Source of the DNA: a virus
DNA length: 64,000 bases
IMG/VR virus record: IMGVR_UViG_3300007514_000005
Coordinates: 8,009 to 72,008 of that record
Strand: one strand, 5' to 3'
Numbering within the stretch: position 1 is the stretch's first letter; the number at the start of each line of letters is the position of its first letter. Below the pieces are notes generated by a model. The model saw only the letters and a list, made by a program, of their open reading frames with translations. It ran no database searches and had not been told where the DNA came from. Position numbers and translations under genes: made by a program. Shown here piece after piece: positions 1 to 64,000 of this stretch.

Positions 1-1
1 T

Positions 2-3000
2 GACTACATAGCGGCGCAGGGAACATTCGGTGGTTTAAGTGCTGTGGTAGGCGATACTACACCGGAATTAGGTGGAGACCTAGATGTGCAGGCTCGTAAG
101 ATTTACACTAGCACTTCAAATGGTGATATAACACTTGAACCCAAAGATAAGGTGATAGTGAAAACGGGAACATCAGGTAATGATGGTTATTTGCAGATTC
201 TAGGTGATGGTAATAATGCTGATGCAAAATTAAGATTCACAAACGGCACTTATGGATGCAACATAATTCTAGTTAGAACACAACCAAATACTCTCAAAAT
301 TGAAGGTTCTTCTTCATTCAAATTCGATTGCCGCACTTCTACTTCGGGCATGACCTTCCCCGATGGAACGACTCAAAACACGGCGGCTACAAGCCTGACT
401 CTTCTTGACGAAGATAATATGGCTACCAATAGCGCTACTGCCGCCGCTTCACAACAGTCAATAAAGGCGTATGTTGATGCTGAGGTTGCGGGTATTGTTG
501 ATTCTGCACCTTCGGCTTTGAATACTCTAAACGAGTTAGCCGCCGCTTTGGGTGATGATGCTAACTATGCCGCCACTACTACTACTGCTCTAGGACAAAA
601 ATTAGTCAAAGCAAGCAACCTGTCTGATTTGACTAACGCGGGAACAGCGAGAACAAACTTGGGCTTAGGGGCGGCGGCAGTAAAGGCTGTTGCTACTGAT
701 GGCGCAGGTGGTGTTGCTGACGGAGAAGCGGGGTTAGTCACAGGTAATGCAGTATATGATTATGTGGCCGCAAACGGTGGAGATAGTAATGCAGGGGCGG
801 CAAATGGTTCAGCGTCCGCTCCCGCCTTTTCATTCTCAGGTGATAACGACACAGGTATGTATTACAAAAGCAACAACACATTAGGGTTCGCCACAGGCGG
901 CACTTTCAGGATGAGTATTGATAACAACGGGCATCTTTTGGGATTAAACAATTTGCATATCGCAGGGTGGGGGTCTTACTCTTACCCCGCTATTACTATG
1001 GGGGGCGACACAGATACCGGAATAGGTGCAGATGGCGCTAACGGACTTTTCATAGGCACAGGTGGTAGCCCACGAGTGAAGATACAAGGAGATGTTGTAG
1101 ATTTCGTGAATTCAAAGATTAAACTTGGTGGTTCATACGGTTCAGATGGGCAGGTTCTCACTTCCACAGGAAGTGGTGTTGCTTGGGAGAACGCAAGTGG
1201 GGGTATATCCGATATTGTAAGTGATACATCACCACAGTTAGGTGGTAATTTGGATACTCAAGGGTATTACATTCAAAGTAGCACTTCAAATAAAACGGTA
1301 ATAAAACCCGGAGCGGGAAGCGGAAATCCTCAAGTTAGTATCGGAGATGATAGCAACAATCCCGGCATTTTGAGAGTAGGTAGTAATGGGGTGGATAACG
1401 CACTACCCCTTGCTGTTAGCGTCAAGAATTCATCTAACAGCGCACAACAGACCGCCGCGTATTTCTTAGCAGGTAATCAACACTCTTCCGCAAGGGCGGC
1501 AGGATTTGGGCCTAAGATAGAATTTAGGGCTTCTTCCGGCACGCAATATAGCGGCCAAGTATCGGCTACAATAGGCACTAAACAAATAGGAACAGGAGAG
1601 TCAGCAAACCACGACCTACACCTTGAGGCAGGTGGAACAGGTAAAATTAGGTTTAATGACGAATTTTCATTCCCTGCGGCTGATGGTTCTAGCGGCCAAG
1701 TGTTGCAGACCGATGGTTCAGGAACATTGTCTTGGGCGACAGCAGGCGGCGGAGACTCTTGGGGAACGGCGGTAGATGCTCATATTATTCCTGATACTGA
1801 TAACGCATACGATTTAGGTTCTTCTAGTGCTGAATTCAGAAATGGTTATTTTGACGGAACATTGTATTGTGATGGAATAGATTTGCAAGGCAACATTACC
1901 GCGCCTAACTCAGATATTACCATAACAGGTGGTGGGCCTCAAGCAGATAGAGCACACATTAAATTACCTAATGCAACAACCGGAACGCTTCAGATAATGG
2001 GAAATTCCTTACAAAATTCTAACATAGACATTGATACCCGTTATTCATCAGGCACAGGACAAATTAGACTCAAAACTAAAGGCTCAACAAGATTCGCTGT
2101 TGGTGCAGATGGAGACTTACTAATTGGTGGAAGTGCGGCAGGTTCTTCCGGTCAGGTATTGACTTCCGGTGGTAGTGGGTCTGCACCCTCTTGGGCTACT
2201 CCGAGTGGTAGTCCGGGCGGAAGTGATACTCAATTGCAATATAACAACGGTGGCGCTTTTGGTGGAATAACAGGTGTGACTTATGATGACTCCAATGGTA
2301 GGTTATTCTTAGACTCTACAAGAGTAGTTATTGGTGGGTCTGCTAATTATGCTAATGGTCTTACAGTAAATGATGAAGCACAAATGCGAAATACAGTCAA
2401 GTTTGCTGACGGTTCTGCTTCTGCCCCTTCTATTACTCGATGGAATAATGGTGATGATAATACAGGTATTTACTTTGTTAATCCTGATGTAATAGGCTTT
2501 ACAACAGGCGGCACTTCAAGAATGACTATTGCGGCTGATGGAACGGTAAATATCACAGGTTCTTTGACTGTTCAGGGGTCTTCTGTTGGTGGCGCAAGCG
2601 CACTTACCGACCTTTCTGATGCGCTCGTAGAAAATAATTCGGTTTGGGTTGGCTCACCCCCTTCTGCAACAAACGGAGCAAGCGATAACACCGCCATTGG
2701 AAAAGGGGCGCTAGATAGTCTCACGACAGGCGACTATAACACGGCAGTCGGAAGGCACGCGCTGAGCGCGGTGACTAGCGGTAATTACAATGTCGCGCTC
2801 GGTTGGTATGCCGCTTCAGAACATAGCACAAGCACAGAAGGTATAGTCGCTATTGGACATAGTGCCGGAAAAACATCAACCGCAAACGGAAATGTTCTAG
2901 TAGGTCATAGGGCTTTGGAAAACGATTCTTCGGGTGGTTCAAACATCGTCATCGGACATTGGGCGGCGCAACAAACCGAAAATATGTGGACGAGCGTGTA

Positions 3001-4735
3001 TTTAGGATATTTCGCAGGATATGGTAATTCTTCTACAAGCAATACAGGGGATAGCAACATCGGTATTGGATACGAAGCACATCGAAACCACACTACCGGA
3101 AGTAGCAATATCGCCATCGGTAAAGCAAGTCTAAAGCAAGCGACTACCGGAACAAGAAATATCGCCATTGGTGAGGGCGCACTAGAAATGCCCAACACCG
3201 AGAATGATAACCTAGCCATCGGTATTGATGCTATGGGTGGTGGCGTCTCAGGTGGAGAATATAATGTAAGCGTTGGTAATTACTCCGGTGGTGCAAACGC
3301 TCTCAACAACCTTTCTGCTGATGAGTCGGTCTTTGTTGGATACAAGGCCGGAAATAAGGTGGAGAGTGGTGGATATAGCACTATGATTGGTGCGTATGCG
3401 GGTCAAGAGGTGACTACGGGTAATTCCCATGTTCTCATAGGAAGAGAAGCAGGACAAAAATTAACTACGAGTAGTGGAGTAGTCGCTATTGGTTATAATT
3501 CAGGTAGATTTGCAACGGGCGCAAATAACACCTTTGTAGGTTATGGGGCAGGAAAGAGAGGAACAGAAGGTAGTAGTCAATCTAACACAGTAGTAGGATA
3601 TAACGCTTTGCAAAGCAATTATGGTAATCAAAATACAATAATGGGTAGTCAAGCAGGTATCTTCATTACATCTTCTATGAATACAATCATAGGAAATAAC
3701 GCCGGAAGAAACCTAACTTCTGATGCTAACACGGCAGTAGGGTCTGATGCTCTTAACGCCGCTCAAGGTGCTGAAAGAAACACAGCAATAGGATACGGTT
3801 CATTGGATACATTGAGCACGGGAGACAAGAACACCGCTTTGGGATACAAGAGCGGAGACGCAATGAATACGGGGTCGCATAACATCACTATCGGAAATGA
3901 GGCCGGAGATAATATCACGAGCGGTTCAGGAAATGTGGTAATCGGAAAGGCTGATGTATCAAGTGCAACAGGCAACGACCAATTATCTATCTCTTCGGGT
4001 GACGGAGATGTGACTTGGCTCACAGGAACAAGCGCAGGTGTAGTGGATATTCCCGGCTCTTTGACGGTAGCAGGTGCGTCTGTTGGTGGTGCTTCTTCTG
4101 CCCATGTGATTAAGACTGCGGGTGTAAATTGGTATGGTAGTCAGCAGGCTGATATACGACTTACTTCCCTTCCACCATACGGTGTGAAGGCTATGACTAC
4201 TTTCACTTTCAGCACTTCAGGAGATTACGATAAACCTATCTTCTTCCCCTTCGTTGCTCCAAAGACGGGCAACCTTAGCAGGATGAATTCGTATGCTCAT
4301 AGCGGCGCAACAGGACTAAATTTGCTTGTTGCAGTTTATAGCGACCACAACGGATACCCCGCTTCACTACTTTTCAAAGGAACAATGGATTGGTCGAGTG
4401 GTGGGAATAAAACCATTACATCATTCACAGACGCAAGCGGCAACAGCGTCACTCCTTCTTTAACGAAGGACACCCAATACCATGTAGGTTGGGTTAGAGA
4501 CGACAACGGTGTGGCTTACACGGCCTATGTCTCAAATGGGCAATACGGCCCTTCTTCCGGTCTTAACTTGAACATGGCCGAAGCGTATGTGGGTGTATCA
4601 GACACCATTGGGCAGTATGGGGGGTCAAGCAATGTGTTGGCTACTTCCTACAATAGTGGAAGCCCCGATTGGGATGATTTCACTTATTTCAATGCGTCTG
4701 TTAAGCCGATTAACTTTGGAATTAAATACGCATGA
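2..4735 (+). CDS. Long tail fibre / adhesin (5'-truncated by window edge)
   Basis: Frame is open from position 2, so the ORF-track start at 44 is internal. Fibre motifs DSAPSALNTLNELAAALGDD, DT(S/T)P(Q/E)LGG(N/D)LD and repeated G-x-x-GQVL-x-S/T-x-G-x-G-x-x-x-W, plus many ~14-aa N-x-A-I/V-G-x-x-A repeats of YadA-head/beta-roll type. Followed by a fibre chaperone. Confidence 0.85.
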   Translation, partial: DYIAAQGTFGGLSAVVGDTTPELGGDLDVQARKIYTSTSNGDITLEPKDKVIVKTGTSGNDGYLQILGDGNNADAKLRFTNGTYGCNIILVRTQPNTLKIEGSSSFKFDCRTSTSGMTFPDGTTQNTAATSLTLLDEDNMATNSATAAASQQSIKAYVDAEVAGIVDSAPSALNTLNELAAALGDDANYAATTTTALGQKLVKASNLSDLTNAGTARTNLGLGAAAVKAVATDGAGGVADGEAGLVTGNAVYDYVAANGGDSNAGAANGSASAPAFSFSGDNDTGMYYKSNNTLGFATGGTFRMSIDNNGHLLGLNNLHIAGWGSYSYPAITMGGDTDTGIGADGANGLFIGTGGSPRVKIQGDVVDFVNSKIKLGGSYGSDGQVLTSTGSGVAWENASGGISDIVSDTSPQLGGNLDTQGYYIQSSTSNKTVIKPGAGSGNPQVSIGDDSNNPGILRVGSNGVDNALPLAVSVKNSSNSAQQTAAYFLAGNQHSSARAAGFGPKIEFRASSGTQYSGQVSATIGTKQIGTGESANHDLHLEAGGTGKIRFNDEFSFPAADGSSGQVLQTDGSGTLSWATAGGGDSWGTAVDAHIIPDTDNAYDLGSSSAEFRNGYFDGTLYCDGIDLQGNITAPNSDITITGGGPQADRAHIKLPNATTGTLQIMGNSLQNSNIDIDTRYSSGTGQIRLKTKGSTRFAVGADGDLLIGGSAAGSSGQVLTSGGSGSAPSWATPSGSPGGSDTQLQYNNGGAFGGITGVTYDDSNGRLFLDSTRVVIGGSANYANGLTVNDEAQMRNTVKFADGSASAPSITRWNNGDDNTGIYFVNPDVIGFTTGGTSRMTIAADGTVNITGSLTVQGSSVGGASALTDLSDALVENNSVWVGSPPSATNGASDNTAIGKGALDSLTTGDYNTAVGRHALSAVTSGNYNVALGWYAASEHSTSTEGIVAIGHSAGKTSTANGNVLVGHRALENDSSGGSNIVIGHWAAQQTENMWTSVYLGYFAGYGNSSTSNTGDSNIGIGYEAHRNHTTGSSNIAIGKASLKQATTGTRNIAIGEGALEMPNTENDNLAIGIDAMGGGVSGGEYNVSVGNYSGGANALNNLSADESVFVGYKAGNKVESGGYSTMIGAYAGQEVTTGNSHVLIGREAGQKLTTSSGVVAIGYNSGRFATGANNTFVGYGAGKRGTEGSSQSNTVVGYNALQSNYGNQNTIMGSQAGIFITSSMNTIIGNNAGRNLTSDANTAVGSDALNAAQGAERNTAIGYGSLDTLSTGDKNTALGYKSGDAMNTGSHNITIGNEAGDNITSGSGNVVIGKADVSSATGNDQLSISSGDGDVTWLTGTSAGVVDIPGSLTVAGASVGGASSAHVIKTAGVNWYGSQQADIRLTSLPPYGVKAMTTFTFSTSGDYDKPIFFPFVAPKTGNLSRMNSYAHSGATGLNLLVAVYSDHNGYPASLLFKGTMDWSSGGNKTITSFTDASGNSVTPSLTKDTQYHVGWVRDDNGVAYTAYVSNGQYGPSSGLNLNMAEAYVGVSDTIGQYGGSSNVLATSYNSGSPDWDDFTYFNASVKPINFGIKYA

Positions 4736-4744
4736 GGTGATTAG

Positions 4745-5032
4745 ATGACTAAGGATTTTAGGAAATGGACTACTATTAACGAAAATGGTGAGAAAGAAGA
4801 GAAGTATGAAGACGCCACTTGGGAATTAGTGCGTGCGCGTAGGAATACTATGTTGGATATAACAGACCATTTGATAGGCAACCAATGGGATAGGCTAACT
4901 GAACAACAGCAGACAGACTTGAAGGCCTTTAGGCAGACGCTTAGAGATGCGCCGGAAGGACATGATAACGCCAATGACGCTTGTGATGCAATGCCGGAGA
5001 TTCCTCATTGGGTAGTATTACTACTTGGCTAA
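4745..5032 (+). CDS. Tail fibre assembly chaperone (Phage_tail_APC-like)
   Basis: W-x-x-VR-x-x-RN-x-x-L...D...FRQ-x-LRD-x-P signature; directly after the fibre gene; GAGGTGA RBS. Confidence 0.8.
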   Translation: MTKDFRKWTTINENGEKEEKYEDATWELVRARRNTMLDITDHLIGNQWDRLTEQQQTDLKAFRQTLRDAPEGHDNANDACDAMPEIPHWVVLLLG

Positions 5033-5071
5033 CCGTAATAGATAAACGACACTCCTTCTATACTCTTACGC

Positions 5072-5968
5072 ATGAGCGAAGACGATGAAAGTATAATCAC
5101 GGTCTTGAATACTCGATTCCAAGAATTGAGAACGCTTATGATTACTATTGGGTCTATACTTGCTATGTTAGTGGCGGGCATAAATCAAGCGGGAATGATT
5201 GATTTTTGGAATGATGGTGGCGGTGATGAACCCGTTGTCTGCGAACCTGATTGGGAATTCGTTGTTGATTACTATGTGATAGAATATGATTTATTGATGA
5301 ATATGAGAGTGTCGGATATATCATTGTGTAATGAAGTGCATTCTCTTGAATACTATATCGCTATGAATGAATACGAATTTGTAGAGGATAGCGACCAATT
5401 CCGCAATACATACATATTTTCGCACACAATAGAGGATATAGAAGAAGGAACACATCATGTATATGTTGAGGTTCTAAATGGAACAATCAATCTACACGAA
5501 GAATTTGTGTTTGACTTTGAATTTGACGAGAATGAGCACGAAAATGCAGTATATGGTTGCACAGACCCCATAGCATTGAATTATGATGAAGAGGCTACAC
5601 ACGATGATGGGTCTTGTGAATACGAACAAGAAGAAGAAGAAATAACAGAAGATTGCTTAGCAATGTTCTATGATACGCACGCATACAAGAACAACACTAC
5701 CATTTACACAGATTTTGATGTAGATTTTTCATGTAAAGCAAATATCACGATTACAGTAAATGTGGTGATTTTGTCTTACGATAATGAAACAGATACCAAA
5801 GAGATAATTGGTAATCAAAGCCTAACATACGAAACTTATCATTATGATTGGGATTATCGCTTTTTGGATTTCTACAACCTTACTCAACCGGAAGAAACAG
5901 ACTTGGAAGTATTATTCCGTGTCTATCATCAAGACGAAATAGATGATATGACTACGGTGTGGGTCTGA
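5072..5968 (+). CDS. Acidic membrane-anchored surface protein with GCTD motif
   Basis: N-terminal hydrophobic helix; VYGCTDPIALNYDEEATHDDGSCEY motif; very D/E-rich. Confidence 0.7.
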   Translation: MSEDDESIITVLNTRFQELRTLMITIGSILAMLVAGINQAGMIDFWNDGGGDEPVVCEPDWEFVVDYYVIEYDLLMNMRVSDISLCNEVHSLEYYIAMNEYEFVEDSDQFRNTYIFSHTIEDIEEGTHHVYVEVLNGTINLHEEFVFDFEFDENEHENAVYGCTDPIALNYDEEATHDDGSCEYEQEEEEITEDCLAMFYDTHAYKNNTTIYTDFDVDFSCKANITITVNVVILSYDNETDTKEIIGNQSLTYETYHYDWDYRFLDFYNLTQPEETDLEVLFRVYHQDEIDDMTTVWV

Positions 5969-6336
5969 TGAGAGGGCAAGAATTAACACAAGTCCTTTTG
6001 GCTACTTTACTTGTTGGTATGGCTACTGTTGGTAGTGGTGGATACATAGGTAGTATAACAGATAATGTATCCTTCACTTGCCGTGATGTAGAAGGGGAAG
6101 TAGTATGGAAAGACCATTCTGAGGGTTGGTTCAAAATTTATGTGACGCTGTATAACGACAGTATTAGTGGTGATGGACAAAGCGACTATTCCGTATATGT
6201 TGGGCCGGATACTTATGATAGATACCAAATAGGGGATACATACACAGAACAGATGTGTGATGTAGAAGCGCACAATGAATTTAAGCAATTCTTACAAGAC
6301 TTGCTAGATGCGGGGCTTTTGGAGCAAGGTTCATAA
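5959..6336 (+). CDS. Secreted/membrane hypothetical protein
   Basis: Signal-like N-terminus; overlaps the end of the previous gene. Confidence 0.65.
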   Translation: MGLMRGQELTQVLLATLLVGMATVGSGGYIGSITDNVSFTCRDVEGEVVWKDHSEGWFKIYVTLYNDSISGDGQSDYSVYVGPDTYDRYQIGDTYTEQMCDVEAHNEFKQFLQDLLDAGLLEQGS

Positions 6337-6353
6337 ATCATCAAGGCTGTTTA

Positions 6354-7673
6354 GTGCTTATGTCGTGCGACTGTAAGTGTGATTCCGAAGAGGAAATTAT
6401 CGAAGAAGCGGCTTTCAAGACCTGTGAGGTATGTGCTACCAAGTCTTCATGTAAAGAAAAGAATTCCTGTAAGGAGTCTTATTCAGCAGTAATGCTATCA
6501 GCAGACGAAGAAGACACTTGCCCTGTTGGAGAAGAAATGATAGACGGCGAGTGCAAAAAGGTAGCAGTCAGTATTGAATTAGAGATTGACGACATGAAAG
6601 CCATTGTTGAAGCCACTACCGGAGATACTATCATAGAAATTCGTGGTGTAGCATTCCATGAAGGTATGAACAAGAATAATTGGGCATTAACCGCAGAAGG
6701 CGCACGAGCGCTAGTCACACAGATGGAAGGTGCAGACCTAACACTAAATCACCCCGAAGCCTCAGAACACGGCACGGGCTTTACACGAAACATGGATGGT
6801 GGAGTAGAAGAAGCAGTAGTCGGTTATATCAAAGCGGCAGATTTCTATACAACCCCTAGCGGTGGATATGAAGTCCGTTATATCGCTCATGTGCTAAGAC
6901 CTGAATTATTTGAGGCTCTTGAATCCGGCCTTTGGTCGAGAGAAGAGTATGGAGTAAGTATCGGTGGTTCAGGTGTGCCTGTAAGAGCAGACGAAGATGG
7001 AATTCTATTTGGGGAAGACTTTACTTTCGACCATTTGGCTATCGTGCATAAGCCTGCTTATGAGCGGGCGACCATTGAAAATGTGCGTAGAATAGAAAAA
7101 CCCGTTGAAATGGAAGCAAGGTTTATATCTCATTCAAACCGTGAGGATATTAGAACAACCGAAGAGATGGTGAGTGCAATGACCGAAGAGACAATTGATA
7201 CATCAGAAATGGAGAACGAAATAGAGACTCTAAAGGCTGACCTTGTGTTGGCTTCATCCCGCGTAGCGGAGTTTGAGGCGGCTGAGGCTGAGCGCATTGA
7301 GTCCGACAGAATGACTCTCGTGGAGAAGGCTACCGAAATGGGTATGTCCGGCCACGATGATTTGAAGGCTGAGACCCTAGAGACACTAATTGCGTCTTGG
7401 TCTGAGGCTCACCCTGACCCAACCCCTGTGGTTATGGAGTCCGTAGAGGCTGTGACTGACGAAGATGAGACAGTCGAGACCCCTGCTGTGGCTTCCGAGA
7501 CCCCAAGAGCGGTTGTCGCAAACTACCTAAATGGTAAGATTGTCGAGTCCGATGAGGACATTTACGCTCGTGCTTGGAACGCATGGGCAAAGGCATGGAA
7601 CGGAACACTTGCAATTGATGAGAAGGCAAGAATGTCCGCCCCAACATACGATGAACTAAAGGAGATGAACTAA
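6354..7673 (+). CDS. Prohead protease fused to scaffold domain
   Basis: Located just before decoration and capsid genes; H (LTLNHP), S (GVSIGG) and HLAIV-x-x-PAY motifs typical of caudoviral maturation proteases; acidic coiled-coil C-terminal half. Confidence 0.75.
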   Translation: MLMSCDCKCDSEEEIIEEAAFKTCEVCATKSSCKEKNSCKESYSAVMLSADEEDTCPVGEEMIDGECKKVAVSIELEIDDMKAIVEATTGDTIIEIRGVAFHEGMNKNNWALTAEGARALVTQMEGADLTLNHPEASEHGTGFTRNMDGGVEEAVVGYIKAADFYTTPSGGYEVRYIAHVLRPELFEALESGLWSREEYGVSIGGSGVPVRADEDGILFGEDFTFDHLAIVHKPAYERATIENVRRIEKPVEMEARFISHSNREDIRTTEEMVSAMTEETIDTSEMENEIETLKADLVLASSRVAEFEAAEAERIESDRMTLVEKATEMGMSGHDDLKAETLETLIASWSEAHPDPTPVVMESVEAVTDEDETVETPAVASETPRAVVANYLNGKIVESDEDIYARAWNAWAKAWNGTLAIDEKARMSAPTYDELKEMN

Positions 7674-7674
7674 G

Positions 7675-8070
7675 ATGGCCGCACTAAATGAAACAAGAAA
7701 TGCAACAATCGGCGAAGCAAGCATGGCTTCGCAAGGACTACTCGTAATGTATCACGCTGACGGTGTTAAGAAAACCGCCGCAGTCACAGACATTGCTGTT
7801 GGCGTCACCGCCGCCGAGTCTTCAAGAGACGCTGAGGGCGCACTTGAGGGAAGCGGAGTCGGAACAGTCGCAGTTTATCCTCTAAGCGGAATTGTCTATG
7901 TTAAGAGCATGGCTATCACCGCCGCAAAATTCGGAATGCCCCTTTATGTGGGAACAACCGATGGATATGTAGATGATTCTTCCTCAAACAGCGCAGTCAA
8001 GATGGGATACTACGCAGGTGAGAACATGGCTATTACAGCAGGAGACCTAGTGCCGTTGTTCTGTCTTTGA
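7675..8070 (+). CDS. Capsid decoration/cement protein (putative)
   Basis: Small Ala/Gly/Val-rich beta protein between scaffold and major capsid genes. Confidence 0.6.
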   Translation: MAALNETRNATIGEASMASQGLLVMYHADGVKKTAAVTDIAVGVTAAESSRDAEGALEGSGVGTVAVYPLSGIVYVKSMAITAAKFGMPLYVGTTDGYVDDSSSNSAVKMGYYAGENMAITAGDLVPLFCL

Positions 8071-8097
8071 GCAATAAATAGGAAATGAATACAGGAG

Positions 8098-9021
8098 ATG
8101 AAAAATATGGCTAACGAAACATTGGAACAGATATTAAATGTAAGTGCCGCAGACGGGCCGTTCTCGGTCGGAGATGCGGTTCTTGAGCAGACTCTTAGAG
8201 ACTTCATTCAATTGCAGTCTAACACAATCGCAATCGCTACTGACCTAGTCGGTGTGCGCTCAGTAAATTGGCTTGAATTCAAGTGGTATTCGGGAATTAC
8301 CGGAACATTTGATTGGCCTTTGGATGATGTAGCACTAACTGACCCAACAAAGGTAGGAACAGAAAACTACACCACAAAATTGGAGAAGGGTCAGGGTCGT
8401 GTGACCTTCCTAGACGCTGTGAGACTACGCGGCGAGTCATGGGAGAACATTGACCGACAGCAATTGGCTATCGTCCGCGCTCGCGCTGATGTAATAGACA
8501 ACACCATTCTAAAGGCTCTAGTAGCAGGTAGCGGAAACACCGATATTGCGGCTACACAGACCTTCGGACACGCTTCCGCAGACGAGGAAGGAGACCTACT
8601 AAAGTGTATGGATTCAATCTTCGCTAACGGTAAGGTATCAGGCAACGAGCCTCTTGCTCTAGTCCTTCCTGCCGACAAGAGAAGCGCTATCCTCAACACA
8701 ACCCTTTACGGAAATGTTGTTGAGTCGCTAGGCGACCACTTGGCTCGCATTGCTTCACTACGAATCTACTACACCCGTGATTACGGAACAGGCGGCGCAA
8801 TCGGCAACGATGCACTAATGCTAATTCCGGGCGCTGAGACTGCTGAATTCTTCACCTACAACGGTGAGGGCTTCACCGAGACCGAATTAACACGAATTCC
8901 GGGTCTAGGTTATGATTGGCTACTCACTTCCTACATGGGAACGGTTATCCACGAACACCAAGATGGTGCGGCGAGCGGCAAGAACAACAGAATGGTTAAA
9001 CTAACAGGCGTGCGCTCTTGA
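8098..9021 (+). CDS. Major capsid protein (HK97-fold, putative)
   Basis: ~305 aa, canonical position after protease and decoration genes, GGAG RBS. Confidence 0.75.
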   Translation: MKNMANETLEQILNVSAADGPFSVGDAVLEQTLRDFIQLQSNTIAIATDLVGVRSVNWLEFKWYSGITGTFDWPLDDVALTDPTKVGTENYTTKLEKGQGRVTFLDAVRLRGESWENIDRQQLAIVRARADVIDNTILKALVAGSGNTDIAATQTFGHASADEEGDLLKCMDSIFANGKVSGNEPLALVLPADKRSAILNTTLYGNVVESLGDHLARIASLRIYYTRDYGTGGAIGNDALMLIPGAETAEFFTYNGEGFTETELTRIPGLGYDWLLTSYMGTVIHEHQDGAASGKNNRMVKLTGVRS

Positions 9022-9038
9022 TTAGGAGCGTGGATTAA

Positions 9039-9419
9039 ATGCCTGAAAAGAAGAAAACCACTTCTAAGAAGTCTGCCCCCAAGAAGAAAACTTCTTCTAA
9101 GGCGGCGCTTGCTAAGAAACTTAAGGATGCAGGGCTTACTGTGCCGGAAGGTGCAGATGCTAAAGAGATGGAACACCGTCTTAAGCATTATACCGACTTG
9201 GATACAGCAGGATACAATGTTAGACTCTTTAGGGGATGGGGTAGTGAGTATTCCGAGCACCCTATCTCAAAACTAACAGACCGTAAGGCAATGTATTGGC
9301 TTCCCCCATCAGCATTTGCTGAGGAAATAGTGCAGACCAAGATGGTAGCAGTAGTTAAGCGTGGGCTACCCTTACATAACGCTATCGTCATAGATGTTCC
9401 CGTAGGATACGGGGAGTAA
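9039..9419 (+). CDS. Hypothetical protein with Lys-rich N-terminus
   Basis: ORF with RBS inside the virion operon. Confidence 0.65.
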   Translation: MPEKKKTTSKKSAPKKKTSSKAALAKKLKDAGLTVPEGADAKEMEHRLKHYTDLDTAGYNVRLFRGWGSEYSEHPISKLTDRKAMYWLPPSAFAEEIVQTKMVAVVKRGLPLHNAIVIDVPVGYGE

Positions 9420-9423
9420 TTGA

Positions 9424-9855
9424 ATGGCGGTCACTACGGCTCAGATTCGTGATTTACTAAACAGGCCGAGAGGCTTGACTGAAAACACTATTTCTGAGTA
9501 TATTACTATCCGCACGGCGGAAGTAGATAAGAAGTCAAGACAGTCAGGTTATGTAGGAGTCACAGATAACGCACCTACTACTACCCTGAAAGAATCGGCA
9601 ATTAAGATGCTTGTTTGTGTTGATTGCCTAAGAGTCCTCATAGATACCATACACGCTATTGTTCCTGAAAAAGAAAAGGGTGCTATGGATATTCGCTTTG
9701 CTAAGCAGTTATCTTCTTTTGAGAAGTCTGCTAGAGATGCTATGTCGGCGATAGAAGAGAAGAGTGCAACGGCTTTCAAGGTGAAGGCCACTACAACGAG
9801 AGTGGGCGGCACAACAGGTGCGCAATTAAGTGGTAATCTACACTCCGTTAAGTGA
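9424..9855 (+). CDS. Head-tail adaptor-like protein (putative)
   Basis: Helical ~140-aa protein after the capsid gene, with an MAVTTAQIRDLL adaptor-like start. Confidence 0.45.
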   Translation: MAVTTAQIRDLLNRPRGLTENTISEYITIRTAEVDKKSRQSGYVGVTDNAPTTTLKESAIKMLVCVDCLRVLIDTIHAIVPEKEKGAMDIRFAKQLSSFEKSARDAMSAIEEKSATAFKVKATTTRVGGTTGAQLSGNLHSVK

Positions 9856-9865
9856 GGTGTAGAAT

Positions 9866-11680
9866 ATGAGTTATGTTTATTGGAAAGGCGGAACAGGCGC
9901 TACAAAAAGCGACCCTTCTACACAGGCTAATTGGGTAGATTCTACGGGAACGCAAATAAGTAATACCACATGGAATAGTGGAGACCTTTCTGCACACGAT
10001 ATTATTTTTCAAATAGAAAAAAACATTGCTCCTACTGACCCCGTAGGTATTATCTTCGATGGTTCGCCTTCTTCTCATACTTGGAATACTTTAACGATTA
10101 TCTATGATGATGATGCAAAATGGTATGAAATGTTGAAGTTTGAGAATAGCGCTACTACACTCATTCTAAGTGGTATGGATATTAGAAAGTCACAGATGTT
10201 TAGTGCTACTGCGGCTTGCACAATCAAATTTACAGGCATTCCCCACTTCAATTCTATTCGTAGAGCAAAGGGTAGCACCACAGGAACAGTAGGTGGCGGT
10301 AATGATAACGCAGACCTATATATCAAATTAGTAGATGATAAGGACGAAGAAATTAACCTATTCACCTACCGCACACAAGATTATGCGGGAACAGCGCTAA
10401 GTCAGAATTCATACACTACTGCCGGAATTTTTAAGGATAAGGCTAGTAGAGGTCATTTTACTTTCTTGTTTGAGCCACCTAATGATTCAATACTTGTTTT
10501 AGACAATGGTATATATCCCAAAATGACTTTCGATTGCGCATCTACAAATACAGCAACGCTTTCTTTCGATGATATTCATACTTCATATAACCAATACTCT
10601 AATGCTTCCGAAGCAGTAGATATGCTTAAATTGACTGTTGATACAAGTTTTGATGTTAAACCGTCAGACCACAGTTTAAGGAATAAGAGAAAGCATATCA
10701 AATTAAGTAATGGGTATGCTCTCTCCTGCGCTACATTTGATATGGGATATGCTACACTAGAAATAACTCCCTCTACTGCAACAGAAGGCGACCCCTCTTA
10801 CTATATCCCTTCTTCCGATACTAACAGATTTGGCCCTACGGTCTCTTCTACACAAGCAATGGGTATGACCGTCAAATACACAAAACTAATCATAGGCTCT
10901 CCTGTTAATGAAAAATACAAATTAACAATTGCAAATAACTGTATCGTCACCTGTGAAGAATTACATATCAAATCAGGGGGCAGACTATACGGGCCTACTT
11001 ATGGAAGTAGTGATAGCGCCGAGATACATTGTTTATCAACACCTAAGATAGAAGGAGATTGGAATTTTTCTGAAATATCCACAGGTATATATCGCGCTTC
11101 CGGCACAACCCCTACACTACCTGTAAGCATGGGGGGAACAGGACTTACAAGTATAGGAACGCAAGGGCAGGTTCTTGCGGTTAAATCAAACGGGCAGGGG
11201 CTTGAGTGGAGAGCAGATAGCACTATATCCAACACCTTTATTCTTGTAGGTGAAGAATCGGATAACTACATTTCTTCTAGTGCGGCGGCGGGTAATGCTA
11301 ACGGGTATGTATTTTCTTTTGGTAATGGTGCGCAAAACAGCGATAAAAATAATTCGGGTAGTGATATAGGGGTTATACTTCCTGTGGCCTGCACTTTATC
11401 AAGAGTAGATATTACCTTCGGCAACATAGGTAATAGAGCCGATTCTACTAACCAAACCATAACCGTGTATAAAAACGGAGCATCTACTACAACAACATTA
11501 CTCTATAATTCAAGCGGTTCAGGGAATGACCCTTTCAAGCGCAATTTCGCATCACTAAGCGGCAACGGTTTATCTTATGCCGCAGGTGATACATTCAATC
11601 TTAGGGCAACAGGGCTTAGCGGATACACAGAAACGCAGGTTGGCCCTGCAAGAATGACGGCATATTTCACGGTGAATTAA
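9866..11680 (+). CDS. Second fibre/appendage virion protein
   Basis: LPVSMGGTG...G-x-x-GQVLAV...GLEW fibre motif, beta-rich C-terminal domain, followed by a chaperone-like ORF. Confidence 0.65.
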   Translation: MSYVYWKGGTGATKSDPSTQANWVDSTGTQISNTTWNSGDLSAHDIIFQIEKNIAPTDPVGIIFDGSPSSHTWNTLTIIYDDDAKWYEMLKFENSATTLILSGMDIRKSQMFSATAACTIKFTGIPHFNSIRRAKGSTTGTVGGGNDNADLYIKLVDDKDEEINLFTYRTQDYAGTALSQNSYTTAGIFKDKASRGHFTFLFEPPNDSILVLDNGIYPKMTFDCASTNTATLSFDDIHTSYNQYSNASEAVDMLKLTVDTSFDVKPSDHSLRNKRKHIKLSNGYALSCATFDMGYATLEITPSTATEGDPSYYIPSSDTNRFGPTVSSTQAMGMTVKYTKLIIGSPVNEKYKLTIANNCIVTCEELHIKSGGRLYGPTYGSSDSAEIHCLSTPKIEGDWNFSEISTGIYRASGTTPTLPVSMGGTGLTSIGTQGQVLAVKSNGQGLEWRADSTISNTFILVGEESDNYISSSAAAGNANGYVFSFGNGAQNSDKNNSGSDIGVILPVACTLSRVDITFGNIGNRADSTNQTITVYKNGASTTTTLLYNSSGSGNDPFKRNFASLSGNGLSYAAGDTFNLRATGLSGYTETQVGPARMTAYFTVN

Positions 11681-11681
11681 A

Positions 11682-11942
11682 ATGAGTATGAGTAATGTAA
11701 GAAGTGTTAGACAATATATGCTTGAGGTATTCGTAGATTACTTTCAAAAGCCTTTGATATGGGCTGACCTATCGGCTACTGAACAGCAAGATTTGAAGGA
11801 TTATAGACAGGCTTTGCTTGATTGGCCCGCTACTATTGAGGGTATATTTGGTGACGACCCTATCATAAATCACGCAGAACATCAGCCCGCGCAACCTGCG
11901 TGGTTTGCTGATAAACACCCTATGGGTAGAATATATGAGTAG
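11682..11942 (+). CDS. Second tail-fibre assembly chaperone-like protein
   Basis: W-x-x-L...QQ-x-L-x-x-YRQALLD-x-P, resembling 4745..5032. Confidence 0.65.
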   Translation: MSMSNVRSVRQYMLEVFVDYFQKPLIWADLSATEQQDLKDYRQALLDWPATIEGIFGDDPIINHAEHQPAQPAWFADKHPMGRIYE

Positions 11943-11956
11943 TCCTTAAATACAGT

Positions 11957-12205
11957 ATGGGGGGTGTGGGATACATGAGTGAGAGTGAAGGTGGCGAAGC
12001 CCCCGTAGAGATTGATACTGATGCTGTGCTAAGGATTGCCGCAGACCGTTTGGTTTGGATTAGGCTTCTTGAGAAGGCCGTGAATGATATTGACGGTATA
12101 ATGGTAGGCTTGAAAAACGACATAGCAGAAATTTCTTCATCCATGATGGCGCGTGACGGTGTAATCCCTCAAGAAGAGGTTATACCGGATGACGAGCAAG
12201 AGTGA
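11957..12205 (+). CDS. Hypothetical protein
   Basis: ORF track; likely start at the second Met (MSESEGG). Confidence 0.55.
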   Translation: MGGVGYMSESEGGEAPVEIDTDAVLRIAADRLVWIRLLEKAVNDIDGIMVGLKNDIAEISSSMMARDGVIPQEEVIPDDEQE

Positions 12206-12321
12206 TGATGAGGAAGGTCTAACGCTTGATGTAGGCGGTTGGTTAGGTTGGATACTAAGGAAAATAGGAATTTTAATCTAAGCACTATAACAAATGAGAA
12301 TACAAGCGGAAATGTGATTAA

Positions 12322-12489
12322 ATGGTGGGAAGATTAGGAAAAATTGTGTATCAACCACCGGAAAAGTCTTTCACAAAGATAAACATTGAAGAAACACTAC
12401 ATGGCTACAAAATATATAGGGTGGGAGAAGATAGGCCATTTACAGTAATACCGCTCTCGGCAGTTAAACAGATAATATACGATAGGTGA
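12322..12489 (+). CDS. Small hypothetical protein (55 aa, not in ORF track)
   Basis: Hand translation MVGRLGKIVYQPPEKSFTKINIEETLHGYKIYRVGEDRPFTVIPLSAVKQIIYDR*; fills the gap in the operon. Confidence 0.6.
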   Translation: MVGRLGKIVYQPPEKSFTKINIEETLHGYKIYRVGEDRPFTVIPLSAVKQIIYDR

Positions 12490-12899
12490 ATAAAATGACG
12501 GAAAATAATACAACGGGTCAAATAGAACCCGCAGAAATATGCTATAATGCACTAAACGAGACTGTGGCTTGCGTAAGTGAGTCGGCCTCTATCTTTGATG
12601 ATATAGAAGTAATCCTTCTTTCAATAGGTGTCCTTCTAGGTATTGCGGCATGGGCCAAGCAGAAGTATGCTTCTATGATGGCCGATGGTAAGATAACCCT
12701 TGATGAATTAACAGACTCAATAGGCGAGGCTAAGGAGAAGGCCGCAGAAGCAGAAGAAGCAATCAAGGACATAGAGACTACTCTTGAATCCCATAATGTG
12801 ACTGAATTGAAGGCAATGCTCAAGGAAGCAGGACTGTCCGTAAAGGGTAAGAAAGCAGACCTTATTGCCCGCCTTGAAGCACATAAGGGTGGAGAGTAG
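12486..12899 (+). CDS. Membrane protein with C-terminal SAP domain
   Basis: TM segment VILLSIGVLLGIAAW; C-terminal NVTELKAMLKEAGLSVKGKKADLIARL fits the SAP consensus. Confidence 0.75.
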   Translation: MNKMTENNTTGQIEPAEICYNALNETVACVSESASIFDDIEVILLSIGVLLGIAAWAKQKYASMMADGKITLDELTDSIGEAKEKAAEAEEAIKDIETTLESHNVTELKAMLKEAGLSVKGKKADLIARLEAHKGGE

Positions 12900-13144
12900 T
12901 GTCCGAAGATAGCGTAATCAGTCTTAGACTAGATAACTTGGAAAGCACTTCCGAGAGACACGAGAGATTGATAGAACAATTGATTCAATCCCAAGTGGAT
13001 ATGAAAACGGGTCTAGCAAAGGTCGCTACCGAGTTAGAGATTACTAATGGTCTTATTTCCACATATATGGGTAATATGCAACGCATCACTTTTGCTCTCA
13101 TTGCTATCGTAGCAGGTGCTATGGGTATTTCCACGCAGATGTGA
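12899..13144 (+). CDS. Coiled-coil protein with C-terminal TM helix (holin/XhlA-like architecture)
   Basis: Heptad region followed by ITFALIAIVAGAMGI. Confidence 0.55.
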   Translation: MSEDSVISLRLDNLESTSERHERLIEQLIQSQVDMKTGLAKVATELEITNGLISTYMGNMQRITFALIAIVAGAMGISTQM

Positions 13145-13148
13145 TATT

Positions 13149-13316
13149 ATGCAGGCTAATGATTGGGCAACATGGTGTAATGATGTTGTTTTACGCCTTA
13201 CAAATGTTGAAAAGACACTTAAGGCATATCACAAGACGCAGAAGCGTATGCTTTACATGATAGCGATAGGGTTTGTGACGGTGTTAGGAAATGGGTTATT
13301 ATTGTTCTACAAGTGA
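13149..13316 (+). CDS. Small coiled-coil + TM protein
   Basis: Likely start MQAND; C-terminal hydrophobic helix. Confidence 0.5.
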   Translation: MQANDWATWCNDVVLRLTNVEKTLKAYHKTQKRMLYMIAIGFVTVLGNGLLLFYK

Positions 13317-13818
13317 TGTTGGCTCAAGATTGGGTCTTAACAACGCACAACGAGCACAGGCTTCTACTAAACTCACATTGGCTATGAAGAGAGCCACCAT
13401 AGAGATAGACCAAGAATTTAGAGACTATGGTAGAGCCGCCCCAAGCGGTGAGATGGGCAATAGCACGCTTAGCAGTCCTATACTAGCAGGGGCAGTATCT
13501 ATTCCTGTTGCGAGCAATAGCGGCTTCGGAACAACAGGAGAAGGTAGTATTGATGGCGATTCGTTTTCATGGACGGGCAAAGGCAGTAATACTCTAACAG
13601 GTTGCACGGGAATAAATGTATCTCATGCGGCAGGTGTCGTAGTTAGGGGCGGAGAGATGGCCCACATACTTACAGAAATTTGCGCTGACCTTGCGGCGGC
13701 TTACTTTATGGAAGATGAGGCCGGAACGGTCTCTAACGAAGGCAAGGGTGGAGCGCATTTGCGCGAAAGAGGCACTACAAACCTAAAGAGGCTTGCCCAT
13801 TTGGGGTTAGTTAATTAG
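13291..13818 (+). CDS. Head-tail connector (gp6/gp15-like) with inserted beta domain
   Basis: MGYYCSTSDV start, A-x-x-EID and C-terminal ICADLAA helices; central Gly/Ser-rich insertion. Confidence 0.6.
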   Translation: MGYYCSTSDVGSRLGLNNAQRAQASTKLTLAMKRATIEIDQEFRDYGRAAPSGEMGNSTLSSPILAGAVSIPVASNSGFGTTGEGSIDGDSFSWTGKGSNTLTGCTGINVSHAAGVVVRGGEMAHILTEICADLAAAYFMEDEAGTVSNEGKGGAHLRERGTTNLKRLAHLGLVN

Positions 13819-13826
13819 GTGATGGT

Positions 13827-14450
13827 ATGGTTAGAACACAGGCAGAAGCAGGCAAGGTATTGGATAAGAATACCAAAGACTTGTTCAACGAATTTTTTGA
13901 CGATGCTAAGAAAATAGTAAAGAAAACCCTTAACGAGATAGGTAAGAGAGAGCGTGATAACACGCGGGATAGATTGAGAGGTGGCGACACACTTGCTCGT
14001 TTAGTAGGGAAATCAAAAAGAGGGGTAGATTGGCGCATAAAAATGAGCGGCAATAAGAATGATTATGGAACAATAGAGTTTGGTAATATACTTGGGCCTG
14101 TGCAAGAATCACCATTTGTAGCACGCAGGGCATCAAAGTTAGACAACATTGCGGCAGTTTTGGAATTTGGTGCATCAAACTTCGCCCCTATTGGAAGCGG
14201 GCCGGACGGAACAACAAAAGAGCAAGAGGCTAGGGGGTTCGTCTTTGGAAACAACATAAAAAATATAAAACCCTATGACTTTAGCAAGGTTCTCAAAATA
14301 GGGTTAGTTATGCCCGATATACCACCTAACACCGATTACTTAGAAACAGCACAAGAAAATATACTAGAGCAAATGGAATTGCGAATCCCTGCCGCGTTAG
14401 ACAAGGCTTTTAGAAACACAGACAAACCAAATAGGGGGAAGACAAGATGA
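13827..14450 (+). CDS. Tail completion protein (HK97 gp10-like, putative)
   Basis: Neck-region position; A-x-x-LEFG motif. Confidence 0.5.
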   Translation: MVRTQAEAGKVLDKNTKDLFNEFFDDAKKIVKKTLNEIGKRERDNTRDRLRGGDTLARLVGKSKRGVDWRIKMSGNKNDYGTIEFGNILGPVQESPFVARRASKLDNIAAVLEFGASNFAPIGSGPDGTTKEQEARGFVFGNNIKNIKPYDFSKVLKIGLVMPDIPPNTDYLETAQENILEQMELRIPAALDKAFRNTDKPNRGKTR

Positions 14451-15508
14451 GTATAGCCACTAAGAATGAGTATTGGAATGCTCGTATGACGGGCGCAGAC
14501 CCCGCAAATCCGGGTGGAAATAGCAATGACGCTTGGGCAGGCGGTAGCGGTTCAGCAAGCGGTGGAGATTGGGTAATAACTAACGGCCAATGGGCTATAA
14601 CACCGGACGCTTCTGACCTATCTTACACTATATTGGCGTGCTTTTCCTATACCACAGCACCGTCTAACGGCGCTGTTTTACTTTCCCTTGATAATGGAAC
14701 ACATAAGGTTGAAGTGCAGTCTGACGGCACTACTACGGGCCTGAAAGTAGTAGGTTCTTCAACCAAAACCTTGTCCGACCTTGACTTAGATGTATCAGAA
14801 GACGACTCCGTTCCTGTAATGGTGAGATTAACCCTTGAAAATGGGGGCGCAGTTAAGTGTTATCGCTACGAAATAGAGGAAGATGATGACGCAAACACAG
14901 ATTATCTCAGTTTAACAGGTGCAACGGGTTCTTCTCGTGCAGTAAAGTGGGGTAATACAAGCGGTAATGTAAAGTGGTCGTCTGTTTATTACTCAAAATT
15001 TGGAGCATACGGGCCAAAAGAGTTAATCCCTTCCTCTTTCGCACAAGATATTCATGTTAGAATGGGGTTAGCAATCATAGAACACCTTAGAGATAGTGTA
15101 AAACCATACTTGAAAACACAGGTAAATGATGCAAACATAGTCTATGCTTACGATATATCACCAAGTAAAACGAGAACAATGAGCACTCCGTTTATTCATA
15201 TTCATATAGCCGACATAACTTCGCCGGACTTTGACGCTTTGGGCGGCTCTTCAATAGAACAACACTACGATGTAGAGGTATATGTGACTACAAGGGGTAG
15301 TAATTATGAGAATGCGTATATGTATGGTCTCAATATCTTGGGTGAAATTTTCGATGAACTATATACATCTACGGGTCTTAGCGGCACTACCGATAGTTTA
15401 GTGGGGCATCAATGTAAATTAGACACGCGCTTGGACGATGACGAGATTATTTGCACCCACCAATTAACGATGACTTACAGGCGCAGAATCAAGATGACGA
15501 GGCGTTAA
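14447..15508 (+). CDS. Tail terminator-like protein with extra N-terminal beta domain
   Basis: Directly precedes the tail tube gene; C-terminal ~140 aa has a terminator-like pattern (P-x-I-x-I...Y-x-V-x-V-x-V). Confidence 0.5.
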   Translation: MSIATKNEYWNARMTGADPANPGGNSNDAWAGGSGSASGGDWVITNGQWAITPDASDLSYTILACFSYTTAPSNGAVLLSLDNGTHKVEVQSDGTTTGLKVVGSSTKTLSDLDLDVSEDDSVPVMVRLTLENGGAVKCYRYEIEEDDDANTDYLSLTGATGSSRAVKWGNTSGNVKWSSVYYSKFGAYGPKELIPSSFAQDIHVRMGLAIIEHLRDSVKPYLKTQVNDANIVYAYDISPSKTRTMSTPFIHIHIADITSPDFDALGGSSIEQHYDVEVYVTTRGSNYENAYMYGLNILGEIFDELYTSTGLSGTTDSLVGHQCKLDTRLDDDEIICTHQLTMTYRRRIKMTRR

Positions 15509-15561
15509 TGCGTATATTTATAGGACACTTAGCGCCTTACTGAACATATAGAGGAATCTAA

Positions 15562-17169
15562 ATGGGCGTAGAATGGCTAAACAGATATGTCGCTCTTGAA
15601 AAAGAAGACACATACGGAGTAGAACCCGGAACGGTATCAAAAATAACACATACAGGTGGCGGAGCAGGATATACTGCTAACGACACAGGAACATGGACAC
15701 TTACTTCCGCAGAAGGCGGTAGTGGTGCAAGCGGCACGGTCACTTGCGTTGGTGGAACATCAACAAGCATTACATCTTTCACCGTCTTAGAAGGTGGAAG
15801 TGGTTATTCGGACGATGATAATTTCACCCTAACAATAACAGGTTTGGACGGTGGTGGAAGCGCCCCAACAGGAGTCACCTATGCTATCGGCGGACAGCCG
15901 GAAAGCACAGACGGAAAAACCGATGGAACAAATGACGCTAACGGTATTATCTACGGAGAAGTAGATGACGAATCCATGAAGCAGACTTTTGAATTGCTTA
16001 CTCGCTCAGACATGAGCCGACAGGTTGCTTCAAAGGCTGTGACTAACACTCAGTATGGTGAAGGTTCGATTAACCTTGCTATTCAGCCTGATGATTTTAT
16101 GGGGAACATTCTATACGCTTTCCTACCCGTTGAAGAAATCGGAACAAAGTGCCTACGCTCAGTAGCGGTAGGCGCGACAGGTGGTGGTGGAACAACAGGT
16201 TCTTACATTCTTGAAGTCACCGCCGCAACAACCGCAACAGAAAAGGCTTGGGTCGCAATTAAGACCGCAGGTAGCGGTATTGCGAGCGCTAACATAGTAA
16301 ATCCGGGTAAGGGGCTTACAGGCTCTCTATCAGTAGTGTCTTTTACCACAGACAAGGATGGTAAGGCTACCGGAATTACAGGAAGCCCCGCTCTTACTTT
16401 GAACTATGGTGCTGATGAGGAAGTCCATGTTTTCAATGAGCCTACTCTAAGCACACACGCTTACCCTTCATACACTATGAGGGTTGGACGAGAAGGTAAG
16501 GAACACACATTCACAGGTATGGTTGCTACCAAACTTGGTATAAGCGCTAACCTAAACGAGTATGTGATGGCTTCCGTTGATTGGGTCGGTAAGAATGAAG
16601 AAGCACCTAGCACTCTTCAAACCAATGTTCCATTCGCAGGTCTTAACACAGACGCTCTACACTTTGCTGACGCTGAGGTTTATTTCAGCGACAACACAAA
16701 CAAGACCATTAAGGTTCAGCAAATCTCTTTTGAGATAAACATTAACCGAGACAACGACTCAGCCTACGCTGTTGGGAACAGGTCTTTTACTCGTGCTCCA
16801 CCTACCCGAACAAGGGAGATTACAGGAACACTTGAGTTTAACGAAGTAATCCACACTACTACTACTGCTGAGCCTACTTACTCAGAATTAACAGGGTCAA
16901 GTGTCCATATCCTACAACCGGACTTGGGTGCGGGTGCTATCCGTGTTAGATTCAAGAATGAGGCAGGAACAGAATACCTTGAGTTTGAATTCTACAATGT
17001 AAGGTTTGAAGCCCCCGAAGCATCGGTTAGTGGTCGAGACCCTAACAGAATGAGTGTGGGCTTCCAAGCATTCTACGATGCAAAGCAAGGTGGCGCTCAG
17101 AAGTCTATACAGGCTGTATTGAGCGGTGCGGCAGGCGGCGCTGTGCAATCAACCGCTTACAGCGCATGA
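15562..17169 (+). CDS. Tail tube (major tail) protein with insertion domains
   Basis: YVALEKEDTYG start, PSYT...FTG, R-EITGTLEF motifs; upstream of the chaperone and tape measure genes. Confidence 0.75.
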   Translation: MGVEWLNRYVALEKEDTYGVEPGTVSKITHTGGGAGYTANDTGTWTLTSAEGGSGASGTVTCVGGTSTSITSFTVLEGGSGYSDDDNFTLTITGLDGGGSAPTGVTYAIGGQPESTDGKTDGTNDANGIIYGEVDDESMKQTFELLTRSDMSRQVASKAVTNTQYGEGSINLAIQPDDFMGNILYAFLPVEEIGTKCLRSVAVGATGGGGTTGSYILEVTAATTATEKAWVAIKTAGSGIASANIVNPGKGLTGSLSVVSFTTDKDGKATGITGSPALTLNYGADEEVHVFNEPTLSTHAYPSYTMRVGREGKEHTFTGMVATKLGISANLNEYVMASVDWVGKNEEAPSTLQTNVPFAGLNTDALHFADAEVYFSDNTNKTIKVQQISFEININRDNDSAYAVGNRSFTRAPPTRTREITGTLEFNEVIHTTTTAEPTYSELTGSSVHILQPDLGAGAIRVRFKNEAGTEYLEFEFYNVRFEAPEASVSGRDPNRMSVGFQAFYDAKQGGAQKSIQAVLSGAAGGAVQSTAYSA

Positions 17170-17397
17170 GGTGTTTTTAATGGGTAAAACAACCATTGTA
17201 ATGTTTGATAAGGACGGTAAGCCAATTACCCCAAAGAAGTCGGCGAGTAAGGCTGAATCAAAGAAGTCGGACGAAAATGAGTGAAAACGACAAAACCTTT
17301 ACAAACTCTATTGGGGTTTGGGAGATACAGAAGGACGGCACGGTTCGTCTGATTAGAGAGGCCGAAGTGCCGAAAGAGCGAAAGAGAGTGAAAAAAT

Positions 17398-17754
17398 ATG
17401 CCCGTAGCGGAGAAAGAATTAGAACTAGATGATGGAACGAAGATACTTGTTAGGCAAGCATCGGGTCGAAAGAAATTGAAGATTGAGGCTATACAAGCAA
17501 GAATCTTCCGTCAATTCAGACATTACGGTAGCCCCGAAGATTGGACTATCGAACAGCACGAAGAGTTTGCTGATGCTTTGGATGAGGCGGGCGGCGGTAT
17601 AGAAGCCCAAGTAGAGGCTTGGTTGCCCGATTGTATTCTAACAGAAGGTGTTGATTTAGACGACCTTACTACTATGGAGATAATGACCCTACTTAATTGG
17701 GTTAGAGGCGACACAGAAGAGGCCGCCATCCCTTTGGAATCTTTGCAAGAGTAG
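17398..17754 (+). CDS. Tail assembly chaperone (gpG-like)
   Basis: Acidic 118 aa between tube and tape measure genes; slippery C CCT TTG at 17730-17736. Confidence 0.75.
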   Translation: MPVAEKELELDDGTKILVRQASGRKKLKIEAIQARIFRQFRHYGSPEDWTIEQHEEFADALDEAGGGIEAQVEAWLPDCILTEGVDLDDLTTMEIMTLLNWVRGDTEEAAIPLESLQE

Positions 17755-18062
17755 CGCCGTCTCTTTGCATGGCGTTTAAGGGCGTCTTACCCTCAGATTT
17801 GTGGGATAAATATGACCGAGAGGACGGGTTCGACCGTCTTATGTTAGACATTGAAATAGCCAATGAGATTAACGACTTGGTTAAAGAGGCACACGCTTCT
17901 TCTAGTAAGGGTGCTGATGCGAATGCGGCTAGGGGAGCAGTATCACGAAGAAATCAACGCAGAAAAGCACGAGAGACATATTTAAGCAACACTAATGACT
18001 TCTTTGATACCGTAGAGAAAGCAGGCTTGCCTGTGACGAGAGTAGGTGGAGAGGATGATTAG
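17730..18062 (+). CDS. gpT-like -1 frameshift extension of the tail chaperone
   Basis: The -1 frame is open from the heptamer (CCC TTT GGA ATC TTT GCA...) through ORF 17769..18062. Confidence 0.7.
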   Translation, partial: PFGIFARVAPSLCMAFKGVLPSDLWDKYDREDGFDRLMLDIEIANEINDLVKEAHASSSKGADANAARGAVSRRNQRRKARETYLSNTNDFFDTVEKAGLPVTRVGGEDD

Positions 18063-20905
18063 TGTTAAGTCCGGTTGATTTGGGTATTCTCTCCCCCATA
18101 ATGATAGTATTCTGCGGGGTGCTAATGGTAGTGCTCCGAGCGGGAGCATCAAGAGTTTTCTTCGACATTGTTGGAACATTTCGTGCCGATGAATTGATGG
18201 ATGATGTAGAAGCATCAGTCACAACCATGAACGCTATCGTTATTGACGGTTTAAGCGGGATGGAAGAAGCAGGCGCTATGGTAGCCGAACAGATGCAGAA
18301 GATAGTAGAGGCTACTGTTCCCCTTTCATACGAATTAGAAAAGGCAACCATTGAATTCCAAAAATTCGTAAGTGAGGCTGAGGGCGCTAGACTTGCTGAT
18401 GAAGTAAGACAAGTAGGTCTGCAATTCGGTTTTACTTCTAATGAAGCACTTGAAGCAGGTGCTAGAATGGCTCAATTATCCTCGCTGTTAGGTGAAAATG
18501 CTGTTCCCGCCGCTACTGAAATGGCTTTGGCTTTCGGTCTTATAGGTGATATGACCCCCGAAACCGCCATGCAAAAACTAATCAACCTACAACAGCAGAC
18601 AGGCTTCCTCTATGGAGATAACACCAAAGCGGCATACAATTTGCTAACTGCTGAACAACAAGTAGAACAAGTTAGAAGAGAGATGGCTCATACTCTCAAT
18701 ACACTTAACAAGGTAGAGGATAATTCCGCCGCTACTATGAGTAAAATAACGGGTGTAATGAATGAGTTTGCTTCGCAGGCTCACCTTGCAGGCGAAGAAA
18801 TTAGTATGATGGCCGCTATGTCGGCTACTCTAATTGAAGCGGGTGAAGAGCAGGGTAAGGGTGGTCGTGCGCTTCGTATGATTTATGCCCGTCTAGGAGC
18901 AGACACAAGTGGTTCAGCAACAGCCCTAGCGCAATTGGGTGTAGAAACCAAAAACGCTGACGGTTCTTTGCGTGCGCTTTCAGATATACTAGCGGACTTA
19001 GACCCTAAATGGAGACAGATGAATAGCGGTCAAAAACAGGCGGTAGCGCAAGTCATAGCAGGTAATAGGCACTATGTAAGATTCATTAAACTAGCAGAAA
19101 ATTACGATAGGATAATAGAGTTAAACACGGCTACTACGGGAGAGATGGGTGAGGTTTATAGCGAAGCAGGTGAGCCTGTAAATTACCTAAACAAACTAAT
19201 GAATTCTAATGCTGTCGCTATGGATAGAGCAAATGCAGAATTAGAATTAGTGACCGCACAGATAGGTGACTTTTTCATTCCTACGACAGTAGCCGCTACT
19301 GAATTCCAAGTGTTATTCAACCAAGAATTACTCAATATGCTACAAGGTATGGGTGGTTTAGGAAATGCTCTTCAAGGCTTCTTTGAATTCCAACAGATTA
19401 TATCCGGTGTATTCGCACCATTCTTTAGCGCAGTTATCAATGTAAAGGCAATGAATGTCGCTATGCTAACTCAAAGACAAATTATGAGGGCGCTAAACGG
19501 AGAGCAATTACAAAGAAATATGAAAACAAAAGCCGCGCACGAAGAAGAGATAGCCAACATGAAATTGCTCAGCGCAGGGCTTGAAGAACTAAAGACTCAA
19601 AATATAGGACTAACTATTGCTAACCAAAATAGATGGAGTCAGCAAAGACAGGCAGATGCCGCAAGGCGACCAATGCTAAAACAAGAAACCCTACAAATTA
19701 AGGAAATGATAACACAAGTCCAAAACAAAACTCGTGTGACTAGAACCCTAGCCTCAGTCGAAAGAGAGAGAAGGACATACAATAGAGCGGTTGATGAATT
19801 AGCACTATTCACCCAAAAGCGTAGCATTGATTTGACGAAATGGGAGACTGACCGACTAAAATACAAAACACAAACACAGAATGCTGTCCAAGATAGAATA
19901 ATAGCCGTTAGGTTTGCACAAGAAAAATTAAACCTTGCTCTTCAAGAGGAAATAAGAATCCTAGATTTAGAGCATACTAGAATGAAGAGAAGGAATAACA
20001 TTCTATGGAGTAGTGTAGTGCTGTTAGACGATTACAAATTTAGTTTGAGAGGCGCTACTTTCGCAACGAAGAGCCTAACCGTTGCAACAGAAGAGCAGAC
20101 CGCCGCAATTATGAGAATGTCTATGACCTTAATGAAATTCGGAATGATTATCTTCGTAGCAGAAATGCTTGTGTTAGGATTCAAAGATGCAATACCCGGA
20201 ATCACAGACGAGGCCCACGCCGCAAGAATAGCGGTTATACTTATGGGTATGGGTATGGCTCTTATGGCGGCAGAAATGATATGGAGCACATCAGCGATAA
20301 TAGGAAATACATTTGCTGTAAAGGGTGCTAGTTTGGCTCAGAAAGCGCACACCACATGGGTAGCCATAACTACGAGCGCTATGAGTTTTCAAACCGCCGT
20401 TGTTAATGCCTTTACTGTTGCTTGGACATTGATGAAAAGCGTAATGAGTGTAGGTGCTTTCATTGTTATTGCTATTGGTATAGCGTTAGCAATAGATAAA
20501 TACATTATTCCTAGATTCAAGAAAATGACCGAGCATTCTACCGAAGCGACAGACGCATTACTTGAGAATGAACAAGCGGCATACGACTATGCGGCGGGAG
20601 TAAATGACGCCTTTGGAAACATTGACTTTAGTGTGTTCGGAGAAGGAGCAGAAGCAATGGACGAATTCAATAACTCTCGTGAGGAAATGTTCTTCGGATT
20701 TAAGGCGGGGCAGACCACAGGAGAATTAGTTAAGCAGGTCAAACAAGGTGGAGTAGATAATTTCGTTCAAAATACCGAAGTAATAATGACTAACAATTTC
20801 AACGGACTAACTGTTGATGAAATGGTTGATGAGATAATATCACAAATAGAAGTCAAATCATTTACACACGGTAATAGCACTATGAGTGTATTAGTGGCCC
20901 GATGA
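18062..20905 (+). CDS. Tape measure protein
   Basis: 947 aa, helical, TP901-like core (GEEQGKGGRALR...ALAQLGVETKNADGSLR), C-terminal hydrophobic segments; true start may be ATG 18126. Confidence 0.9.
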   Translation: MLSPVDLGILSPIMIVFCGVLMVVLRAGASRVFFDIVGTFRADELMDDVEASVTTMNAIVIDGLSGMEEAGAMVAEQMQKIVEATVPLSYELEKATIEFQKFVSEAEGARLADEVRQVGLQFGFTSNEALEAGARMAQLSSLLGENAVPAATEMALAFGLIGDMTPETAMQKLINLQQQTGFLYGDNTKAAYNLLTAEQQVEQVRREMAHTLNTLNKVEDNSAATMSKITGVMNEFASQAHLAGEEISMMAAMSATLIEAGEEQGKGGRALRMIYARLGADTSGSATALAQLGVETKNADGSLRALSDILADLDPKWRQMNSGQKQAVAQVIAGNRHYVRFIKLAENYDRIIELNTATTGEMGEVYSEAGEPVNYLNKLMNSNAVAMDRANAELELVTAQIGDFFIPTTVAATEFQVLFNQELLNMLQGMGGLGNALQGFFEFQQIISGVFAPFFSAVINVKAMNVAMLTQRQIMRALNGEQLQRNMKTKAAHEEEIANMKLLSAGLEELKTQNIGLTIANQNRWSQQRQADAARRPMLKQETLQIKEMITQVQNKTRVTRTLASVERERRTYNRAVDELALFTQKRSIDLTKWETDRLKYKTQTQNAVQDRIIAVRFAQEKLNLALQEEIRILDLEHTRMKRRNNILWSSVVLLDDYKFSLRGATFATKSLTVATEEQTAAIMRMSMTLMKFGMIIFVAEMLVLGFKDAIPGITDEAHAARIAVILMGMGMALMAAEMIWSTSAIIGNTFAVKGASLAQKAHTTWVAITTSAMSFQTAVVNAFTVAWTLMKSVMSVGAFIVIAIGIALAIDKYIIPRFKKMTEHSTEATDALLENEQAAYDYAAGVNDAFGNIDFSVFGEGAEAMDEFNNSREEMFFGFKAGQTTGELVKQVKQGGVDNFVQNTEVIMTNNFNGLTVDEMVDEIISQIEVKSFTHGNSTMSVLVAR

Positions 20906-20914
20906 GGTATTTTT

Positions 20915-23900
20915 ATGGTAAGAGTAGTTAAGGACAAGTATAATCTATGGCTTGTTGGATACTATGACGATTTCAACGGAGCGAGAGCGATAAGTAATGA
21001 CGACAATGTGCCTGATAACTCTAGTCAGGGGGCATTCTCACACCTTTTTACTCACTACGGTAATCCCCTAAATGGTGAAGCAACACTTAATCCTCGCTAC
21101 CGATGGTGCTACTATGATAGAACCACAGTAGGTGGATACCCAAATGCCGATGAGCCATATATGTTCTCTCTTGCTATTAACAGACTTCTACACAATAAGG
21201 GGGCGTTTGAGTGGATAAGTCACGATGTAATAAGAAATTACCCGTCTGAACCACAAGGAAGGTCTCAATTACAATATCCTGATGGACACACTAACACCAA
21301 TAAATTTCGTATTCATCCCTTTAGTGGTGGTGGTGATGATGCTTACCAAATGTTCTGCAACGGACATAATACACTAGGTAGGTATATAGTGCCTACCGGA
21401 GATATTGATAGCAGTTTTGGTAGAAGGGATATGAACGGCTATGGTGCTACTTGGACGAGTAAAACAGATGGTAAGAATACTTGGGTTAAAGTAAATGAAA
21501 TGGGCGGCTCAAATTTTGGTAATGATGATGCAATAACAATGGTGCGTAGAGCGCACCTTGCAGGTAAGTGGATGGGTGAAACTCTTAAGCAAACTTCATC
21601 AACAGAAACTATGCCCCTTAATGTATTTGCACCCGTAGAATCACCTTCGGGTATGCCCTTTTTATGTGTCCAACAATACAACCAAACAGGTAATAACAGC
21701 ACGCCGTCTATCCCTACTATTTACTACGACAATTCACTAAACTCAAGAGATACAAACGATATTCTACATTTCCGTTTAGCCGTCCGCTCCTTTAATGGGG
21801 GAACGGCAAGCAACGGAAAGATAACCCCTAAAGTCACAATCAAGGCAGGCTACACAGGTGGCCCTGCGGCAATAACTAATGGAATAACAGACATGGAAGC
21901 GGGGCTTACAGGAACGCCTAAGATTTCCTTTGACTTGGATTTAACAGGTTATGATACTAACCCACACCTTTACACAGGCAATACGACTAAGATAGCCTAC
22001 AATAATGATGACTCATGGATAGATGTTGATGTGCATTTGAATTACGATACAGGAAAATTCAATGTGTATCAAGATGGAAATTTGAAATTGAGTAATCAAT
22101 CTATGAGTGGCGCTGTCGCTGAAAATATGTATGGGTGGGCCATATTCATGCACCCTACAAGTGGGGATGATAATGTGACTTCTACTCTCATGCTAGATAG
22201 GGTGGCTCTATGTCGTCCGCTTACTGATGACCCCATAGGTAGAGATTTACCCCCAATAAACAATATGAGGGCTTCTACTACAATTAACGGTTATTCGTAT
22301 TGTAGTTTTGAGTTAATAGATGATGCCGATAATTATGATGAGACTAACTATGGGTTTTCTACTGATAATTATAACCACAATTTTACTTCAATGTTTGTAG
22401 GTAATAAGTTAGCAGATTGGGGCGTTGTGTTTTTCGCGGGAGCAGGTGAAACAGGTAATCACGGAATAGCGAGAATAGACCGACCCGTATGGAGAGGGCT
22501 TTTGAAAAGCATTGATTTGAAAGAAAACAAAGACGGAAGAAAGATACAATTTACCGCATACGATACTCTCACTTCTATGGATAAAACTATTCCTATGTGG
22601 GAGTTAGGGCAAAATAAAACAAACGACCTAGAAACCTTTAGCCCCTATTGGGCCTACGATGCTGAGGGGCTTATGCAGGTTATGGATTTGGGTTCTTCAT
22701 CACTTAAACAATTCGCCGCAAATGTAGGTAGAGACAGCAGTAATTCTTTTGAGAATAGGTTAGACCAAAGGACGCAGTTAAGGACGGGCCATCCTATACA
22801 AATGTATGTAAATGAAGACGCAAGTGGCCCTAACAATATCGAAGACGATTTTGAGGGAGCAGGAGTAGAATACTTCTACGAAGACTCAACGGGCATTAGA
22901 TTTGTTCTTACAGGCAACCCTAACATGGGGGCGTCAGGCAATATAGTGATAGACAATACAGGTATTCCTGCATACGACAATCTTACTCTCGCTATTACTG
23001 CGCACCACAGCATAGACAGCACGGGTGCTACTGTCGCCTATAACGCCTCACACGCCCAAGAAGTATTGACCGTAGCAAAGGGTAGCGGCACAGGCCAATT
23101 CCCATTTACCGAGCAATACACAAATAGCATAGCCTATATAGGAAAATATATTGGGCCATCCGTAGCACACGATGATGAAAATTATTCTTTCACAGCCGGA
23201 CATAATGTAGATATTATGGCTAACTACAATCGCTATATGACTTTCATAGAAAATAACCCCGCCACATGGGAAAACGGTAGGGGTTCTATCGGGGGTCTTA
23301 GAATAATTGATGCGGGTAGTGGATATACCGTTGCTAACAATTACTACACATTAGTAGATGGTGTGAAAGAGAAGAAGGGCAACATTTTACTACCCGCCCC
23401 TGTTCAACCCGACCCTTCTGCCTTCCCTTATTGGGTAGGAGAGACTGCTACGGCGGAATGGGAATCAGAAACTACACATATCAATGTCGGGCCGGAAACA
23501 CCTACGGGGGATGATACAAGCGTCACATGGATAGAAGGAAGAATTACCGATGCAATAGTCACAAATGGTGGTAGTGGTTATGGGTATTTGAACAACGGCA
23601 CATCATACAATGCTATGCCTGACCTTACCACAGTAGATAGAATTCAGGGAACAGGCACTTACAACAATAGCGGGGCTACCGCCCTCACCCTAAATCAAAC
23701 TTCCAATACTTGGCCTGTAAATAATAATCATACGGGGCTTAACGGAGTGCATATCATTTCCGGCAATTCAAGTCACGGCGCAGGCTCAAAGATGGGATAT
23801 TTTAATGTGCTTTCCGGTAGTCATAGTAGTAGTGGTTCGGGCTTGGTGTTAAAAGTGACTGTTAATGCAGATGAAAACGGAGCGACCCAAAATAATTCTA

Positions 23901-26900
23901 CGGTAGATATTGAGGTAGTAGCGGTTGGGTCGGGATATGCACTTAATGATACTTTGGTAGCGACCATAGAGTATTTCGCTCCCCTTCCCACGATAATTTC
24001 TTTGTTTGTGACTGTCTCTTCTATAACACAAGATGCGGAATTAGAAATAATCCGTGCTGAACAGGCTTATACTGATACTCTTTCTTTCCACATGGATACT
24101 AGCCAAAGCGCCGTTTTGAGCACTCTTAGTGTGGGTGACGAGTTTGTAATTTCCGGTGCTTCAAGCGATTATGATGATATACGAGGCAAACACACAATAA
24201 AGGCCATCAAGAAGGTATTAAATTATCACGGCAACCCTACTGCCCCTAACGAAAAGGGTAGGTATCTCTATCAGATTCAAACCTATACTCCAATACCTTC
24301 CGGCTTTACAGAAGGCGACTTTGGTGACTTCGATAAAAAGTGGGGTCTCATGCTTTCTAGTTATCATTATGGTGCTCTCGACCAAAGACTTGCGTGGAGC
24401 AAAAAAACAATGGCTACACTTACACCAAAGCCCGCGAGTATGACCGAAGATATTACTTCAAGGGCTATACACGCCCGTTGGATGAGAGACCTTGACGATT
24501 CTTTGTGGTTCAAATATCACTTTGGTAGGATAGGATATAATGCGCAACACTCGTTTAATTTGGTAAGCGCGGTAGATGCTAATGCAAACAAAATAGAAGT
24601 CACACAAGCAACATACAATGCCGCCCCAAACGCAGGAGTAGCAGAAATTGTGCAACCGCAACCTTCCATAAATTACGAAACACGCAAAGACTTGCGTGAT
24701 GTGTTTATCTACAAATGTAAATACACCGAAGGGGGTAAGTGGTATTTGGGTGCTTGTAAATACATTAGTATCTCTCATCCCACTACCGTAAATGCTTGGG
24801 GAGATGATTCACAATTAGCCTCTCAACCCGTCAAAATAAATATCATTAAGCATGATAATAATTACAAACATATTTGGCTTCTATGGGCAGATATGCGAAA
24901 CGATGCAACAGCAGATGCAGACGGGGGGAAAAGAAAAAAGGACTTTGGACTCAAATATCCTACTGCTGATAACTATTCTTTTGATATTCAATTTGACGAC
25001 CAATTTGATGAAGACGGCAACCCTGAATCCTTTGCTGAATTAAAAATTGGAGAGGACTTAGATGTGTGGGAAATAGATTCTACAATAGATGATTCAACGG
25101 GGTCGCCATTCTCACAACCCCTAGATTATGATAACATGGTAGTCTTAACGGGGTCAAATTTTAGTAGCGTAGGGGGTAAATTAAGTATAGCCAAAACAGG
25201 TCATGGTCTTGCCGATGATGATTATGTGGGGTTGATTAACTGTGGGGCTACTTACGATAAAGTGCATAAAGTGACGGTCACAAACTCAGACAATTTTGTG
25301 CTTGATGTAGCCTATACTAGCGGGTTTAGTGGAACGATACCTAAATTCTTCTACGCCAAAACTAAGGGTAGTAGTATTGATGAAACATATTACCGAGATT
25401 GGGAAGGTAAGGGCGGCGCTTTCGTTGTTGTAGATACAAGTAAATTTTTCAATCTTAACACACTTTCTAACAAGGGTAAAGTAGGGCAAGACGGTGGTGG
25501 AGAAACTAATTTGGGTGATTATTACGCAGTAGGTGTAGGAGACCCTGTGTTAATAGATTCTTACTACATCAATGCCGCCTCTACTACTGCTACTACAAAT
25601 AGTAATTATCGTAATCATTACAATTTAGACAGAATGGTGGCTAACAAGACAGAATTAGCCTCAAGTATCATCAAGGGTCATTTTTGGTTAGAGCCAACAG
25701 ATACTACCATATTCAGCAAGCATGGTTTAGGTCGCGCATTAGGCCTGACTAACGGTTCAAATCACAGAAGCACTTGGTATTTCCTATGGAATGGTAAGGT
25801 AGAAGAAGATGTGTTCGCTAATACGGTCACGGTAGCATCTCCTTCGATTGGAGACAAATTTTGGACAATAACCAAGTCGGGCGCTACCTTCATTTCTGAT
25901 GGTGTAGTAGCAGGCACTTATGTTGAAAATACTTCTAAGCCTCTTGTTGAGGGTGTTGGTGACTCTTGGAAAGGGGGATGGAAGCAGAAGCATTATTATC
26001 GAGTGAAAGAAGTAGTCTCAGAAACTCAGTTAAAAATAGAGAGAGTAATACACTATACACCTAGTGAGACTACAAGATGGGGCTTTGAATACGGCACAAC
26101 AGGAGAGAGTTTTTCAGGATTTACACACGGACTGTATGTAAGACCTGCGGGGCTAGACAACGACAGTATCACAGATGGTTGGGCAACGGGTAATCACCTT
26201 AAAATCCCGAAGCAATTATGCAACATTCTAGTGGATACTGTAAATTCCGGTGGAACAGATAATACTTGGAATCCTTCGGGTATTGAGACCATATTTACTG
26301 AAAGATTCAAAGAATTAGTCGGAACAAGAAACCCCATCCAATACGCTCACTCTTCCACAGATATTGATAATAATGCTTTTAGCGTAGTAGAAGTATATAC
26401 TTCAACAGCAAATGAATTCGCGTATAGATTGATGATGAAGATTAACGGTAAATACAAAAACACCAATGGCGGCACTTTTTATGAGAGTGATAAAATGAGA
26501 ACACTATGGACTAATTCTCTTCTGCGCTCTTGGTGGGCCGACACAAAACTGACGGCCATGTTTGATATTCAAAATGTTCCCATCAGTTTTGATATGACTA
26601 CATACAATACTAATTCGCAATATGATTCATACGGTAGTATGATAGACAGTAATGGGGATGCGCTTATGGATACACTCAAAGATACAGCAAGTAATACGGG
26701 TGTTGGTGACGAAAACTCTCTTTTTACCTCTTTCTCTTGGTTAGTAGGTAGAGATAACAGATTCGATTTCAGGCCTAAATACAATTCCGGTTATACTATC
26801 ACTAGAGACGAAGTAAAAATATCCAAATTTGCTATGTCTCAGATGGAAAGAGTAGATAATGTAAGGGTGATATACAATCAAGGCATGAGTATAACTGATT

Positions 26901-28903
26901 ACCCTAAACCTAATGTTGGCGATACTACTACATGGAAGGTTCTTGAGCACCCCGAAATAACAAACAGTATAGAAGCGTTGTCCGTAGCAAAGGCAGAATA
27001 TAATGCCCGTAAGAAAAACCCAATAGAGTTAGATGTAGAAATGCTTAGGCTACACGCAGACGATAGAGACGCAATGTTAGATGGTGGAAGATACGGCTAC
27101 ATAGCAGACGCGCAGGTGGCTCTACAAGGCAACAACGACCAATCATTAGGCACGGCTTGGTGTTGGACTATCATGGGAACGGGGGGCGTGCCGTTTAGCG
27201 GGATGACTAACGGGATTGATGGAAATATGGGTGCAGTAGTGACTAAGGATACTCTTCATAAGAGATACGGTTCTTCTGCCCCTGTCGGTAGCGGCACTAT
27301 TGAGCATAAGGATAACTACACTTGGTATGGCTCTCGGTCTGTATCTAACGCCTTACAAATAGTCCATGTGGGTAAGGATGCACCAAAGGTAAGTGAGACT
27401 ACCGGAGAAAAACTAAGAGTCGTAGTAGCCATTAAACCCTCACAAGCAGGCACTACAACCATAGAAACTACACAATTCAGGGTCTTTTTACTTGACTGTG
27501 CCTTTGCTACTACTACATCGAGTGGTTATGGGCCTGATTTGAAGTCGGCTATCGAAGGACATTCTTACCTAGATGTGCAATACAATGGTTTTTATGAGAT
27601 TGATGTTCCTTCTTCATACGGAACGGGTAAGGTAGTGTTCTCTTTCAACGCAGACTATTGCCGAGACCTACTCAGAAGCCGATGTGGAGACCCGACAAGT
27701 TATCCTACTGTGCTTAGAAATTCTTTAACCTACTTGGGAGACACCACTAACAAGACCGTCACTTTGGAAGGCAATAACAACCTAAGTAGTATCTTCCCTC
27801 TTGGTTGTAGAAAGCAGACTAGCATGAAAGGTGGTTTTGGTGATGTAAGAGCCATGTGGTATGCACCAACCTTAAACATTATAGATGATGTTATGTATGT
27901 GCCTGCAACCTATGTGAAATACACAGATGCCGGATTCGATATAAACAATAAAACAATGGTTATAACAAATGTTGAGTGGAGAATTTCATTTGGCGAAGGG
28001 GAGACTGTTAAACTGTCTTTGAGAGAAGATGAATCAAATGCCGTAGGAAGTATTCTTTCGTATGTGTTTAAGCCCGTAAGCCCACCTAGTGCATCGGCAG
28101 GAGACCCGTCATCCACCATTGTTAATGTAATACCGCCGTCAGGTGGAGTAGGAGATGAAATAAAGCCCGATACACCAAGCGGTGGAAACAAACCTTCTGA
28201 TGAAGACGGATACTCCATAGGATACGGAGTAGGACTTTCAGACTTACCTGCGGGCTTGTATAGAACCCTCATGGGCGGTATGGATAACACAGGTAGTCAG
28301 TATTCATCTCAATATAGCAACAGCATTTTAGGACAGAACATTATGCCTACTACCCCCTCTAGTATGCGTGGTATGACCGGAGCACTAAGAATTCACCCTA
28401 CAAGTGGTTCGGCTACTGCTACCAAAAACGGAATAAATTTGCCGGGTAAAGGAAAGGAAGAAGGTGTAGGGGCAGAAGCAGAAAATAAATTTTCAAAGAA
28501 AGAAATAGAGCATACAGCAGAAGTTAGATTACAAACACCACCGGATGCAATAAACGATGAATTAAATATCACGGCTGATTTGAAATTACCCGCTACAACC
28601 AAGCAGGGTTCAGCCGTCCTTTATGTGCAGGCTACCTGCTTAGAGACAGGGGCAAGTATTTCTGAGGTTATTGGTGTGAATACAGGTTCTAACCTGAAAA
28701 ATATGCAATTGTGCTCAGCAGGAATTCTTACGGGGGCAGGCACTACGGGTAATACCATTGTAGTATCTTTGAGTAGAAGGTCGGGGGTAGGAGACGACAC
28801 GGCTCATTACACTACCATGTCTGTGGAGAATCTAAATATCAATTTCAGAAGGGCGGCTTTCCCTGCCGAGAATACAAGCAATGTATTCATGCCTTACTCT
28901 TGA
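20915..28903 (+). CDS. Giant tail-tip/baseplate or host-specificity protein (2662 aa)
   Basis: Directly after the tape measure gene; beta-rich with GSGY repeat motifs; last gene of the + strand module. Confidence 0.65.
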   Translation: MVRVVKDKYNLWLVGYYDDFNGARAISNDDNVPDNSSQGAFSHLFTHYGNPLNGEATLNPRYRWCYYDRTTVGGYPNADEPYMFSLAINRLLHNKGAFEWISHDVIRNYPSEPQGRSQLQYPDGHTNTNKFRIHPFSGGGDDAYQMFCNGHNTLGRYIVPTGDIDSSFGRRDMNGYGATWTSKTDGKNTWVKVNEMGGSNFGNDDAITMVRRAHLAGKWMGETLKQTSSTETMPLNVFAPVESPSGMPFLCVQQYNQTGNNSTPSIPTIYYDNSLNSRDTNDILHFRLAVRSFNGGTASNGKITPKVTIKAGYTGGPAAITNGITDMEAGLTGTPKISFDLDLTGYDTNPHLYTGNTTKIAYNNDDSWIDVDVHLNYDTGKFNVYQDGNLKLSNQSMSGAVAENMYGWAIFMHPTSGDDNVTSTLMLDRVALCRPLTDDPIGRDLPPINNMRASTTINGYSYCSFELIDDADNYDETNYGFSTDNYNHNFTSMFVGNKLADWGVVFFAGAGETGNHGIARIDRPVWRGLLKSIDLKENKDGRKIQFTAYDTLTSMDKTIPMWELGQNKTNDLETFSPYWAYDAEGLMQVMDLGSSSLKQFAANVGRDSSNSFENRLDQRTQLRTGHPIQMYVNEDASGPNNIEDDFEGAGVEYFYEDSTGIRFVLTGNPNMGASGNIVIDNTGIPAYDNLTLAITAHHSIDSTGATVAYNASHAQEVLTVAKGSGTGQFPFTEQYTNSIAYIGKYIGPSVAHDDENYSFTAGHNVDIMANYNRYMTFIENNPATWENGRGSIGGLRIIDAGSGYTVANNYYTLVDGVKEKKGNILLPAPVQPDPSAFPYWVGETATAEWESETTHINVGPETPTGDDTSVTWIEGRITDAIVTNGGSGYGYLNNGTSYNAMPDLTTVDRIQGTGTYNNSGATALTLNQTSNTWPVNNNHTGLNGVHIISGNSSHGAGSKMGYFNVLSGSHSSSGSGLVLKVTVNADENGATQNNSTVDIEVVAVGSGYALNDTLVATIEYFAPLPTIISLFVTVSSITQDAELEIIRAEQAYTDTLSFHMDTSQSAVLSTLSVGDEFVISGASSDYDDIRGKHTIKAIKKVLNYHGNPTAPNEKGRYLYQIQTYTPIPSGFTEGDFGDFDKKWGLMLSSYHYGALDQRLAWSKKTMATLTPKPASMTEDITSRAIHARWMRDLDDSLWFKYHFGRIGYNAQHSFNLVSAVDANANKIEVTQATYNAAPNAGVAEIVQPQPSINYETRKDLRDVFIYKCKYTEGGKWYLGACKYISISHPTTVNAWGDDSQLASQPVKINIIKHDNNYKHIWLLWADMRNDATADADGGKRKKDFGLKYPTADNYSFDIQFDDQFDEDGNPESFAELKIGEDLDVWEIDSTIDDSTGSPFSQPLDYDNMVVLTGSNFSSVGGKLSIAKTGHGLADDDYVGLINCGATYDKVHKVTVTNSDNFVLDVAYTSGFSGTIPKFFYAKTKGSSIDETYYRDWEGKGGAFVVVDTSKFFNLNTLSNKGKVGQDGGGETNLGDYYAVGVGDPVLIDSYYINAASTTATTNSNYRNHYNLDRMVANKTELASSIIKGHFWLEPTDTTIFSKHGLGRALGLTNGSNHRSTWYFLWNGKVEEDVFANTVTVASPSIGDKFWTITKSGATFISDGVVAGTYVENTSKPLVEGVGDSWKGGWKQKHYYRVKEVVSETQLKIERVIHYTPSETTRWGFEYGTTGESFSGFTHGLYVRPAGLDNDSITDGWATGNHLKIPKQLCNILVDTVNSGGTDNTWNPSGIETIFTERFKELVGTRNPIQYAHSSTDIDNNAFSVVEVYTSTANEFAYRLMMKINGKYKNTNGGTFYESDKMRTLWTNSLLRSWWADTKLTAMFDIQNVPISFDMTTYNTNSQYDSYGSMIDSNGDALMDTLKDTASNTGVGDENSLFTSFSWLVGRDNRFDFRPKYNSGYTITRDEVKISKFAMSQMERVDNVRVIYNQGMSITDYPKPNVGDTTTWKVLEHPEITNSIEALSVAKAEYNARKKNPIELDVEMLRLHADDRDAMLDGGRYGYIADAQVALQGNNDQSLGTAWCWTIMGTGGVPFSGMTNGIDGNMGAVVTKDTLHKRYGSSAPVGSGTIEHKDNYTWYGSRSVSNALQIVHVGKDAPKVSETTGEKLRVVVAIKPSQAGTTTIETTQFRVFLLDCAFATTTSSGYGPDLKSAIEGHSYLDVQYNGFYEIDVPSSYGTGKVVFSFNADYCRDLLRSRCGDPTSYPTVLRNSLTYLGDTTNKTVTLEGNNNLSSIFPLGCRKQTSMKGGFGDVRAMWYAPTLNIIDDVMYVPATYVKYTDAGFDINNKTMVITNVEWRISFGEGETVKLSLREDESNAVGSILSYVFKPVSPPSASAGDPSSTIVNVIPPSGGVGDEIKPDTPSGGNKPSDEDGYSIGYGVGLSDLPAGLYRTLMGGMDNTGSQYSSQYSNSILGQNIMPTTPSSMRGMTGALRIHPTSGSATATKNGINLPGKGKEEGVGAEAENKFSKKEIEHTAEVRLQTPPDAINDELNITADLKLPATTKQGSAVLYVQATCLETGASISEVIGVNTGSNLKNMQLCSAGILTGAGTTGNTIVVSLSRRSGVGDDTAHYTTMSVENLNINFRRAAFPAENTSNVFMPYS

Positions 28904-29129
28904 CCTTTTTACTTCGTAAGAATAAAATGAAGGCTACAATACCAATAACAAACACAGCGAAAGAAAGAAATTCGTGAGAGAGTATGACTTCTTTGTATGC
29001 CTGCCCATCTGTTAAATCCCAACAAATAGGGTTTTCATACTCACCGCCATTTTGCCTCTCGGTATAACAAATATCTAATTCGTTCCCACCCAATAACCAA
29101 TTTAGTCCATTTTCCAAAGAGTAGCCCAT
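28887..29129 (-). CDS. Small membrane protein
   Basis: C-terminal TM helix followed by a basic tail. Confidence 0.55.
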   Translation of the reverse strand: MGYSLENGLNWLLGGNELDICYTERQNGGEYENPICWDLTDGQAYKEVILSHEFLSFAVFVIGIVAFILFLRSKKVKSKA

Positions 29130-29171
29130 GCACCCACAGCAATACTATAACGGTTATAGTCTCTAATGAAT

Positions 29172-29900
29172 CTAATCCGTGTTTGCATACTTGTCTCTTA
29201 AGGAGAGTATTTTTTTAGCCTTAGACCGTCCTATACCTTTGACTTCCATGAGGTCTTTCTGCGTTCTTCTGCTGTGTAGAATTTGGGGAATACTACCGAA
29301 GTGCTCTAGTAAGTCAAGAGCCATTGTATTTGTTATGCCCGTGATAGAAGATAATACCTTCACCTTTTCATCAGCGCTTTTTACTTGAGTCTTTTTTATG
29401 AAGTCAGGAATTCTATTGATGCCGGACTGCCCATCTAAGGTCATCTGTGTGTGATTCAGAACCAAGAAATCTATGAAGGCTTCCATCGTGGGCAATTCCA
29501 TATACCGTATCTTAGGGAAGCGCTGATAGAAGGTGAGTTTGAATTGGTCTATGACTTTCTTCATTCTCGTAGTCTCGATAGCCATAGCCTGTCTGCTAGG
29601 GTAGCCCTTAACATAGGGCTTAAGTTTTGTTCCATACACGATAAGAAATGGTCGCTCAAAATTCTCTTGAAGGTCTCTCAATTGGTCTATGATATTTCGA
29701 TTTCTACCGAACCCCATGATGCTACGGTATAGGTCGTTAATTTCTTTAGCCTCTATACCCCATTCACCAATTACATAGTCTGCGCTCTTAAGGCGCATCA
29801 CCTTACCTTGCCCTTTAGGGTCAAGCGACCAATCACCGACCCGCATTAGGAGTTTATTCACGACCTTCTCATTCTCTCGGTCATCAATAATTAACATCAA
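29172..29900 (-). CDS. ERCC4/XPF-family structure-specific nuclease with HhH motifs
   Basis: IIDDRE, ADY, IE-x-K-x-x-x-DL-x-x-SI; C-terminal ITGIT and VKGIGRSKA helix-hairpin-helix motifs. Confidence 0.9.
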   Translation of the reverse strand: MMLIIDDRENEKVVNKLLMRVGDWSLDPKGQGKVMRLKSADYVIGEWGIEAKEINDLYRSIMGFGRNRNIIDQLRDLQENFERPFLIVYGTKLKPYVKGYPSRQAMAIETTRMKKVIDQFKLTFYQRFPKIRYMELPTMEAFIDFLVLNHTQMTLDGQSGINRIPDFIKKTQVKSADEKVKVLSSITGITNTMALDLLEHFGSIPQILHSRRTQKDLMEVKGIGRSKAKKILSLRDKYANTD

Positions 29901-29936
29901 TACTAACTACTACTGATTCTGTATTTAAGTCGTTGC

Positions 29937-30065
29937 TCAAAACAGGCACGCGCCATCCCCACAACAACCCGCAATTTTGTTCTTGCAATTGAGACATACA
30001 GAAGAACCATGTAATTCCATAAAGCCCCTATCACTTCTACAAATAGGACATATATTCTTAGTCAT
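29937..30065 (-). CDS. Cys-rich Zn-finger peptide (42 aa, not in ORF track)
   Basis: MTKNICPICRSDRGFMELHGSSVCLNCKNKIAGCCGDGACLF*. Confidence 0.6.
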   Translation of the reverse strand: MTKNICPICRSDRGFMELHGSSVCLNCKNKIAGCCGDGACLF

Positions 30066-30077
30066 AGTCACTCGTAT

Positions 30078-31106
30078 TCACCCCCTTAGCGTTCCATCGT
30101 TTCTCCAACATGGCCCTGTGCATAGGTCTCTCGCCTGTAATTTTGCACACGAAGGCACATTCTCATAGTCCATGAGACTGTTAATGTGGAATCTAGTAGT
30201 ATGTGGGTTGTAATCACGCCACCCAAGCGTTGCTATGAAGTCGGCTATCTTGTCGCCTATCTCTTGCTTTTCTTTAACCGTAAGAGAAGAAGGTGGGGCA
30301 AACCATCTAAGGTTATCCGCCATGTGTTGCACGAGAGCAACCCTAACATGGTGTCTTGGGTTCTCGTGCCTCATAGCCTTGTCGAGACAGGGGGGAATAG
30401 GCACTTGGTCTAGTGTTCCTATGTCGCCCTCAAACGGTGTCTGTTCAAAGAAGGCGGGTTTTATGTCGGGGTTAGCCGCAATCCACTTTACAATACTGAA
30501 AGTGGAAGGTCGTATATCACCCCTAAATGGGTCTAAGTGTAGAAGAGACTCCTGTGGTTTTGTTGGTATATCATAACCAAGTGGGTCTTCAAAGAATCTT
30601 ATGCTGTCTATATTAACTGCCCACTTTTTGCGAGCCACATTGTAAGTGTCCGGCACTCTTGTTAATTTCTGAGGGTTGCCTACACCATCGAGAGTCTTAA
30701 GCCCCTTACCCATCTCGTTTTCGTATCTAATTATATGCTTAGCAATGGCGCTACCTTTCACGGGTTTATCGAACATCTCATGCACATGGAATCCTCTACC
30801 CGTAGCGACAACCCTAACATCACCTGTAAGTCTGCTAAGCAATTCCGCCACATCTTTTTTAACCTGTATAATATCGTAATTTTCGGTGGTGTCGAAATCC
30901 CACCAAGCCCTGTCCATAACTACGGAATCAGGGTCAAACTTCCAAGACCGTGTGGGGTGTCTGCGCTCATAGGAATATAGTGAAGTGTAAATAGAAGCCT
31001 TACCGTTAATTCTTGTAATATAATCATCAAATTCATTTCTGCTATCACAAGGGCGGCGGCGTAGCCCAATCTCTCTCGGAAAAGTCAGTAGCATAGTATC
31101 ACTCAA
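30078..31106 (-). CDS. Archaeo-eukaryotic primase, PriS-like catalytic domain fused to PriL-like Fe-S domain
   Basis: WWDFD, TGRGFH and R-VP-x-T-x-N AEP motifs; C-terminal PPC...H-x-x-R...PSC-x-x-L...C-x-x-x-C. Confidence 0.85.
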   Translation of the reverse strand: MSDTMLLTFPREIGLRRRPCDSRNEFDDYITRINGKASIYTSLYSYERRHPTRSWKFDPDSVVMDRAWWDFDTTENYDIIQVKKDVAELLSRLTGDVRVVATGRGFHVHEMFDKPVKGSAIAKHIIRYENEMGKGLKTLDGVGNPQKLTRVPDTYNVARKKWAVNIDSIRFFEDPLGYDIPTKPQESLLHLDPFRGDIRPSTFSIVKWIAANPDIKPAFFEQTPFEGDIGTLDQVPIPPCLDKAMRHENPRHHVRVALVQHMADNLRWFAPPSSLTVKEKQEIGDKIADFIATLGWRDYNPHTTRFHINSLMDYENVPSCAKLQARDLCTGPCWRNDGTLRG

Positions 31107-31287
31107 TTGCTACATCTTGTTGGTGTCCGCAAGCACAACCGCCTACCGTGACTATTTCCGGCTTGTGGCCCTCTTGTCCGGCCACCCTTACTACATCTTC
31201 AAATCCTTCCCAATCGTCATCCTTACCGCAAGCGGCACATATAACGGTGAAAAATACACGGGAGTCTCCTGCTCTACTCATATCCAT
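31099..31287 (-). CDS. Zn-ribbon protein
   Basis: CAAC...CACG. Confidence 0.6.
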   Translation of the reverse strand: MDMSRAGDSRVFFTVICAACGKDDDWEGFEDVVRVAGQEGHKPEIVTVGGCACGHQQDVAIE

Positions 31288-32129
31288 TCCTCAATACTGC
31301 CTGTTAATTCCGCTTCACAATTTAGGTGAAAGTCACACCATACGGGGCAGAAGTATTCGTTCCACACCATGTGGTAATCTTGGAGTTTTAGAGAGTCAAT
31401 AGTGTCGTATAAACCTGCCTCAAAAGCATTAAGAGAGCGAGACAAAACAGGCTCTAACAGCGCATAACCGCCGTCCTGTCCGAGCCACATAGTCTTGCCT
31501 CTCTTCTTGTATTCGTCAAGTAATTTATCCCCTTCCACTATTTCGTAGTCGGGAGTTAGGTATAGGAAGTGTGTTATTTCATCATACCCCAATTGTTTCA
31601 ATAGACGAGCGTAATAGACTAACTCTTTTCTCGTCCTACCTAATTTACCCATATTCATTTTACCTGTTTTCAATTCAACAAGAATAAGACCGCCTTGAGG
31701 GTGTCTTACTACACCGTCTATCATACCTACCCAAATTATCGGTGTTGTTCCGCTATCGGTAGTTAATTCTTCATACACTTGGTGCTTTACTTCTGCCTCT
31801 ACAATGTCTAACTGCCCTAAATCGCTTGCGACAGAATGTAGTAGAGAAGAAAGGTTCTTACAACCCCTATCTTCTTCCATACCTTCGGCAATTAAGTATC
31901 TCTCCATGTCTTCGGGTTCGCCAAGTATCCCGTGCTCCATAGCACTATGAATAATACTACCCCTTATTGCCGCCTCACTTGGGGGCGGTGAAGGAACATC
32001 TGCAACATAGCGCCAATAAAATTGACGCGGACACATCTTGTAAGTCATGTAAGACGACTTACTTACCCGTAGAATCTCTCCGTCCGGTTTATAGGAAGAA
32101 GCGTCTATTTGTTCTTGAGTAGCGCGCAT
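31278..32129 (-). CDS. Cas4/RecB-like PD-(D/E)xK exonuclease
   Basis: S-x-S...CPRQ, G-x-x-x-H, G-x-ID, ELKTG, C-terminal C-x-x-x-C-x-x-x-x-x-C. Confidence 0.85.
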   Translation of the reverse strand: MRATQEQIDASSYKPDGEILRVSKSSYMTYKMCPRQFYWRYVADVPSPPPSEAAIRGSIIHSAMEHGILGEPEDMERYLIAEGMEEDRGCKNLSSLLHSVASDLGQLDIVEAEVKHQVYEELTTDSGTTPIIWVGMIDGVVRHPQGGLILVELKTGKMNMGKLGRTRKELVYYARLLKQLGYDEITHFLYLTPDYEIVEGDKLLDEYKKRGKTMWLGQDGGYALLEPVLSRSLNAFEAGLYDTIDSLKLQDYHMVWNEYFCPVWCDFHLNCEAELTGSIEEWI

Positions 32130-32132
32130 ACA

Positions 32133-32459
32133 TCATTCTTCCTCTTGTCCGTCATCCCACGCCGCAAAATCCTCTATGGTAGTCTGCTCTTCGTGCATAT
32201 CGTGGCCGCACGCGGGGCAAACCAATGCCTTCGGTAGTGCCTTCAATTGAGGCTCAAACAAAACCTGCCCACACTTGGGGCAATTGCTTTCCTTTAGCCT
32301 TCCATCTTCCTGCAACATAGCATACATTATACCATTGACCCTAGCCATATCATTGGACATAGCATTTATCAATTGGTTAATTACATTCTGCATCTCATTG
32401 ACTTGCCTTCCTAATTCTTTCGTAGTAGGCTTACCACTTAGTTTTCTACTTCTCGTCAT
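32133..32459 (-). CDS. Coiled-coil + Zn-ribbon protein
   Basis: CPKC...CPAC; own promoter at 32476-32513. Confidence 0.65.
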   Translation of the reverse strand: MTRSRKLSGKPTTKELGRQVNEMQNVINQLINAMSNDMARVNGIMYAMLQEDGRLKESNCPKCGQVLFEPQLKALPKALVCPACGHDMHEEQTTIEDFAAWDDGQEEE

Positions 32460-32498
32460 TAAACCACCATATCTTCTATTCGCATATAAACCTGCGTA

Positions 32499-34742
32499 TC
32501 AAACCCACGCAAGGTGTCCTAATCCCTGCTGTGCATTCAAAAGCGGTTGAATAGACCACTTCATCAGGTCGTAGTAGGGTTGGACTTTCTTGACTACGAA
32601 TCTTTCACATAGAATATCGTATCCAACATTTACTATGCCGTCTATATCAGACGGCTCATCGAAAGCAATGTATTTTCCTTTATCATCAAGAGTCACCTTG
32701 AAGAATGAACCAATACTATACCCCTTACCTAAATTCTCATTGGCCCACGCCGCTCCCGCGCTTGGGCCGGACAGAACCTTGTAATCACTAATCTTCTTCT
32801 CTAACTTTCCTTTCATACACAATTCCTCTACGGGTGTATTCTTGTTAATTATCCCATCAATTATGGGTATGAGCATATCATTGACTTCCTCTTCTTCTTT
32901 GTTGTCGAGTATCATACCTATGGTCTTACTCATTACCTCTTTCATTATGGGGGGCATCCTTGACTGCTTCATTTCTATACCCTTAATATATAGTGAGGGT
33001 GTTTGCGCTTCACCATCGGCCCATGTGACTCTACCTGCGTATCTATTCTTAGCCATGAGAACCATACTACTACACCACTTCTCAAATTCTACTTCTATGG
33101 GTTTCATTTGAGCGTTAATAGAGGCCATCAATTGCATTCCCTCAAGCGGACTACCTATTTCACAAAACACGCTGTCTGTGTGGCCGTATAGCACCTTACA
33201 GCCCGCTTCCTCAGCCAAGTCCTTGAGCCTACCTAATGTATCCCTTGAAGTGTAGGTAATTGCTGACGCAATCTTGGGGTGGTAAAGACCATATTTGGAA
33301 TCGCCCGCTACCCCATACATAGAAGCAACGAGAGTCTTAGCGGCAAATTGCATGGTATCCCATTTCGCCTTTCTCTCACCATCACTTACAATCATCTTCG
33401 TCTTGAATTCATTACGAAGGTTAGTCATCTTATCCATCTGTCTAACAAGAATACCCTTTTCGTCTTGTGAAAAACAAGTGCCGTTGCCGCAATCCTTTCC
33501 TTCTTCGTCTAGTGTATCCCAAGAAATGTTGTATAGGTCTGCGTTGCTATGATACATTGCTTTAATGTCTAAAATACCCACATTATTGTAAAGCCCCGCC
33601 TCTACTTCCATCACATCTGCTCCCTCATACGGTTGGTAATCAAATTGAGGGTTAGTAGGTATGCGCACCTTGTTATCCTCATCCATTAACACAAGGTTGC
33701 TGAACATCTTGGTAATGAATGGTGTTGAGCGAATGTCGCATTGCACAATGTGTTGTAGAGAAGTAAAGTAATCAAGCGCATTTACTTTAGCGTCTAACTT
33801 TGGTAGTAGTCGCACATCTTGGCGACAATAATGTATGTATAGAGGAAGGTCTGTTAGGTAGGTATCGTGTCCGTCCGGCAATTCTACCTTCTTTTCCTTT
33901 AGGACTTCCCAAGACACATCATCGAGTTTGTATGAAGGTAGTTTTCCGTTCTTCAATTCCCACAGTTTAGAGAAGGCTAACATCAAGTCTATACAATTCC
34001 TACCAACAATGGGTTGCTCCCAATCCTTGTAGGAGTAGTGTAGTCTGCGCATAGGACTCATCATTGTAGGTTGTATGCCTACCGCCCTGCACCTTTCGAC
34101 AATCACCTTAATGTCTGCCCCGACCACATACCATCCGGTAATTATGTCGGGGTCGTGCCTATCCATGTGGCGTAGAAAGTGTGTAAGCATCTCCCTCTCA
34201 GAAGGGAAGCCCATTGCAGGTATCTCGTATTCGTAATCTCCGAATTCGTAATACTGAGTGGTCTCTTCAAGAGCGGAATTAACAAACCAAACATACTCAG
34301 ACTTAGTGAAAGAGTCATACACTACTATAACCCTTAACTTATTGGTTGTTGGACTCCACTCGCAATCTAAATACCAAGTCCTGTGCTCGTATTGCTTGAA
34401 GGGCGTATGCCCATCCTTAATGCGGTCTGTGAGGACTCTATTAACGAAAGGAATGTTCGCTTCCCATGTCTGTATGTTAGGGTAATCCTTTTTGAAATCG
34501 TAAATCTGTTGCGGAACGGCGACTGCTATTTTTGTTAGAGACTCGCCATACACCCCTTCGTAGCCACGCTCTTTGGCTAAACATTGTATCCCTGCGGCAT
34601 CAGAATCTTTGACGAAAAAGTAGGGTCTGTAATTATCTATCTTAGTCTCTATTCTTTCGCCGTCTGAATCTCGGTGTCTTACAATGACTTGTCTGCCTCT
34701 ACTCTTCGTCACTATCATAGTCGCCGCACCACCTATACACAT
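32499..34742 (-). CDS. polB: Family B DNA polymerase
   Basis: Exo I YLDCE; DIKAMYHS, K-x-x-x-x-SMYG, YGHTDS and KNRY polymerase motifs; likely start MIVTK (34718). Confidence 0.95.
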   Translation of the reverse strand: MCIGGAATMIVTKSRGRQVIVRHRDSDGERIETKIDNYRPYFFVKDSDAAGIQCLAKERGYEGVYGESLTKIAVAVPQQIYDFKKDYPNIQTWEANIPFVNRVLTDRIKDGHTPFKQYEHRTWYLDCEWSPTTNKLRVIVVYDSFTKSEYVWFVNSALEETTQYYEFGDYEYEIPAMGFPSEREMLTHFLRHMDRHDPDIITGWYVVGADIKVIVERCRAVGIQPTMMSPMRRLHYSYKDWEQPIVGRNCIDLMLAFSKLWELKNGKLPSYKLDDVSWEVLKEKKVELPDGHDTYLTDLPLYIHYCRQDVRLLPKLDAKVNALDYFTSLQHIVQCDIRSTPFITKMFSNLVLMDEDNKVRIPTNPQFDYQPYEGADVMEVEAGLYNNVGILDIKAMYHSNADLYNISWDTLDEEGKDCGNGTCFSQDEKGILVRQMDKMTNLRNEFKTKMIVSDGERKAKWDTMQFAAKTLVASMYGVAGDSKYGLYHPKIASAITYTSRDTLGRLKDLAEEAGCKVLYGHTDSVFCEIGSPLEGMQLMASINAQMKPIEVEFEKWCSSMVLMAKNRYAGRVTWADGEAQTPSLYIKGIEMKQSRMPPIMKEVMSKTIGMILDNKEEEEVNDMLIPIIDGIINKNTPVEELCMKGKLEKKISDYKVLSGPSAGAAWANENLGKGYSIGSFFKVTLDDKGKYIAFDEPSDIDGIVNVGYDILCERFVVKKVQPYYDLMKWSIQPLLNAQQGLGHLAWV

Positions 34743-35031
34743 AAATTTTGCTTGTTGTTCCCATAAATGACGGACGCTTCTCTTGCCTTCTTACCACCAC
34801 GCTTTTCTTTGCGCTACCTAGATAATGGCTCAGTTTATCGGGCATTGGGCAATGCCTTGACTGTAATAGTGGTCTGTGTGGGTATTTGAGTAGCCTAGTC
34901 TCGTCTATAATTTCCTTAGCGCTCATCCACCTCTCGTCATTATCAATTAGGTGCTTCCTAACGGCGGGCCACCAAGAAGTGCTCCCGCGCATTTTACCTA
35001 TGCGTCTTGACCTTCTACCCATCAATACCAC
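34699..35031 (-). CDS. Basic winged-helix-like protein
   Basis: Basic sequence with WMSAKEII...YVYR pattern. Confidence 0.5.
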   Translation of the reverse strand: MVLMGRRSRRIGKMRGSTSWWPAVRKHLIDNDERWMSAKEIIDETRLLKYPHRPLLQSRHCPMPDKLSHYLGSAKKSVVVRRQEKRPSFMGTTSKIYVYRWCGDYDSDEE

Positions 35032-35317
35032 CTTTCTGACCTCTCGCTCTAGTAGGAATCTCGTGCTTAACTAGCCATTGGTTAATAGCGGCAGGGGTCA
35101 CACCAAATTCGGTTGCTATGTCTTGCATAGTCCTACCCTTACCCAAGTATTCATCCTCTAACCACAGGGGGTCTCGGTAATGCTTAGGCTTGGTCTTATC
35201 TACAAGCGTTAAATTAACGCTGTATTGTGCGTTGGTGGCTGTTGCGCCACCTTCTACACCATGCTCTATCATCATTCTCAATGTTGTAATTACATCTGCT
35301 ATCAAATCTTCATTCAC
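35015..35317 (-). CDS. HTH DNA-binding protein
   Basis: YRD-x-x-WL...Y...TMQDIATEFGVTPAAINQWL-x-KH-x-I. Confidence 0.8.
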   Translation of the reverse strand: MNEDLIADVITTLRMMIEHGVEGGATATNAQYSVNLTLVDKTKPKHYRDPLWLEDEYLGKGRTMQDIATEFGVTPAAINQWLVKHEIPTRARGQKGGIDG

Positions 35318-35326
35318 TTATCTCAC

Positions 35327-36169
35327 CTATTGTATGCTTGCTTGGAAAACAAAATCCCCATCTCCAAAATCGAATAGAAGTTTCCATCCCTGTCCGTGTT
35401 TGGAAAAGTCTAGTAAATTCAAATTTATTTCACGGTTATAATGCGAGAGAAGGTGCTCTAACCCCCCCTCAAATGTGGCCTCAAAGAAATGTGTAGGTTG
35501 TGCATTGGAAATGTAATTACCCGCACTACTGTCTAACACGAGAGACTTGGTTTTGCCCTTGAGCATCTTCCCTGTCTCTACTGCTAAACCACCATCAGTA
35601 GCCGTGAAAACATAACGGTTAATTTTCTGTCCGTTCATGGAATCACACCTAACCGCTTCGTAAAGTGTGACTGCATCTACTTTGAATACAAACGCCGACT
35701 GTATCTTTTCATTCTCACCTTTGTAAGTCCAAATACCCGCACCATCACGAACCAAACGAGAAGCAATGTCCTCAGAAGCCTGACTCCATTCGCTAAGAGT
35801 CTTAGGGTTGTGAGGGTAGGCTAAAGCGTTAGCAGACGCACCAAGCGTAGTCTGTTTGTTAGACGACTTTATGCGTAATTTATCTCCGTCTTGAGTTAAG
35901 GACACAATGTTGGCGTGGTATTTTAACGCACCTAACATCGTATCAATGTCGGTAATATGGAAAGTGCCTTCATCGTTTTTGTTATCCGTGTATGTGGAGA
36001 ACCTACTAACAGAAGTAAGACCGTCTTTCACTAACGAAGTCACGGTAGCCTTACCGTCTGCACACTTAACAATGCAAGACAGCACTTGGTCTTGTGCTTT
36101 GCCGCCAACGGTCTGCGTTCTTTTGACCTTATTTAGTAAGAGGCAAAGGCTTTCATTGCTTATCTTCAT
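35327..36169 (-). CDS. Sliding clamp (PCNA-like, putative)
   Basis: 280 aa with two similar alpha/beta halves, near PolB and RFC; inferred from size, pattern and context. Confidence 0.55.
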   Translation of the reverse strand: MKISNESLCLLLNKVKRTQTVGGKAQDQVLSCIVKCADGKATVTSLVKDGLTSVSRFSTYTDNKNDEGTFHITDIDTMLGALKYHANIVSLTQDGDKLRIKSSNKQTTLGASANALAYPHNPKTLSEWSQASEDIASRLVRDGAGIWTYKGENEKIQSAFVFKVDAVTLYEAVRCDSMNGQKINRYVFTATDGGLAVETGKMLKGKTKSLVLDSSAGNYISNAQPTHFFEATFEGGLEHLLSHYNREINLNLLDFSKHGQGWKLLFDFGDGDFVFQASIQ

Positions 36170-37133
36170 CCTTACTCACCTTCTTCTCTTGAAGGAAAGG
36201 AAGGCCGAACCAATCAACCTTACCATTCTTTACAGACAGAACCGTGTGAGTAGAACCAACATATTCCATGTTGCTTCCTTTCATCTCTTCAATAGTAGCC
36301 TTGACGCACCACTCCCCTTCATTGAGGCTTTTGTCTCCCTTGACTCCTGCGGCCATGTCTGCTTTCTTCATGTATCTACTTAGGAATATCTGCTGAGAGA
36401 ATCGGCGCATAGTGCCTTTCTCCCAATCGGGTCTCTCCCCGACAGTCATTAGAACCTTCTTGCCTGTGCCGTCATCCATATACTGTTGAACGGCCTTCAA
36501 GTGGAAGGTGTTGAAAATCTTAGAGACAGGTAGAGCGTGTAGTCTGTCGAGAACATCTCGGTTCAGACGGTTGCGCTCTCGCCACTCCTTTTGGTTGAAT
36601 GAATCATCTTCATTCTCAATAATACCCTTAGCAAGTAGAGACTGTCGCATAGCAAATTCACACCACTTAAGGAATGTTGAGCCACCATCGAAAACAATAC
36701 CACCCCACGCATCAGGGTCAGCCTCAATATCTTCTGCTAACAAGTTAATGAACCACTTGGTCTTATTCACAAGAGCCATGTGGTCTATTGAATTATCATC
36801 GTGGTAAATGGAATCATCGGACTCATCTAGTAGAGGAATAATACGAATGTTATCATTATCAGGATACACATACTCGACAGTAGAGCCTGCCGAATTATCA
36901 ATATCCAAAATCGCTACCTTCTTTCCTTCCTTAATCTCCTTATCCAAGAGTGAAAGGGCAAGGCCTGTCTTACAAGCATTCTCATGCGCTACAAGAGCCA
37001 TCCTATACTTCTGTGGGGTCTGCTTTGACCCATCCAATAAATTACGGTAGTAATCTCTATCGTAGAGTGTAGTCGGTGCTTGCTCTACTGCTGTCTTCTT
37101 TACGCTAGTCGTCTGTCCTGCTCCCCAAGTCAT
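36153..37133 (-). CDS. RecA/AAA_24 (Sak4-like) ATPase
   Basis: Degenerate Walker A AHENACKT, ILDID, Walker B GIVFDG. Confidence 0.65.
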   Translation of the reverse strand: MTWGAGQTTSVKKTAVEQAPTTLYDRDYYRNLLDGSKQTPQKYRMALVAHENACKTGLALSLLDKEIKEGKKVAILDIDNSAGSTVEYVYPDNDNIRIIPLLDESDDSIYHDDNSIDHMALVNKTKWFINLLAEDIEADPDAWGGIVFDGGSTFLKWCEFAMRQSLLAKGIIENEDDSFNQKEWRERNRLNRDVLDRLHALPVSKIFNTFHLKAVQQYMDDGTGKKVLMTVGERPDWEKGTMRRFSQQIFLSRYMKKADMAAGVKGDKSLNEGEWCVKATIEEMKGSNMEYVGSTHTVLSVKNGKVDWFGLPFLQEKKVSKDEDKQ

Positions 37134-37163
37134 AATTCAATCACCACCTATCCGCATATAAAC

Positions 37164-38663
37164 CTAATCACGCGGCAACGCAACCATAGCATCACTTAGT
37201 AATACTAGGGTCGCAATGGAGACTGCGCTTCGTATGGAATTAACTACCACATCAACGGGGTCTGTAATACCCTGCTCTATCATATTGACCCACTCTCCTG
37301 TCGCCGCATTGAATCCTATATCCTTATCGTGGGAATAGGCATCGTAGCCCGCATTCTCACAAATTAGTCTCATGGGCATAGAAAAGGCCTTGCTAATCAA
37401 AAGGCTCTCACTACTTTGCCCGTAATAATTAGGGAGAACACCACCGCCCGCAATAATCCCATTGCGTTGGGCCGACCTTACGGCATTAACCGCGTCATCA
37501 ATTCTCTCCTTCTTCTCCATCATTTCTACTTCGCTGTTAGCGCCTACCATAATGGAAGCGACACCATTCTCAAGACGGGCTATTCTTCTAGCGTATGTCT
37601 GCTTATCCCAATCGTTGTCTGCTTCCTTCATCTGTTGTTGCAAGTTTTGTGTATGAGACTCTACGGCATTGACCGAGTTTTCTATCACACAGGAGTCTTT
37701 CTTACACACTACTGTATCTAAGTGACCCAAAGGAAAATCCTCAAAATCTATGTTCTTGAGAGTCTTACCTACACTCTTGTCGAGTATTTCACCACCCGTA
37801 ATTGCTTGTATATCCTCAGCCCACGCCTTTTGTGTATCTCCCATACCTGCTAGTTTAACCATAGTAGCATTTATCTTACCTTGAACAACATTTATCAGTA
37901 GGTTAGGAAGGACTGCGGGGTTGTAATCTCCACAGAAAATAACCAAACCTTTGTTCAATTTAAGGCACTCTTCCATCACAGGAATTAGGCTTTCAAATGA
38001 ATTTATTTTATCCGTTGTAATTAGGACACTCGCGTTGTTAATTGAGTCGGGGAAGTAGGGGCTTATTGCTCCTGTCTGTAAATCTAACCCGTCTGTTATC
38101 TCGTAGTAAGTCTCATAACTACTACCATTCTTCAAAGCAATAGCGCCCTCAGAACCAATCTTACTCATTACTTCTGCAATCAATCGTCCTAATTCTGAGT
38201 CGTTGTTGGCCGCAATAGTAGCAACATCAACCAATTCCTCATCATTCTCACACGGTCTTGCGCTTTCTTTAATCTTTGTAATTATGTCTTCGGACTCTTC
38301 CTTCAATTCCTGTGTTATTTCAAGCGGGGAAATGCCGCGCTTGACTAACTCCATGCCTTCGTTGCATAGAGCCTGTGCAATCACAGTAGCAGTAGTCGTT
38401 CCATCACCGGACTTATTTTGAGCCTGTTCTGCAACCTGCTTAATTAGGTCAATACCCATCTGCACATACGGGTCGGGGTCATTAACAGCCCTTGCTATAC
38501 TGACTCCATCATTAAGTATGAGCGGGTAGGAATCTTCCTGCTCTATAATCACAGTCCTTGCGTTAGCGCCTAGTGTGCCTTTGACTGCGTTAGCAACCTT
38601 ATTCACACCTTGTAATAATTTAGCGCGTGCATCCTTACCTGTTAAAAGCGTTTCTTCCACCAT
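37164..38663 (-). CDS. groEL: Group I chaperonin (GroEL-like)
   Basis: AR-x-x-L-x-x-GV-x-x-x-ANAVK-x-TLG, NDGVSIA, GDGTTTA, ATIAAN, E-x-x-EKKERIDDA, GI-x-x-GGG, GI-x-DP. Confidence 0.92.
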   Translation of the reverse strand: MVEETLLTGKDARAKLLQGVNKVANAVKGTLGANARTVIIEQEDSYPLILNDGVSIARAVNDPDPYVQMGIDLIKQVAEQAQNKSGDGTTTATVIAQALCNEGMELVKRGISPLEITQELKEESEDIITKIKESARPCENDEELVDVATIAANNDSELGRLIAEVMSKIGSEGAIALKNGSSYETYYEITDGLDLQTGAISPYFPDSINNASVLITTDKINSFESLIPVMEECLKLNKGLVIFCGDYNPAVLPNLLINVVQGKINATMVKLAGMGDTQKAWAEDIQAITGGEILDKSVGKTLKNIDFEDFPLGHLDTVVCKKDSCVIENSVNAVESHTQNLQQQMKEADNDWDKQTYARRIARLENGVASIMVGANSEVEMMEKKERIDDAVNAVRSAQRNGIIAGGGVLPNYYGQSSESLLISKAFSMPMRLICENAGYDAYSHDKDIGFNAATGEWVNMIEQGITDPVDVVVNSIRSAVSIATLVLLSDAMVALPRD

Positions 38664-38697
38664 GCTGATACTCTCCTTGCAAACATTCTACCTGCTT

Positions 38698-38949
38698 TCA
38701 CACTACCGCCACCAAGTCATATTCTTTCACGGCTATAATTCCGTCTCCTAAGTCAGCGCCCCCATCATAGGAAGCATCAGGAGCAAGCCTAACCTTGTCT
38801 CCTATCGAGAGACGAGTAGTAATCCTATCACCTATGGAAAGAACCTCATAGTCATTCGACTCACCGAGTATGAGACCGCTTGTGGTCTCGTCAGTTTCTT
38901 TAACCCTTGTAAGTAGAATGTGGTGGCCTAATGCTCGCATCAATCCCAC
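38698..38949 (-). CDS. groES: Co-chaperonin GroES-like
   Basis: ALG-x-x-ILL...ETTSGLIL...EVLSIG...IGDKV...E-x-DL-x-AVV; adjacent to groEL. Confidence 0.8.
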   Translation of the reverse strand: MGLMRALGHHILLTRVKETDETTSGLILGESNDYEVLSIGDRITTRLSIGDKVRLAPDASYDGGADLGDGIIAVKEYDLVAVV

Positions 38950-40130
38950 CCGTCACCTTCTACGGTGGCGGGTTCGGCCATAGCCTCTACTTCATCGTAG
39001 GGCCACCATCCATTCACAGACAACCTTTGCTCATCCGTATCGCGGGTTCGCCATGTTTGTCCAATTAGTAGAATCTTTGTTCCAACGGCGAAATCCACAC
39101 GGAATGCGTCAGACGCACCAACATAGACTTCAACGACAGGGGCGGAAGAAGAAATATCCAAGTCAGCACAGACAAGTGTATATCCCCCATTGTCTCTAGG
39201 GTCAATGTGTATTACCTCAGCAGGAACGCTGAGAATCCTATCCCACCACCCATCAGAACCGTTGAAATTATCATAGTATGCGCGTAGGTCATCGAGACTG
39301 CTAAGCAAGTCCTCTCCGTCCAAGTATTCAGCCATCAAACCCATAGGGTCAGACTCAAATATGTTTGCAACACTAGGTGAAAGGGTCACATCAGTCATGT
39401 CTGCCTTCACATAAGCACGCACGCCATCCTTACCTAATCTTAGCGCCATAGTTAGTGGCGTGAAGGTAGGGTATTGAATATCTGCGGCATTGCTTTGTGC
39501 AGTCACCGTCATAGCCTTCCAAGCATCGTTGCTTCCCTCAGCCCTGCCGAAGAAGAGCGAAGTGCGCTCTCTCTCGTTCTGTGGGCGTGGGTTGCCGAAT
39601 TTGAAATTCTTGTCTCCGCTTGGGAAGGTCTCGTTCTTGCTATCCCAAACACAATAGAAGTGTGTAATACCATCCAATTGCATAGCGTTGGAAGGTAATT
39701 CACTTACAGTAGAAGTATCAGAACCGAAGAAGTCCTCACGCGCGTATCTAGTAAATGTTCCATCGGCGTTATCGGTGTAAAGGACAATTGACCCGTTATC
39801 TACGAAGGTCATCCTTACTTCCTCAGAAGCATTCATCAATTGGCTCTTCATCTTGTTGTAGAGAATCTTACCCCACTCCTTTGGGCGTGGAACGCTTACA
39901 AACATTCCTTCCATCTTGGTTGCGCCGGAGCGAGCGAGTCTTGCGTTAGCGTTGCGAATCTTACTACCTGCTACCTTAAGTGCTAGTGCGTAAGCATCCT
40001 CTTCACTCTTACCCGCTTGTATCCATGCTTCGCGCTGTTCCGCGAGCACCGCTTCTGTCTGTGCCTTCAACGAAGCCACATCAGTATTCAATGTCTTGGC
40101 TGTCCTCTCAATTATCTTCTCGTCAATCAT
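38940..40130 (-). CDS. ssDNA-binding protein (OB-fold, RPA-like, putative)
   Basis: Helical N-terminus, beta-rich body, acidic C-terminal tail (VEGDGWD); replication context; own promoter. Confidence 0.5.
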   Translation of the reverse strand: MIDEKIIERTAKTLNTDVASLKAQTEAVLAEQREAWIQAGKSEEDAYALALKVAGSKIRNANARLARSGATKMEGMFVSVPRPKEWGKILYNKMKSQLMNASEEVRMTFVDNGSIVLYTDNADGTFTRYAREDFFGSDTSTVSELPSNAMQLDGITHFYCVWDSKNETFPSGDKNFKFGNPRPQNERERTSLFFGRAEGSNDAWKAMTVTAQSNAADIQYPTFTPLTMALRLGKDGVRAYVKADMTDVTLSPSVANIFESDPMGLMAEYLDGEDLLSSLDDLRAYYDNFNGSDGWWDRILSVPAEVIHIDPRDNGGYTLVCADLDISSSAPVVEVYVGASDAFRVDFAVGTKILLIGQTWRTRDTDEQRLSVNGWWPYDEVEAMAEPATVEGDGWD

Positions 40131-40180
40131 GGTATCTACCTTCTTGTTCTATCCACCGCTTGTTCTATCCGCATATAAAC

Positions 40181-41062
40181 CTACGCTCCTAAACACATTC
40201 TAACGAAATTAGCAACGACTATTTGCGGTTCTACGCCCGCAATAAAGTCGCGCTCCGCCGTGACTGCGGCATCTATTACCGCTAATTTAGACGCTACGCG
40301 CGCGTTGGAATCTACCGCGTGTGTGAATACTCTACGCACACTTCTTCGGGGGTCGAAGCCATCAATACACTTCAAGGCTTCTTCGTAATCCTTCTCTCGG
40401 AATACTAATGTAAGGAAAATGTTAGGGTCGAATTCATCATCTATCAATGAATTAAGGAATGAAGTTTGTGTGCTTGGGGTTTTCAAAGTATTGAAGGCTT
40501 GTAGGCAGTTAATCGCGGCTCGCAAATCACCTTTATGAGCGTCAATAATCATGTTCAATTGCCCGTCTGTTATCTCTACGCCTTCTCTACCCACTATTGT
40601 TAGTAGGCGCGCCTTCATATCCTCATCACTAATTGGTTTGAAATGTAAAACGCGACAGCGTGACTGCAACCATTGAGAGACCTTGCTTAAATCATTACAA
40701 GTTAGAATGAAATACCCTGTCGCATTCTCAATGACTCCTTTGAGGGCGGACTGTGCCGCCGAAGTCAATTGGTCTGCTTCATCCAACAGAAAAATTTGGT
40801 TGAAATTTCCTGTCCGAGACATAGGTAGTAATTCTTCTTCTACGAATTCTATACCCCTTGTCTTCTTACTGCTCGCGTTGAAAGTGTGAAGTGTAAAATC
40901 ATATCGTTGTGCTAAGGCATGAGCAAGACTTGTCTTGCCTGTTCCCGCTTCACGGCTATGGAATATCATGTGGCCCATAGAGTCTAAGGAGTCAAGAATA
41001 TGCTCTTGCCCTACTATCTCATCAAGAGAGGGTCGGTGTTTAGTAGCCCAAATATAGGTCAT
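40181..41062 (-). CDS. rfcS: Replication factor C small subunit (clamp loader)
   Basis: W-x-x-KHRP, GTGKT, NAS, LLDEAD, AQSAL, SRC, GDLR-x-x-IN. Confidence 0.93.
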   Translation of the reverse strand: MTYIWATKHRPSLDEIVGQEHILDSLDSMGHMIFHSREAGTGKTSLAHALAQRYDFTLHTFNASSKKTRGIEFVEEELLPMSRTGNFNQIFLLDEADQLTSAAQSALKGVIENATGYFILTCNDLSKVSQWLQSRCRVLHFKPISDEDMKARLLTIVGREGVEITDGQLNMIIDAHKGDLRAAINCLQAFNTLKTPSTQTSFLNSLIDDEFDPNIFLTLVFREKDYEEALKCIDGFDPRRSVRRVFTHAVDSNARVASKLAVIDAAVTAERDFIAGVEPQIVVANFVRMCLGA

Positions 41063-41322
41063 GTATCTTCCTCGTAGGTGGGGGGAGTGGCTTTTCCAAC
41101 GGCTCGCATTTCTTACTTGGATGAGTTAGAAATTTCAGGTGCTTGGATATGGTTTGGACTACCCCAAATGTGTAGCCTCGCCTAAGACAATGTTAGTTTC
41201 AAATGGTTGGTAGAATGGACTCCCATAAGTATTTTCAAGTGTCGCTTATCTCACCAAACCAAATTACGCCTCTTCGGTCTCTCCCCCCAAACCACACTCT
41301 ATCTATCCGCATATAAACCTAA

Positions 41323-41685
41323 TTATGCGAATTTTCTTTCTATCAGTATAGCGTTAAGGAATCTGTATAGGGTAGCCATTTCGTGCTTGTATCCAACAGG
41401 ATTTCGTGAGTCTGTCTCAAGCCCCGCCAAAATACCTAGAGTCAGACCACGAATGAACTCAACCGACCACGCATCGGCCTCTTGAAGATAGGACATGATA
41501 TACTCATACTCTTCCTCTTCATAATCTAAGGTGAAATCTACATCAGCGAGATAAGCCACGCAATCTTTGAGATAAGCAATGTGTCTTGAGTTTTCCTCAG
41601 TCAAAATATCTGATAACAAGGGGTCTGTTCCAAAAGCCCCCATAGAGTGCATAAATTCTAACACAAGTCTCACATCATCTTCCAT
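41323..41685 (-). CDS. Hypothetical acidic protein
   Basis: ORF with promoter motif at 41716-41732. Confidence 0.6.
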   Translation of the reverse strand: MEDDVRLVLEFMHSMGAFGTDPLLSDILTEENSRHIAYLKDCVAYLADVDFTLDYEEEEYEYIMSYLQEADAWSVEFIRGLTLGILAGLETDSRNPVGYKHEMATLYRFLNAILIERKFA

Positions 41686-41731
41686 GCTTATTTCATGGTT
41701 ATAGTGTGCTATAATCTATCCGCATATTAAC

Positions 41732-42127
41732 TCATCGTCTAATACAATGCAAACAAACATTACTATCAGGGGGAAAGACGCGAATACGCCCGCATTTACA
41801 TTTCTGCGAATCTTTTTTCTGCTGTGGAGTCATAACCGTCAAGGAGCGAGTAAAGACAATATCTTCTTTACTCCTGATTAGTTTTCTATCAATGTCGTAA
41901 ATTAAATGCTTGGCCTTTGTTCCGATAGCATTTTCTACTTGCTCAGAACCAACGGCCACCACCTGTGGATTCTTAGACATTAACGCGCTCAGACTATGGG
42001 GAGAAGGAACGGTTCTAACTGATTTTTTCTTGCTTAGTAGGTCAGCCATGCCCTCTTTCGTCATTTCGCCATACTCGTATAGTATATCCACAATTATTCT
42101 GCGTATGCGCCTATTGTTCGCACTCAT
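41732..42127 (-). CDS. Winged-helix + C-terminal Zn-finger protein
   Basis: IL-x-x-x-G-x-MT...L...L; CKCG...CLHC. Confidence 0.6.
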   Translation of the reverse strand: MSANNRRIRRIIVDILYEYGEMTKEGMADLLSKKKSVRTVPSPHSLSALMSKNPQVVAVGSEQVENAIGTKAKHLIYDIDRKLIRSKEDIVFTRSLTVMTPQQKKDSQKCKCGRIRVFPPDSNVCLHCIRR

Positions 42128-42165
42128 GTATAGTCGTGATACTTAAGTGTATTTGAGAGTATTGA

Positions 42166-42342
42166 TTAGTCATCCTGCCCCATAAACATTGAAGCATAGA
42201 AGAATTCACCTTCGTCTCCTTCTTTTTTGTATTTGTGTGTCGGAACAACACTCGCAATTTCATGTAATAATGCCCCCCATACTGCCGCCAAAAACATGAT
42301 TAGTATAGGGATAATACAACACAAAGCCAAAATCAAATCCAT
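42166..42342 (-). CDS. Small membrane protein (58 aa, not in ORF track)
   Basis: MDLILALCCIIPILIMFLAAVWGALLHE...; overlaps the stop of the upstream gene. Confidence 0.55.
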   Translation of the reverse strand: MDLILALCCIIPILIMFLAAVWGALLHEIASVVPTHKYKKEGDEGEFFYASMFMGQDD

Positions 42343-42998
42343 TCGTTAGCCCCCACTTTTGTTTTGTTAATGTTCTTTGGAATCTCAACCGCCTTATCTC
42401 GTATCTCGTTGGCGGCAGAATCATTACCCTCTATAATTTCCTTCCAATACTTGTCGGTTTGGCGGAAGGGAAGGGGAACATCTTGAACATCTTTGTTCTT
42501 TTTCGGCCACTTTGTCTTCTCATGTGAGGCTTCTACCCCGTAAGCAAAAATAGCCCTTACATATTCATCGGGTAATTCCATATTTGCTTGCGCAATGCGT
42601 CTCCAAAGAGCAATGTCGTCTCTATTTTGCCTTAGAAAAGCAAGACCATAGGGAATTGGTAATTCTCTTATCGCATACCACACTCTCTTGCGGTCTTTCC
42701 AAGAGAGCATAGCCATCACATCGTTAAGGTAGGAGCGCCCCTGTCGGGTAGCCCACTCATCAATAATGACGGAATCCTGTAAGTCTCCGGTAATTACGGG
42801 CGGTTTTTCGGTGCAAACCACCAATCTATTACCGACATACGGAAGCCACGCTTCAACATCTTTCTGTGTGAATCTGTCCGTGCGTAGAATGTAAGTGGTA
42901 TCGGGGTTAGAGGGCGGGGTATCTATTTTACCCGTCATAAGAATGTAATTACCAACCATGAATTTTTCATCATCATTAGTAAAAATAACTACTCCCAA
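42333..42998 (-). CDS. Hypothetical protein
   Basis: 221-aa ORF in the operon. Confidence 0.65.
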   Translation of the reverse strand: MGVVIFTNDDEKFMVGNYILMTGKIDTPPSNPDTTYILRTDRFTQKDVEAWLPYVGNRLVVCTEKPPVITGDLQDSVIIDEWATRQGRSYLNDVMAMLSWKDRKRVWYAIRELPIPYGLAFLRQNRDDIALWRRIAQANMELPDEYVRAIFAYGVEASHEKTKWPKKNKDVQDVPLPFRQTDKYWKEIIEGNDSAANEIRDKAVEIPKNINKTKVGANEWI

Positions 42999-43009
42999 AT
43001 TTTTTCCCC

Positions 43010-43279
43010 CTAATTTTCTTTACCGTCTATATATACAAAGGGGTCATGCGCATAAACATAATCGCACAAGCGCCGATACTGTGAGTCGGACAACAACCAC
43101 GCATCTCTAACTGCTTTAGCCGTTAAAGAGTAGCCGTTGTTAGACCAAAGAATCTTACCGTCTCCGAGAACACCTACTAGACCATCCTCTATCATTGCTG
43201 TAATAAGTAAAGGCCATTCGTCCTTGTATATCGGGCGCTTGAACAAATACCTATTTGTCTTGCTTCTCCATTGCTTCAT
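43010..43279 (-). CDS. Hypothetical protein
   Basis: Overlapping operon ORF. Confidence 0.55.
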   Translation of the reverse strand: MKQWRSKTNRYLFKRPIYKDEWPLLITAMIEDGLVGVLGDGKILWSNNGYSLTAKAVRDAWLLSDSQYRRLCDYVYAHDPFVYIDGKEN

Positions 43280-43565
43280 CTAAAGGACTCCCCTCTTTCT
43301 TGTAGGTCTTTACGCTCGCTCTCGCACCTTCCGGCCACTTAGTATTCATAGTCAAATACACAGAATACTCGTTGCGCGGACTGTCTTCATCGTTGCGCTT
43401 CCACACAATACCATGCTCTAAACACTCAAGGTATTCCAAAGCCTTAACTTCTTGTGCGAAAAATTTAGGGGGCATTCTTACTATATTCCATCCGTCTCGG
43501 AAGTAATTGTATCTTCCATCTCTAGCATGACCCGTGACTTTGAAGGGCATAGAACCTATACTCAT
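43251..43565 (-). CDS. Hypothetical protein
   Basis: ATGA-coupled to the upstream gene. Confidence 0.6.
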   Translation of the reverse strand: MSIGSMPFKVTGHARDGRYNYFRDGWNIVRMPPKFFAQEVKALEYLECLEHGIVWKRNDEDSPRNEYSVYLTMNTKWPEGARASVKTYKKEGSPLDEAMEKQDK

Positions 43566-44188
43566 TCTATCACCTCGTAATCAACATCAATCACATTAGA
43601 CGGGGCTTTCAGCGCCGCCATTCTCAATTCTATATCGTCTAACAATTCAGGGTGGTGCTTCAAAGTATCAACAAGTATGCCGCTTAAATTATTCATCTGC
43701 GCTTGCGCGAGAAGTAATTGGGAATCAACACCAATCTCCTTCTTCAATTGACCTACTAATTTGAGACTTGAGTTAGCCTGTCCTATGAGTCTTGTGGCGT
43801 CAGCAACGAAGTCGGAAGTAATGCCGCCATGTTGCTCCTTTCTCTCTTCTAACTCATCCAAGTAAGAGCGTATTCTTATTACAATATCTTCTGCTGAGTC
43901 GAGCGTGTTAATGGACTGCTCTCTTGCCTTCTCCAAGTGCTGTGCTTCTTCGGGGTCGAATTCAATGTGACTCTCCATGTGGGTCATCACCGTTCCTTCC
44001 GGCCAATTATGTTTGCTCTCTAAATAATCGGGGGAAGTTTCGTCAGCCATCACATCTTTTTCGTAATCCTTTCGCTTTTTATGGTCGCACATACCGCACC
44101 CACCATCAAGCACCCATCGGAGCACTTCAATAACGAAAGCATCATTCTCATTAGCAAGTCTTTGTTGTATCTCTAATCGTGTTTTCAT
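43562..44188 (-). CDS. Zn-binding helical protein, coupled to helicase gene
   Basis: CGMCDH...H-x-x-x-H, coiled-coil C-terminus; ATGA overlap with the MCM-like gene. Confidence 0.65.
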   Translation of the reverse strand: MKTRLEIQQRLANENDAFVIEVLRWVLDGGCGMCDHKKRKDYEKDVMADETSPDYLESKHNWPEGTVMTHMESHIEFDPEEAQHLEKAREQSINTLDSAEDIVIRIRSYLDELEERKEQHGGITSDFVADATRLIGQANSSLKLVGQLKKEIGVDSQLLLAQAQMNNLSGILVDTLKHHPELLDDIELRMAALKAPSNVIDVDYEVIE

Positions 44189-45480
44189 TCTACTCCCCCT
44201 GTTCCTATTCTACAAAGCATACCCTTTCTACCACGCCTGTTGGTCTCCGGCTCGTATTCACTATACCATGACTGTCCTTCAAGGTTTTCTATGACCCACC
44301 GCTTAGCGCTTTGGTAATCACCTTGTGTAATCATGCGGGAAATCTCCTTCAACAATTGAGACTTAGGTAAGTCTTGCTTCCAAAAGGTAGAGCGTATCAA
44401 TTCAAGGTCTGCATCCATTACTCGCCTTCGTTGTAGTAGAGACAGGTTAAGTATCTCTTCTAACTGCTCGTCCATAGTAATGAGTAAGGGTTGTCCGCCC
44501 TTGTAGGTAGGTTGCATCATGTGGTATCCAATCGCAAGCCTACGGAATAAGTCTGCCTCAAAGGAACGAACATCGGGGCGTTCAATCCACTCCCCAATGT
44601 CGTCATCGAATATAATCCCCGTAGGGGGGTTGGCTACCGCATACTCCATGCGGTTCTTTAACCATTGTTTTATCTCAAAAGCCATCGAAGCCAATTGCGT
44701 CCTTTCTTCTACGCTCATGTTAGACTGTTGGTGTTGGGCCTTCTTGTAGAGCAATTCCTTTTCGGGAGTCATCTCAATATCAATAATGAAGAATCTTCGG
44801 TCAAGGCCGGAGTCTAACTCAAACCTTGCGGGCTGTGTTCCTGCCCATACTGTGTAGCGGGTTGTGTATCGAACCCACCCATTGCGTAGCGCTTTTTGCA
44901 CGCGCCCATTGTCTAGGGAAGTCAGCAATTGGTTTTTCATATCCATACTGTGGTCTTTTTTTGACGCATCAGACATACTGCTGAATTCCTCAAAGCCTAA
45001 GAATCCACCACACATCTCACGAGCAATAGGTCTGCCCGTCAGGTCTCCGAATTCATCCACAGAACCAAACATACCTGCTTCCGTTATAGAGTTAGCACCC
45101 ATCATGGTTCTCATGCCCTGCCCTAACTCTTGGTTTTGGTTGTGAAGAAGGCCTGTGCCTTCGGCTAGGAATAGTAGAATCATAACCGACTTACCACTAC
45201 CCTTAGCACCACGCAACATAATATGTATGCGCGTATCAGGTAATTGCGACATGGGTGTGTAGAACGGTATATTGCTGTGGCGTAGCGGGCAGTTATCAAT
45301 AGTGAAGTCGTTTTCTTCATCCACCAACGGGCTGTCGGGGTCGAAGTCGCAACGACTACACTTGTTTAGCGCGTTGAATATGTGACTTCCTATACTGCAT
45401 AGGAAAATCGGCAGTTTATCATCTACATCAACATAGTAATTTCGCCGTGCGAATTCTTTAACGCTTGTAAATATGTTCAT
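44185..45480 (-). CDS. MCM-like AAA+ replicative helicase
   Basis: HIMLRGAKGSGKS Walker A, T-x-AG-x-x-G, GG-x-L-x-x-EEF Walker B, LL-x-x-L-x-x-G, LDRRF arginine finger. Confidence 0.75.
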   Translation of the reverse strand: MNIFTSVKEFARRNYYVDVDDKLPIFLCSIGSHIFNALNKCSRCDFDPDSPLVDEENDFTIDNCPLRHSNIPFYTPMSQLPDTRIHIMLRGAKGSGKSVMILLFLAEGTGLLHNQNQELGQGMRTMMGANSITEAGMFGSVDEFGDLTGRPIAREMCGGFLGFEEFSSMSDASKKDHSMDMKNQLLTSLDNGRVQKALRNGWVRYTTRYTVWAGTQPARFELDSGLDRRFFIIDIEMTPEKELLYKKAQHQQSNMSVEERTQLASMAFEIKQWLKNRMEYAVANPPTGIIFDDDIGEWIERPDVRSFEADLFRRLAIGYHMMQPTYKGGQPLLITMDEQLEEILNLSLLQRRRVMDADLELIRSTFWKQDLPKSQLLKEISRMITQGDYQSAKRWVIENLEGQSWYSEYEPETNRRGRKGMLCRIGTGGVE

Positions 45481-46382
45481 GGCCTAAATTCCCCGTTGTC
45501 TGTGCTGTCTCCGAATAGGTCATCAGTATTAAAGCCATCGGCAGGTGGAATAATGTCGTTTATGTTTATCTGAGTCATTGTCTTCATCTCACTTAGTTTA
45601 AGCGACATTTCTTCAAGCGCTTCTTCATCGTGGTTTAGTCCGTATTTTAAGCGTAAGTGGTTAAGGAAGGTATCTGCAACATCACTATCCATGAAGTCTG
45701 TTCCTACACCACCCAACAATACTTCTGAAAAGCGCGGAGTATTTTCACAGAAGGTTGCGAATAAATCACACCATATCCACACATTAGGTTGGACTACGAA
45801 ATCATCATGGGTATCAACCATTGTGTCTCCGTGCATTTTTTCTACCTCATCTGCTAAGCGCACGAAGTCGTATTCTACAATGTGTCCGTGTTCTACATCA
45901 CCAAAGTCCTCAAATTCCCTGTGGAAAGTAAATAGGTTGCTAGTCAGGTAAGACATTCTATTGACGCCTACCTCATTGAGTAGCATTATTATATCCCTTA
46001 CAATAGGGTAGGTGTAGAGCCAAACCATCGGGTTGGCGTTAGGTCTCATCGTAGGCTCTACGGGGTGTAGGTTTGGAATCCTCAGTATGAAGAATCTTTC
46101 ACCCTTATTGTTGTAAGTTTCGTAGAGTCTGTATTCGGGCCAAAACGGGGCGGGAATATAATTGACCGCATTCACAGTCATTAGGTTAGAGTAAATCTTA
46201 GCAATGGGTTCTTGCTCTCCTATCAAAGCCCTACCTGCGAGTGCAGTAGCAAAGCCGTGCTCCTGTTGGTAATACACAATCAAGTGTGTGTTTTCCTTCT
46301 CCGGTTTTTCATCAGTCCAAACCATATCCACATTCATTCTACTTTCTATTACACTCATAGTAAATTCTCCTGTCTCTTCCAT
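45477..46382 (-). CDS. PAC2-like (proteasome assembly chaperone fold) protein, putative
   Basis: G-x-x-x-x-LA-x-x-x-LI...IAKIYS...YRLY...I-x-x-L-x-x-x-GV pattern recalled from the PAC2 family; divergent. Confidence 0.4.
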   Translation of the reverse strand: MEETGEFTMSVIESRMNVDMVWTDEKPEKENTHLIVYYQQEHGFATALAGRALIGEQEPIAKIYSNLMTVNAVNYIPAPFWPEYRLYETYNNKGERFFILRIPNLHPVEPTMRPNANPMVWLYTYPIVRDIIMLLNEVGVNRMSYLTSNLFTFHREFEDFGDVEHGHIVEYDFVRLADEVEKMHGDTMVDTHDDFVVQPNVWIWCDLFATFCENTPRFSEVLLGGVGTDFMDSDVADTFLNHLRLKYGLNHDEEALEEMSLKLSEMKTMTQININDIIPPADGFNTDDLFGDSTDNGEFRP

Positions 46383-46765
46383 TCATCTCTCACAAATTTC
46401 GGGTGTGCCTTTATGTTCATAACCAAGTGGTCTTTTGTAAGAAGGTCTGCTATTTTGCTTTTTATTTCCTCGTCACTCAAAGGCGCATAAAGAGGAATCG
46501 TGCTACTCCTATTCCCGTATGCGTTGTAGTTTTCTTCCACACCTACACACTTGAACCACCTAGACTTCCTCAACACCTGCGCCACCTGATTCATCGAGTA
46601 TGTCTTTCGTGTCCTTACGACTCTACCTGACGACTTGTAAATGGAAGTCCATTCGTTGAGAACATTGTGTATCTCTCGTGTATTCATTGCTCGCCCTTTT
46701 TCTTTCATTGCCGTGTATGCTCTATGTTGCATCGTGGCGTTGCCTCTACTAGCCATAAACCTCAT
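46355..46765 (-). CDS. Winged-helix DNA-binding protein
   Basis: MNTREIH...SMNQVAQVLR...F; the ORF-track ATG at 46780 lies inside the promoter motif, so the start is placed at 46765. Confidence 0.6.
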   Translation of the reverse strand: MRFMASRGNATMQHRAYTAMKEKGRAMNTREIHNVLNEWTSIYKSSGRVVRTRKTYSMNQVAQVLRKSRWFKCVGVEENYNAYGNRSSTIPLYAPLSDEEIKSKIADLLTKDHLVMNIKAHPKFVRDEWKRQENLL

Positions 46766-46958
46766 ACCACCTGTCCGCATATAATTCTTTTTAATTCACC
46801 CACACAAGCAGAAATAATAAATCGCACTACTGCGAGCCACCCCATCTATTTCTTCAATTTCTTCAATGGTATGTTAGAGACCTTCCCTTCCTTAAACCAC
46901 TATTGAAATAATTGAGGAAATTAGAAAAGCGTTAGACTGCAAGCCGATAATTCTTTTT

Positions 46959-47729
46959 TCACTTGTTGGAATTAAGAAAATAATTGTTGAACCACGCCCT
47001 TTCCATAGCGTCTTGCTCTTTAGGTTTCATGTTAGTGGTATCTTTAAGCGGTATATTAGAGCGGAACATAGCATTCTCCATCTTGTTTATCTCATCAATG
47101 AAAGTGTCGAGAACATCATAGAATTTTTCTGCTTCCAAGCCGCTAATTTTACCCTTGAAAATAACGGGGTCTATTGGCTGAACAAACCCTGCTCCTGTAT
47201 CATAACGAGCGCGAACCTTCACCTCTTTATCCATCTGAATAATCTCAATGTTGCGCTGTCCATCCATGTGTGTTAGGCGGTAGTATGCACCATCCGGCTT
47301 AATGAATACGCGCGTGTCTAAACCGCACCCTAACCTACCCTCACAGTAGCCCCTAATCTCTTCTAAGACCACCGCGTTGGCCTCTACCCATGTGGTAGCA
47401 TCCTTACCTACTACTCCACCAATCACACCATTCAGAACCATGACTACCACGACCTCATTGTAGTGGGTAAAGTATTCTTCAAGAATCTCCTTCAATGGGT
47501 TAGCATTTACAATAGAAGAATACTCGTTGTAGTTTAACTCCGAGTCTAGCGACTTGAGAATCTTATGCACTACTTTGTGTTCATCTATGTGGTATTTTTC
47601 ACCGTTATAGACAAGCCACACATCTGCTTTTTTAATTACCTTGTTTTGCCGTCCGCCCCTGCTCCAAGTAGAAGCCGACTCAACCTCAATCTTTGAAGTC
47701 TGTAATTCTAAGACCTTCACGCTTTCCAT
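46959..47729 (-). CDS. Hypothetical protein
   Basis: 256-aa ORF. Confidence 0.65.
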   Translation of the reverse strand: MESVKVLELQTSKIEVESASTWSRGGRQNKVIKKADVWLVYNGEKYHIDEHKVVHKILKSLDSELNYNEYSSIVNANPLKEILEEYFTHYNEVVVVMVLNGVIGGVVGKDATTWVEANAVVLEEIRGYCEGRLGCGLDTRVFIKPDGAYYRLTHMDGQRNIEIIQMDKEVKVRARYDTGAGFVQPIDPVIFKGKISGLEAEKFYDVLDTFIDEINKMENAMFRSNIPLKDTTNMKPKEQDAMERAWFNNYFLNSNK

Positions 47730-47932
47730 TCAGCCCACCACTCAGGGTTCTCCGTTTTATCTCCACGAACCCAAGCCGAATATGCCTTCATGGTCTTGTA
47801 GTAATCATCTCGTAGTGCAAAGGTGTATTTACTAGGTGCTTTCACACCGAACCACTTGTATGCTCTACGCAATATCTCTTCTGCTTCCATTTTTTCTTCT
47901 TCTTCCATCATATCTTCCTTCCTTCTATCCAA
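47717..47932 (-). CDS. Hypothetical protein
   Basis: Likely start 47911 (MMEEE), coupled to neighbours. Confidence 0.55.
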   Translation of the reverse strand: MDRRKEDMMEEEEKMEAEEILRRAYKWFGVKAPSKYTFALRDDYYKTMKAYSAWVRGDKTENPEWWAEWKA

Positions 47933-48198
47933 TTTCTATACTCTTCATAGTTATCCATTTCGTAAATCTTCACGGCCTGTCTGCTACTATCCAAGTCTCT
48001 TACTTCGCTAACTGACTTCACTCCTTTAGCGCCACGCAATAACTGTGCTACCTTAATCGGGTTTGCTTGCACCGACCTTCGTGGTTTGTTTGCTAGTGCT
48101 TCTGCTATCTCTCCTGCCGACAATCCCGTGCGTCTCTCTTGCAAAATGTTGCCGACCTCACGGCGAGTTTGTATGTGCTTCTTGCCCCTCGCTCTCAT
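47908..48198 (-). CDS. Winged-helix protein
   Basis: IL...GLSAGEIAEAL...VAQLLR...Y. Confidence 0.6.
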   Translation of the reverse strand: MRARGKKHIQTRREVGNILQERRTGLSAGEIAEALANKPRRSVQANPIKVAQLLRGAKGVKSVSEVRDLDSSRQAVKIYEMDNYEEYRNWIEGRKI

Positions 48199-48291
48199 AT
48201 ATCTCCCAACCGTTGCTCACACTTAAACCCTTCGCAGGCTCGCAGTCCTTCGATTTTTTTGCTCACAAATTTTTACTTTCACCTATATATA

Positions 48292-48531
48292 TCACAGTAG
48301 AGGGAAGTCGTTTTCATCTCTCGGCGCTTCCTCATTTAGTGGTTCTAGTAGAGTCATCAGGCGCTCCACATATACGCTTGCGTCCATCAATTCTTCCTGT
48401 AAGTGGGTCAGCCACTCTTCAATAGACAGGTCTCCCCTCTCCATAGTCACGCCATACTTCTTCTTTCCTACTTCTGCTCGTGCCTGTATTTTAGCACATA
48501 CTTTATCCTCTATTTTACTCATCTTTTTCAC
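48292..48531 (-). CDS. Small all-alpha phage protein (MazG/NTP-pyrophosphatase-like)
   Basis: R-x-x-x-G-x-x-KYG-x-T...WL-x-H-x-x-EE-x-x-D-x-x-x-Y pattern. Confidence 0.55.
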   Translation of the reverse strand: MKKMSKIEDKVCAKIQARAEVGKKKYGVTMERGDLSIEEWLTHLQEELMDASVYVERLMTLLEPLNEEAPRDENDFPLL

Positions 48532-48817
48532 CTAGTATTTCTTCTATTTCTTTTATTAACTCTTCGTCATAAACACCGCTTAGAATATCCACTATTTTTT
48601 GCCCTCTATGTTCGCGCCTCTTTTTTTCGTTGTGTAGTTTTATTCTTTTGTGCTTACCAAAGTCGAGCCTCTTATTCCAATCTTCCTTAGTAGTCGCTCT
48701 CTCCCCATACTTCGCTTTACTGCCCTTTATGTTGCCTATTCGTGCTCGGTAGTCTCCATCAACGCCCCTCTTACTGCCCCATTTTGGACTCATCTCATCA
48801 CCACCCAACGGCAACAA
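48515..48817 (-). CDS. Basic hypothetical protein
   Basis: Operon ORF; likely start MSPKW. Confidence 0.55.
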   Translation of the reverse strand: MLPLGGDEMSPKWGSKRGVDGDYRARIGNIKGSKAKYGERATTKEDWNKRLDFGKHKRIKLHNEKKRREHRGQKIVDILSGVYDEELIKEIEEILGEKDE

Positions 48818-49041
48818 TCACCGGAGCGAATACGAAGGTCGCTTAGTTTAGCATTACAATTCGGGCATCGTTCCATAATCTATCTCTCCAACAGCCGCAA
48901 TACCTATCATTGGGCGCACCACATTGGAGACACTTCACTCTTCCTCATCTCCTTTGCTTTTCTTTAGGCGGTATAGTCCGGCATCATAATGCTTTTTTCT
49001 CGCCTTGAATTTCATATTGTATCTGTATTTTTCACCCTTAT

Positions 49042-49362
49042 TCATTCTTCCACCTCGTTAATTTCTATGTTTTTTAGACCTGAAAAATTATGCTCATTCA
49101 AGGCCTGTAATACAAACCTTTCCTCTATCCAACCTGTGTGCTCATATCCACACTCGACACACTTCACATCAAGTATCAGTAAATCATGGGGTAGAGAGAC
49201 ACCGGAATAGTCGTGTGTCTCCAAATCAGCAATTCTTACAATCTCCCATCCCCAATAATCATGGTCGCATGGCTCGTCTGCACTCGCCTCGTAAGCCGCT
49301 TCCATCTCGTATTCACTACGCAAGTCCGCTTCTCTTTCTCTCCATTCATCATCTATACTCAT
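49042..49362 (-). CDS. Acidic Zn-finger hypothetical protein
   Basis: CDH...CVECG. Confidence 0.6.
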   Translation of the reverse strand: MSIDDEWREREADLRSEYEMEAAYEASADEPCDHDYWGWEIVRIADLETHDYSGVSLPHDLLILDVKCVECGYEHTGWIEERFVLQALNEHNFSGLKNIEINEVEE

Positions 49363-49574
49363 AAAAAATCCCTCAATACTATTCTCTCTATACTTGCAAG
49401 TTTTTCATCAACGGGTGGGTGAGTCACATATTCAAATTTCAAAAACCCATCGAAGCATTTTTCACATTCCGGTAGCGTGCGGTAGAATTCATCACTCACA
49501 TACTCGTTGGCTGTGGTGTCTCCACACTTACGAGTGCCGTCACCATACATTATGTGCTTCAAGTGGGGCTTCAT
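49359..49574 (-). CDS. Small Cys/His-containing protein
   Basis: H...CG...CEKC; ATGA-coupled. Confidence 0.55.
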   Translation of the reverse strand: MKPHLKHIMYGDGTRKCGDTTANEYVSDEFYRTLPECEKCFDGFLKFEYVTHPPVDEKLASIERIVLRDFL

Positions 49575-49810
49575 TCTTTCGCCTCGTAATCCACATGGTC
49601 TTCCGGTAGTCGGTGTAGTCTTCTATCCGCCAAATTCTTAATCAGTTTAGCGGCGGAAGAAGCGCCCTGTTCAAACCTTTTTACAGCCACCTTATCACCT
49701 ACCGGACACATCTGTTCTTTAACCTTAGAAATATCTATCTCGTCAAGTATGTGTTGGAATATCTCATACTCCACATGGGGAACAGTCCGCGCTCTCATCA
49801 ATCTTACCAT
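49571..49810 (-). CDS. Hypothetical protein
   Basis: Start moved from 49879 to 49810 or 49798 because a promoter-like motif lies at 49822-49851. Confidence 0.5.
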   Translation of the reverse strand: MVRLMRARTVPHVEYEIFQHILDEIDISKVKEQMCPVGDKVAVKRFEQGASSAAKLIKNLADRRLHRLPEDHVDYEAKE

Positions 49811-49823
49811 CCGTTGCTTGCTT

Positions 49824-50108
49824 TTATAGTTTTCTTTTCGACCACGCAAACAAGCGGTTAAAGTCGGTATGAAAGCCATACTGAGACTCAGTAGCCCCCA
49901 TCACAGCCTTAGCAAAGCCTGTCTCTAACCACACACAGACCACATCAAACAGGTCGTCCGCGCTCATCTCAGTAGCGGCATAGTGTAAATCCCACAGCAT
50001 CATGCCTGTGGCCTCACCCATCTCCCCTATCTGTTTATCCATCCTTTTTACGAGCGCTTCCATGCGCTCAAGAGTCATCTCTATATCATCAGTCATTGAT
50101 AATATCAA
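49824..50108 (-). CDS. Hypothetical protein
   Basis: ORF track. Confidence 0.5.
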   Translation of the reverse strand: MILSMTDDIEMTLERMEALVKRMDKQIGEMGEATGMMLWDLHYAATEMSADDLFDVVCVWLETGFAKAVMGATESQYGFHTDFNRLFAWSKRKL

Positions 50109-50225
50109 AGTATTTTAACGGCTATAATCACCGCGAGAGCAAGTTTGGCCACGCTCGCCATGCTTCTGAAAAGAGCCATCGTTCCCATGCGGTCTAGCGA
50201 CCACAATTCTACGCCATCCCATACA

Positions 50226-50477
50226 TCACGAGCCATTTTTACCGCCCGCATCGTGAGGACTGTGCTTGAGTAGCAAGTCGTCAATAGTAGTCGAATCCCA
50301 TTCTATAACGGTGAAAATTGTGCCGGACTGTAAATGCACTTCCAATGTCGCATCGGTTGTCTCCACTATACCGGACACATCACGGCGGTCAATCCATGCT
50401 ACGCCTGTCGCTGTCCGTAGAGGCATCGTCCAATAGGAATACTTGCGCTCTCCTGTATGCACTATGTCTCCCATCAA
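50226..50477 (-). CDS. Hypothetical protein
   Basis: ATGA-coupled. Confidence 0.55.
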   Translation of the reverse strand: MMGDIVHTGERKYSYWTMPLRTATGVAWIDRRDVSGIVETTDATLEVHLQSGTIFTVIEWDSTTIDDLLLKHSPHDAGGKNGS

Positions 50478-50659
50478 CGGACACCCCCTTCGTAGTCCTC
50501 TACTATCTTAGTGCAACGCTCCATCATGGCCTCGTGCCTGTCTGCTGTGCCGTGTCCTAAGTAGCCCATGCCCTTGTTCTCCGCAATCCATTTCTTACAG
50601 CGCTCATACAATTCGGTGCTTATCTTACCACCGAACCAACCATCATCTTCCGAAGTCAT
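50474..50659 (-). CDS. Hypothetical protein
   Basis: Promoter motif at 50675-50690 and GGAG RBS. Confidence 0.6.
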   Translation of the reverse strand: MTSEDDGWFGGKISTELYERCKKWIAENKGMGYLGHGTADRHEAMMERCTKIVEDYEGGVR

Positions 50660-50693
50660 ATCCTGCTCTCCTTGTATCCGCGTATAAACCCAA

Positions 50694-52136
50694 TCACTCT
50701 AGCGTGAAATCGTAATTTGCTATTAAGGTAATAATACCTCTCACGCGCTCCCTGAATATGCTTTCCGCTTTTTCAATTGCGTTCAGCAAGTCCGTTCTCG
50801 CTGTCTCAGCATTCTCGTAAGCCTCTTGAGCCGCCTCTAGTGTTGGTAAAGAGTCTATCAATGCTTGACGCCCTTCCGCTACGCGGTCGCCTTTCCACTC
50901 CCACTTCCAATTACCTATTTTTTGAAGCCAATCTTCGCTTACTGTGTCGTCACTAAGGAAAGCCTTAGCATCATCAAGCATCTCTTGGGTAATCATCTCA
51001 TTATCTTCTGTAAAGAAGTAGTGGGGGGCGTAATTGCTTTTTGCATTCCCCACGCCCCTTCTGAAATCTTGCGCGGTAGGTGCGTTCGCCACGCCCTCTT
51101 TGTATTCCCAACCGTATATCGTGCCTATATCGCTCGCATAGAAATTATGGTGCTCGTTGTCGGTCTCGTTGCACAGGCGCTCCTTGTATATGTCCTTGCA
51201 AACCTTGTTGCCCGCGAGACTTTTTATCAGGGCTATTTTTATCTGCTCCTTAGTCGGTTCTTCACTTTGCAATCTTGCTAGGCACTTTTCGGTCGCTTCG
51301 GTATTATGCTCAGCCGTGTATATGAAGCGTAGAACATTATTTATATTCGCTATACTTTCTTGGTTCGTGCTAAAGTGGTCTGCTTCTACCTTCCACTCGC
51401 TCTCCTTCCTTTGGAACAAGACCTCTAACAAATCGAAGTTAATCACTTGAGCGTTTGCTCTCTTGTTGTATTGTGCGTCAGAAGTGGTGTTAGGGTTTAG
51501 GTGCGTAGCCGCATAGGAATCCCATGACTGCCTCGTTGAATTGTTCGTGACGAATGCCGCGCCCATGCGCTCTAATGCCCGCACTCGGCCCGCGAATTTT
51601 AACACAAAGTCCGTATTCATTTGACCGTATCCACCTACTGTGTTTTCTACTGTGGCTATTAACTCGGCCATTTCCCAAAACCCTGACCTGTTTTGGTTGC
51701 CCGCCTTGCACAGCGTTCTCAAGGCATTGAAGTCACCACCTGAGACGGAAGTTATTTTTCTTATGTCCGTCCTTCGTGTTGAATGGTAGCCTTCCTTGTT
51801 GCCGTAGGTTAGGAGCATTGCCTTTGAAAGAGCCGACTGACCCTTTTCATCTCTAACACTCCACATACCCCACTCACTCTCGGTCTTGCTCGCCTTGACC
51901 TTGCGCATCCTTTCAGCCCACTCTTCGTCAGCGACAATCTCTTCCCAATTTTCGGGGTCATCCAAATCGCTACTATTTATAAGCCTGAAATATCTTGCAT
52001 CAATCTCATTCGGCTTCATCCAAAAACCGGAGCAATCAACATCTTGGTATCGCACCCCAACGCTGTATTCTGTCGCCGTGTATTTTTCATCACTACCGTA
52101 TTCTACGGGCTTCTCAATTATTCTTTTCAATATCAT
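50694..52136 (-). CDS. Hypothetical protein (480 aa)
   Basis: Long ORF, no recognisable motif. Confidence 0.75.
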   Translation of the reverse strand: MILKRIIEKPVEYGSDEKYTATEYSVGVRYQDVDCSGFWMKPNEIDARYFRLINSSDLDDPENWEEIVADEEWAERMRKVKASKTESEWGMWSVRDEKGQSALSKAMLLTYGNKEGYHSTRRTDIRKITSVSGGDFNALRTLCKAGNQNRSGFWEMAELIATVENTVGGYGQMNTDFVLKFAGRVRALERMGAAFVTNNSTRQSWDSYAATHLNPNTTSDAQYNKRANAQVINFDLLEVLFQRKESEWKVEADHFSTNQESIANINNVLRFIYTAEHNTEATEKCLARLQSEEPTKEQIKIALIKSLAGNKVCKDIYKERLCNETDNEHHNFYASDIGTIYGWEYKEGVANAPTAQDFRRGVGNAKSNYAPHYFFTEDNEMITQEMLDDAKAFLSDDTVSEDWLQKIGNWKWEWKGDRVAEGRQALIDSLPTLEAAQEAYENAETARTDLLNAIEKAESIFRERVRGIITLIANYDFTLE

Positions 52137-52553
52137 TTACTCTTCCCCCTTAGAAATCTCAAATGTCTCTTCCCAATCGTATTTACAAAATTCAATCCAC
52201 TCTTCAAGAGTGAAGTGCTTATTCTCATCCCTATTGTTCTCTAGGTCTCCCTCTAGTGCGTCTAGTGAGCCTCGCATACTTTCTATCAGGGTTATAATTG
52301 GTAATTTCGCAGTCAATTGGCCCTCGTTCATATACATCGTGTATTGCGTTTTCATGGACTCCCAATGCTTGCGGTCGTAAATACTATACCACTTCGTGCC
52401 GTTAGTCTTTTTACCGTCTGTGCCTAGTATGTATGCCTTCCACAATTCTATTCCATTATCTTGGTATTGTTTGCTCTCAATAACTATTTTTTTGTTGTTG
52501 TGTCTGTTATAGTATATCTCACCCACAACCCACTCTTCTTTCTCGTTGCTCAT
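52137..52553 (-). CDS. Hypothetical protein
   Basis: Start MSNEK with GGTGG RBS and promoter at 52574-52606. Confidence 0.6.
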   Translation of the reverse strand: MSNEKEEWVVGEIYYNRHNNKKIVIESKQYQDNGIELWKAYILGTDGKKTNGTKWYSIYDRKHWESMKTQYTMYMNEGQLTAKLPIITLIESMRGSLDALEGDLENNRDENKHFTLEEWIEFCKYDWEETFEISKGEE

Positions 52554-52607
52554 ATTTCTTCCACCTTTTCTATCGTTTATTAACTTTTTTTTTCGACCAC
52601 GCAAGCA

Positions 52608-53317
52608 TCATCTTGTCTTAATGCCGCCCCCGCGTCCTCTATTGTTATACTTCGTTAGGCACGGGTCACATAGCCATGCTACCATGCCGCTTGCATTACG
52701 CACCATCCTCAAAGGCACGCCTTGTGCTTCGCACACAGGGCAATTACCTAGTCTGAATAAAATGTCTTCACTCATTTTTTTTAGCCCCCCCATTGAATTA
52801 GTCTAGCATTTATCACCGTTATATTACAGGGGTCACAACATCGTCCTTCCTGTGCAATCGGGTCGGGGTTGTGTCCATAACCTACTATGGCCTCTCCACA
52901 TATCACACACTCGTCACTCATGCTCTCAATCCTCAATCGTCTTGAACCACTCTTCTCGGTGGGGGTTCTTGGGCCACACTCCGGTTGCTCCACACGAGTA
53001 GCACCTAACACCGACCTCAGAAGGTTCGGGGTCAGGCGTCTCGCAGGTGCAAGTGTATGTCGTCATAACTCCACGAAATTCAAATTTTATTTTACCCGTC
53101 ATATTATTCACCTCAAGGCATCCTCAATCTCTTGCATTTCATTTTCTATCTGCTCAAGAGTCTCGCCCCACTCCATCTCGGCATGGTGGCTACCCTCTAT
53201 ACCGTAGGGAAGGTCTATGTCTTGCATCGTGTAAAGCAAGGTCTCTACTCCTTCCTTAGCCGTCTCTAACTCAGCGTAGCGGTCAGCAAGCGCCCTAATG
53301 TCGTCAGCAAAAGTCAT
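52608..53317 (-). other. Run of four tiny ORFs (52608..52793, 52781..~52922, 52926..53111, 53108..53317), three with CxxC Zn ribbons
   Basis: Closely packed ORFs with CPVC/CDPC, CVIC/CDPC and CTC/CYSC motifs. Confidence 0.55.
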
Positions 53318-53453
53318 TCATACACCACCTCAAATTCAGAAAGCGCCACGCAATAACGGGGAACAACAAGCCCATGACCTAGCAAAAAGTCACGAATCGT
53401 TTTTCTACCTTCTTCGTCATGTTTGCTAACATCAATTAGTATGTATTCGCCCA

Positions 53454-53762
53454 TCAGTAATCCCCCCAATCTTCTTCGTCTTCCGCGTCCTCGTCCTCTA
53501 TCCCGAACAGGTCGTAAATGTCCTCTTCATCGTAGAACGGGTCGTCCTCAATCTCTAACCAATCGTCCTCATTGGGGTTGCCTTCTGTCTCAGGAATAAT
53601 CCCCTGTCGGTATAACTCCTGCTTCTCTTCCTCGCTGTCTCTAATGGTCTTCCTACCGCGACACTCAGGGCATAGTCTAGCCCTTCCTGTCGGTGTGTAG
53701 AATTCATCACTACACGACAAACAATACTTCCATGTGCCTGTGTCCTCTTCGCTGTGTTCCAT
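53454..53762 (-). CDS. Zn-finger protein with very acidic tail
   Basis: CLSC...CPEC; D/E-rich C-terminus; own promoter. Confidence 0.65.
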   Translation of the reverse strand: MEHSEEDTGTWKYCLSCSDEFYTPTGRARLCPECRGRKTIRDSEEEKQELYRQGIIPETEGNPNEDDWLEIEDDPFYDEEDIYDLFGIEDEDAEDEEDWGDY

Positions 53763-53996
53763 ATTTATTGCTCCTATCCGTGCTACTTAAACCTTAGTAA
53801 TCGCCCACGCAAGCACCACGCTCCGGTGCGAGCGTAGGGGAGATTGTATGAACCCACAACAGTCCTCAATGGGCGGGGTTCAGCCACTCCCCCACACCCG
53901 ACTTTAGGAATGTGCGGCTGAGCCGCCCATCGAGCGTAGGTCGGGGTGAGGGTTCTAACCCCCACCCCGTTTGCGTTTTTTTAGGCCTATACTTTT

Positions 53997-54974
53997 TCAG
54001 GCCACCGTCCTTGCTACTGCGTCTGCCCATGCGCGTGTCTTAATGCGCTGTCCTGTGCCTACTATTGCACTCTCGGCCCTCTTCTCATTGACCTTACCAT
54101 CCTTCGTGGTAATCCAATCGTGGTCTATGTAGTCGCTCACGACATTCATTGCCGCCCAAAGCGTGCCTTCCATGTCGCCGACCTTGTTCTGAGGCTCGTC
54201 CTCAAGTGCTATAACGCGGTTTAGTATGTTGTTGCCGCGTGTAGCAAGTCCGTGTGGGTTGTTCTTTGAAATCAATTCTTCGTTGGTCTGAATCGGCAGG
54301 TGCTCAAGGTAGAATTCTACCCTCTCGCCAATATCCATTTCTACTTCCATCATGTTCTGAGCGTCCTTAGCCCAATCGTCTAGCATGGTGTTAGTCATGT
54401 TAATGGCCTTCATCATTTCCTCAATCGCCTCATCCATGTTTGAGGTGTGGCGAATTGTGAAAATTCCGTTGCTTCTGCGTGCCTGACCCATTACCATGTT
54501 CAATTGGTTGCCGCAAGCCATCCTCATTGTTGAGGGAATCACGCGAATACCGCTTGACCCGTCATGGCTGTTCATTAGCGTCATGTAGCCCTGCACAGGC
54601 TCGTTGCCGTTAATCAGAATCTCGTCCGGTAGGGCAAGGTTGAACCATGCCTTTGCGCCGTTATCTATTACGCCTACTTTTAGCCACTCTAGGTTGCCTG
54701 TCTGTGTTAGTCTGTGGGCCAATTCTGCAACATCTTGGTGTTGCTTCACATGGTATGACTTGCCTACTACTCCTAGACACTCGTTGGTGTCGTCTCGGAA
54801 TACTCCGCGCTGTCGTGCTGTTAGCATCTCACCGCGCTTATCGTAGAGCGGTTCAATAACCGCATCCCAAGTCAAGCCCGCATTCTTACAGACTTCTTCT
54901 GCTGTCTCTCCTAGCGCTTCATCCCCGAAGGAACCCCACGCCTCTTGTCTAATTCTGTTCGTCATTTTCTTCAC
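53997..54974 (-). CDS. DUF932 family phage/plasmid protein
   Basis: AGL-x-W, R-x-DT...LGVVG-x-x-Y, NSHDGS, R-x-x-C-x-N, RHT, GTLWAA-x-N. Confidence 0.88.
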   Translation of the reverse strand: MKKMTNRIRQEAWGSFGDEALGETAEEVCKNAGLTWDAVIEPLYDKRGEMLTARQRGVFRDDTNECLGVVGKSYHVKQHQDVAELAHRLTQTGNLEWLKVGVIDNGAKAWFNLALPDEILINGNEPVQGYMTLMNSHDGSSGIRVIPSTMRMACGNQLNMVMGQARRSNGIFTIRHTSNMDEAIEEMMKAINMTNTMLDDWAKDAQNMMEVEMDIGERVEFYLEHLPIQTNEELISKNNPHGLATRGNNILNRVIALEDEPQNKVGDMEGTLWAAMNVVSDYIDHDWITTKDGKVNEKRAESAIVGTGQRIKTRAWADAVARTVA

Positions 54975-55060
54975 TTCTCCTGTTCCGGCTCTTTGTTGTC
55001 GCCGTTATTTGCTCCATCGAACACCCGCATATAACTGTGTCGAAACGACCACGCAAGCAC

Positions 55061-55525
55061 TCAGACCCACCCCTGCTCAATCGCAAACAACAGGTGGTGA
55101 GAGACCCATAGCCCTGAGTCCTCAATCTCGGTCGGGCATATCCATATCATGTCGTCATGCTCTTCCGAGAGCACGACCTTAGACACATCAAGCCCAACGA
55201 ATTCAATGAAGTAGTATTGCTTATCCATCTCTTTGTCTATGTGGAATCCCAATTCTTTAGCGGGCATAGAAGCGGTGAGTCCTGTCTCTTCTTCTAACTC
55301 AATTATGGCGCATTCCATTGGTGTCTCTCCTTCCTCTAATTTGCCCCCTGCTAATTCGTAGAGGCCAATACAGGAAGTCTCCATAGGCGAGCGCCGGAGT
55401 AGGAGAATACGGCCCTCAGCATCACGCACAACGCACCCTGCCGCTTTCCTCACTAATCCCACCCCCTTGCTTTCAATTCCTTGTGTATCTCTCTTCCTCT
55501 TACGCGCGCGTGAGGGCTGACCCAC
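55061..55525 (-). CDS. Nudix hydrolase (MutT-like)
   Basis: Nudix box GGKLEEGETPMECAIIELEEETG; LSEEH. Confidence 0.9.
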   Translation of the reverse strand: MGQPSRARKRKRDTQGIESKGVGLVRKAAGCVVRDAEGRILLLRRSPMETSCIGLYELAGGKLEEGETPMECAIIELEEETGLTASMPAKELGFHIDKEMDKQYYFIEFVGLDVSKVVLSEEHDDMIWICPTEIEDSGLWVSHHLLFAIEQGWV

Positions 55526-55638
55526 TCAATGAGGTAGTTATCCTCATCTATGAGTCTGAGCACTAAGCACGCGGCTAATTCGCGCACTAGGTTCAATCTT
55601 TCTTCGGGCATCTCCGGTGTATGTGTATCTTCTACCAT
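55453..55638 (-). CDS. Small hypothetical protein
   Basis: ORF track; overlaps the Nudix 5' end, so boundaries are uncertain. Confidence 0.35.
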   Translation of the reverse strand: MVEDTHTPEMPEERLNLVRELAACLVLRLIDEDNYLIEWVSPHARVRGREIHKELKARGWD

Positions 55639-55936
55639 CTAGGCCTGTATTCGTGAATCGAGGACTTTCGAATGTCCATTTCGGACATTCGATTTTCCAC
55701 AGAATTTTTGCCTCTATCTTTCTTCTACGCGCACGCGCGAGGCGGCGGTGCAACGGGCATCCCCCTATAAACCTGCCGCAAACCCCCCAAATTAGCCCAA
55801 AAACGGCATTTGTAGCCAACAAAAACGACCACGCAAGCCCAAAATCGCTAGAAGGGGTCATAGAGCCATTTGTTTGCAAAACAGGTCATTACCTACCTGC
55901 GACCCCCTCTCGTGGCTATATATACGCTTAGAGACC

Positions 55937-56073
55937 ATTTGTAGCAAAGGCGATTTGTAGCAAGAGGATTTGTAGCGAACAGAAAAAAATTGTAGCGAAG
56001 AGATTTGTAGCCATGAAAATTTGTAGTGAAGAAATTTGTAGCCTTGAAAATTGTAGCCAACAAAATTTGTAGC
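55937..56073. repeat. Nine tandem direct half-sites A(T/A)TTGTAG(C/T) at 15-16-bp period
   Basis: Copies at 55937, 55953, 55968, 55988, 56003, 56019, 56034, 56049, 56065. Confidence 0.95.
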
Positions 56074-56164
56074 CACCGGACGCGGGCGCGCGGGCGCGCT
56101 TCGCTACAAATTGGTGCTTGAGAGGGCGAATCGGAAGGTTTATTAACTACCCCTATGTCTCACA

Positions 56165-56575
56165 ATTTGCCGCTCCTGTGGAGTGGTGTGCGTGACGGCG
56201 CGCGGGTATTGGTTGCTCGGAGACGGGTAGCCGTGTTGAGTCGGAGTCTAACGGGGAGACTCGGTAGTAGGGGAGTCGGGAGACGACCCGCGCTTAGGCA
56301 ATCTAACCGAGAAGAAAGTAAGACAACGCACTTCCGAACGGGAGCGGTGATTTGAGTAGGACTTGAAAGGATTACACTCGGCTGAAAAAGGGAATAGAGC
56401 CTACTCAATGATTGAGGGCAGGTCTGCTTCGGCGGACTTCGGTAGCACCGCACGCAGGGAAGGACTGCGCCCACCTTACGAGGACGCCTACGAGCCTTCA
56501 CCACTATATGATGCGTGATGCGCCGAGACACGGAAGTTAGAGGCTCGCGCCTTCGTCCGAGAACCAATATCCAAA
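56165..56575 (+). ncRNA. Candidate large structured ncRNA 1 (~410 nt)
   Basis: Promoter ATCGGAAGGTTTATT at ~56130; helices 56170-79/56338-47, 56204-21/56556-72, 56352-60/56400-08; UUCG hairpin 56421-36; no credible ORF. Confidence 0.7.
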
Positions 56576-56591
56576 TTTAACGGTGAAAGAA

Positions 56592-57020
56592 TCAAGCGCA
56601 CTTCGCGCAGACTACTCTCATTGGGTTGCTCGTAATATCCGCTTGCTTTACTTTTCTAGCGGTTGTCGCGGGTGCATTTTCGTTGCACCCAACACATACG
56701 CCTGTGCTACCGCGTAGCATCATCATAACAGGCGCGGCCTGAATGAATCCGGTCAAGTCAATTACTTTCACGGGTGTAGGAATGTTCTCTTTTCGGAGCA
56801 AGCGCCGCATCTTGTTGAGTCGGTGGTTCTCGCAGGTCGTTTTATGGCTTCGGCCTTTTATCGCTCCACAGCATTCGTGCCTCTCTCGTCCTTCCGAGAA
56901 TCGCCCGTTGCTTTTTCCGGTGCGTGCCTTGCTCTCGCCTGTGGCCTTGCCGCCCTTGCGACCTGCCGCTTGCTTTTGCTTGTCTGTGGCCTTGAATGTG
57001 CCGTCCTCATACCTGCGCAT
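56592..57020 (-). CDS. Basic protein with KGG motif and Cys/His clusters
   Basis: Start placed at 57020, just after the cassette-type promoter GACCGACAGGTTCATAAG (57060-57043); AAGRKGGKATG, CCG...H...C, CVGC...CAKC. Confidence 0.7.
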   Translation of the reverse strand: MRRYEDGTFKATDKQKQAAGRKGGKATGESKARTGKSNGRFSEGRERHECCGAIKGRSHKTTCENHRLNKMRRLLRKENIPTPVKVIDLTGFIQAAPVMMMLRGSTGVCVGCNENAPATTARKVKQADITSNPMRVVCAKCA

Positions 57021-57098
57021 AATAGGGTCACGCGGGCATTTGCTTATGAACCTGTCGGTCATCGAAAGGTTTAAGTGCAAACGCCTCTCCCCTCAATT

Positions 57099-57475
57099 TG
57101 TAAGTCGGCGGGGAACTGAACACTCCCTGCCTTGAAGCCATCGAGAACGCATGAGTGCATACGAGCGCCCTTCGGGGAAGCGACATGACGCAAGGCCCAA
57201 TGGCGGGTCGCGTGGAGACAACCAAATAGGGGGAATCTGCGAGCGAGTTAGGACTACCCTATCGGTGGCGAGGCAAAAGGGAGCGAAATAACGAAAGCCG
57301 TGAAGACGAACCGCACCTGCCTTGAGATGGGTTAGCGCCCATCTCTCGTAGGTTGCCCTCAACGGGGGTGAAGGTCGGGGTTGTTCAACCCGTCAGACTT
57401 GGTGCGAAAAGACCCGTCTCGGTCTCGCCCACCTTGCGGAAGGGTGGAGAACAGGAGCGAGGCGGGCAACCCATT
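57099..57475 (+). ncRNA. Candidate large structured ncRNA 2 (~380 nt)
   Basis: Promoter ATCGAAAGGTTTAA at 57061; AAGTCGGCGGG (57102) pairs with CCCGTCAGACTT (57389-57400); hairpins CCC-TTCG-GGG, GAGATGGG/CCCATCTC, CCACCTT/AGGGTGG. Confidence 0.6.
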
Positions 57476-57916
57476 ACTAATAAAGGTAAAAGAACCGCGC
57501 AGAAATTGTAGCAAGGACAAAAAGTGCGTGGGGATTTGTAGCCATGAGAATGTAGGCCCGCCAATTTGTAGCGAGCGGCGGGAGACAGGGGGTTAATAAA
57601 CCTTTTCTTTTAGGGGTAATTTGTAGCACACTCGGTGTGCCGCAAAACACCTACCCTGCATATCACACTAAGTGCATTTTCTACACCTACTTTCAAATTT
57701 GTAGCAAGTTTTTTTCACGCACCGGATAAAATTTGTAGCAAAGACTTTTTTGCGCGCGCAAAAATTTGTAGCAAAGGGCGAAAAACCGCCAAAACACTAC
57801 AAATTTGTAGCAAAGAGGCCTTTTTCTCATATATAAACAAAATTGGCTACAAATTTGTAGCAAAGGGGGGAATAAGCCACCGACAGGTTCATATAGGCAC
57901 ACCCTGTCCGCTAAAC

Positions 57917-58195
57917 ATGGACTACCACAAGATAGAGCCGGAACAAAGCGAGCAAATGAAGAAATTGCAAGCGATAGAGGATGCGGGAGAGTGTGCGAGC
58001 CTGACTTGCATAGAACACTTCTGTATGGTATGCGCGCGTAAAGGAATTGTAGGGCGTATAGTAAAGGGATGGAGAATTTGCGAAGCAAGCAAACTCTACA
58101 AGGCGCAATTACACATTGTTGCCGACTGTGAAAACTGCGGTGAGATTATGCACTTCAATTGGATAGACCGAGACAAGATTGAGGGGGGGTATTAA
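57917..58195 (+). CDS. Cassette ORF, Zn-binding (92 aa)
   Basis: Start after promoter CGACAGGTTCATATA; CMVC...CENC; the ORF-track upstream extension runs through repeats. Confidence 0.7.
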   Translation: MDYHKIEPEQSEQMKKLQAIEDAGECASLTCIEHFCMVCARKGIVGRIVKGWRICEASKLYKAQLHIVADCENCGEIMHFNWIDRDKIEGGY

Positions 58196-58200
58196 ATACT

Positions 58201-58320
58201 ATGACTGAGTGCGAAGAGTGTGGAAAAAAGGCGACCGTGAAAACATGGAGCATGGGAGACGAGATTTACATTGAGGTTTGTTGCGTGTATTGCAACCTGA
58301 CCGCCGCCTACGGTCTTTAG
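58201..58320 (+). CDS. Cassette ORF, Zn ribbon (39 aa)
   Basis: MTECEECGKKATVKTWSMGDEIYIEVCCVYCNLTAAYGL*, followed by a T-run. Confidence 0.65.
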   Translation: MTECEECGKKATVKTWSMGDEIYIEVCCVYCNLTAAYGL

Positions 58321-58451
58321 TTTTTTAGGGCGCAAAGAAATTTGTAGCAAACGCTTTTTCAACAGGGGGGATAACACACGCTACAAATTTGTAGCAAAGG
58401 GAAGAATGGAAGAGCGACAGGTTCATAAGGGCAAGCCTCTTCGGTCTAATC

Positions 58452-58631
58452 ATGCTAACAAGGAAGCATTACCAAAAGATTGCCGCCGCTATTGCGGCAG
58501 TTGATGACCCACAAGAGAAAGCCACAGCATATATGACGGTGATAGATATGTGCCGAGAGTCGAACCCAAGATTTGACGAGGACAAGTTTTGGGATGCGTG
58601 CGACTTCCCTGACGGGTTCAGGATTGAGTGA
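58452..58631 (+). CDS. Cassette ORF, small phage protein of the M-x-TRK-x-Y...NPRFD-x-x-x-F-x-x-AC type (59 aa)
   Basis: Hand translation; promoter CGACAGGTTCATAAGGG at ~58414. Confidence 0.75.
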   Translation: MLTRKHYQKIAAAIAAVDDPQEKATAYMTVIDMCRESNPRFDEDKFWDACDFPDGFRIE

Positions 58632-58632
58632 G

Positions 58633-58764
58633 ATGAGAGCGCCAACCTACGAAGAGTTTAAGGCCCACATTTGGCCCGCTTGGAGTGAGAAGGGGCAGAC
58701 CGAGCACGAGTGCGAAGAGGCCTACCTGTGGTTCATTCGCGGGCGCAGGTCTGTGAGGTGGTAA
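58633..58764 (+). CDS. Cassette ORF (43 aa)
   Basis: MRAPTYEEFKAHIW...; followed by a hairpin plus T-tract. Confidence 0.6.
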   Translation: MRAPTYEEFKAHIWPAWSEKGQTEHECEEAYLWFIRGRRSVRW

Positions 58765-58919
58765 GCGGGGGCGTTGCCCCCCTTCCCCTTTTTTCTATAC
58801 TCCTGAAAAATTTGTAGCAAAGAGGGCGTGAGGCGGTTGTGCCGTAGGCTACAAATTTGTAGCGAAGAGAAGAATGCTTGACCGACAGGTTGATAAGGGG
58901 AGAGCGAGTGGAGTAAAAT

Positions 58920-59153
58920 ATGGCGACAGTCATTGAGGACGAACAACCGGAAGGAATTATAGAAGCGAAGATGGGCAAGCAGGATAGCCTGTGGGTAGAT
59001 ACCCCACGCGGTCTCCTGCACATATTCGTGCGTGGAGACGGCACATGGAAGATGACCGCATGGAACAGCGGCGGTAAGAATGCACCCAAGATTACTAAGA
59101 GGAAGAAGAAGGGGCGCACCTACTACCACCTAAGCCAAGTCTTGAACGAGTGA
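58920..59153 (+). CDS. Cassette ORF (77 aa)
   Basis: Promoter GACCGACAGGTTGATAAG at 58880; downstream GGGGC-GAAA-GCCCC terminator-like hairpin. Confidence 0.75.
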   Translation: MATVIEDEQPEGIIEAKMGKQDSLWVDTPRGLLHIFVRGDGTWKMTAWNSGGKNAPKITKRKKKGRTYYHLSQVLNE

Positions 59154-59340
59154 TTACGCAACAAAGAGAAGGGGGGCGAAAGCCCCTCTTTTCTATACCC
59201 GTGAAAAATTTGTAGCGAAGAGCGTAAAGCAAAAACACCGACTGCTACAAATTTGTAGCATAGAGAGCGTAAAACGAGGGCGCGGTTGGCTACAAATTTC
59301 ATACCGACACCCTTAAGTAGTCACCCCCCCTGCGACAAAC

Positions 59341-59682
59341 ATGGAGTTAGCAATACAATACGACATAGAAGCGACAGCAATGAACCGCGTTGAAGAGGGA
59401 GCAATGGAGAGCGAAGCAGATTTCTTCACGGGGGCAATGGCTATGTATTTGGCTCTCAAGCCGAAGAGTGAGGAAGATGGGTCGTGGTGTCCGCCTTCTT
59501 GGATATTCACTCTCATGGCGGGAGATAGTATAGTCGAGAAAGTAAGGGAAGAAGACGAGGCCGCAATGGAAGCAGACAGGCAGATGGAGAGGGCCGAGAT
59601 TGCGGCTGAGAACGCTTACGATGCACAGCGCGAGATTAGCGCTGAGATGTGCTATGACGACAGGTATGACGATTACTACTGA
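59341..59682 (+). CDS. Cassette ORF, acidic (113 aa)
   Basis: Promoter-like CCGACACCCTTAAG at ~59304; downstream hairpin GGGCGGGA/TCCCGCCC. Confidence 0.75.
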   Translation: MELAIQYDIEATAMNRVEEGAMESEADFFTGAMAMYLALKPKSEEDGSWCPPSWIFTLMAGDSIVEKVREEDEAAMEADRQMERAEIAAENAYDAQREISAEMCYDDRYDDYY

Positions 59683-59872
59683 TTGAGCGGGCGGGAAGGC
59701 ATCATCCCGCCCCTCTTTCTATCGCTGGGATAAATTTGTAGCAAAGGGGGAATGAAACGCGCGGACATGAGGCTACAAATTTGTAGCGTGCTGAGCGTGT
59801 GTGAGAAGAATGGTCGGTTGGCTACAAATATCCTATCGGTGGGTTTAATAGGGGAAGCGTCTAGGGCGGTAT

Positions 59873-60205
59873 ATGTCTAACAGACGGGGAAACCGGAAGC
59901 ACAACCGCGACAGGTTTGAGGGCGCACGCCTAAGCGACTCGGAGCGAGTCGAGTGCGCTAATCTCATGGATAGCATACGAGCGCGCAAGCCTCAGCAATT
60001 CCGTGCAGGGCGAGACCTATTGGTTGTGTTGAAGGATACAGGAAAAGTAAGAGAAGTGGAAGGAAGCAGGGGCGATATGATTTGCTGTATAGTGCGCGGC
60101 GGTGTCGAGCACACTTGGATGATGCGAATGAAGTCTCAAGTCATGGGCAAGAGTGCGAAGGGATGCAAGCAAAAATTGCGAGTGGATAAAATTCTTTGGG
60201 CGTGA
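59873..60205 (+). CDS. Cassette ORF, basic (110 aa)
   Basis: Promoter TCGGTGGGTTTAATA at ~59836. Confidence 0.75.
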   Translation: MSNRRGNRKHNRDRFEGARLSDSERVECANLMDSIRARKPQQFRAGRDLLVVLKDTGKVREVEGSRGDMICCIVRGGVEHTWMMRMKSQVMGKSAKGCKQKLRVDKILWA

Positions 60206-60394
60206 AACAAATACCCCTCTTGATTTGTAGCGAAGATTTCTTTAGCGCCTACAAAAATTTGTAGCGAACACACATGGGGAAGGTGAATGCGCACGGGCTA
60301 CAAATTTGTAGCCAACACACCGCAGAAATACAGCGCGGCTTTGCTACAAATTCGCAATCGAAAGGTTTAATACCCCACCCCCCTTCCCCTAAAT

Positions 60395-60830
60395 TGTAGG
60401 TCGTTGCCGACCTATGTTCCCCTACGGGGGGGCGGGTGCTCATTGGAGTCAGGTGGCGTTGAAACGCATCATAAGCCCGTGCAATGCTCGCAGAAGATTC
60501 GCGGGGTTGGAAACACGGGGGGATGGTCTGCCTTACGACTCTTGTTGAACGGGGTTCTCTTCTAGCGAAGTCGCGCTTGCGCGGCCTCTCCTACGGAGAT
60601 TAAATACGCGGCGGTGTCGCCCCAATTATTCGGGAGTCGAGGGCAGGTATCGAGGGTGTGTAGTGTTAGGAAGAAAGGAGTTCGCAGGTGAAACACCATA
60701 AGTCTGAATATGTAATTCGCGCGCGTGGCTTGGCTTCAATAGTATGGAAAGCGGGGGTCGCGCGCCCCTGTCCTCTCGCAAAGAGGCCACCGCTCGGCAG
60801 GGCGGCCCAACATAGTCGGCACGGCTTACA
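60395..60830 (+). ncRNA. Candidate large structured ncRNA 3 (~436 nt)
   Basis: Promoter ATCGAAAGGTTTAATA at 60357; 5' TGTAGGTCGTTGCCGACCTATGTT pairs with 3' AACATAGTCGGCACGGCTTACA; two C-TACG-G hairpins and a CTTG-loop hairpin. Confidence 0.75.
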
Positions 60831-61181
60831 CCTTTAGTTTTATCGCTATAAAATTTGTAGCGAATTAAGTTCGTTGTTTTTCTCGCGCGCTGAAAGAATA
60901 AAACGCATGACTGCTCCAAATTTGTAGCAATTCTTTATTTCCTTCTATTATGTTTTAGAGTAATGCCCTTTCTATAACTACTATTGAAAGAATAGAATAA
61001 ATACAAATTTGTAGCGCAGTAGCCCGAATAATTCTTTTTCCTCTTTTCAGAATTATTGAAAGAATTACTACAAATTTGTAGCCAACCGTCTGTTGTGGGC
61101 CTTCGCGCGCGTCACCCGTGACGCCCTTTGCTACAAATTTCACATCGGCAGGTTCATAAGGGGAGACCCACTCGGTTGAAC

Positions 61182-61382
61182 ATGGACAAAAAGCAGAAGC
61201 GCTACATTGAGCGCATTGTTATGGCGGGCCTAAGAATGATTGGCGAGAACGATGAGGGAGAGCCGTTGGAGACCTTCGGCGACCTCTTCAAAGAGCATGA
61301 CGCGGTGATGGCTCTTCTCGGTCTTGACGAAGAGTCAAACCTTGTTTTCGGTGAGGAAGCAATACTGAAAGACCCGCAATGA
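61182..61382 (+). CDS. Cassette ORF (66 aa)
   Basis: MDKKQKRY..., after promoter ATCGGCAGGTTCATAAGGGG (61144). Confidence 0.75.
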   Translation: MDKKQKRYIERIVMAGLRMIGENDEGEPLETFGDLFKEHDAVMALLGLDEESNLVFGEEAILKDPQ

Positions 61383-61662
61383 GGGGGGGCGCGCACCCGC
61401 TTATAATGTTTTCTTTACCCCGTAAAAATTTGTAGCAAAGAGCACTTCTTTCTTTGTGCGCACCGCACACGCGGGCCGTTGCCTACAAATTTGTAGCGAA
61501 GAGCGCTTAACCCCTACGCCCTTGCGCCTTACTGTATCAGACTACAAATTTGTAGTGAATGGTGCGTCTGTTGCGCCCCCGCGCGTGCGTCACGGGTGAC
61601 TTCGCTACAAATAAAACCTTATAAGGGGATACCCACTCGGATAGAATAAGGAGCGAAAAAAT

Positions 61663-61812
61663 ATGTATGTATATGGCTTAGGAGACGAACAAGAACGACA
61701 TAATATGTGGGATGACGAGGATTTGTGGAAGGAATGCCCCGATTGCGGCGCATTTAACTTCGTGGAATACTGCGGCGGGGCTGACTGCCTGACCTGTGGT
61801 AAGCAGTATTGA
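61663..61812 (+). CDS. Cassette ORF, Zn ribbon (49 aa)
   Basis: ...KECPDCG...DCLTCGKQY*; AAGGAG RBS; downstream GGGG-GCAA-CCCC hairpin. Confidence 0.7.
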   Translation: MYVYGLGDEQERHNMWDDEDLWKECPDCGAFNFVEYCGGADCLTCGKQY

Positions 61813-61887
61813 GACGGATGGGGGGCAACCCCCTTCCCTCTTTCTTCACATCGGTAGGTTTATAGGCAGACGCCTACTCGGTTAGAA

Positions 61888-61973
61888 TGGTGGTAGCCAC
61901 TCCGCCTGTTAGCGCAGGTAGCAAGGTGAGTGCGGTTCGCGCGGACTGCGGGTGCAAATCCCGATACCGCCAC
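61888..61973 (+). ncRNA. tRNA-like RNA (acceptor stem + T-arm, non-canonical middle)
   Basis: GGTGGTA (61889-95) pairs with TACCGCC (61965-71) plus discriminator A; CGGG-TGCAAAT-CCCG T-arm; own promoter CATCGGTAGGTTTATAGG; T-tract after. Confidence 0.6.
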
Positions 61974-62153
61974 ACTTTTCTTTACCCCTAAGAAATTTGT
62001 AGCGAAGCGACCGTCTGTTGTGCGCGCGCAAAAGCGTCACCCGTGACGGCTACAAATTTGTAGCCAACCCCACCACAGCCCGCCGCCCGCGCGGTAAAAC
62101 CCCCCGCTTGGCTACAAATAAAAGATTATAAGGGGAGACCTGCTCGGTTGAGC

Positions 62154-62267
62154 ATGGACGAACCACGCCCATGCGTAAGAGACATGATGAATGCGACAGG
62201 AATGAGTAGAGAGGAAGCAGAAAGGGAGTATGAGGCAATGCTTTACGCAAAATACTGCCCGCGTTGA
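62154..62267 (+). CDS. Cassette ORF (37 aa)
   Basis: MDEPRPCVRDMMNATGMSREEAEREYEAMLYAKYCPR*; promoter GATTATAAGGGG...CTCGGTTGAGC-ATG. Confidence 0.65.
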   Translation: MDEPRPCVRDMMNATGMSREEAEREYEAMLYAKYCPR

Positions 62268-62542
62268 GCGGACTTGTCTTGCGCTTATAGTCTTTTTCAT
62301 ACCCCATAGAAATTTGTAGCCAAGCGAACCACCTTCTCGCGCGCGGCACGCCCGCACCGATATAACCTACAAATTTGTAGCGTATCGAGAAGCAAACAAG
62401 CGCGCGTATTCTTCTTACGGTGTATTGACTACAAATTTGTAGTCTGCCGTGTTTGCGTGCGCGCGTCACGCGCGTTTAAGGTTTGCTTCGCTACAAATAT
62501 CTATGTCGGCAGGTTTATAACCCCTAACCCCCTCGTCTAATC

Positions 62543-62656
62543 ATGGAAGAGAAGTGGGAAGTCGAGGAAATGTATTACGACAAGCAATACGAGCAATGGC
62601 GCGTTGTTCTACGCAACACAGACACAGACGAGACCCGATGGGGCTATGTCGAGTGA
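62543..62656 (+). CDS. Cassette ORF (37 aa)
   Basis: MEEKWEVEEMYYDKQYEQWRVVLRNTDTDETRWGYVE*; promoter TCGGCAGGTTTATAA. Confidence 0.65.
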   Translation: MEEKWEVEEMYYDKQYEQWRVVLRNTDTDETRWGYVE

Positions 62657-63309
62657 GCGGAGCGCGTTTGCGCTTATAATCTTTTCTTTAGCGCTGATAA
62701 ATTTGTAGCCAAGCGTCTTTCTTTCTTTTTCCCGCGCGCGTCCAGACCACACACCCTACAAATTTGTAGCCTGTCGAGCGTTAAGACAACGCGCGCTTTT
62801 TGTGTAAAGGTTAATAGACTACAAATTTGTAGCGAAGTTAGGTTAAACAAAGGCGCGCGCCCTTAACCCTTATACTCTTTGCTACAAATTTTACTGCGCG
62901 TGGGTCTCCCCTTCCTTCCTATTTATCCGTGTAGGTGTAAGGATATAAACCTTACGGTTAAAGAAATTTGTAGCCAAGAGGGGTTAAACAAAACGCGCGC
63001 GTGCGGGGTAAGGGGGGTTGGGCTACAAATTTGTAGCGTATCGAACCCCCTTCAGAAAAAAGAGTGTAAAGGGAACGCGCCCTTAGTAGGCTACGAATTT
63101 GTAGCGTAGGGGGCTACCCCCTTACGCGCGTAAAACAAAAACAAAGGGGGCTACAAATTTGTAGCCAAGATACCTACAACAAAACAACCGCGCGAAACAC
63201 AAACGCGCTACGCTACAAATTTGTCGCTTGTTGTAGTAGAAAAAATAAATCGCTTCGCTACAAATACGCAACCGATAGGACTATAAGGGCGGGCCTACTC
63301 GCTCTAATC

Positions 63310-63504
63310 ATGCTATACCTAAGCATGGAAGAAGCCGAAGAAATGTATGACGACATGATAGACGAATGCTACGGTGAGGTGAATGTTGGAGTGACCTTCA
63401 ACGCCTCGCGCGTATTGAGGGAGTTAGACCCGATTGCCTACCGATGCGGGTTCAACGACTACATGGACAGCCTGTTTGAAGACGGCTACACCCTAACCGA
63501 CTGA
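63310..63504 (+). CDS. Cassette ORF, acidic phage-type protein (64 aa)
   Basis: YDDMIDECYG...S-x-VL-x-x-x-DPIAYRCG-x-x-DY-x-D; promoter CCGATAGGACTATAAGGG. Confidence 0.75.
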   Translation: MLYLSMEEAEEMYDDMIDECYGEVNVGVTFNASRVLRELDPIAYRCGFNDYMDSLFEDGYTLTD

Positions 63505-64000
63505 TTACGACACGCGCCCGTGTGCGCTTGGACTTTTAAGGATTTCCACATAAGGCGCTTTTTAGAGCGAGCGCGGGAGATTTGTAGCAAGACGCTTTTT
63601 AGGCCTCGCGGGAATTTGTAGCAAAGGCGGTTTTTAAGCCCCCCGAAAATTTGTAGCCAACAGAAAATTTGGTGCTTCGCTACAAATTTGTAGCGAAGAT
63701 ATTGAAAAATCGTAAGTCCTGAATTGAACCTAGAATTGGCTACAAATTTGTAGCAAACCACGATTGCCGAAATTCAAAATCTTGGCTACAAATAGTCAAG
63801 GATTACCGGATTCCGGAAATCTGATGCACAGGCTCGCAGTATAGCGATTCTGAGCAATTCTGAAAATCCGAATCGAAAAACCCCTAAATTTCGCAAATTT
63901 AGCAGGGTCGCCGCCCGCAAAAGTGCGCCAAAAGTGAATTATTCTTGGTAGAAACTCGGAAAAATTGAGACCATTACCGGAATTCGGACAGGCTCGCAGT

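Follow-up and report, generated by a model that had tools for sequence, protein, structure and literature searches.

The final 8 kb of this 72-kb viral record carry an intergenic lattice built from one short word, an asymmetric 11-nt half-site (TTTGTAGC-N-W-A) that is nearly confined to this part of the genome. The half-sites face each other across GC-rich interiors of two preferred lengths, and most of the arrays that they form fill the space between a T-run and a TATA-like box. We consider the chances about even that a sequence-specific, oligomerising regulator of early promoters uses these arrays as phased docking sites. The lattice comes from an uncultured marine virus, probably one of archaea. 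Coordinates refer to the window, the stretch of 64,000 nucleotides that was analysed (positions 8,009 to 72,008 of the record).

Where two units abut, their half-sites stand back to back and create the palindrome GCTACAAATTTGTAGC; in the 16-bp palindrome, GTAG and CTAC lie 11 bp apart with an A/T centre between them. Allowing up to two mismatches, the window contains the 14-mer CTACAAATTTGTAG 28 times, where 0.28 matches are expected and none of 100 shuffles gave more than 2; 26 of the 28 matches fall within 57691-63753. Over the whole record, the 16-mer with at most one mismatch is found in 20 places, all at 57.8-63.8 kb of the window, and its reversed control nowhere in the 72,008 bp. The final 8 kb also hold 51 of the record's 55 copies of TTTGTAG and 32 of its 43 copies of CTACAAA. 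In 185,579 reference genomes the composite pattern has no match, and the bare 16-mer appears only as single matches, in 116 stretches where about 140 were estimated by chance; the word is thus not an obvious host motif. An earlier note on this DNA had listed AAA/TTT centres along the lattice, and all 21 lie where it put them, at x.5 positions between AAA and TTT, as do the spacing classes of 15-16, 30-35 and 43-50 bp that it had assigned to other parts of the region. The palindrome was also considered as a TATA box and rejected by reasoning, AAATTT having no TpA step, unlike the gene promoters here.

The record holds 13 multi-site arrays, each of 2-10 sites. Along the window the following arrays were read (unstranded; R...L denotes inward-facing half-sites at both ends, and the numbers are gaps in bp):

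57535-57861: array of six direct half-sites (gaps 30-78 bp) and two full palindromes, 5' of ORF 57917-58195
58341-58395: short-class array R-47-RL; TATA-like TTCATAAG at 58422-58429, ATG 22 nt past the box
58811-58863: short-class array R-45-RL; TATA-like TTGATAAG at 58890-58897, ATG 22 nt past the box
59209-59296: short-class array R-43-RL-45-L, 5' of ORF 59341-59682
59735-59828: short-class array R-45-RL-49-L, 5' of ORF 59873-60205
60224-60350: array with gaps 32-2-47-46, 5' of TATA-like TTTAATAC at 60366-60373 and of a non-coding stretch seen in RNA libraries
60854-61137: A/T-rich array with gaps 67-87-67-63, kept at 77% identity in two relatives, 5' of ORF 61182-61382; TATA-like TTCATAAG at 61153-61160
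61429-61611: long-class array R-61-RL-59-RL-63-L; TATA-like CTTATAAG at 61618-61625
61996-62118: long-class array R-61-RL-62-L; TATA-like ATTATAAG at 62125-62132, ATG 21 nt past the box
62313-62497: long-class array R-61-RL-62-RL-62-L; TATA-like TTTATAAC at 62514-62521, ATG 21 nt past the box
62702-62888: long-class array R-61-RL-63-RL-63-L, with no ORF of at least 30 aa directly after it
62967-63264: long-class array with gaps 63-68-60-62-45; TATA-like ACTATAAG at 63280-63287, ATG of ORF 63310-63504 22 nt past the box
63581-63792: array of three direct half-sites (gaps 34, 35, 37), then two palindromes and a closing half-site (gaps 60, 46), near the record end

The grammar of these arrays was derived from 129 non-redundant arrays of 39 sources. 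In 89 of them both ends are inward-facing half-sites, in 35 one end is palindromic and in none are both; the missing outer half at half-site ends matches GCTAC at 0-2 of five positions in 202 of 218 ends. Unit length is bimodal (n = 196), with 77 units at 45-48 bp, 50 at 57-63 bp and peaks at ~46 and ~61-62 bp; units from related contigs are non-independent samples, so that such pooled statistics overstate the evidence. Long units carry a central CGCG in 36 of 51 cases, or in 23 of 35 once the window is excluded, and short units in 4 of 88; rotation controls for the long class reach a mean of 15.5 and a maximum of 26 among 2000. Within 60845-63800, CGCG lies at most 8 bp from the midpoint in 13 of 17 convergent 55-70-bp units. 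Mononucleotide shuffles of the interiors give 1.2 on average and 6 at most in 5000 runs, and rotations of the interiors, which keep the tract and move it, 5.2 and 12 (5000 runs); the midpoint CG enrichment that had been proposed for this region hence exceeds both controls. The five tracts on which that proposal was built match exactly in sequence, at a distance of 0-1 bp from unit midpoints (all unstranded):

62021-62030: midpoint tract TGCGCGCGCA, 0.5 bp off the unit midpoint
62401-62406: midpoint tract CGCGCG, 1 bp off the unit midpoint
62853-62860: midpoint tract GCGCGCGC, 0.5 bp off the unit midpoint
62994-63001: midpoint tract CGCGCGCG, 0.5 bp off the unit midpoint
63124-63131: midpoint tract ACGCGCGT, exactly at the unit midpoint

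Both alternating hexamers are concentrated in the final 8 kb of the record (GCGCGC 22 of 27 copies, CGCGCG 29 of 37), and unit interiors are GC-rich, at 54-62% against 45% for the genome. The variable segments within units measure ~16-20 nt, and the short class has no central repeat. Taken together, all gaps fall on a ~15-bp ladder (Rayleigh R 0.43 at 14.8 bp, null maximum 0.23), and the folded unit profile has weak A/T peaks near positions 10-11 and 19-21. A half-site-like signal at unit offset 16-18 (2.4 matches of 8, compared with 1.9-2.0) was set aside as too weak and confounded by composition.

Promoter geometry is recurrent as well. A TATA-like 8-mer (at most three mismatches to TTTATAAG) stands 6-34 nt past 10 of the 13 multi-site arrays, and at eight of those ten the ATG of an ORF of at least 30 aa follows 20-22 nt past the box; at a ninth array, read by eye, the box is TTCATATA at 57888-57895 and the ATG lies at 57917. 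Such a distance of 20-22 nt is the textbook archaeal TATA-to-start distance for leaderless mRNAs. The last inward-facing word is found 6-16 nt 5' of the box, or 34 nt in three arrays, so that bound units would adjoin the TBP/TFB site. Contigs X11, X13 and X15 from RNA libraries cover 56169-56520, 59358-59658, 59879-60029 and 60414-60820, with no array among them, a non-coverage that proves nothing.

The lattice recurs in at least 36 marine metagenome contigs, and spacer lengths in homologous loci, on which the earlier note had staked its case, are constrained likewise in 36 metagenome and two viral contigs. Compared with the relative L036, half-site cores are identical at 152 of 160 positions (95%), midpoints at 50 of 60, unit interiors at 228 of 297 (77%) and other intergenic DNA at 86 of 118 (73%). 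Gaps in the same alignment hint at compensating indels within units, which could be an artefact of the aligner. One DNA relative has 9-10-bp deletions within three units, and unit length is therefore not absolutely fixed. Altogether, bimodal conserved lengths with diverging interiors, inward-facing ends, the palindromic CG dyad of the long class and the ~15-bp ladder support the view that length and symmetry are under selection, and they make binding or wrapping by a symmetric particle a reasonable reading.

The PolB of the virus is closest to those of haloarchaeal tailed viruses (identity about 24%), the replication block encloses a Cpn60 gene, and an ERCC4+HhH nuclease and an RFC-like ATPase are encoded as well. 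A Cpn60 gene inside the replication block is also described for magroviruses in the accessible text of one report (PMC5434244). The host order, we infer, is probably Poseidoniales. Viruses of marine Group II-type archaea are abundant, with viruses and hosts alike uncultured, and to our knowledge nothing is known of gene timing in them. No match to 55-64 kb turned up by megablast in 50,697 phage records, a search for related loci with the 262-aa ORF 3' of the last array found nothing, and DUF932 and PolB alignments stay within the same clade (74-99% identity) before dropping to 24-27%. ARAGORN found no tRNA, and Rfam, searched with 55-64 kb at E up to 1, returned no family, its sole match being a chance-level miRNA across two palindromes.

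Three further features lie at the upstream border of the lattice:

55938-56110, unstranded: iteron-like cluster of nine direct TTTGTAGC-type half-sites and one inverted closing half-site
56139-56146, plus strand: TATA-like box TTTATTAA, 3' of the iteron-like cluster; an RNA-library contig starts 23 nt downstream, at 56169
56592-57062, minus strand: conserved ORF of 156 aa, basic and Cys-rich, flanked by the two largest half-site clusters; a candidate binder only

The nine direct copies occupy 55938-56073 at distances of 15-20 bp, mostly 15-16, and the inverted copy follows 45 bp further on. The cluster sits at a gene-strand switch and at the minimum of the cumulative GC skew, and it may mark a replication origin; the layout, direct copies in one cluster and inverted copies at promoters, is of the iteron type. 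The contig end at 56169 is a weak hint of a transcription start.

With this in mind, we propose how the arrays might work as docking sites. A putative protein, most likely encoded by the virus, would read the asymmetric 11-nt word, and the working element would be the symmetric unit and not the palindrome: two facing words with a GC-rich spacer of fixed length, giving a unit of ~46 bp or, where a palindromic CGCGCG occupies the dyad, of ~61-62 bp. Palindromes are created where such units stand edge to edge. One to five units occupy the gap from the T-run that closes a small gene to the TATA-like box of the gene after it, and bound units could switch a near-identical promoter set on or off together. 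If the cluster at the strand switch is an origin, one protein would combine origin binding with promoter control. What the data show is the grammar, its conservation and the promoter geometry, and what we infer from them is that a protein binds and oligomerises, in which direction it regulates, and the role at an origin. Awkwardly, a symmetric particle with two sizes 1.5 helical turns apart is hard to build, which counts against this proposal. In searches for a DNA-binding protein, with 40 ORFs scanned in Pfam and 20 in PHROGs, a single HTH match emerged, weak and below threshold, at 35015-35317 on the minus strand; many ORFs belong to no family. The 156-aa ORF has no family or fold match, and its family has no match in a PDB profile search and none at 0.9 or above in the ESM Atlas. 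AlphaFold models of two conserved small proteins are of low confidence (pLDDT 64.6 and 57.6); the best Foldseek match of the first in the PDB has E 2.7, with none at E of 0.001 or below.

Several other explanations share part of this evidence. Ordinary palindromic operators, each full palindrome bound independently by a dimeric repressor or activator, with terminal half-sites and fixed spacings incidental, would account for the classic operator geometry of the 16-bp palindrome, its 95% conservation against L036 and the adjacency of arrays to promoters. We hold this to be unlikely, since palindromes close both ends in not one of the 129 arrays, 89 being bounded by inward-facing half-sites with outer halves at chance level, direct-repeat runs of the lone half-site exist, and spacing is sharply bimodal with a dyad element in the long class. 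Comparison of relatives brings in recombination. The order of homologous small ORFs differs among them, yet arrays still precede these ORFs, each being kept with its own; the arrays of one ORF family are of the long or the short class depending on the relative; and one DNA relative lacks exactly one 59-bp unit and, in addition, a 316-bp gene-plus-array segment that ends at two palindromes. Where relatives exchange cassettes of small early genes, the lattice appears to mark the joints. That the repeats are primarily recombination sites or linkers moving such cassettes, with regulation secondary, we nevertheless judge quite unlikely: homologous recombination between any repeats would give the same pattern, the inward-facing grammar, the two lengths, the CG dyad and the fixed distance to the TATA-like box are left unexplained, and the ORFs scanned (40 with Pfam, 20 with PHROGs) include no recognisable recombinase gene. 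In plasmids, Rep proteins bind direct iterons at the origin, while inverted copies serve them as operators. The nine direct half-sites, with their mostly 15-16-bp spacing at the strand switch and skew minimum, would suit a role in replication or partition alone, in which the arrays would be iterons or a centromere, bound by a viral initiator or segregation protein, and would take no part in transcription. The one-to-one pairing of most multi-site arrays with promoters over 8 kb makes this very unlikely to us, and no initiator or partition gene was recognised in the same 40 (Pfam) and 20 (PHROGs) ORFs.

Chromatin and folded nucleic acids were the two explanations favoured at the outset. Archaeal histones protect DNA in ~30-bp steps per dimer (60, 90 and so on). 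As the symmetric particle behind the lattice, they do not fit the measured units: the main class is 45-48 bp (77 of 196) and the second 57-63 bp (50 of 196), the commonest unit of ~46 bp lies off the dimer steps, and boundaries are an invariant 8-nt word, the positioning elements being a strict word of 8-11 nt, not a composition bias or ~10-bp dinucleotide phasing. A chromatin-positioning code, with A/T palindromes as linkers and GC-rich 46/62-bp interiors wrapped by host histones or a non-specific chromatin protein, strikes us as most improbable, this misfit and the restriction of a strict word to 8 kb of a virus weighing more than the GC-rich interiors, the A/T peaks of the folded profile, the ~15-bp ladder and the ~62-bp long unit that would suit it. 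The probable host order does have a single-chain protein with four histone folds, but this acidic chain is the product of the sole histone-like gene reported for Poseidoniales, and its describers, in the accessible text of their report, doubt that it binds DNA (PMC13260811); the host assignment is, moreover, an indirect one. A sequence-coded nucleoprotein lattice ('mini-chromatin') is conceivable but doubtful: ~15-bp protomers would polymerise between anchor words into closed particles of three or four protomers (46 or 62 bp), the four-protomer form centred on the CG dyad, and these particles would tile every early intergenic space and gate the archaeal promoters. A viral protein not yet recognised could be the builder, as could the four-histone-fold chain of Poseidoniales, which would cover ~60 bp with its four folds. 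Single-stranded DNA hairpins with a GC apex, the other early suggestion, find no backing in the units: complementarity does not extend past the 8-nt arms (0.39 at unit positions 9-16, 0.40 for random pairing), interiors fold no better than shuffled ones (mean z -0.27 and -0.16), and the whole-site imperfect palindrome of integron attC sites, which folds single-stranded, is not seen. In minimum-energy folds the arms do pair, namely in 80 of the 88 short units and 47 of the 51 long ones, conserved edge and centre elements alternate with variable segments between them, and array ends carry truncated edge repeats as TIGR arrays do (PMC12045711). Even so, it is highly unlikely that the arrays act as RNA or single-stranded DNA, be it as REP/BIME-like hairpin units or as TIGR- or CRISPR-like guide arrays with two variable segments around a central repeat. 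A search of the whole record for PF01798 (Nop-domain) found nothing at E up to 1, its controls having matched in 5 of 14 genomes, the repeat has no box C/D words, no Rfam family was matched, and spacers are ~16-20 nt, against the 9-12 nt described for TIGR in the accessible text of PMC12045711. Only 3 of 31 unit interiors have a 13-mer genome match, to paralogous units or isolated 13-mers. Instead of one long array there are 13 short ones, placed between a T-run and the next TATA-like box; for CRISPR, with direct repeats of at least 23 nt and unique spacers in one long transcribed array, the 8-11-nt word in alternating orientation and the position of most of the 13 arrays 5' of their own promoter are equally foreign.

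As phased docking sites for an oligomeric regulator, the arrays would offer a cis-regulatory grammar, one word, two unit lengths and a CG dyad, that is testable by synthesis. The lattice could serve to fish for its binder in vitro and as a marker for the early regions and promoters of related metagenomic genomes, and it would permit the study of an oligomeric regulator that reads spacing in an archaeal transcription system. No description of the lattice was found in the literature searched, where the motif strings turn up only in unrelated papers; the main text of two papers on magroviruses and Poseidoniales viruses mentions no palindrome, promoter or intergenic element, and their supplements could hold motif data.

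Parts of the design are nonetheless familiar. RepA, RepE and pi among plasmid Rep initiators, and the viral origin binders EBNA1 and SV40 T antigen, share the logic of one short word, direct in one cluster and inverted at promoters, that couples origin and transcription; here, in contrast, dozens of inverted copies stand 46 or 62 bp apart, and no Rep-like or origin-binding gene was recognised. Dispersed phage repressor sites, namely the conserved inverted repeats of phiC31, the stoperators of mycobacteriophage L5 and the C1 operators of P1, likewise employ one short intergenic word at many places for a phage-wide regulon, with asymmetric monomer sites occurring singly or as direct or inverted pairs. 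We know of no fixed 46/62-bp units, dyad element or edge-to-edge tandem packing in these systems, whose hosts are bacteria. PeSL (promoter-stem-loop cassettes of T4-type phages) are repeated regulatory modules that flank small early genes and go with cassette shuffling, and in the REP/BIME clusters of enterobacteria, extragenic repeats of alternating orientation are joined by linkers of defined lengths (BIME); those elements act via their own promoters or RNA hairpins, whereas here interiors are unstructured and the promoter is separate. Regulators of the Lrp/AsnC (feast/famine) family in archaea and bacteria wrap phased A/T-centred sites ~3 turns apart. They have in common with the lattice an A/T-centred palindrome and several cooperative sites 5' of a TATA box, and the AAATTT and CGCGCG centres that alternate ~31 bp apart in long units resemble their spacing. 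Lrp dimers, however, need full palindromes as far as we know, whereas half-sites stand alone here and CG takes the centre where a second A/T site would be expected; Pfam scans of the ORFs found no Lrp-family gene in the virus.

TIGR-Tas systems, known from phages and archaeal viruses, resemble the lattice in two alternating repeats, two variable segments and truncated edge repeats. As set out in the accessible text (PMC12045711), they have 8-12-nt edge and loop repeats, 9-12-nt spacers, box C/D words, an adjacent Nop-domain gene and 5-15 units per transcribed array; that spacer length, the box C/D words, the Nop-domain gene and a single long transcribed array are not seen here. The intergenic repeats of halovirus HF2 and its relatives (class I of 58 bp, class II of 29 bp; PMC8707807) also belong to an archaeal tailed virus, are confined to early/middle intergenic spaces near TATA promoters, keep their position among relatives and, according to the accessible text, have virus-encoded factors proposed as binders. 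They are single conserved blocks that contain the promoter, whereas the TATA-like boxes here lie 6-34 nt outside the last half-site, and the lattice differs further in its 11-nt word, inward-facing pairs, variable interiors, two fixed lengths and tandem packing. We place it, as a new variant, among viral intergenic regulatory repeats.

The sites that the earlier note had placed about 61–63 bp apart at 60845–63225 are all present at their positions, and the five CG tracts it had reported match letter for letter and lie 0–1 bp off the unit midpoint. A 14-mer core (≤2 mismatches) occurs 28 times in the window versus 0.28 expected, 26 of these at 57.7–63.8 kb. The 20 places with a 16-mer (≤1 mismatch) in the whole record all fall within the same 57.7–63.8 kb, and its reversed control has 0 occurrences in the whole record. 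The cis-elements form a real and conserved system of unusual regularity.

What is conserved is an asymmetric half-site, TTTGTAGC plus a following N-W-A, denoted R in forward and L in complementary orientation, so that RL is a palindrome and a unit is an inward-facing R...L pair. We pooled the window with 36 metagenome contigs retrieved by a composite-pattern search and 2 viral contigs; removal of duplicates left 129 complete arrays, although the pooled samples are related viruses and the counts hence overstate independent support. A lone R at the start and a lone L at the end are found in 89/129 arrays, one palindromic end in 35, and palindromes at both ends in none. At 202 of the 218 array ends typed as half-sites, the absent outer half agrees with GCTAC at only 0–2 of its 5 positions, no more than chance would give, and L-then-R neighbours that do not abut are rare (8/345 neighbour pairs). 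The lone inward-facing ends and the rarity of non-abutting L-R pairs thus argue that the element is a unit with an inward-facing half-site at either end. The palindrome is a mere seam between two units, and the grammar is not one of palindromes on a lattice.

Among 196 non-redundant units the length distribution is bimodal, with a short class (77 units of 45–48 bp, mode 46), a long class (50 units of 57–63 bp, mode 61–62) and minor groups at 35–36 and 66–67 bp; direct-repeat spacings cluster at 15–16 and 30–36 bp. That spacings are multiples of about 15 bp, as had been suggested, is real: a Rayleigh scan peaks at 14.8 bp (R 0.43) for 340 gaps of 12–100 bp and at 15.3 bp (R 0.57) for the window alone, above the maximum R of 0.23 in 500 sets of uniform random gaps. 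The half-site word also occurs in nine direct copies, mostly 15–16 bp apart, at 55938–56073, the point of gene-strand divergence and of the cumulative GC-skew minimum; the arrangement is reminiscent of the iteron/operator logic known from plasmid Rep proteins and viral origin binders.

The proposed enrichment of CG at midpoints likewise stands against controls, as CGCG lies ≤8 bp from the midpoint in 13 of the 17 units of 55–70 bp in the originally described interval (mononucleotide-shuffle mean 1.2; rotation mean 5.2, maximum 12 in 5000). The last 8 kb hold 22/27 GCGCGC and 29/37 CGCGCG hexamers of the record. In the pooled set, the central CG tract is restricted to the long class, where 36/51 units carry it (23/35 without the window; rotation control mean 15.5, maximum 26 in 2000), with 4/88 in the short class, under the control mean of 7.2. 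Unit interiors have 54–62% GC versus 45% for the genome and, CG tract and GC-richness aside, almost no positional information.

Comparison with the related contig L036, whose copy of ORF 63310–63504 is 94% identical in protein, gave the following gaps and nucleotide identities.

Successive gaps and identity between the window and L036
Gaps, window: 61-63-63-78-63-68-60-62-45 bp
Gaps, L036: 62-65-63-79-62-68-60-61-45 bp
Half-site cores: 152/160, 95%
Unit midpoints: 50/60, 83%
Unit interiors: 228/297, 77%
Other intergenic DNA: 86/118, 73%
ORF 63310–63504: 176/195, 90%

The order of small homologous ORFs (57.9–63.5 kb, compared with L031, L008, L036, L039, L040 and L057) varies by relative, and an array is kept before each, e.g. 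R-46-RL-46-L or R-62-RL-62-L; one ORF family has arrays of the long or of the short class, depending on the contig. That the ORFs change order and still have an array each suggests that cassettes are shuffled at the repeats. A DNA relative from sequencing run X3 lacks exactly one 59-bp unit and a 316-bp segment with both ends at palindromes; three of its units have internal 9–10-bp deletions, so that unit length is strongly, not absolutely, constrained.

The window spans bases 8009–72008 of a 72,008-bp IMG/VR viral record that repeats 119 bp at both ends. It encodes tail proteins, a tape-measure protein, an ERCC4+HhH nuclease, an RFC-like ATPase, a Cpn60 chaperonin within the replication block and a family-B DNA polymerase whose best named relatives are from haloarchaeal tailed viruses (~24% identity). 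This gene content agrees with the account of magroviruses of Marine Group II archaea in passages of PMC5434244, and, judged by gene content, the virus is probably archaeal and magrovirus-like. DNA with at least half of the region's sampled words was found in only 2 marine metagenome runs, both of one study and possibly the sample of origin. A direct repeat containing CAGGCTCGCAGTA (63810–63845 and 63975–64000, on into contig L017 1–125) adjoins the 119-bp terminal overlap and could be part of a packaging or end region.

The window has 13 multi-site arrays, and in 10 of them an 8-mer with ≤3 mismatches to TTTATAAG lies 6–34 nt past the array end. In 8 of these 10, an ORF of ≥30 aa has its ATG 20–22 nt past this TATA-like 8-mer; a ninth case was read by eye (TTCATATA 57888–57895, ATG 57917). 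Since archaeal TATA boxes end ~22–23 nt ahead of the start site, the mRNAs would be leaderless; two genes with longer leaders have GGAG-type words. Many arrays start directly downstream of a T-run such as TTTTCTTTA past the previous stop codon, which is the form that archaeal terminators take. Contigs from RNA libraries cover two ORFs, two non-coding stretches and none of the arrays, coverage gaps being weak evidence; one contig starts at 56169, 23 nt past the box 56139–56146, contig ends being weak evidence too. Further features of the region are:

60392–60835, GC-rich non-coding stretch downstream of the TATA-like box 60366–60373; RNA-library contigs from three runs cover 60414–60820 (depth 113, the region's highest); its fold beats shuffles (z -3.2), it matches no Rfam family, and the stretch may represent an abundant non-coding RNA of the virus
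56169–56520, perhaps to ~57480, second non-coding stretch past the iteron cluster (55938–56110); an RNA-library contig spans 56169–56520, which folds no better than shuffles (z -0.5)
61888–61972, element resembling a tRNA, with a TATA-like box of its own at ~61858, an 8-bp acceptor-like stem, a T-arm-like hairpin (UGCAAAU loop) and two more hairpins, uncalled by ARAGORN and Rfam; a DNA relative lacks the 100 bp holding it, and since halovirus HF2 has a tRNA-like attP it could be an attachment site
60854–61074, A/T-rich array with gaps of 67/87/67 bp and three TTGAAAGAAT-type words plus inverted copies, ~77% conserved in two relatives, above the DNA around it; it may serve as an origin or as the site of another protein
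61108–61121, 61586–61599 and 62034–62047 (also 47–58 and 472–483 of contig L006), a further palindrome, GTCACCCGTGAC or GTCACGGGTGAC, which several arrays have in the unit nearest the promoter, common to the window and a relative with 75% identical PolB; it probably marks another factor's site

As to what the units do, the earlier note had considered hairpins and archaeal histones. The 8-nt arms are indeed paired in the minimum-energy fold of 80/88 short and 47/51 long units. However, complementarity at arm positions 9–16 is 0.39, versus 0.40 for randomly paired arms, and interiors fold no more stably than shuffled ones, which speaks against hairpins. Histones, for their part, would not explain the dominant 46-bp class, which misfits 30-bp steps, nor boundaries set by a strict sequence word; according to passages of PMC13260811, the sole histone-like gene reported from Poseidoniales encodes an acidic four-histone-fold chain whose describers doubt that it binds DNA. 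The wider idea of selection on length and symmetry, of the kind expected with a bound or wrapped particle, has support.

We infer that the units most likely are docking sites for a sequence-specific protein. This protein would assemble symmetrically, in either of two sizes, from one anchor word to the other, and by tiling the space up to the TATA-like box it would co-regulate a family of near-identical early promoters. The composite pattern has 0 occurrences in 185,579 reference genomes, where the bare 16-mer gives single matches only (116 stretches versus ~140 estimated by chance). The half-site word cannot be recognised as a host motif, and a virus-encoded binder is thus more likely. Family scans (40 ORFs in Pfam, 20 in PHROGs) and fold searches or models of two conserved small proteins identified no binder; a candidate by position only is the 156-aa ORF at 56592–57062(-), which is basic, Cys-rich and conserved, being found in 16 loci. 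The same 16-mer palindrome occurs on at least nine contigs (L098, L108, L112, L113, L127, L129, L136, L145, L151) of one Turicibacter metagenome-assembled genome, probably as an unrelated repeat family of that genome.

Parts of the logic of the arrays recur in dispersed phage operators and stoperators, in phased sites of the Lrp type and in the iterons of Rep proteins. No description of the lattice was found in the literature searched, where 3 papers contain the motif strings, all of them unrelated; the main text of two papers on such viruses contains no 'palindrom', 'promoter' or 'intergenic'. TIGR arrays, as excerpts of PMC12045711 describe them, share the alternation of two repeats, the two variable segments and the truncated edges; the locus departs from their defining features, with another spacer size and neither a Nop-domain gene nor box C/D words. 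The nearest archaeal case is that of the intergenic repeats of HF2, which, according to PMC8707807, carry promoters and are proposed to bind factors encoded by the virus, yet these are single conserved blocks with the promoter inside. The arrays add a new form to viral intergenic regulatory repeats, a class already known.
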